DNA from: a virus
Lineage: Duplodnaviria > Caudoviricetes
Strand: one strand, 5' to 3'
DNA: 28,335 nt
IMG/VR virus record: IMGVR_UViG_3300031951_000945
Coordinates: 1-28,335 of that record
Shown in pieces: positions 1 through 28,335 of this stretch. The notes under the pieces were generated by a model. It ran no database searches, was not told the DNA's origin, and saw nothing but the letters and a program-made list of their open reading frames with translations. A program made the position numbers and the translations under genes. The stretch's first letter is position 1. The number at the start of each line of letters is the position of its first letter.

Positions 1-2
1 AA

Positions 3-167
3 GCAATTTTTGTTCCAGGTCTACATAGAATTAGTGAAGAAGAGTATTCAGAACAAAAGGAAAGACTGAAGGCTGGATTAATTCCTTCAATGAATGACTT
101 AGGTGCTTGGCATGCAGCACAACAAACATTAGACAAACATGGAAGAGATGCATACGAAAATGGCTGA
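3..167 (+). CDS. 3' part of a hypothetical protein (5'-truncated by window edge)
   Basis: Open frame from base 3 to TGA at 165-167 (AIFVPGLHRISEEEYSEQKERLKAGLIPSMNDLGAWHAAQQTLDKHGRDAYENG*). The stop overlaps the probable portal ATG at 160 (ATGGCTGA). Confidence 0.75.
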   Translation, partial: AIFVPGLHRISEEEYSEQKERLKAGLIPSMNDLGAWHAAQQTLDKHGRDAYENG

Positions 168-1764
168 TCAAGAATACGTCCGTGCAGGATTAAACACGCA
201 AGAGCGTGATGAAAACATATTTAAATCACAAGATCCATTTAATAAGTCTTGGGATCTACTAAAGGACTATGCAGGACTTGATCAAAACTTCCGCCGTAGA
301 ACAACTCGCAATATGGCAAAATATGTTAATCCAGAAAATAATCAGGCATATCTAGATGCAGCAAACGCAACACCGTCTGGAGTTGATTCTGGATCAAAAC
401 AAATTAATCCTGGTACTGTATATCGTAATGGGTATGGTCTTTTTGATGTAATCACGCCACCATATAATATGTATGAATTAGCAAACTTCTACGACACATC
501 TTTTGCTAACCACGCTGCAATTGATGCTAAGGTAGAAAACGTTGTTGGTCTTGGATATCGCTTTGATGTAACAGATAAAACAATGTTGCGTTTTGAAATG
601 AATGATGACCAAGCAGCAGTTGATCGTGCACGTCGCCGTATTGAAAGAATGAAAATTGAAATGCGTGACTGGCTTGAAAACCTTAATGATGATGATAGTT
701 TTACAAAAACAATGGAAAAAGTTTATACAGATCTTCAAGCAACTGGTAATGGATTTATTGAAGTAGGTAGAACCGTTGCTGGTGACATTGGATATGTTGG
801 ACATATACCAGCAACCACTGTTCGTGTGCGTCGTCTTCGTGATGGATTTATTCAGATTATTGGACAAAAAGTTGTTTATTTTAGAAATTTTGGAGCAAAA
901 AATCTAAATCCAATGGGAACAGACCCAAGACCAAACGAAATTATTCACCTTAAAGAGTATTCACCATTAAACACATTTTATGGAATTCCAGATATTATTG
1001 CAGCAATGCCATCTTTAGTTGGAGATCAACTTGCATCTCAGTATAATATTGATTACTTTGAAAACAAGGCTGTTCCAAGATATGTCGTAACACTTAAAGG
1101 GGCAAAACTTTCAGGGGATGCTGAAGATAAAATGTTTAGATTCTTGCAGACTGGACTAAAGGCTCAGTCACATAGAACCTTATACATACCACTTCCAGGC
1201 GATAGCGATACCAATAAGGTTGAGTTTAAAATGGAACCAATTGAAAACGGAATCCAAGATGGTTCATTTAAAGAGTATCGCAAGCAAAATCGTGATGATA
1301 TTTTAATTGCTCATCAAGTTCCAATGTCTAAACTTGGTGGAGCAGACTCTGGTGGTGTGGCAGCAGCACTTTCCCAAGACCGTACATTTAAAGAGCAGGT
1401 ATCTCGTCCAGCACAGAGACATCTTGAAAAGATTGTTAATAAAATTATTAAAGAAAAGACAGATATTCTTGAGTTAAAGTTTAACGAACTAACCCTAACT
1501 GATGAAATCGCACAGTCTCAGATTCTTGAAAGATATGTAAAGACACAGGTTATGACTCCAAACGAGGCTCGTGAAAAGTTAGACTTACCACAAAGAGCAG
1601 ATGGAGATGATCCATTTGTTATGTCTCCAAGACAGGCAACCGATGCTAGGGCAAACTTAGCAGGCAATCGTGAAAGAGATGCAGAACGAACAAATAATAA
1701 TTCTGACTCAACCACAACAGTCTCTGGACGTAATCCACAGGGTGAGGGTAGAGCGTCTCAATAG
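160..1764 (+). CDS. Phage portal protein (PBSX/HK97-like family)
   Basis: Portal-like motifs TGNGFIEV, HIPATTVRV, EIIHLKEYSPLNTFYGIP, NIDYFENKAVP, ILIAHQVPMSKLG, MTPNEAREKLDLP; first gene of head module. ATG 160 (MADQEY) preferred over 139 because it overlaps the upstream stop. Confidence 0.92.
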   Translation: MADQEYVRAGLNTQERDENIFKSQDPFNKSWDLLKDYAGLDQNFRRRTTRNMAKYVNPENNQAYLDAANATPSGVDSGSKQINPGTVYRNGYGLFDVITPPYNMYELANFYDTSFANHAAIDAKVENVVGLGYRFDVTDKTMLRFEMNDDQAAVDRARRRIERMKIEMRDWLENLNDDDSFTKTMEKVYTDLQATGNGFIEVGRTVAGDIGYVGHIPATTVRVRRLRDGFIQIIGQKVVYFRNFGAKNLNPMGTDPRPNEIIHLKEYSPLNTFYGIPDIIAAMPSLVGDQLASQYNIDYFENKAVPRYVVTLKGAKLSGDAEDKMFRFLQTGLKAQSHRTLYIPLPGDSDTNKVEFKMEPIENGIQDGSFKEYRKQNRDDILIAHQVPMSKLGGADSGGVAAALSQDRTFKEQVSRPAQRHLEKIVNKIIKEKTDILELKFNELTLTDEIAQSQILERYVKTQVMTPNEAREKLDLPQRADGDDPFVMSPRQATDARANLAGNRERDAERTNNNSDSTTTVSGRNPQGEGRASQ

Positions 1765-1786
1765 TTGAGAAAACATTATAAACAAA

Positions 1787-1795
1787 TGCTATAAT
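1787..1795 (+). promoter_or_regulatory. Extended -10 promoter (TGCTATAAT), near-leaderless, for the protease gene
   Basis: TGnTATAAT in a 40-nt intergenic gap, 9 nt before ATG 1805, with no Shine-Dalgarno. TTGAGA at 1765-1770 is 19 nt upstream (poor -35 spacing). Confidence 0.7.
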
Positions 1796-1804
1796 GGTAA
1801 CGTT

Positions 1805-3115
1805 ATGTTAACAAACAAGGCTCATTGGGTAACTGAAGGTGACAATGTTCGCCTCTCAATGCCCATTGGAAAAGTAGATGTTGAACGCCGTATGGTGTCA
1901 GGTTTTGCAACGCTTGATAACGTTGATAAACAAGGAGATATTGTAACAACAGAGTCCAGCGTTGAAGCGTTTAAAAACTTCCGTGGAAATCTACGTGAAA
2001 TGCACCAACCTTCAGCAGTTGGCAAGATTGTTTCTTTTAAAGAAGATAAATATTTTGATCCAAATGATAAGAAATTTTATAGCGGAGTATATGTATCTGC
2101 ATATGTTTCAAAGGGCGCACAAGATGCATGGGAAAAGGTTCTAGACGGAACCTACACTGGTTTTTCAATTGGTGGAAATATTAAGACGTGGGACGATGCC
2201 TATGATGAAAAAATGGATAAGTCAATCCGTGTAATTAAGAATTATGAACTACATGAACTTTCTTTGGTAGACAATCCAGCAAACCAGTTTGCCAACATTG
2301 TATCTATTGAAAAAGTAAATGGACAAAATGTTGTTAGTGGATATTTATCAAAAGCAGAAGTTGAAAACGTATTTTGGGATTCAGAAAGCGGTATCGTAAT
2401 GTTATCAGACGCTGAATCAGCAGTAAGTCCAACTAACGGTAACAAGATGCAAAACATAGGCTTTGTAGAAAAGAATGATAAAGATAATACAGAAATGATA
2501 AAATTCTTAGTTGATAGTGCTAAAGGCATTAGTACAATTAAGATTACTAAGGAGGTAAATCCCATGACAGAATCAACAGAAACAGCCGTAGACGCTGTAG
2601 TTGAAAATGCAGAGGTTGCTCCAGAGGCACAACCAGCAGAAGTTGTAGAAACTCCTGCAGTTGCTGAAGAAGTTGCAGTTGCTGAGGAAGCACCTGTAGC
2701 AGAAGCAGTTGACGGTGGTGCAGACTCTGCTGTTGCTGAAGAGGCACCAGTAGAGGTAGAGAAAGCAGAAGAAGCAGTGGTAGACGCCGTTGCAGAAGTT
2801 AAGGAAGAAGTTGCTAAAGCAGTTTCAGAAATTAATGCTTCTCTTACTAATGCCTTTGGCGATCTTGCTGCAACTATTAAGTCTCTTAATGAGCAAGTAG
2901 CAGCAGTAACAAAGTCTCTTGATACAGTAACATCTGATGTTAACAATATTAAGGGTAACTTTAATGAGTTTGGCAAGCGAGTAGATGCCGTTGAGCAAGA
3001 CACCGCTTTCCGCAAGTCTGGCGATCTAGGCGAGATCGTGCAGGAATCACCACAAGTGGTTCAAAAATCCCTATGGGGCGGTCGTTTCCTCACAAATACC
3101 GACCTATTTAACTAA
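1805..3115 (+). CDS. Prohead maturation protease (HK97-type) fused to C-terminal scaffold
   Basis: N-terminal protease motifs VSGFATLDNVDKQGDIV, LREMHQ (His), GFSIGG (Ser), ELSLVDNPAN. C-terminal half is Ala/Glu/Val-rich then coiled-coil-like. Lies between portal and capsid genes. Confidence 0.9.
   Translation: MLTNKAHWVTEGDNVRLSMPIGKVDVERRMVSGFATLDNVDKQGDIVTTESSVEAFKNFRGNLREMHQPSAVGKIVSFKEDKYFDPNDKKFYSGVYVSAYVSKGAQDAWEKVLDGTYTGFSIGGNIKTWDDAYDEKMDKSIRVIKNYELHELSLVDNPANQFANIVSIEKVNGQNVVSGYLSKAEVENVFWDSESGIVMLSDAESAVSPTNGNKMQNIGFVEKNDKDNTEMIKFLVDSAKGISTIKITKEVNPMTESTETAVDAVVENAEVAPEAQPAEVVETPAVAEEVAVAEEAPVAEAVDGGADSAVAEEAPVEVEKAEEAVVDAVAEVKEEVAKAVSEINASLTNAFGDLAATIKSLNEQVAAVTKSLDTVTSDVNNIKGNFNEFGKRVDAVEQDTAFRKSGDLGEIVQESPQVVQKSLWGGRFLTNTDLFN
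2511..2556 (+). promoter_or_regulatory. Internal promoter (TTGATA-16-TACAAT) and strong RBS (AAGGAGGT) within the protease gene
   Basis: TTGATA 2511-2516, TACAAT 2533-2538, AAGGAGGT 2549-2556, in-frame ATG 2564. Confidence 0.65.
2564..3115 (+). CDS. Nested in-frame capsid scaffolding protein (183 aa, MTESTETAV...)
   Basis: AAGGAGGT 7 nt before in-frame Met254, at the point where composition switches to acidic low-complexity and coiled coil; analogous to lambda C/Nu3. Confidence 0.8.
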   Translation: MTESTETAVDAVVENAEVAPEAQPAEVVETPAVAEEVAVAEEAPVAEAVDGGADSAVAEEAPVEVEKAEEAVVDAVAEVKEEVAKAVSEINASLTNAFGDLAATIKSLNEQVAAVTKSLDTVTSDVNNIKGNFNEFGKRVDAVEQDTAFRKSGDLGEIVQESPQVVQKSLWGGRFLTNTDLFN

Positions 3116-3142
3116 GGTATATATCACTAGGAGGTGAACAAT

Positions 3143-4300
3143 ATGTCGGAACAAAATACAAATATAGAAAAAAACTATCCAGGTTCAGCAGGAGCAGGTA
3201 ATGAGGTAAACTCACAAGGCTCATTCGTATCTGGAGGTGTTGGTGGTGCAACAGGACGCAATGCTGATGGCAACGTAAGCCCAGCAGAAGCACTTGGTAA
3301 CACTGCAACTGCAGCCTTTGGTTCAACATCAGGAGCAAATGCTGTAAATCCTACAGGAGTTTCTGGTGGTATTCTAGCACCTGAACAAGCACGTCGTTTT
3401 ATTGACTACGTGTGGGATGCAACAGTTCTCGCCAAGGATGGCCGTAAGGTCACTATGCGAGCAAACACCATGGAAATTGAAAAGGTTAACGTTGGAGAGC
3501 GTGTTATCCGTGCAGCAGCACAGGGTGCACCAGACTACACAAACGTTGGCGCAACATTTTCTAAGGTAGAACTCACAACAAAGAAGATTCGTCTTGACTG
3601 GGAAGTTTCTACAGAAGCACTTGAAGACAATATTGAAGGAGCAGCACTTGAAGATCATCTAGTTCGCTTGATGACAAATGCGTTTGCTAACGATATTGAA
3701 GATCTTGCTATTAACGGAACAGGAACAGGCGCAGATGCCTTCCTTTCAATCATGCCTGGCTTCGTTGCTCAGGTAAACCAAGTTGCAGGAAATGATGCTC
3801 ACGAAGCAGCAGTAACTGTATCTGATAACGAGTGGACACCAGCAGTTATGCAAGACATTATCTTGGCTATGCCACGTAAGTACCGTGCACTTAAGAGCAA
3901 TCTTAAGTTCTACGCAGGTACTGACGCATTCCAAGGAATTGTTAAGAATAACGGTACACTTGCTGATGCAATCGCAGAAGCAGTTGCTGGACAAGTTCCA
4001 GGAAGCACTCAAGCAAACCGTCAAGCATACCTTGATGGCGCAGGACAGACATTTGGTAACTCACGTACAACTCGTGTACTAGGTGTAGATGTTCTTGAAG
4101 TTCCTTACTACCCTGCAGGATATGTAGATCTTACATTCCCACAGAACCGTGTATGGGGCTTCCAGAGAGACATCACTGTTAACCGTGAATACAAGCCAAA
4201 GAAGGACACAATTGAATACACAGTATTCGTCCGTTTTGGTATTCAATGGGAAGAACTAGATGCTGTATCTTATGCAGATGCAGACTCAACTGATTCATAA
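3143..4300 (+). CDS. Major capsid protein (HK97 fold)
   Basis: GGILAPEQARRFID, VELTTKKIRLDWEVSTEALEDNIEG, FANDIEDLAINGTG, LGVDVLEVPY and RDITVNREY motifs. SD AGGAGGT 3129-3135 favours ATG 3143. Confidence 0.93.
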   Translation: MSEQNTNIEKNYPGSAGAGNEVNSQGSFVSGGVGGATGRNADGNVSPAEALGNTATAAFGSTSGANAVNPTGVSGGILAPEQARRFIDYVWDATVLAKDGRKVTMRANTMEIEKVNVGERVIRAAAQGAPDYTNVGATFSKVELTTKKIRLDWEVSTEALEDNIEGAALEDHLVRLMTNAFANDIEDLAINGTGTGADAFLSIMPGFVAQVNQVAGNDAHEAAVTVSDNEWTPAVMQDIILAMPRKYRALKSNLKFYAGTDAFQGIVKNNGTLADAIAEAVAGQVPGSTQANRQAYLDGAGQTFGNSRTTRVLGVDVLEVPYYPAGYVDLTFPQNRVWGFQRDITVNREYKPKKDTIEYTVFVRFGIQWEELDAVSYADADSTDS

Positions 4301-4318
4301 TCATTGATCCATTCAGAC

Positions 4319-4351
4319 AAGGGGAGGGTAGTTTAATCGCTACCCTCCCTT
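4319..4351 (+). terminator. Strong stem-loop after the capsid gene (terminator or 3' stabiliser, no U-tract)
   Basis: GGGAGGGTAG (4322-4331) is the exact reverse complement of CTACCCTCCC (4340-4349), 8-nt loop. Only TT follows. Confidence 0.75.
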
Positions 4352-4361
4352 AGTCATATTC

Positions 4362-4370
4362 TGGTATAAT
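4362..4370 (+). promoter_or_regulatory. Extended -10 promoter (TGGTATAAT)
   Basis: TGnTATAAT immediately after the hairpin; AGGAG at 4384-4388 precedes ATG 4394. Confidence 0.7.
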
Positions 4371-4393
4371 TACAAATGAACGTAGGAGATTAT

Positions 4394-4729
4394 ATGACAA
4401 TGGAAGAATTAGCAACAAAGACCGTAATGGAACTAAAATCTTATGCTAAGAAAAATAACATTGATTTATTTGGGGTATCTACCAAATTAGAAATTTTAGA
4501 AGTAATTGCTAGTTTTAATCCAGAAAAACCAAAAGATGATGTTGTAGAAGAAAAGAAAGCAATTGAAAAAGTTGCCCTTTACTCTGAAAAGAACATCTAC
4601 TGGGGTGGACTTGGAGAACTAAAGGTGGGGTATAACATCGTCTCAAAGGAGGCATCGGAAAAGTGGATTACTCGCAAGGCAGTCAGAATTGCACAGCCTG
4701 AAGAAGTAGCCTCATACTACGGTAAATAA
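4394..4729 (+). CDS. Small protein with N-terminal Rho-N/HeH-like helical domain
   Basis: EELATKTVMELKSYAKKNNIDLFGVSTKLEILEVI matches the L..xTV.ELK..AK...I......K.E++..I pattern. Start 4394 has SD AGGAG; alternative start 4376. Confidence 0.65.
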   Translation: MTMEELATKTVMELKSYAKKNNIDLFGVSTKLEILEVIASFNPEKPKDDVVEEKKAIEKVALYSEKNIYWGGLGELKVGYNIVSKEASEKWITRKAVRIAQPEEVASYYGK

Positions 4730-4731
4730 CA

Positions 4732-5733
4732 ATGTCAGTCATTCTTCGCACACCACCATACCCACTTTCTGTAACCTATACAGTTCCAGATGAGTCAGCA
4801 GACTATATTCTTGTTATTGAAGACGTTCCAGAACAAACAGAACTTGAAGTATTTATTAGCGGAGAGTCTGGTCTAACTGCTTCGTCAGAAGGAAAGATTA
4901 CATATGAGTTATCTGGAGACTTTGTAAAATACGATAAGTCATATGCAGTAACAGTATATGAAGATATTGATGGTGAACGTGGAGATATAGTTGTTGAAGA
5001 TAATCTACAAATTGAAAGACCATATGTTGATCCAGTTGCCATAGCAGCATCATACAATGAAACATCTGCAACAGGAATTGAAAAGTTTAAAGAATATGAA
5101 TCAATGGCCAGAGCAATTATTGATACAATGGTTGATGGATTCTATTACAATCGTAAATTTTTAGAGGTTGTTGGACAAGAAACAGATTATATTCCGCTTT
5201 GGGATAGGACACATAAAATTTTAAAGGCATACGAAAATGCAGAACTAGTATATGATGTAAATGATCCAGATGGTCCAGCACTTGGAGACTTTAATTATAT
5301 TATTACAAAAGATAAGACAGCAATTACCAAAGATCCAGTACAAGCAACAGATTCATTAAATAGGGCAGAAAGACGTCCATCAAGAATCCCACTTGGAGTT
5401 TCAGATTCCTATGCATTGTTTGATACAGAAGATAGTGGAAATGTTCAAACGATAACTGCAGGAGTTGGATTTGCTGAAGGTGCTGATTATATTTTCTTAG
5501 TTGAAACTGGATATAAAGTTGTTCCAATTGATATTCAGGATGCTACAAAAATGTTAATTGATGATATTAAGTGTGGTAAGTTAGACTACTATAAGAGATA
5601 TGTAAAAAACTACAGCACTGATCAATTTAAAATTGAGTATGACAAGAGAATGATTGAGGGTACTGGAAATATTATTGTAGACAAGATTTTGTCTAAATAT
5701 GTTAATAATATTGTTCGTCCTGGAGTGTTGTAA
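4732..5733 (+). CDS. Head-tail adaptor (SPP1 gp15/HK97 gp6-like) with N-terminal beta-rich extension
   Basis: Synteny; C-terminal GYKVVPIDIQDATKML and TGNIIVDKILSKY resemble adaptor motifs. Confidence 0.6.
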   Translation: MSVILRTPPYPLSVTYTVPDESADYILVIEDVPEQTELEVFISGESGLTASSEGKITYELSGDFVKYDKSYAVTVYEDIDGERGDIVVEDNLQIERPYVDPVAIAASYNETSATGIEKFKEYESMARAIIDTMVDGFYYNRKFLEVVGQETDYIPLWDRTHKILKAYENAELVYDVNDPDGPALGDFNYIITKDKTAITKDPVQATDSLNRAERRPSRIPLGVSDSYALFDTEDSGNVQTITAGVGFAEGADYIFLVETGYKVVPIDIQDATKMLIDDIKCGKLDYYKRYVKNYSTDQFKIEYDKRMIEGTGNIIVDKILSKYVNNIVRPGVL

Positions 5734-6182
5734 TGACTGTATGCGAAACTACAGACTTCATGTATCCAATGAAGGCAGATATATATTTTCCAATTCTTAC
5801 ACAAGGTGATTATGGTCAACCTAAAAAAGACTGGGTATATGATAGAACAATCGTATGTAATGCAACACCAGTAGGTGGGGCAGGAACTGAAGATATAAAG
5901 CCAGAGACATTTTTACAGTATGAAAATAAATTAATTGCAAGAACAGGAAACGATCCAAGACTGTCATCTAATGGATCATACAATGCAATAACAAATATAT
6001 TAATTACAAATATTAGAAGTGCAAACGACTCAGTTATTTATAAGGAAACAGCAGGTGCAAGAACTGGCAGAGGCACTATTTATGAAATAGCAACAGTAGA
6101 ACCATTTACTGGTCCATTTGGAGATACAGAATATTATAAAATGTTGTGGCGTAGAACTGAGAATCAAACGGTAGGCGACTAA
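5733..6182 (+). CDS. Putative head closure/stopper protein
   Basis: 149-aa beta-rich protein after the adaptor (DYGQPKKDW, IYEIATVEPF); TAATG coupling. Confidence 0.5.
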   Translation: MTVCETTDFMYPMKADIYFPILTQGDYGQPKKDWVYDRTIVCNATPVGGAGTEDIKPETFLQYENKLIARTGNDPRLSSNGSYNAITNILITNIRSANDSVIYKETAGARTGRGTIYEIATVEPFTGPFGDTEYYKMLWRRTENQTVGD

Positions 6183-6859
6183 TGTTAGTAAACATGAATA
6201 CTAAAATGTTTACTGCACAAATGAACAATATTGTAAACTACTCTTTTGGTTTTTTAGAAGGTGTTCAAAAAGGTAAAAAAATATTTCTTGATAAACTTGG
6301 AAAAGGCGTAATAGAAGCATTGTCACAATATGTTGATGTTGAAGCAAGGTCTAACCCAAAAGCATTGCATCATGTATATGAATGGAATCAAACTGGAAGT
6401 CCAACATCTAGACTATTTAATTTAAACTATACTGTGAGCAATCTTGGATTATCAATTAATTCTACATTTAAACAATCAAGAACAGTTTCAGAAAATATGA
6501 CAGCACCATTTTATAATAAGGCAAAAATTATGGAAGAAGGAATTCCAGTAACAATTGCACCAACAAGAGCGCAGGTATTAAGGTTTAGTGGTGCAAATGG
6601 AGAGGTTTTTACAAAAAAGCCAATCAAGGTTGATTCTCCAGGAGGAGAAGAAGTTGTTGGAAGTTTTGAATCAGTAGTTGATATTTTTATTTCTAGATAC
6701 TTTAAACAATCATTTTTACGTGCTTCTGGATTATATGATTACATTAAAAAACCAACATTATATAAAACAAACTTTAAGGCTGGATCAAGAATGGGTAAAA
6801 GCAAAGGTGTTGAAACAGGATTTAAATGGATTGCCAATGCAACAATTGGGGTAGAATAG
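6182..6859 (+). CDS. Putative neck/tail completion protein (HK97 gp10-like)
   Basis: Basic protein with IMEEG..VTIAPTRAQVLRF...GEVFTKKPIKVDSPG motif; synteny; TAATG coupling. Confidence 0.5.
   Translation: MLVNMNTKMFTAQMNNIVNYSFGFLEGVQKGKKIFLDKLGKGVIEALSQYVDVEARSNPKALHHVYEWNQTGSPTSRLFNLNYTVSNLGLSINSTFKQSRTVSENMTAPFYNKAKIMEEGIPVTIAPTRAQVLRFSGANGEVFTKKPIKVDSPGGEEVVGSFESVVDIFISRYFKQSFLRASGLYDYIKKPTLYKTNFKAGSRMGKSKGVETGFKWIANATIGVE
6852..6857 (+). promoter_or_regulatory. Possible -10 (TAGAAT) for a leaderless transcript of the next gene
   Basis: TAGAAT 6 nt before ATG 6864; shares TAGAATAGA with the site at 8202-8210. Confidence 0.35.
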
Positions 6860-6863
6860 ACCT

Positions 6864-7433
6864 ATGACTATATTAACAGACACTGGATTTCCACCAACAT
6901 TTTTGAATGGATATATTCTTTCAGAGTTAGCATATTATGGATTGGTTGCTGAAGCAGACTTGTTAAACCCAAGTCCAATGGTTCCAGCCCAGTTTCCAAC
7001 TAATATTGAAGATTTGTATAACGATAGTATTGTAATAAGACAAACAGAAAGTCCTCTATTGGTTGTATATGATAGATTAATGAGGTTTAGGCCAAGCCCA
7101 TTTTATATGCGTAAAAGGGAGCAACTTATATACTTCTTATACTCAACAGATGTTGCAAAACTAATAGACGCTGTTCGTGTAATATCTAATGCCCTTGACC
7201 GTGAAGACTCATCAGCACAAGATATCAATTCCTGGGCTATTGCTAATCCAGTTTTAAATTCTCAAGGTAATGTGATTCCATATAATATTTTCTTTCATAA
7301 TACTAGGGTATATCAGGCAGATGAAAGTAGAGACGTTGCAGAATTAGCCTCAGCAAGAACCCTGTTCGTAAACAAGATTATTGTTGAATACGACTATCAC
7401 ATCAAGACAGAGCCAGATTCTAGATATACATAA
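6864..7433 (+). CDS. Putative tail terminator protein
   Basis: 189-aa acidic alpha/beta protein directly upstream of the tail tube gene; assignment by synteny. Confidence 0.5.
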   Translation: MTILTDTGFPPTFLNGYILSELAYYGLVAEADLLNPSPMVPAQFPTNIEDLYNDSIVIRQTESPLLVVYDRLMRFRPSPFYMRKREQLIYFLYSTDVAKLIDAVRVISNALDREDSSAQDINSWAIANPVLNSQGNVIPYNIFFHNTRVYQADESRDVAELASARTLFVNKIIVEYDYHIKTEPDSRYT

Positions 7434-7437
7434 AAGG

Positions 7438-7500
7438 CAGTATAATTGGTCTTGAGGAAACACGCCAAACAACTTAATAAAAACTTTATGAAAGAGGTGA
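7438..7500 (+). promoter_or_regulatory. -10 promoter (CAGTATAAT), A-rich leader and RBS (GAGGTGA) of the tail tube gene
   Basis: TATAAT 7441-7446 in a 73-nt intergenic gap; SD 7494-7500; ATG 7507. Confidence 0.6.
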
Positions 7501-7506
7501 ATAAAT

Positions 7507-8139
7507 ATGCCATATAGCCGTGGTACGTCAAACAACATTATTGTTGGTGCAGCAGCACTTTTCGTTGCAGATACAACACTTACTCCAGGAACACTGGAAA
7601 GTTTTGATTCAAGCGAATCTTTTAAGGATACGCTTACAGCGGATGCAGCCTATACTAACGTAGGTTATACCATGAACGGTCTTGAACTACAGTTCCAACC
7701 AGATTTCGGTGAAGTCCAGGTAGATCAAATTCTTGACGTTGCAAAACTATATAAGCAAGGTATGCAGGTTAATCTTGCTACCGCTTTTGCTGAAGCAACT
7801 TTAGAAAACTTGCTCCTTGCATTAGCATTCTCTGATACACAACTTACAGGAAACAAGGCAGCATCTACAGGTCAGACACTTAATCTATCTGCAGGTGAAC
7901 TTGGAGAATGTCCAGTAGAACGAGGAATCGTTGCTGTTGGACCAGGAACTGGAGACTGTGACGCATCTGACTCTATTGAGCGTGTTTACACAGCATACCG
8001 TGCTCTATCAATTGAGAACGTAACAGTATCTGCTAAGCGTGACGAAGCATCAATGTTTGAGGTTTCATTCCGTCTTCTTCCTGAAGACGCATCAGGATCC
8101 TATGGTAAGATCGTAGATCGTACTTGGGGACAATCATAA
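7507..8139 (+). CDS. Major tail (tube) protein
   Basis: NIIVGAAALF, VGYTMNGLELQFQPDFGEVQVDQ, FAEATLENLLLAL, FEVSFRLLP resemble siphovirus tube proteins; strong RBS and own terminator. Confidence 0.85.
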   Translation: MPYSRGTSNNIIVGAAALFVADTTLTPGTLESFDSSESFKDTLTADAAYTNVGYTMNGLELQFQPDFGEVQVDQILDVAKLYKQGMQVNLATAFAEATLENLLLALAFSDTQLTGNKAASTGQTLNLSAGELGECPVERGIVAVGPGTGDCDASDSIERVYTAYRALSIENVTVSAKRDEASMFEVSFRLLPEDASGSYGKIVDRTWGQS

Positions 8140-8157
8140 TCTAGTCTTAGATTAACT

Positions 8158-8195
8158 AAAAGCCCATCTCTAACGAGGTGGGTTTTTTGTTTTGT
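8158..8195 (+). terminator. Intrinsic (Rho-independent) terminator
   Basis: AGCCCATCTC-TAAC-GAGGTGGGTT stem-loop (with G:U pairs) followed by TTTTGTTTTGT. Confidence 0.88.
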
Positions 8196-8198
8196 CTG

Positions 8199-8207
8199 TG
8201 ATAGAAT
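8199..8207 (+). promoter_or_regulatory. Extended -10 promoter (TGATAGAAT), near-leaderless
   Basis: Directly after the terminator, 9 nt before ATG 8217, no SD; same spacing as 1787/1805. Confidence 0.6.
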
Positions 8208-8216
8208 AGAAAGATT

Positions 8217-8912
8217 ATGGCAACAAATGTATATCAAAGTAAAAATATAAAATTAATTAATGGAGAAGAGTTAGAGATTACTCCATTAAAAATAAAATAT
8301 CTCCGTGAATTTATGGAGGCTTTTGATGACGTTAAAAAATCAAAAAGTGATGACGAGGCCGTAGAATATTTAGTTGAATGTGTAAGAATTTCAATGAAGC
8401 AGTTCTATCCAGAAATATCAAAAAATAAAACAGACATAGAAGATAGTTTTGATATGCCAACAATATATACAATACTAGATATATCTGCTGGAATTAAAAT
8501 AAATGAAAAATCACAGGAAACAGTAAAGGACCAAGCAACAGATAGCGGTTCAACCTGGTCAGACCTAGATTTAGCAAAAATAGAATCAGAGGTATTTTTG
8601 CTGGGAATTTGGAAAGACTATAAAGAATTAGAAGAGTCATTGTCTATGCCAGAATTAATGGCTACATTATCAAGTCGCAGAGAACTTGACTATGAAGAAA
8701 AAAAGTTTCTTGCTGCAATTCAAGGAGTAGATTTAGATAAAGAGTCTGGATCAAATAAAGGACAGCAAGAGTGGGAAGATATGAAGGCTAGAGTATTTAG
8801 TCGTGGAGCAACAAATGATAGCAAAGATATTTTAGCGCTTCAAGGACAAAATGCAAAGAAAGCAGGGTTTGGAATTGGCATGGGTCTTGATTATGAAGAC
8901 CTTAGAAAATAG
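8217..8912 (+). CDS. Tail assembly chaperone, long GT-like form
   Basis: Between tube and TMP genes. N-terminal 97 aa are paralogous to the next ORF; the C-terminal extension (LAKIESEVFLLGIWKDYKELEESLSMPELMATL) is continuous in frame. Confidence 0.75.
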   Translation: MATNVYQSKNIKLINGEELEITPLKIKYLREFMEAFDDVKKSKSDDEAVEYLVECVRISMKQFYPEISKNKTDIEDSFDMPTIYTILDISAGIKINEKSQETVKDQATDSGSTWSDLDLAKIESEVFLLGIWKDYKELEESLSMPELMATLSSRRELDYEEKKFLAAIQGVDLDKESGSNKGQQEWEDMKARVFSRGATNDSKDILALQGQNAKKAGFGIGMGLDYEDLRK

Positions 8913-8920
8913 CGTTTCTG

Positions 8921-8950
8921 TGCTATAATTGCTATTAACCTATAGGAGGA
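8921..8950 (+). promoter_or_regulatory. Extended -10 promoter (TGCTATAAT) and strong RBS (AGGAGGA)
   Basis: TGCTATAAT 8921-8929; AGGAGGA 8944-8950; ATG 8954. Confidence 0.72.
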
Positions 8951-8953
8951 ATA

Positions 8954-9283
8954 ATGGCAACAACTACGCATGAGGAAACAGTCCTTACGCTAATTGATGG
9001 CACAAAGGTTACAGTACGTCCTCTAAAAATCTCTCTACTTCGTCCATTTATGAAGAAGTTTGAGGGTGTGGGAGCAGTGGCGGATAACAACGAAAAATCT
9101 ATGGACATTCTTATGGAATGTGTTCAGATTGCGATGAAACAATACAAGCCAGAACTCTCAGAAGACGTTGAAAAGTTAGAAGAGATTGTTGATCTTCCAA
9201 CTGTTTACAAGATTGTTGAAGCAGCATCAGGTGTAAAACTTGCTGAAGTTTCAGACGTTCTTGGCGTAACTATGGCTGACTAA
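8954..9283 (+). CDS. Tail assembly chaperone, short G-like form
   Basis: 109-aa acidic protein just upstream of the TMP; paralog of the preceding ORF's N-terminus. Confidence 0.78.
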   Translation: MATTTHEETVLTLIDGTKVTVRPLKISLLRPFMKKFEGVGAVADNNEKSMDILMECVQIAMKQYKPELSEDVEKLEEIVDLPTVYKIVEAASGVKLAEVSDVLGVTMAD

Positions 9284-9304
9284 TTTAAAGAGGTATGGAA
9301 CTAA

Positions 9305-12300
9305 ATGGCTGATGTTAATGCAAATATTGACATTAATATTGATTCGTCTGCTGCATTAGCACAGTTAAAATCTCTCCAACGACAGATTGCACAGTTCCAT
9401 ACCTCAATAGCCAAATCAAGTGAGGCAGCAGCACTTGCCCAAAGAGGCTTACAAAAAAATCTTTTAAATAGTATAAACGCAATTAGTGGCCTTACAGCCG
9501 AAATGCGTACAGTAAAAACATCTGCAGAATCTTTTACAAACTCACTAGAAAAAAACAAGTTTTCAATGCGAGAATACTTCCGCTATGCGGGAGCCTCAAC
9601 AAAAACATTTGGTCGTCTATTTAAATCAGAGTTTGACACAATTGGCAGGGTAGCAGAAGAACGTGTAAAGAGACTCCAAACACAATACATTAAGATGGGC
9701 CGTGATACAAACGGTGCAATGAAAGCAATGGCTATTATGCCTACCCAACTTAATATGGGTGATTATGGAACACAGGTTCAACTAGCAGCACAGAAGCAAG
9801 CATTATTTAATCAGTTAATGAAACAGGGCTCTACCAACCTATTGAACTTTGGTAAGAATACCCAGTGGGCTGGTCGTCAATTAATGGTTGGTTTTACCCT
9901 TCCACTTATGGCAGTTGGATCAGCAGCATCAAAAACATTCATGGAGATGGAAGCGCAATCTTTAAGATTTAGAAAAGTTTACGGAGATTTATTTACACCA
10001 CAAGAAGAAACACAGCAAGCACTAGATAACATTACAGCACTTGGTCAAAGTTTTACAAAGTATGGCGTAGCAGTATCTCAAACTGTTGGGTTGGCAGCAG
10101 AGGCTGCAGCAGCAGGTTTTTCTGGTTTAGATCTTCAACGTCAAACATCAGAAGCAACAAGACTTTCTGTGCTTGGTCAAATTGATAGTCAAAAGGCTCT
10201 TGAAACAACAATTTCATTACAAAATGCTTTTCGTATGTCATCTGAAACCCTTGCAGATTCTATTAACTTCTTAAACGCAGTAGAAAACCAAACGGTTGTA
10301 TCTCTAGATGATATTACAACAGCAATTCCAAAAGTTGCTCCAGTTATTCAACAACTTGGTGGAGATGTAAAAGACTTAGCATTTTTTATGGCAGCAATGA
10401 AAGAAGGTGGAATTAATGCATCAGAAGGTGCTAACGCACTTAAGTCTGGTCTTGCAGCATTAATTAATCCAACTAAAAAAGCATCAGACATGCTTAAGTC
10501 ATATGGAATTAATGCAACTGAGATTGTTCAAAAAAACAAAGGTGATCTTAAAGCAACTGTTATTGGTTTTGCTGAAGCACTAAATAGATTAGATCCACTT
10601 GCAAGAGCAAGAGCAATTGAACAAATGTTTGGTAAATTCCAATTTGCTCGTCTATCAACATTATTTGCCAACGTTGCTAGAGATGGAAACCAAGCATCTC
10701 GTGTTCTTGACTTAGCAAATTCTTCTGTTGAAGAACTTTCAGCACTATCTGAAAAAGAATTAGGCATGACCGCTGATTCTGCTATGAATAAATTTAAAAA
10801 GAGTGTTGAAGATTTAAAAATAGCCCTTGTTCCAGTTGGTCAGGCATTTTTACAAGCAGCAACTCCTATAGTTGAATTTGTTGGAAATATTCTTGAAAAG
10901 TTTGCCAATCTTTCAGAAGGAACAAAAAGAGTAATTACATTATTAACTGTTGGAATAGGTGCTGCTGGACCAGTATTGCTTATGACTTTTGGTTTGCTTG
11001 CAAACGGCCTTGCAAATATTATTAAACTATTCTTAACTCTTCGTAATGGATATTTAAGATTAACTGGACAAACACAGGTTCTTGGCGAACAAACACAATA
11101 TATGACAATGGAGCAGTTGGATGCTGCAGCAGCAGCACACTCTCTTAATCAAACACATGCTAACCTAACACAAACATTTACAGCAGAAGCATCTGCAGTT
11201 AAAGACTTAGTTAAAGCATATCAATCTGCAATTTTAGCATCATCAAAGTTTGCATCAGCAAATCCAGGAATGATGATGCCAATCAAGGGACGTAAAAAGT
11301 TTGCAAAGGGTGGGGTTGTTCCAGGATCTGGAAACGGAGATACTGTTCCAGCAATGCTTACTCCTGGTGAAGTGGTTATTCCAAAGGGTATTGCTAAAGA
11401 AAATATGTCGCTGCTTTCTTCATTAATGTCTGGCAAGGTTGCACGTAGATATGCAGAAGGTACATTAAATGTAGGTGGTAAAGCAGTTCAAATGCAGTTC
11501 TTAAATGCTAAGAACATGTCTGCTATACAGAATATTATTAATAAACTTGTTTCTGGTGCTGCTAAATTAAGTGATGCAGAAGGTGTTGTTGCTGAAACTC
11601 TTTATAGATTATCAACAGACACAAAAGCAAGTGCTACTAAATTTGTTAAAGAACTTGACATTGTTGCAGGAGAAATGGAAAAAATACAGATTCCTGAAAA
11701 CATTGTTGGAGAAAGAGATTATAGTGCATCTGGAGCGGGTATAAAGGGTAGTGTCGCAACACAATTAGGGACAACAAGAGGTGCTGCAGGTGCAGAAGAA
11801 TATCGTCGTGCACAAATTGCTGCAGAAGCAACTCAAAAGGCATACGAGGCAATGGGTGTAAGTGGTCAACAATTAGCACAATCAATTCAAGTAGACCGTG
11901 CACATATTGTTGAGGTAACGCAAGCAGAAAAACGCTACAGAGAAGCATGGGATACTAGATTATTTGTTGCACAGGCAAGAGCAGAAAATGAAATGAGTAT
12001 GCTTTTAACAAATGAAAAAAATCAAAAAGCATATGTAAGTGTTCTTCAGCAATCAGGTGAGTCTGAAGAAATGAAACGTTCAATACTCAATAAAATTACA
12101 AAAGATATTGCACTAACAGAAGATGAGTTACAGGCTCAAGTAAGAATCCTTGAAGCAATGCAAAAAGATACTGCACTTATGAAAACAACAACTGGACAGT
12201 TTGGAAGAGTTGCAGTTGGAACTATTGCTGCAGGTAAAGCAAGAGCAGCATTGGGTCCAGCATCCTCTGGTGTTGGTTCAAGAACTGCAGCAGAAACAGA

Positions 12301-15300
12301 GATGGCACGACAAGCATTAATTAGAACAAAATTTAGAGGCGATACAACATTTATTAGAAAATTACAAGGACAAGGAACACAGGCAGTTGATAATTTAATT
12401 ATTGCTATGGAAAAACGTGCACAAACAAAGTCTCCATCAAGAAGAACAAGAAAACTAGGAAAAGATATTATGTCTGGACTAGTTGTTGGAATGCAAGATG
12501 AAGAAAGAATCCTTCAGGCACAAGCACAAAAAACAGCAGATATTGCAACACTATCAAAAACAAGTTTATATGGAACAACAGGTGGAATTGATCCTGTTCA
12601 AAAATCTATTCGTAGACAATTAGATAAGAGAGCAAGGCTTTCTGAAATTCAACAGGGTATGGCAATAGGCCCAAATGTAATGGGTATGATGGGACAACAG
12701 CCAACACAAAAACCAAGCGTACTTGGAAGACTAAGAAATGTTAATCCAATGAAAGCAAGCATGGGGATTATGGGTATTGGAATGGCTGGCTCTATGCTTC
12801 CAGGAAGGGCTGGACAAGTTGCTGGACAGGCTACTGGTGCTGCATTTATTGCACAAGCACTGCTGATGCTTCCTGGACCACTTAAATTGGTTGCTGGAGC
12901 ACTTGCAGCAGGATATGGAATTATGAAAGTAGCAAACTTCTTTAGACAAAAAGAAATTGATGCTATTCAAGGTGTTGGTAGGGCTGCTAACTTAACGTCA
13001 ACACAATTAGATAAACTTGGAGAGGTTTTAGGGTTTACACCATTAAAGAGTAATCTTGAAATGGCAAAGCCAGCGGTATCTGGATTAACTACAGAACAAA
13101 GTAAACAAGTTGAAGAAACAAGAAAGTTATTAGCAAGCGATAAAGATTTTAAGGGACAGGTTAAAGCAGTTAGTAGTGCAACAGAACAAGAAGCAGACCT
13201 TATATTTAAATCTTTAGCCATAAGACTTGCTGGACAAGGTGCAACTAAACAAGCAATTCAGAACTATATCTATGCACTACAACAAGAAGCAGGAAGAACT
13301 GCTGTTAAGTTTGACCTAAAGAGTATTGACTTAAGTACAAAAGAAGGACGAGCAGGACTACAAGGTTCTATAAATACATTATTAAAAGACTATCAAACTG
13401 AATTTAATAAAGGATATAAGAAAACTAAGGTAGTTGTTGGTGGCGGAAAGGGTGGAGTAGTAGTAAAAGAGGTAGAAGTTTTAACTAAAGATCTTAAGAA
13501 ACAACTATCAACAGTTTCAAATGTTGTTGCTAATACCTTTATGGGTCTTGATACACAACTAAGATCTGGCATTATTAATGCAGATCAATTTAGTCAATCA
13601 TTTGATGGTATTTCTTCAAGTATACAAAAAATGCCAAAGGCCAACGCACTATACCTAATGTCAGAATTAATGAAGTCTCTACCTTCAGAACTTGCAAACT
13701 CAGCAGCAGGAATTAAAAATGTTTCTGATCAAATGATGATTCTCAAAGCAGCAACTCTTGGCGTGTCCGTGTCTGCAGCAATGCTTAGTGCACTTGCAGT
13801 GCAAAGTGGTGAAGGTGGAAGTGAGCGCACCAAGGGAAGAATTAGAGCACAACTAACAAAACAAATTAAAGAACGAATGAAAATGGCAGAAGAAATTGCA
13901 AACTCTCTTGGTGGAACAGAATCTGGAGGTGGAGCCCCAGGCCTTACTAATATGGAAAAATACAATAAGGCATATGCAATTATTAAGAATTTCTTTGATG
14001 CTCAAGAAGCACTAATTAGACGTCAAAGAAAGTCAGAAGCAGATCTATTACAGTCAAAGATTGATAATGCTCAAAAAGCAGTAGATGCTGCACAAAAAGA
14101 AATTGATGCTAAACAAGAATTAATTGATGCAAATAATCATGAAGCAGATTTATTAAATCGTAAAATTGAACTTAATTATGATAGACCAATTCAAAAGTTA
14201 CAAGATGAATCAACAATATTAAATAATAATCTTGAAATTATTCGTAAGCAAGAAGATGGAATTAATAAACAGTATGATGCACAAATTGACGCACTTGAAA
14301 AAATTTCATCACTTAATCAAGAACTTGCTACACAGGAAAAATCAAGACTTACAATTGCAGATGCACTAACATCTGGAGATATTTCTGCAGCAGCCTTTGC
14401 CGTACAAGAAGCACGAGCAGCCTCAGCAGCAGCAAGAATAGAGCAACAACAGACTTCAATGGAAGCATCACGCCAAGCAGCACTTATTGGACTAACTGCT
14501 GGTGGAATGACTAAAGATCAAATTGAAGCACGTACATATCAGATTGGCCAACAGACATTTTTACTTGAGCAACAAAAGAAAGTTTTGCAAGATCAGATTA
14601 CAGTTATTCAAGATAAAAACTATACGATTGAACAACAAATATATGCAATTAAACAAGCATCAGTAGTTCCAAATCAAAAAATTGTTGATAGCACTTCAGA
14701 AATTCTTAAAAATTATAATGAAACAACAGATAAAATAGTTGCTAGCGTTAAATATCTTGGACAAAGCGCAGATGCTTGGGAAGCAAATAGAATTAAAGTA
14801 GAGGCTGCAAATACACAGGTTGAGTTTACTAAGAAAAACCTACAGGCAGCAAAATCAGCAGCAGAGGGAATATTTGCAGCATGGAATAAAATAACAAGTA
14901 AAGTAATTACAATTACAACAAATTATGTTACTACTGGATCAACTTCTACAGCAAAGAAAATGTATGGTGGAAAAATAAATCCAATGTCTATGGGTGGCGT
15001 TGTACCTAAATATTTTGCAAGTGGTGGAAGAATAGGTTCTGATTCAGTTCCTACAATGTTAACTCCTGGAGAGTTTGTTGTAAATAAGGCAGCATCTAAG
15101 AGATTTGGACCATTGCTTGAATCTATTAATGAATCTAAATACCCATCAATGATTGGTTCTGGTGCTTCAGGTTATAGCACTCCAATTAATAATGTATCTA
15201 GTTCAGTAAGCGATAACTCTACGGCAGTGTATAATTATAGTTTAGGCTTTAACATTAATGGAACTAACTCAAATGCTAATGATATAGCAAAGGCAGTTAT

Positions 15301-15352
15301 GAGAGAAATTAAAAATGTTGATGCACAAAGAATTAGGGGACAAAGACAATAA
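9305..15352 (+). CDS. Tail tape measure protein (TP901-like core), 2015 aa
   Basis: Very long Ala/Gly/Gln-rich helical protein after the chaperones. Has TP901-type core motifs (GINASEGANALKSGLAAL, IEQMFGK), hydrophobic segments near aa 545-580 and 1150-1210, and a long coiled coil near aa 1560-1870. Confidence 0.95.
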   Translation: MADVNANIDINIDSSAALAQLKSLQRQIAQFHTSIAKSSEAAALAQRGLQKNLLNSINAISGLTAEMRTVKTSAESFTNSLEKNKFSMREYFRYAGASTKTFGRLFKSEFDTIGRVAEERVKRLQTQYIKMGRDTNGAMKAMAIMPTQLNMGDYGTQVQLAAQKQALFNQLMKQGSTNLLNFGKNTQWAGRQLMVGFTLPLMAVGSAASKTFMEMEAQSLRFRKVYGDLFTPQEETQQALDNITALGQSFTKYGVAVSQTVGLAAEAAAAGFSGLDLQRQTSEATRLSVLGQIDSQKALETTISLQNAFRMSSETLADSINFLNAVENQTVVSLDDITTAIPKVAPVIQQLGGDVKDLAFFMAAMKEGGINASEGANALKSGLAALINPTKKASDMLKSYGINATEIVQKNKGDLKATVIGFAEALNRLDPLARARAIEQMFGKFQFARLSTLFANVARDGNQASRVLDLANSSVEELSALSEKELGMTADSAMNKFKKSVEDLKIALVPVGQAFLQAATPIVEFVGNILEKFANLSEGTKRVITLLTVGIGAAGPVLLMTFGLLANGLANIIKLFLTLRNGYLRLTGQTQVLGEQTQYMTMEQLDAAAAAHSLNQTHANLTQTFTAEASAVKDLVKAYQSAILASSKFASANPGMMMPIKGRKKFAKGGVVPGSGNGDTVPAMLTPGEVVIPKGIAKENMSLLSSLMSGKVARRYAEGTLNVGGKAVQMQFLNAKNMSAIQNIINKLVSGAAKLSDAEGVVAETLYRLSTDTKASATKFVKELDIVAGEMEKIQIPENIVGERDYSASGAGIKGSVATQLGTTRGAAGAEEYRRAQIAAEATQKAYEAMGVSGQQLAQSIQVDRAHIVEVTQAEKRYREAWDTRLFVAQARAENEMSMLLTNEKNQKAYVSVLQQSGESEEMKRSILNKITKDIALTEDELQAQVRILEAMQKDTALMKTTTGQFGRVAVGTIAAGKARAALGPASSGVGSRTAAETEMARQALIRTKFRGDTTFIRKLQGQGTQAVDNLIIAMEKRAQTKSPSRRTRKLGKDIMSGLVVGMQDEERILQAQAQKTADIATLSKTSLYGTTGGIDPVQKSIRRQLDKRARLSEIQQGMAIGPNVMGMMGQQPTQKPSVLGRLRNVNPMKASMGIMGIGMAGSMLPGRAGQVAGQATGAAFIAQALLMLPGPLKLVAGALAAGYGIMKVANFFRQKEIDAIQGVGRAANLTSTQLDKLGEVLGFTPLKSNLEMAKPAVSGLTTEQSKQVEETRKLLASDKDFKGQVKAVSSATEQEADLIFKSLAIRLAGQGATKQAIQNYIYALQQEAGRTAVKFDLKSIDLSTKEGRAGLQGSINTLLKDYQTEFNKGYKKTKVVVGGGKGGVVVKEVEVLTKDLKKQLSTVSNVVANTFMGLDTQLRSGIINADQFSQSFDGISSSIQKMPKANALYLMSELMKSLPSELANSAAGIKNVSDQMMILKAATLGVSVSAAMLSALAVQSGEGGSERTKGRIRAQLTKQIKERMKMAEEIANSLGGTESGGGAPGLTNMEKYNKAYAIIKNFFDAQEALIRRQRKSEADLLQSKIDNAQKAVDAAQKEIDAKQELIDANNHEADLLNRKIELNYDRPIQKLQDESTILNNNLEIIRKQEDGINKQYDAQIDALEKISSLNQELATQEKSRLTIADALTSGDISAAAFAVQEARAASAAARIEQQQTSMEASRQAALIGLTAGGMTKDQIEARTYQIGQQTFLLEQQKKVLQDQITVIQDKNYTIEQQIYAIKQASVVPNQKIVDSTSEILKNYNETTDKIVASVKYLGQSADAWEANRIKVEAANTQVEFTKKNLQAAKSAAEGIFAAWNKITSKVITITTNYVTTGSTSTAKKMYGGKINPMSMGGVVPKYFASGGRIGSDSVPTMLTPGEFVVNKAASKRFGPLLESINESKYPSMIGSGASGYSTPINNVSSSVSDNSTAVYNYSLGFNINGTNSNANDIAKAVMREIKNVDAQRIRGQRQ

Positions 15353-15987
15353 TGGCTACCAGTGCATATTTAACAGGAAGACGTAGATATTCTAGACCAC
15401 AGGGCATCTTATGGTCAAACAACGCTGGAACGCTTTCTAATGGCCTATATGTGCCCAATGGCATAGAAGTAGGGGCAGACACTGAAGAAACAGATCCAAA
15501 TCTATTAGATCAGTTTATTATATTGTCTGATCATAATAGAAGTGATATGCAATTTAATACACAAAGAATTGAACAAAGACAAAGAACTATTAATGGTCGT
15601 ATGCGTTCTTATCATATTGCAGATAAACTTAGCATGTCTGTTTCCTGGAATATGCTTCCATCACGAGGTTATGCTGGTTTGCCAGGGTATAGCGAAACAA
15701 CAGGATTATCACCAGATATAAGAACAACAGATGAATATACCGCAGATGGTGGTGCAGGTGGAGGAGAATTACTTGATTGGTATGAAACACATCAAGGACC
15801 ATTTTGGATGTATTTAGCATATGATAAATATAAAAATCTTGAGGGACAGGATTATCAATATAATGCTTTAAATAGATATAATCAAATTGTTCAGGTTTAT
15901 TTTTCAGACTTTAATTATTCTGTTGTAAAACGTGGAGCAAGCAATCACGACCTTTGGAACATATCGGTAACACTGGAAGAAGTTTAA
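15352..15987 (+). CDS. Putative distal tail protein (Dit-like)
   Basis: Immediately after the TMP (TAATG); ends WNISVTLEEV; RTINGRMRSY motif; synteny. Confidence 0.6.
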   Translation: MATSAYLTGRRRYSRPQGILWSNNAGTLSNGLYVPNGIEVGADTEETDPNLLDQFIILSDHNRSDMQFNTQRIEQRQRTINGRMRSYHIADKLSMSVSWNMLPSRGYAGLPGYSETTGLSPDIRTTDEYTADGGAGGGELLDWYETHQGPFWMYLAYDKYKNLEGQDYQYNALNRYNQIVQVYFSDFNYSVVKRGASNHDLWNISVTLEEV

Positions 15988-18900
15988 ATGTTTGAAAGTA
16001 CAGAATTAAAAAATCACTTTGAAACATCTGCAACAGTTAGAACTGAGTCATTAGTTCTTGCTGAGTGGAACATGAATATGCCAGACAATATATATAAACT
16101 TGGTAATTATAGATATAGGTCTCAAGAACCAAATTCACAATTTTTAACACTTCTCAACACATTTGATAATGCAGATACTGGAAATTTTTATACAGGAGCA
16201 ACAGATGCCGATGTTATTATTGATGGTGGTTTTGAAAATAATGGAACTCCACAAGTCTTTACATCAATAAAAGAAAAAAATAAGTTGCTGTATTCATTAG
16301 AAGATTGCGTAAAACCTTTTAGACCAAGATCTGGTATTAACAAAGCAACATTTTTTAATGGTAAATATTTATCAAACTCTGGTAGTGAACTTGCAAGAAG
16401 GCCAAGATATTATATGCCATCTAGATATGATCAATTTAAATATTGGACATCATTTAGAACTGAATCTGGGACAGAGCGTGGTATTGCCAATATCACTGTT
16501 AATGGAAACTATTATATAGATGATGCGGTTCCATTTGTAGTTTATAAAGAAAATATACCAGCAAATAGGATTGTTATAAAAATGCAAACAAATGTAGGAG
16601 ACGTTGATCTTGGAACATTTACAGATATTTCAAAAACATTTGCAGATCCATTTTTTGGAAATAACAATAAAACAACTCCCACAAGGTGGAAAATTCAATA
16701 TTTAAATGAAAACAATTGGACAGACGCATATGTATTTAATGAAAATGATTTACGTGAAGATGGAACTCAAATAATTAAAAATGATGGATATGTTGAACTA
16801 CAATATGGTTTAACAAATATACCAGATAAATTTAAAGATACCTTTATTATTGCAGAAACGCTATCGTCTAGCACACTTCTTCCAACAGTTTCAATAACTG
16901 GATATTCATATTTAGTAATTGAAAATAGTGAAGATGTAGGAACTTTTTATGTTTGGAATGGAACAACAAACGAGTATGAAACCTTTATCCCATCATATGG
17001 ATGGATACTTGGAAATGAAGAAATAAATAATAAAACAACCTTTGTAAAAGATTTAACAAATCCTGCATATTTTAAAGAAGGAATAAATGGAAACACAGTT
17101 TATAGAGAGTTTCAGAATATTCGTGGAATAAGAGTTGCAGTAGAAAGAATGAATAAGTTTGAATCTACTTTTGACTTAATTGAAATGTCTCCAAGACTAG
17201 TAGTAGATATATCCGATAAAGTTATTGAATACAGTGTTAAAAAAATTCTTTCAGATCTTGGAAATTCTGCTTTGCCAGTCGGACAATTATTAGCATCAAC
17301 TGGGTCGCTGTCTTTATTTGACGACGATCAAGCATTTAATGATAACAATACTGCAAGTATAGTAAAAGATTATATTCGTAAAAATATTAAATTTAACTTT
17401 TATGAAAAAATATTAAATGTAGAAGGCTTTGATTATTGGGTTCCAATTAAAACTTTATATTCAGATGGTTTTCCACAGGCAGACATAACTGCAGGAACAT
17501 TACAACTACAACTAAGAGATTTTTATTTTTTCTTAGAATCAATGCCTGCACCAAGAATTCTTACAACAGAGACATCTCTTAGTTATGCAATTAGTTTATT
17601 GCTTGATTATGTTGGTTTTAGCAATTATGTTTTTTATAGAGAGACTAATGAACCAGAGCCAATTATTCCATTTTTCTTTATTGCTCCAGATCAAACTGTC
17701 GCAGAAGTTTTAAATCAACTTGCAGTGTCAACACAAAGTGCAATGTTTTTTGATGAATATAATAATTTTATTGTAATGAGCAAAAACTATATGTTGCCAA
17801 CATCACGAGAAATAGATATAACTTTATCTGGCTCTACCAATCAGTCACAGAGTGGAATTATTGAAAACCAAACATCTGGAACTTTACCAAATATTATTTC
17901 TATTGCATCAAAAGATAAAAAAGTTTATAATAATGGAAAGATAAATTATACATCTAGATATATACAAAGATCTTATGGATCTATTCGTCAATCAAGTATG
18001 ATAGATAAAGAAAAAACATGGATATATAAACCATCACTTTTATGGGAAGTTTCTGGAACTGACTCAACAAAAACAATAAATGAAATTGCATCAAAACAAG
18101 GTAAGTATGTTCTGGGCGCAATGCCACTTAACTCAGACCTACCTGCAGTTGTTCCAACAGTTGTAAACCATGAAATTATAAATAATATTATGGACTTAGG
18201 AGAAAACGTATATTGGCTTACACGATACCAAGGATATTTTTATTCTAATGGAGAAGTAATTAAATATGATGCAGCAGAATTTAATGTTACTGGAATTGGA
18301 AATGTATGGATTTCAAGCAACCAAGAATATCAAAACTATTTTAAATCTATTCCATTTAATGGAAAGATATATCCAACAGGATTAATTAGAATATATACGG
18401 TTCCTTATTTTGAAACAGTTGATGGAATAACTCGTTTGCAAAATGGGGAAGTATCAGAGCATGGTCGTAAACAATTTGGAACAGAAATTGCAGAACACTT
18501 TGCTGGAATTAACCCTTACTGGTCAAATAACGACTATGTAAAAGGTTGTGAGATGCAGTCTCAATATTTATTTACAACAACACTATTAGAAGATATTTCT
18601 TTACCAGCAACAAGTCTGGGTGCTGCAGGAGTAAATAATACAAAGGCTAGACAGACATCTAGGGGTGGAACAATTAAAAACTTTATGTCGTCAAGCCATA
18701 TAACTGAAACTACAGTAAACAACAATATATCTACACAGTCTGGTACAGTTCAATCTTCTGCGTTAGTTATGAATGGACCATCTTTTACAACAACAGAAAC
18801 CCCAATAAATCTTGTTTCTTATGTATATAAAGAATTAAATAACTCATATAAGCATTTTGGAGCAAGGGTAAGAGTTATTGGAAAAATAGAAAATAATGAA

Positions 18901-20301
18901 AATAGAAGTCAAACACCAAATGGTAGCGTAACATATTACCAAGTTCCTGGAGTACAACCAAATCAAAACGTAAGTATTGGTGGTGGATCTGGTGGACTAG
19001 CAGTACTTCTTAATCCAGAAACAAATAACGGATATTATTTTGAAATTGTTGCATTAACAGAAGAAAATATAAATTCTTACTTAAAATTAGATAATCAAGG
19101 TAAGTCTAATATATCAATCAACAATGTTGTATTTTATAAAATTAAAAAAGATTCATCTAATAACAATGCAATTCCTGTAAAACTTTGGGGTGGGCTATCA
19201 AAAATAATTGTTGATGATGGAAGATTTACTGGACAATATAGAACAACTGGAGAACAAAATCCAACAGTATATGATTTAGCAGTAGAATATGAAGATATTG
19301 GAAGAACAAGAAGATTTTATTTATATATAAATAATAAGTTAATAAAAGTTGTTGACGATACAGATCCACTTCCAACATATAATAATATTGCAACATTTGT
19401 TCGTGGATCATCTAGATGCATGTTTGAAAATATATATGCTCTTTCAGAAAACTATTCTCAAAATACAGTATTCACAGTAGGCGAAACAGTTTCTTCTGTT
19501 TTTGGAGATAAAGAAATAGATGCAAATGAATCATTTAGAAAATATGGAATGAGTGGAATAGTTAAGTCAACATATTTATCTGGAATAAGTTCTCAACAGC
19601 CACCAAAATATAATATGTATTTTGAAGAGTTTGGATCAATTATGAGAGAATGTGCCTATTTTGATATTAAGTATGATCGTGCATACCCTGCTCTTTATGC
19701 TCAACTTTCACCGACATTTAACAGAATAAAAGGATATACAACATCTGGATTTTATGCAGATTCTTATGGTGCAGAGTTTTTAATATTTAACTCCACAGAT
19801 ACATCATTAAACCTTGATGAAACTACTGGTAATTATTTAAGAATTCAGGGAATAACATTTACACAAGATACAACACATGAATTAACAGTTGATGAATATT
19901 TTAAGAAAAAAGGAAATCTTGCCAACCAAGAACTTGTTGGGTCCTCATTGGTTACATCTAGTTTAGTATTAAAAGAAAAATTTGATAAAATCAAACTAAG
20001 TAGAATGATATATGGAAATAATGAATTTACACTACAAACGCCATACATACAAACACAAGACGATGCAGAAAGTTTAATGGGTTGGTTAACGGATAAATTA
20101 ATGGAACCAAAAAAGGCTATTGGAATAAAAATATTTGCAAACCCAATGATTCAATTAGGAGACATAGTAAATATTAATTATAAAAATATTGATGGAGTTG
20201 ATCTGGTAACACAAGAAGATACAAAATTTATAGTATACAATATTGAATATTCAAGAAGATTAACTGGCCCAGATATGACAGCATATTTGGTGGAGGTATA
20301 A
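15988..20301 (+). CDS. Large tail tip/baseplate hub protein (Tal-like), 1437 aa
   Basis: After Dit. Hub-like motifs QTVAEVLNQLAVSTQSAMFFDEYNNFIV and C-terminal NPMIQLGDIVNI; beta-rich, with a probable inserted lectin-like domain. Confidence 0.65.
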   Translation: MFESTELKNHFETSATVRTESLVLAEWNMNMPDNIYKLGNYRYRSQEPNSQFLTLLNTFDNADTGNFYTGATDADVIIDGGFENNGTPQVFTSIKEKNKLLYSLEDCVKPFRPRSGINKATFFNGKYLSNSGSELARRPRYYMPSRYDQFKYWTSFRTESGTERGIANITVNGNYYIDDAVPFVVYKENIPANRIVIKMQTNVGDVDLGTFTDISKTFADPFFGNNNKTTPTRWKIQYLNENNWTDAYVFNENDLREDGTQIIKNDGYVELQYGLTNIPDKFKDTFIIAETLSSSTLLPTVSITGYSYLVIENSEDVGTFYVWNGTTNEYETFIPSYGWILGNEEINNKTTFVKDLTNPAYFKEGINGNTVYREFQNIRGIRVAVERMNKFESTFDLIEMSPRLVVDISDKVIEYSVKKILSDLGNSALPVGQLLASTGSLSLFDDDQAFNDNNTASIVKDYIRKNIKFNFYEKILNVEGFDYWVPIKTLYSDGFPQADITAGTLQLQLRDFYFFLESMPAPRILTTETSLSYAISLLLDYVGFSNYVFYRETNEPEPIIPFFFIAPDQTVAEVLNQLAVSTQSAMFFDEYNNFIVMSKNYMLPTSREIDITLSGSTNQSQSGIIENQTSGTLPNIISIASKDKKVYNNGKINYTSRYIQRSYGSIRQSSMIDKEKTWIYKPSLLWEVSGTDSTKTINEIASKQGKYVLGAMPLNSDLPAVVPTVVNHEIINNIMDLGENVYWLTRYQGYFYSNGEVIKYDAAEFNVTGIGNVWISSNQEYQNYFKSIPFNGKIYPTGLIRIYTVPYFETVDGITRLQNGEVSEHGRKQFGTEIAEHFAGINPYWSNNDYVKGCEMQSQYLFTTTLLEDISLPATSLGAAGVNNTKARQTSRGGTIKNFMSSSHITETTVNNNISTQSGTVQSSALVMNGPSFTTTETPINLVSYVYKELNNSYKHFGARVRVIGKIENNENRSQTPNGSVTYYQVPGVQPNQNVSIGGGSGGLAVLLNPETNNGYYFEIVALTEENINSYLKLDNQGKSNISINNVVFYKIKKDSSNNNAIPVKLWGGLSKIIVDDGRFTGQYRTTGEQNPTVYDLAVEYEDIGRTRRFYLYINNKLIKVVDDTDPLPTYNNIATFVRGSSRCMFENIYALSENYSQNTVFTVGETVSSVFGDKEIDANESFRKYGMSGIVKSTYLSGISSQQPPKYNMYFEEFGSIMRECAYFDIKYDRAYPALYAQLSPTFNRIKGYTTSGFYADSYGAEFLIFNSTDTSLNLDETTGNYLRIQGITFTQDTTHELTVDEYFKKKGNLANQELVGSSLVTSSLVLKEKFDKIKLSRMIYGNNEFTLQTPYIQTQDDAESLMGWLTDKLMEPKKAIGIKIFANPMIQLGDIVNINYKNIDGVDLVTQEDTKFIVYNIEYSRRLTGPDMTAYLVEV

Positions 20302-20302
20302 A

Positions 20303-21106
20303 ATGGCTGGAGCCTATGATGATGGAGTAAGAGGTAGTGCCTCAATAACTGCTGCACCAGCCACATCAAATTTTAGTGCTGCAGAAAAAGCATTTAATAA
20401 AGCATCTGTTGCAATGGATAAAGTTTTGGCTAATCCAAAAGCAACACAAAAACAAATTATTAATGCTATGGATAAACTTAATGCTGCAACAGATAAATAT
20501 GCAAATGCTCTTTTAAATAAAATTGATACACAGTCAAGTTCTAGTTCTGGACCTGTTTCTGTTCCAGACACCTTTATTCCAACAGAAAATTCAGGGATTT
20601 TTTCTAGCAGCAATCTAACAGCAACACCATCATCTCCAGAGCCAGATCCCATAATAGTACAAGCAGTACCAGTAAAAACAGCAACTCCAGACATTATATT
20701 ATTTGATGATAGTGCATTACCAATAGAGGTAATGTCAGATCTTATTTTTGAAAATATTGGTGGTCAAGAATTAATTAGCATTACAAGGTCTGATATTGTT
20801 AATGGACAAAAAATATCTTATCAACCAATTAAAAATCTATCATCTATTCAACAACAATATAATCCAAATAATATTTTAGGTCTTCAGCAGACTGCAAATA
20901 GATTTTTTGCTGGATTTTCAATTAAACTAGAAGACAAAATACCAGAAGTTGGAAACGGCATAAATGGTGAAAATGTCTATTTTGATGAAACAACTGGAGA
21001 TCTTATTATTGAGTTTGTTAATTTAAACAATGATGAACAAATAGAAACTCAAATAACAGTAAATGGTACAATATATGAAGCGGATCTTGGAGACTACACG
21101 TCATGA
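20303..21106 (+). CDS. Minor tail protein (N-terminal helical hairpin, Ser/Pro linker, C-terminal domain)
   Basis: SD GGAGG 20292-20296; in tail-tip cluster; function by synteny only. Confidence 0.5.
   Translation: MAGAYDDGVRGSASITAAPATSNFSAAEKAFNKASVAMDKVLANPKATQKQIINAMDKLNAATDKYANALLNKIDTQSSSSSGPVSVPDTFIPTENSGIFSSSNLTATPSSPEPDPIIVQAVPVKTATPDIILFDDSALPIEVMSDLIFENIGGQELISITRSDIVNGQKISYQPIKNLSSIQQQYNPNNILGLQQTANRFFAGFSIKLEDKIPEVGNGINGENVYFDETTGDLIIEFVNLNNDEQIETQITVNGTIYEADLGDYTS
21064..21072 (+). promoter_or_regulatory. Candidate extended -10 promoter (TGGTACAAT) inside a gene 3' end
   Basis: TGnTAnAAT 30 nt upstream of ATG 21103, with GGAG at 21089-21092. Confidence 0.45.
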
Positions 21107-22248
21107 TAACTAATACTGGTAAGACAATTATTGCTAAATATTTGCTTGGTCAAGCACCAGCATATGCATCTTATCTTGCCATAGGTTGTGGAGCAACCCC
21201 ACTTACTACTGGAGATCCACTTGGAAACTATTCATCAAAAAATAATTTAGATTTTGAAATGTTTAGAGTTCCTATTTCTTCAAGGGGATTTGTTAATGAG
21301 GGTGGGTTAGATAAAATTGTATTAACAGCAGAACTACCAACAGAAGAAAGATATGAAATTTCTGAAGTAGGAATATATTCTGCTGGATCAAACCCATCTG
21401 CTGGAGCATTTGATAGTAAAACAGTATTTGCTTTTACACAAACAGAAAATTGGCAACACCATACGGCATCTGCAGCAGTTGCAATTGATACATTTTCTGC
21501 AGCACTTGATGAGCCAGAATACGATAATATTATTGCTGTTGCAGATCCAGTTTTTCAAACAAACTCAGACAATCCAATATTTTTTAAATCTCCAAGAGTT
21601 GAACGATATGAAAGACCAAGGTTTTTAAATAATATAATAATGATTGAAGGTGATGACGCAAATCTAACAATAGAAACAGATAGTGGTCCATCACAAGACC
21701 ATTTTGTAGTTGAGCCTGGATCAAACCATATACATTTAACTGGCGCTAATGTTGATTTTACTAAAAACTCTCCAGTAGATGAACTAAGATTGGCATTTTC
21801 ATTGATTTCAAAAGATGGCTCGTCTGTTATAGTTCCAGATTCCGTAAGGGTTATGGTTGAGTTTGCATCAACAGAAACAGAAGTTGCAGAATATGCTAGA
21901 TTTGAGGCAGAAGTTGTTGATGATAGCAGTGGTGGTGCATATGACTTTTCTACAGAAAGATATTTCGTTGTAACAAAACAATTACAAGAGTTATATACAA
22001 GCGCTAACTTTACATGGAATGCTGTAACTGTTGTAAAAATATATGCATCTGTAATAAAAGATGATGCTCCATCAAATAATTTTTATGTTGCGCTTGATGC
22101 TTTAAGGTTTGAAAATATAGCAACTCAAAATCCACTATATGGTTTAACTGGATACTCAGTAATACAAAACTCAACAGCATCAACTATTGTTAAAAATCCA
22201 AATACTAGCAATTATATTGAATTTAGATTTTCAGTCGGTGTTTCATAA
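21103..22248 (+). CDS. Minor tail/baseplate protein with tail-collar-like N-terminus
   Basis: MITNTGKTIIAKYLLG...YLAIGCG and ISEVGIYS resemble the ITxxG...A+GxG...I.E+G+ pattern of tail collar/fibre-attachment domains; ATGA overlap. Confidence 0.55.
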   Translation: MITNTGKTIIAKYLLGQAPAYASYLAIGCGATPLTTGDPLGNYSSKNNLDFEMFRVPISSRGFVNEGGLDKIVLTAELPTEERYEISEVGIYSAGSNPSAGAFDSKTVFAFTQTENWQHHTASAAVAIDTFSAALDEPEYDNIIAVADPVFQTNSDNPIFFKSPRVERYERPRFLNNIIMIEGDDANLTIETDSGPSQDHFVVEPGSNHIHLTGANVDFTKNSPVDELRLAFSLISKDGSSVIVPDSVRVMVEFASTETEVAEYARFEAEVVDDSSGGAYDFSTERYFVVTKQLQELYTSANFTWNAVTVVKIYASVIKDDAPSNNFYVALDALRFENIATQNPLYGLTGYSVIQNSTASTIVKNPNTSNYIEFRFSVGVS

Positions 22249-22748
22249 TGGCTGACTCTGGAATTAAAAAAGCAAGAATCGTTCAAACAAACCTACCACC
22301 AATTAATTCAGAAATTGAAGGGTACTCTGTAAGATATAGAATTGTATCCGACGACAAAAACAGAACATCTCAGTGGTCTCCAGTAATTAAAATGCAACCA
22401 GACTATACATATGTTTCTGGAACGTCTTCATTTAATAAGGCAGGAAGCGTTGGAACCCTTGTTTGGGACTCAGTTTCAATACAAAAAAATGGTGATGAAA
22501 TTAGAAAAGCGCATGAATTTGATATTTGGTTAAAATGGGACAGAAGCGATAATGGTGACTGGCTATATAAACAAAGAATTGACGGAGGAAGTATTTCTTT
22601 TCCAATTCCTAATACATATACTATTGGTGGAACTGTTCAAGGATCATCCCCAAACAGGCTAACTGCAGAAATATATTTAAAAGGAACTCCAATTACAAGA
22701 GACTCTTCTTTTTTATTGGTTTATACAAGTGGACCACACACTGTTTAA
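22248..22748 (+). CDS. Minor tail protein, beta-sandwich (FN3-like)
   Basis: YSVRYRIVSDDKNRTSQWSP and TLVWDSV resemble FN3 strand motifs; TAATG coupling. Confidence 0.45.
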   Translation: MADSGIKKARIVQTNLPPINSEIEGYSVRYRIVSDDKNRTSQWSPVIKMQPDYTYVSGTSSFNKAGSVGTLVWDSVSIQKNGDEIRKAHEFDIWLKWDRSDNGDWLYKQRIDGGSISFPIPNTYTIGGTVQGSSPNRLTAEIYLKGTPITRDSSFLLVYTSGPHTV

Positions 22749-22769
22749 TGATATACTTTAATAGGAGGA
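22749..22769 (+). promoter_or_regulatory. Extended -10 promoter (TGATATACT) and strong RBS (AGGAGGA)
   Basis: TGATATACT 22749-22757; AGGAGGA 22763-22769; ATG 22774. Confidence 0.6.
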
Positions 22770-22773
22770 AATA

Positions 22774-23214
22774 ATGGCAAAAGTACCGTTACCAGAAAGA
22801 GGTCAGCCACTAGATGTTACATATCTATATCAGTTGGTTGAGGCCGTAAATGACTTATCTACACAGGTTTCATCAGCAACATATAACTATACAACAGTAG
22901 ATACTGTTAGTGCTGGTGCACAAAATGTCAAAACATCTGAAACAAGAATAATTGGTGGATACGTTGAAGTTGCAAACAACTCAACTGTGTCTGCTGGAAA
23001 CGAAAAGCCATTTACCTATGATTTTAGTGATTTTAAATATGCTCCAATAGTTTCAGCAACTGCAGTTAATATTGGACAAACACCAGCAGGACAAAATGTA
23101 AATGTAATTCTAAAAACTGTAACAACTTCAAGAATTGAAGGCGTTGTAAGATTTGGAACTTCTGGCGACTTATCATTAGCAGTACATTTAGTTATTGTTG
23201 GAATTCCAAACTAA
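22774..23214 (+). CDS. Small tail fibre/receptor-binding-like protein (H-type lectin-like C-terminus)
   Basis: FTYDFSDFKYAPIVSATA...KTVTTSRIEG...VHLVIVG resembles the F..F...P.V...T...+.+A+G pattern of H-lectin-like fibre-tip domains; last gene of tail cluster. Confidence 0.5.
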   Translation: MAKVPLPERGQPLDVTYLYQLVEAVNDLSTQVSSATYNYTTVDTVSAGAQNVKTSETRIIGGYVEVANNSTVSAGNEKPFTYDFSDFKYAPIVSATAVNIGQTPAGQNVNVILKTVTTSRIEGVVRFGTSGDLSLAVHLVIVGIPN

Positions 23215-23229
23215 GGACAAAAATTAATA

Positions 23230-23421
23230 ATGCTTAATTGCAAAAAATGCAATGGCAGACTATTTATTGATAGACAATATAGTGGTTTGCAACATATAGA
23301 AACCTATTGTGTGGTATGTGGATCAAGAACTTTTTATCATCCACCAACAGAAAGCGAAGAAGGCAGATGGTTACTGGCAAAGGAATTATTCAGAGCGAAG
23401 CATACAATAACTCAACTGTAA
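23230..23421 (+). CDS. Small zinc-ribbon protein (Cx2C-x19-Cx2C)
   Basis: CKKC...CVVCG; AAGGA at 23213-23217 upstream. Confidence 0.7.
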   Translation: MLNCKKCNGRLFIDRQYSGLQHIETYCVVCGSRTFYHPPTESEEGRWLLAKELFRAKHTITQL

Positions 23422-23909
23422 TTAAAGGAAATCAAAAAATATGGTTTCTTAATGGTGATCTTGTTAGACTGCACCATAGTTCAAGATCTACTGGTTTGGT
23501 TTCTGTTTATAATATCACTAAAGATAGACTTGAAACATGTCTTCGTGTAGATTTTAGAAAAAATAGAGAACGAGCATACACAGTGGCAGAGACTGCTAAA
23601 TTAATTAATCGTCATAGAAAATATATGCCGAAACTAATTAAGACTGGAATGATTCCACCACCAGTTGGAGCAAAGATAAATGGTGAACGTGGTTTTAGAA
23701 TAAGATCTTATTATTCAGAAAGCATGGTTAGGGACATACGTGCTATACTGGCTACTATACATATAGGACAACCAAGAAAAGATGGACTAATAACAAATAA
23801 TATGACTCCTACAAGCCAAGAATTGACAAGGCGTATGGGAGACGGTATACTTACATATACGAAGACAGAAGATGGTAGGTTTATTCCTGTGTGGGCAGAG
23901 AATATTTAA
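23367..23909 (+). CDS. DNA-binding protein with MerR/Xis-like helix-turn-helix
   Basis: AYTVAETAKLINRHRKYMPKLIKTGMIPPP...RSYYSESMVRDI. ATG 23367 (after GAAGG) preferred to 23307. Confidence 0.65.
   Translation: MVTGKGIIQSEAYNNSTVIKGNQKIWFLNGDLVRLHHSSRSTGLVSVYNITKDRLETCLRVDFRKNRERAYTVAETAKLINRHRKYMPKLIKTGMIPPPVGAKINGERGFRIRSYYSESMVRDIRAILATIHIGQPRKDGLITNNMTPTSQELTRRMGDGILTYTKTEDGRFIPVWAENI
23823..23851 (+). promoter_or_regulatory. Consensus sigma70/SigA promoter TTGACA-17-TATACT inside the HTH gene
   Basis: TTGACA 23823-23828, 17-nt spacer, TATACT 23846-23851; upstream of the helicase-primase run. Confidence 0.8.
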
Positions 23910-23927
23910 TACAAGAAATGGTGGGGT

Positions 23928-24140
23928 ATGGAAGAAAATAACAGCACAAAAGTATCAGCAACATTAGGATATACATTAAACTTAGGAAATTTCCAGTCAT
24001 TAAGAGTTGATCTTGGGGTAGTAGACCAAGTGCGCCAGGGTGAAACAACTGTAGATGCAATGGATCGTGTTTATACTTTTGTTGAAAATCAAGTTATTCA
24101 AAAGGTAAAAGACGCAAAAGAATCACTCATAGAAGACTAA
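23928..24140 (+). CDS. Hypothetical protein (70 aa, LNLGNFQSLRVD motif)
   Basis: Fills the gap with a purine-rich RBS (GGTGGGG); two beta strands plus helix pattern. Confidence 0.7.
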   Translation: MEENNSTKVSATLGYTLNLGNFQSLRVDLGVVDQVRQGETTVDAMDRVYTFVENQVIQKVKDAKESLIED

Positions 24141-24141
24141 T

Positions 24142-24450
24142 ATGGCTGAACGCAAAGACCGTATGGCTTTGCTAAGTAGATATAATAAGTTACATCTACA
24201 AAGATATGAAGCCAAGTCTAATATGAATCTTAATGTTGAGCAGTGGGCTGCAGATGCCCTTGTTGAGTCATATGGCATTTCTCAATGTTATGATTTATTA
24301 GATTATTACTTTAAGATAGCAGAAGGTCCTACTTGGAATTATTTTGCATACAATGCAGAAAAAATTCTTAATGGTAAACTAGAAGTAGAGCAAGATATTG
24401 AGGAAAGAAAACAGCGCAGGGAACTAGCAAGGAAGTGGATTAGTGAATAA
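24142..24450 (+). CDS. Hypothetical helical protein, possible helicase accessory
   Basis: Tightly coupled to and overlapping the helicase start; function from position only. Confidence 0.65.
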   Translation: MAERKDRMALLSRYNKLHLQRYEAKSNMNLNVEQWAADALVESYGISQCYDLLDYYFKIAEGPTWNYFAYNAEKILNGKLEVEQDIEERKQRRELARKWISE

Positions 24451-25666
24451 TACAGAGGCAAAGTTAATTACAGCAGTATTAAATGATAAACAAATTCACG
24501 TATTGTTACAAGCCAATGTTGATAATCTTTTAAGAACTCATAGCGATGTTTGGAATTTTATTAGACAGTATTCAGAAAATAATCAATCAGTTCCACCAAC
24601 ATCATTAGTTGTAGAAAAATTTAGAGACTTTACTCCAGTAGAAGGGGTTGGTGCAACAAAACATCATCTTGAAGAATTACAATCAGAATATTTAAATGAT
24701 AGCCTTAAAGATATTTTACGTAATGCAGCAGGTGAAGTTCAAAGTGGCAATGGCAATAACGCCCTAGAACATTTAATTACTAAGACATCAGAACTTAAAA
24801 AGAATACTGCTGCAATTAGAGATATTGAAGTAACAGATATTGACTCTGCAGTTGCCTACTTTGAAAATGTAAAAAAAATGCAGGATCTTGGACAGGTTGG
24901 AATTAAAACTGGATTGCCAGGGTTTGATAACTACCTACCTTCTGGAATTATGCCTGGGCAGTTAGGCGTATTCCTTGCATATCCAGGTATTGGAAAGTCA
25001 TGGTTGGCTTTGTATTTTGCTGTACAGGCTTGGAAACAGGGTCGTAGTCCACTTATTATAAGTCTTGAAATGTCTGAAACAGAAGTACGCAATCGTGTAT
25101 TTGCAATTATGGGTGAAGGGCTTTGGTCTCACCGCAAACTTAGTAATGGTGAAGTAGAAATTGATATGCTTAAAAAGTGGCATGCTGATAAATTGCAGGG
25201 TAAACCAGAATTTCATATTATTTCTAATGACAGTGGTGGAGAAGTAACTCCTTCAGTTATACGTGGAAAGATTGATCAGTATAAGCCAGACTTTGTTGTT
25301 GTTGACTATTTACAACTTATGTCTCCAAACCAAAAATCTGATAATGAAACTGTACGAATGAAAAACCTTTCACGAGAACTTAAACTTATGTCTATTAGCG
25401 AAGAGGTTCCAATTATGGCTATTTCTTCTGCTACACCAGATGATGTTAAGGATTTATCAACACCGCCAACATTGGGTCAGACTGCATGGTCAAGACAAAT
25501 TGCTTACGATGCTGACTGGGTAATGGCTCTTGGTCGTGCTACGAATAGTGATATTATTGAGTGCGTATTTAGAAAAAATAGAAATGGCTTTATGGGGGAC
25601 TTCTTGGTTCAAGTAGACTTTGATAGAGGATACTATCGCTACAAGGATTATGAGGATAATAAATAA
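24443..25666 (+). CDS. dnaB: Replicative DnaB-like (SF4) DNA helicase
   Basis: Walker A AYPGIGKS, ISLEMS, Walker B VVVDYLQLM, SRELKLM, IAYDADWV, KNRNG; GTG start. Confidence 0.93.
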   Translation: MNNTEAKLITAVLNDKQIHVLLQANVDNLLRTHSDVWNFIRQYSENNQSVPPTSLVVEKFRDFTPVEGVGATKHHLEELQSEYLNDSLKDILRNAAGEVQSGNGNNALEHLITKTSELKKNTAAIRDIEVTDIDSAVAYFENVKKMQDLGQVGIKTGLPGFDNYLPSGIMPGQLGVFLAYPGIGKSWLALYFAVQAWKQGRSPLIISLEMSETEVRNRVFAIMGEGLWSHRKLSNGEVEIDMLKKWHADKLQGKPEFHIISNDSGGEVTPSVIRGKIDQYKPDFVVVDYLQLMSPNQKSDNETVRMKNLSRELKLMSISEEVPIMAISSATPDDVKDLSTPPTLGQTAWSRQIAYDADWVMALGRATNSDIIECVFRKNRNGFMGDFLVQVDFDRGYYRYKDYEDNK

Positions 25667-26391
25667 TGAAAAAAATTATTTTTGAAGCAGCAGAACCGTA
25701 TGTTGATATTCTTTTAGAAAAGCCAGAGCCATCAACAAATAAAGTTCCAAAATGGTATCGTGATCAAAAACTTTTTTCAAATAAAGAATCAGACTACTTT
25801 AAAGCATTTAAAAAAAATAATAATGTATCACTAACATATAAACTTTGTGTTCCAATAATAGATACTCTTACAATGGGGTATACACTTGTAAATTCAGCAG
25901 ATGTTTTAGTAAAAAATGTATCTGAAGATATTACAAAATATGAACCTTTTATAAGGTGGGACACTGCTTTTAGTCCTTTAGATAGTCAGTCAGCAGAAAT
26001 GCTTGGTAACTACCCAATTCCAACTGGGTATCATAGCACTTCTTTTAGATGGACCAATGATTGGAAAATTATTACTCCGTCAGGATATAGTTTATTATTA
26101 ATGCACCCAAGCCAAAGACATGATCTTCCATTTTTTACATTAACCGCCATTGTTGACACAGATAAGTTTCCAAACAAACTTCATTTGCCATTTTTTATTA
26201 AAGAAGGGTTTGAAGGAATTATTGAAGCAGGAACACCTATTGCTCAGATTATTCCAATAAAAAGAGATGTTTGGAAATCTGAAAAAAAATCGTTTCAAGA
26301 AAAAACTCATATTCTTTACAATAATGCTATGCAAATTAATTTTATAAGAGCCTACAAAAATAAGATTTGGTCTAGAAAGGTATATAGGTAA
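25666..26391 (+). CDS. Accessory protein with degenerate dUTPase-like motifs (possibly DUF6065-like)
   Basis: TPSGYSLLLMHP, AIVDTD and GTPIAQII resemble trimeric dUTPase motifs II-IV; inserted between helicase and primase. Confidence 0.5.
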   Translation: MKKIIFEAAEPYVDILLEKPEPSTNKVPKWYRDQKLFSNKESDYFKAFKKNNNVSLTYKLCVPIIDTLTMGYTLVNSADVLVKNVSEDITKYEPFIRWDTAFSPLDSQSAEMLGNYPIPTGYHSTSFRWTNDWKIITPSGYSLLLMHPSQRHDLPFFTLTAIVDTDKFPNKLHLPFFIKEGFEGIIEAGTPIAQIIPIKRDVWKSEKKSFQEKTHILYNNAMQINFIRAYKNKIWSRKVYR

Positions 26392-27315
26392 TTGTTAAAA
26401 GATATATATACGGCAGAACAAGTTAAGCGTGTACTAACTGGCGCTGGTATTGATATTGAGGCAGAGTATGGAACAGATTATATTGTTTTTTGTCCATATC
26501 ATAATAACAATAGAACTCCTGCTGGAGAAGTATCAAAGGATCATGGAACATTTTTTTGTTTTGGATGTCAGACAACAAAAAGCCTTATTGAGTTTATAAT
26601 GCATACATCTAATAGAACATATTTTGAATCAATTAGATATATCAAAAGCAAAGAACAAGAAACCAGTATTGAAGATTCAGTCAACAAAGCCTTAATTGAA
26701 AAGCCAGAATTTGTTCAATATGATGAATTACTAATTAAAAGATTAAATAATCAAGCACTAGAATCTCCAAGAGCAATTAGATATTTTGAAGGAAGAAGTA
26801 TTACAAAAGATTCTATTAATAAATTTAATCTTGGATATTCAGAAAAACAAGACTCAGTAACAATACCAGTGCACTCACCTGACGGAATGTGCATAGGATT
26901 TGTTGCTAGAACTATTGAAGGTAAAGAGTTTAAAAATACACCAGGATTACCAAAAGGTAAGGTATTGTTTAATCTTCATAGAATTAAAGCATCAAGCACT
27001 GTTTATGTTGTTGAGTCATCCTTTGATGCAATTAGATTAGACCAAGTTGGATTCCCTGCGGTTGCTACGCTAGGGGCAAATGTTTCTGCAGCACAGATAA
27101 AGTTATTAGAAAAATATTTTAATAACGTTGTACTGATTGCAGATAACGATGATGCAGGAATAATAATGAGAGATAAGTTAATTGAAAAACTTGGATCTGT
27201 TGTTACATCTGTTTATATAGATAAAAAATATAAAGATATAGGCGACATGGATGATGATGCAATTAAAAAACTGGAGTTTCAGTTTGACAATTCTATTATC
27301 GGTATGTTAAAATAG
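26392..27315 (+). CDS. dnaG: DNA primase (CHC2 zinc finger plus TOPRIM)
   Basis: CPYH...FFCFGC zinc finger, VVESSFDA, ATLGA, IADNDDAG, KDIGD; TTG start right after the previous stop. Confidence 0.92.
   Translation: MLKDIYTAEQVKRVLTGAGIDIEAEYGTDYIVFCPYHNNNRTPAGEVSKDHGTFFCFGCQTTKSLIEFIMHTSNRTYFESIRYIKSKEQETSIEDSVNKALIEKPEFVQYDELLIKRLNNQALESPRAIRYFEGRSITKDSINKFNLGYSEKQDSVTIPVHSPDGMCIGFVARTIEGKEFKNTPGLPKGKVLFNLHRIKASSTVYVVESSFDAIRLDQVGFPAVATLGANVSAAQIKLLEKYFNNVVLIADNDDAGIIMRDKLIEKLGSVVTSVYIDKKYKDIGDMDDDAIKKLEFQFDNSIIGMLK
27284..27313 (+). promoter_or_regulatory. Consensus promoter TTGACA-18-TAAAAT with extended TG, inside the primase 3' end
   Basis: TTGACA 27284-27289; TG 27305-27306; TAAAAT 27308-27313. 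Confidence 0.75.
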
Positions 27316-27326
27316 AAGAGGTGGCT

Positions 27327-27635
27327 ATGAAAAACAAAACAAAAAAGAAGCATATGGAATGGGTCGTTGCTTTAAAAACAATGGGTCATAAAAAGTATTG
27401 GACAAAAGCCAATACTGTTGAGTTTTTTGCATTTGTTGCAAAAGGCGCAATTATTATTCCAGGGCTTCTATTTGATATTAGTATCTGGTGGTTTTATATT
27501 TTTGCTTTAATATCAAGTTTAGGTTTAATATGGTCATCAACAGTAAAAACTATACCAACTCTAATTTGGTTTAATATATTGTGGAGCATTCTTGCTATTC
27601 TATTTATTTTAAAACATTTTGGACTAGTACTATAA
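27327..27635 (+). CDS. Small membrane protein (about 3 transmembrane helices)
   Basis: Basic N-terminus then three hydrophobic segments (FFAFVAKGAIIIPGLLF; WWFYIFALISSLGLIWS; TLIWFNILWSILAILFIL). Start is GTG 27321 or ATG 27327. Confidence 0.75.
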   Translation: MKNKTKKKHMEWVVALKTMGHKKYWTKANTVEFFAFVAKGAIIIPGLLFDISIWWFYIFALISSLGLIWSSTVKTIPTLIWFNILWSILAILFILKHFGLVL

Positions 27636-27662
27636 AAAATAAAAACAAGGAGAAAAAATAAC

Positions 27663-28319
27663 ATGACTATTGTAAAGGGACTCAAGAATATTAATGCCCT
27701 AGTTGATAAGCCAAAATATGACGAAAACTCACCAAAGGTAAGATGGTTAAAACTTGCTGATGGACAATCTGCAAAGATCAGATTCATTGAAGAACTTGAT
27801 GAAGACTCTGCAAACTATAATCCAGAACGTGGATTAGCACTAGTTGTTAAAGAACACACAAATCCAAAAGACTACAAGCGTAAGGCTGTAGATACTATGG
27901 AGTCTGAAGGCCGTGACTGGGCTGAAGAAATGCATCGCAAAGATCCAAAGGCTGGCTGGAGAGCACGTCTTCGTTTTTATTGCAACGTACTTGTAGATGA
28001 TGGAATTGAAGAACCATATGTGGCTATTTGGTCAATGGGTGTAAGCAAGCAATCTGCATTTAATACTATTCGTGAGTATGCTCTTGAAACAGGAAGCATC
28101 TCAAATATTTCATGGAAGTTAAAGCGTAATGGCCAGGGTACTGAAACCAGTTACACACTAATTCCATCTGCACCAGACAAAGAACCGTTTGATTGGTCAG
28201 CATTAAAGCCATATCCTCTTGAGTTAGCATTAAAGAAAATTCCTTATGCTGAACAAGAAGCATTCTATTTGGGGTTTGATACTCCATCTGTAACTTCATC
28301 AACCAACACAGATTGGTAA
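27663..28319 (+). CDS. Single-stranded DNA-binding protein, T4 gp32-like
   Basis: WLKLADGQSAKIRFI, RFYCNVLV, WKLKRNGQGTETSYTLIP, and a C-terminal tail ending DW; strong SD AAGGAG; after primase. Confidence 0.75.
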   Translation: MTIVKGLKNINALVDKPKYDENSPKVRWLKLADGQSAKIRFIEELDEDSANYNPERGLALVVKEHTNPKDYKRKAVDTMESEGRDWAEEMHRKDPKAGWRARLRFYCNVLVDDGIEEPYVAIWSMGVSKQSAFNTIREYALETGSISNISWKLKRNGQGTETSYTLIPSAPDKEPFDWSALKPYPLELALKKIPYAEQEAFYLGFDTPSVTSSTNTDW

Positions 28320-28320
28320 A

Positions 28321-28335
28321 ATGAGTTACGTAGGC
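28321..28335 (+). CDS. First 5 codons (MSYVG) of next gene, probably DNA polymerase III alpha (DnaE-like)
   Basis: ATG 1 nt after the SSB stop. MSYVG fits the M-x-[FY]-V-x-L-H-x-H opening of PHP domains, but only 5 codons are visible. Confidence 0.4.

Follow-up and report, generated by a model that had tools for sequence, protein, structure and literature searches.

Why nearly all long-tailed phages keep the G/GT frameshift is a standing question, for which ratio control, co-assembly of identical G domains and economy have to be considered. In lambda, the G protein coats the tape measure protein, and the T domain of GT recruits the tube protein; Xu, Hendrix and Duda are said to have found in 2014 that T binds the tube protein. 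Passages of PMC3296357 state that about 96% of lambda ribosomes stay in frame and that a high G:GT ratio is needed. Some T4-like phages, according to an excerpt of PMC10885494 (which cites Vladimirov, Gautam and Davidson 2022, Virology 566:9), encode the short chaperone and the fused long one in separate genes rather than by a frameshift. We observed that T4 gp26 and gp51 are paralogs (20% identity over 161 aa, E 2e-6). Genes 26 and 51 are presumably the two-gene chaperone pair of T4. In Streptomyces phages, the major tail and tape measure genes flank two successive ORFs, G and then T in the -1 frame; in Patelgo's GenBank entry the two are joined and labelled as a tail assembly chaperone. A single G copy was present in all 127 cultured Streptomyces phage records.

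The DNA that we analysed (the window, 28.3 kb in full) is a linear virus record, about 26% complete, with portal, protease, capsid, tail, helicase, primase and SSB genes. Between its tube and tape measure genes lie two ORFs, of 231 and 109 aa (Table 1). Our main reading, to which we give a probability of roughly 0.8, is that two related genes, an in-frame fusion of G and T and behind it a G-only gene, likely supply the TAC-NC and TAC-N forms without a frameshift, and that a weak, near-leaderless start likely keeps the long form scarce. Among 50,697 annotated phage records searched, the only ones matching either protein were the 127 Streptomyces phage records, and all five of these that were inspected (Braelyn, Circinus, Coruscant, BoomerJR and Patelgo) are Stanwilliamsviridae. 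Since these are the sole annotated matches, an actinobacterial host is likely. Host labels across nine genome bins were mixed, both actinobacterial and Bacteroidota, and were left unused.

Table 1. Features of the two-gene locus and its neighbours in the window.
Feature	Position	Strand	Remarks
Major tail (tube) protein gene, 210 aa	7507-8139	+	42-45% identity to Streptomyces phage proteins annotated as major tail proteins
Intrinsic terminator-like hairpin with T tail, 3' of the tube gene	8158-8187	+	z -5.7, 0/200 shuffles
Extended -10 TGATAGAAT of the long gene	8199-8207	+	9 nt 5' of the ATG; predicted near-leaderless, no Shine-Dalgarno (SD)
Long ORF, fused GT, 231 aa	8217-8912	+	
G (TAC-N) domain and linker of the long gene, residues 1-113	8217-8555	+	phrog_10504, E 2e-22
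T (TAC-C) domain of the long gene, residues 114-231, in frame	8556-8912	+	phrog_10474, E 1e-14
Extended -10 TGCTATAAT of the short gene	8921-8929	+	24 nt 5' of the short ATG
Shine-Dalgarno AGGAGGA of the short gene	8944-8950	+	
Stand-alone G (TAC-N) gene, 109 aa, without slippery site and without T downstream	8954-9283	+	
Tape measure protein gene, 2015 aa, adjoining the short G gene	9305-15352	+	phrog_10030, E 9e-98; PF10145

The original prediction was that the two ORFs are paralogs, based on a manual alignment with 37 identities in 98 columns and one gap. BLASTP established the relationship, with 38 identities in 100 columns, one gap and E 2e-25. A second aligner gave 36 identities in the first 98 columns, which differs from the manual count within alignment noise, and a score of 200, where the best of 1000 shuffles reached 53. 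The codon-aligned DNA identity of the long and short G is only 55%, and the split must therefore be old. The profile phrog_10504 covered residues 1-102 of the long protein and phrog_10474 residues 131-221, while the short protein matched phrog_10504 alone. The extension of the long gene, put at about 125 aa beforehand, comes to about 118 aa; it runs in frame from W114 on, as had been claimed, and has no heptamer at the junction. Four columns are fixed differently between the long G and the short G. The pair K27-Y28 (window 8295-8300) is nearly fixed in the long G (96% and 93%), where the short G, and mostly also the near frameshifting relatives, have S-L; it is a candidate specialisation of the GT subunit.

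We classified 425 fetched loci by tube, G, T and tape measure profiles on stop-to-stop frames. This set included the window and excluded L096-L097, and some of its contigs were fetched twice. Only two complete layouts were found, G then T in 236 loci and GT then G in 176, with 13 loci cut by contig ends; some of the locus searches covered the best 80 matches, and these counts are not population frequencies. Relatives thus show both of the alternatives posed beforehand, two paralogs or a slippery site. The order noted beforehand for the window, with the GT-like gene first, was seen in all 176 complete fused loci, and this layout is represented by at least 136 distinct genes. With queries from the nearest frameshifters, we found neither a GT + G + T nor a G-then-GT intermediate among the 425 loci. 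No complete GT-only locus was seen in the same set, the four GT-only loci all stopping at a contig edge.

In the G-then-T loci, T lay in the -1 frame with a heptamer in the overlap in all 175 distinct G|T regions among the matches listed. The heptamers were CCCAAAC (111), GGGAAAC (37), CCCAAAT (16), CCCGGAA (7), CCCAAAA (2), AAATTTA (1) and GGGAAAT (1), that is, 168 of the form XXXYYYZ and 7 CCCGGAA, and in the 49 regions inspected their position was mostly a conserved L-N-D-P motif. According to an excerpt of PMC10885494, no motif of this type is more frequent than CCCGGAA in annotated phage frameshifts. The -1 frameshifts predicted here in the relatives are likely. The T domain of the long gene shows 38-42% identity to the second chaperone ORF of Streptomyces phages, which lies in the -1 frame. 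The in-frame linker of the window matches the one predicted from the shift in the relatives, which is S/G-rich with W-x-x-L-D-L at its end. In one search, 6636 proteins matched at E <= 0.001, and the labels among those listed were mostly hypothetical; the G/GT assignment would correct the annotation of this large protein group.

An insert of about 780 nt lies between GT and G in L023-L026, L035 and L045, and one of 627 nt in L423, with a frame of about 210 aa that carries what we take to be a methyltransferase-like motif. The short gene behind the insert of about 780 nt retains its own -10 and SD. In L048, the short G gene (3253-3578) is split, with one base missing in an A run; this was seen in one of the 176 fused loci and is probably an assembly error. 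The frameshifting relative L147 has two tube genes in tandem (1231-2569). The tape measure gene apparently starts with ATA, just 3' of the T stop, in L001, L002, L004, L089, L099, L108 and L115, and the homologous codon of Coruscant (L003) is ATG. The GenBank starts of this gene in L001, L002 and L004 are about 90-110 nt 3' of the T stop. Such an ATA start is a possible non-canonical codon limiting tape measure output.

A tree was built from the tube protein, T and the N-terminus of the tape measure protein for 88 representatives of 325 complete loci, using a quick method and a midpoint root. The fused loci formed one clade (28/28, SH-aLRT 100) nested among 60 frameshifting rows. Fusion is the derived state, since many successive frameshifting lineages branch earlier and since the frameshift is, in the passages available of PMC12846349, the general state of tail assembly chaperones in long-tailed phages. 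When T was left out, the tree needed two layout changes, of which the starred branches force only one, and in a tape-measure-only tree of 55 rows the frameshifting L153 fell inside the fused group. A single origin of the fused layout is probable.

The long G and the short G each formed a clade as well (28/28; support 95 and 99). The short G is nearer than the long G to the near frameshifters (55.5% vs 41.5%), and has their commonest residue at all four diagnostic columns. Within-group identity is 62.9% for the short G and 50.3% for the long G, so that the long G evolves faster. The original prediction of a gene duplication came through in part: long and short G as sister copies were not rejected (p-AU 0.23 and 0.40), but the G trees did not recover them as sisters.

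The same two-gene layout could also have come about if a fused GT had been captured by recombination from a sister lineage and not duplicated in place. The best G trees, with the short copies beside the near frameshifters and the long copies branching outside, would fit such a capture. However, the AU test leaves the clade of both copies standing, and a faster-evolving long G can draw its branch outward on 104 columns. Moreover, the long gene and the near frameshifters have T domains that lie close together, and none of the 425 loci showed a donor with a fused GT alone. We consider capture unlikely, though it is the best of the alternatives, and duplication in place is the simplest origin of the pair.

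Separate expression signals had been proposed for the two genes: a restart of the long copy after a terminator, from TGATAGAAT 9 nt before its ATG and with no SD, and for the short copy a TGCTATAAT and AGGAGGA of its own. All of these elements were found at the locus. Taken alone, promoter-like matches are no more frequent in the window than chance predicts for such A+T-rich DNA (14 against 16.8 expected), and the TGATAGAAT and TGCTATAAT elements stand above chance because their position is conserved across loci. The SD and -10 patterns were applied in a strict and a looser version, and the long genes had no SD in either (0/58 and 0/110). TGnTAnnnT was present 5-9 nt before the ATG in 109 of 110 distinct long genes, and all 110 start with ATG. 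The hexamer of the long genes equals TATAAT in only 12 of 109 and departs from it in 97. The short genes had TGnTAnnnT in 116 of 116 distinct cases, with TATAAT in 112 and a spacing of 20-35 nt in 108. An SD-like motif preceded 112 of the 116 short genes and all 150 G genes of frameshifters (in shuffled sequences, about 9 in 100), and TGnTAnnnT preceded 139 of these 150 (in-band shuffles, 2-4%). This pattern of motif and SD suggests that the ancestral start persists in the short copy and that the near-leaderless start of the long copy is new.

The spacers around the long gene differ too. The tube-to-GT spacer folds below -10 kcal/mol in all 115 distinct loci, and the GT-to-G spacer in only 14 of 115; as few of the latter fold, GT transcripts would read into G. 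Caulobacter reporters, as presented in part of bioRxiv 2020.05.06.081141, indicate that leaderless initiation favours AUG and drops about two-fold per extra leader base. The invariant ATG of the long genes fits this preference, and the analogy suggests that the 6-9 nt spacing may tune long-gene output.

Related arrangements were seen elsewhere in the window. In the protease gene, TGCTATAAT lies 9 nt 5' of the ATG and an SD is lacking, and the capsid gene that follows is preceded by an SD-like AGGAG (window 1787-1805 and 3134), so that this pair is leaderless-first and SD-second, the same design as GT-G. A 117-aa gene between the capsid and head-tail genes (window 4376-4729) has TGGTATAAT 5 nt before its ATG (window 4362-4376), and shows a weak N-terminal match to the endonuclease VII family phrog_3281 (E 1e-5).

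We further estimated expression from codon use, taking as a proxy the log-odds of synonymous codons against the capsid gene of the window. The short G and the tube gene both scored 0.13, while GT scored -0.48, the lowest of 23 whole genes scored. The short G scored above the long G in 127 of 127 distinct fused loci (means 0.08 and -0.43), although these loci are related and the counts are not independent events. In A+T-rich frameshifters, by comparison, G scored above T in only 93 of 135 (means -0.09 and -0.21). The protease gene, despite its 9-nt leaderless-type start, had a mid-range score, and hence a leaderless start alone does not mean a scarce product. In four RNA runs, contigs of relatives covered parts of both genes, with a depth that cannot rank them and with DNA possibly present, and they were left out of the estimates of ratio and habitat; 20 of the 22 RNA runs listed held small shares only. 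Going by these proxies, start signals and codon use in more than 100 loci, G is likely made in large excess over GT. The idea that initiation strength sets the ratio is upheld insofar as signals and codon use differ between the copies in more than 100 distinct loci, but initiation is probably not the whole of it; promoter strength and read-through probably contribute as well.

Alternatively, both genes may be expressed similarly, with a specialised long G that enters the chaperone spiral rarely, and the ratio would then be set by assembly and not by synthesis. The four columns fixed differently in the long G (e.g. K27-Y28 against S-L) fit this, and so does the efficiency that leaderless translation can have in actinobacteria. 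In M. tuberculosis, passages of bioRxiv 2020.04.22.055855 describe leaderless mRNAs as translated robustly and the advantage of SD genes as modest. However, the codon use of the long G is at a low-copy level in every one of the 127 loci, its -10 hexamer is off TATAAT in 97 of 109 genes against a match in 112 of 116 short genes, and a specialisation of the long G is compatible with low expression too. A ratio set by assembly is thus improbable, and we prefer a long form that is scarce because it is made sparingly.

Both ORFs are likely tail-assembly chaperones. We base this on the locus position and the conserved -1 overlap, as the fold and profile matches are individually not significant. As in other TAC loci, the two genes lie between the major tail and tape measure genes and give a short and a long form with a common N-terminal domain. 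The G/GT identity originally assigned is borne out by the relatives, in which the same modules are G and a -1-frame T, joined as one chaperone in Patelgo.

The AlphaFold model of the long protein had a mean pLDDT of 53, with a T part mostly under 50 and unusable; the model of the short protein (pLDDT 71.8) showed a beta-hairpin followed by helices. A Foldseek comparison, suggested at the outset, gave a mixed answer. The HK97 chaperone 2OB9 ranked first for both models but at sub-significant values (E 0.31 and probability 0.85 for the long, E 1.4 for the short), and the T part was unfolded. With VIA-align, three solved chaperones were among the top 8 rows for the short model, namely 3KLU (Z 5.1, rmsd 4.5, 85 aligned), 3FGX (Z 4.3, rmsd 4.5, 83 aligned) and 2OB9 (Z 4.0, rmsd 5.4, 86 aligned), all at Z under 8, where a match may reflect a common arrangement; 5IR0 gave Z 4.7 with 83-86 residues aligned. 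Structures with the TAC-N fold (HK97 gp13, YqbN and Rbstp2171) were thus at or near the top ranks, below significance. An excerpt of PMC9603447 identifies 2OB9, 3KLU and 3FGX as tail assembly chaperones and gives Z 4.4-4.5 for another one.

The G alignment had weak matches to five PHROG chaperone families, PF17388 and PF23857 (1-2 of 51 members each), to PF12322 (5 of 51 G proteins) and to phrog_150 (a few). A PDB sequence profile search with this alignment gave nothing relevant, Pfam gave no family at cut-off for either window protein, and comparison of profiles with lambda G and lambda T detected no sequence match. For the T domain, neither Pfam nor PHROG gave a named family; among named Atlas clusters, the nearest to it have PF06223 Phage_tail_T in 23-37% of their members (score 0.87), which is a lead only. 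The chaperone fold of G is weakly supported by the models. That the proteins are another tail-associated pair would agree with the lack of any significant fold or profile match, and with the GenBank chaperone labels of relatives being annotators' calls and not experiments. Against it stand the position between the tube and tape measure genes, the -1 overlap with a slippery heptamer in 175 of 175 regions, and the convergence of independent weak matches (five PHROG chaperone families, PF17388, PF23857, 2OB9, 3KLU and 3FGX), and we regard it as very improbable.

A lambda-type locus has one gene, a -1 T and a heptamer in the overlap; the window has T in frame, as do 136 distinct genes. At its junction there is neither an XXXYYYZ nor a CCCGGAA heptamer. 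Elsewhere, the long gene has two A-rich heptamers in frame (8420 and 8699), which are not conserved. No junction heptamer was present in 125 of 136 distinct fused genes, and none was common to the rest. Likewise, 115 of 124 distinct short genes had no heptamer in their last 22 codons, and a gap of 11-40 nt separates the short gene from the tape measure gene. The frameshift-free solution claimed for the window therefore extends to 136 distinct genes, with T in frame and no conserved slippery site. That the long gene still gives a short product by recoding (+1 into a stop, or -1 inside T), the frameshift having moved, is scarcely credible: 99 of 134 fused genes have a +1-frame stop where the ancestral G ended and 43 of 136 have A-AAA-AAG at Lys-Lys in T, which would suit it, but neither is invariant, both follow from the Leu-Asp and Lys-Lys codons in A+T-rich DNA, and junction synonymous sites vary freely. 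As hidden recoding signals, the relic +1 stop and A-AAA-AAG were rejected, not being conserved.

Returning to the fused GT followed by a stand-alone G, we propose the following history. The ancestor would have had a terminator, a strong promoter with SD, G, a -1 slippery site, T and the tape measure gene, and its promoter-G(-T) unit would have doubled. In the upstream copy, T would have become fixed in frame, with leader and SD lost. In the downstream copy, the slippery site and T would have disappeared while the strong promoter and SD stayed, and this copy would still head the tape measure transcript. The GT-first order would follow, since a GT behind G would sit on the strong G-tape-measure transcript. 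In operation, the terminator would separate GT from the tube transcript, and GT would depend on a weaker promoter of its own and have no SD; G would come from the GT transcript by read-through and from its own consensus promoter with SD. As in lambda, G would coat the tape measure protein, and the few GT would recruit the tube protein via T.

A more ambitious version can be put forward only tentatively, at a little under even odds. It holds that a widespread uncultured, likely actinobacterial phage clade swapped the frameshift, which ranks among the most conserved in phages, in a single traceable step, in which GT was throttled by a leaderless, off-consensus promoter behind the tube terminator, G retained the ancestral strong signals, and the G domain of GT, once uncoupled, gained fixed residues of its own. 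If true, this would mean that the frameshift is kept only for ratio control and compactness, and that it constrains G. It would also make leaderless versus SD starts the phage's general dial for virion-protein stoichiometry (compare the protease-capsid pair).

In the literature covered by our search, which left most subscription papers outside, we found no description of a GT-then-G layout in the clade of the window. The novelty is lowered by the two-gene solution already reported for T4-like phages. The strategy itself is known; new are a traceable independent origin and a testable regulatory mechanism, and not a new principle.

Like lambda gpG/gpGT, the locus lies between the major tail and tape measure genes and gives a short and a C-terminally extended long form. 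Unlike lambda, it has two genes, 38% identical, with no slippery site, the long one first and a promoter-like element for each. As in the T4-type system (defined for T4 in passages of PMC10885494), TAC-N and TAC-NC come from separate genes, without a frameshift. Whereas the T4 genes are divergent, on opposite strands, those of the window are in tandem with GT first. No significant profile match to T4 gp26 or gp51 was found, the weak PF12322 and phrog_150 hits of a few G proteins apart, and hhalign probabilities against the single sequences were under 3%; the window's system apparently originated independently of that of T4, in a lineage related to Streptomyces phages. In contrast to T4, close frameshifting sister lineages survive, and the transition is thus traceable.

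The closest likeness is to the Stanwilliamsviridae, which have a homologous G (35-41%) and T (38-42%) with the same neighbours, and likewise a terminator, an extended -10 and an SD ahead of G. Unlike the window, they have one G and a -1 T, with C-CCA-AAT or C-CCG-GAA at L-N-D-P. Together, these comparisons place a frameshift-free clade among living frameshifting sisters with alignable sequences, for which cultured Streptomyces relatives exist. This is a cleaner natural experiment than T4, whose two genes are only 20% identical.
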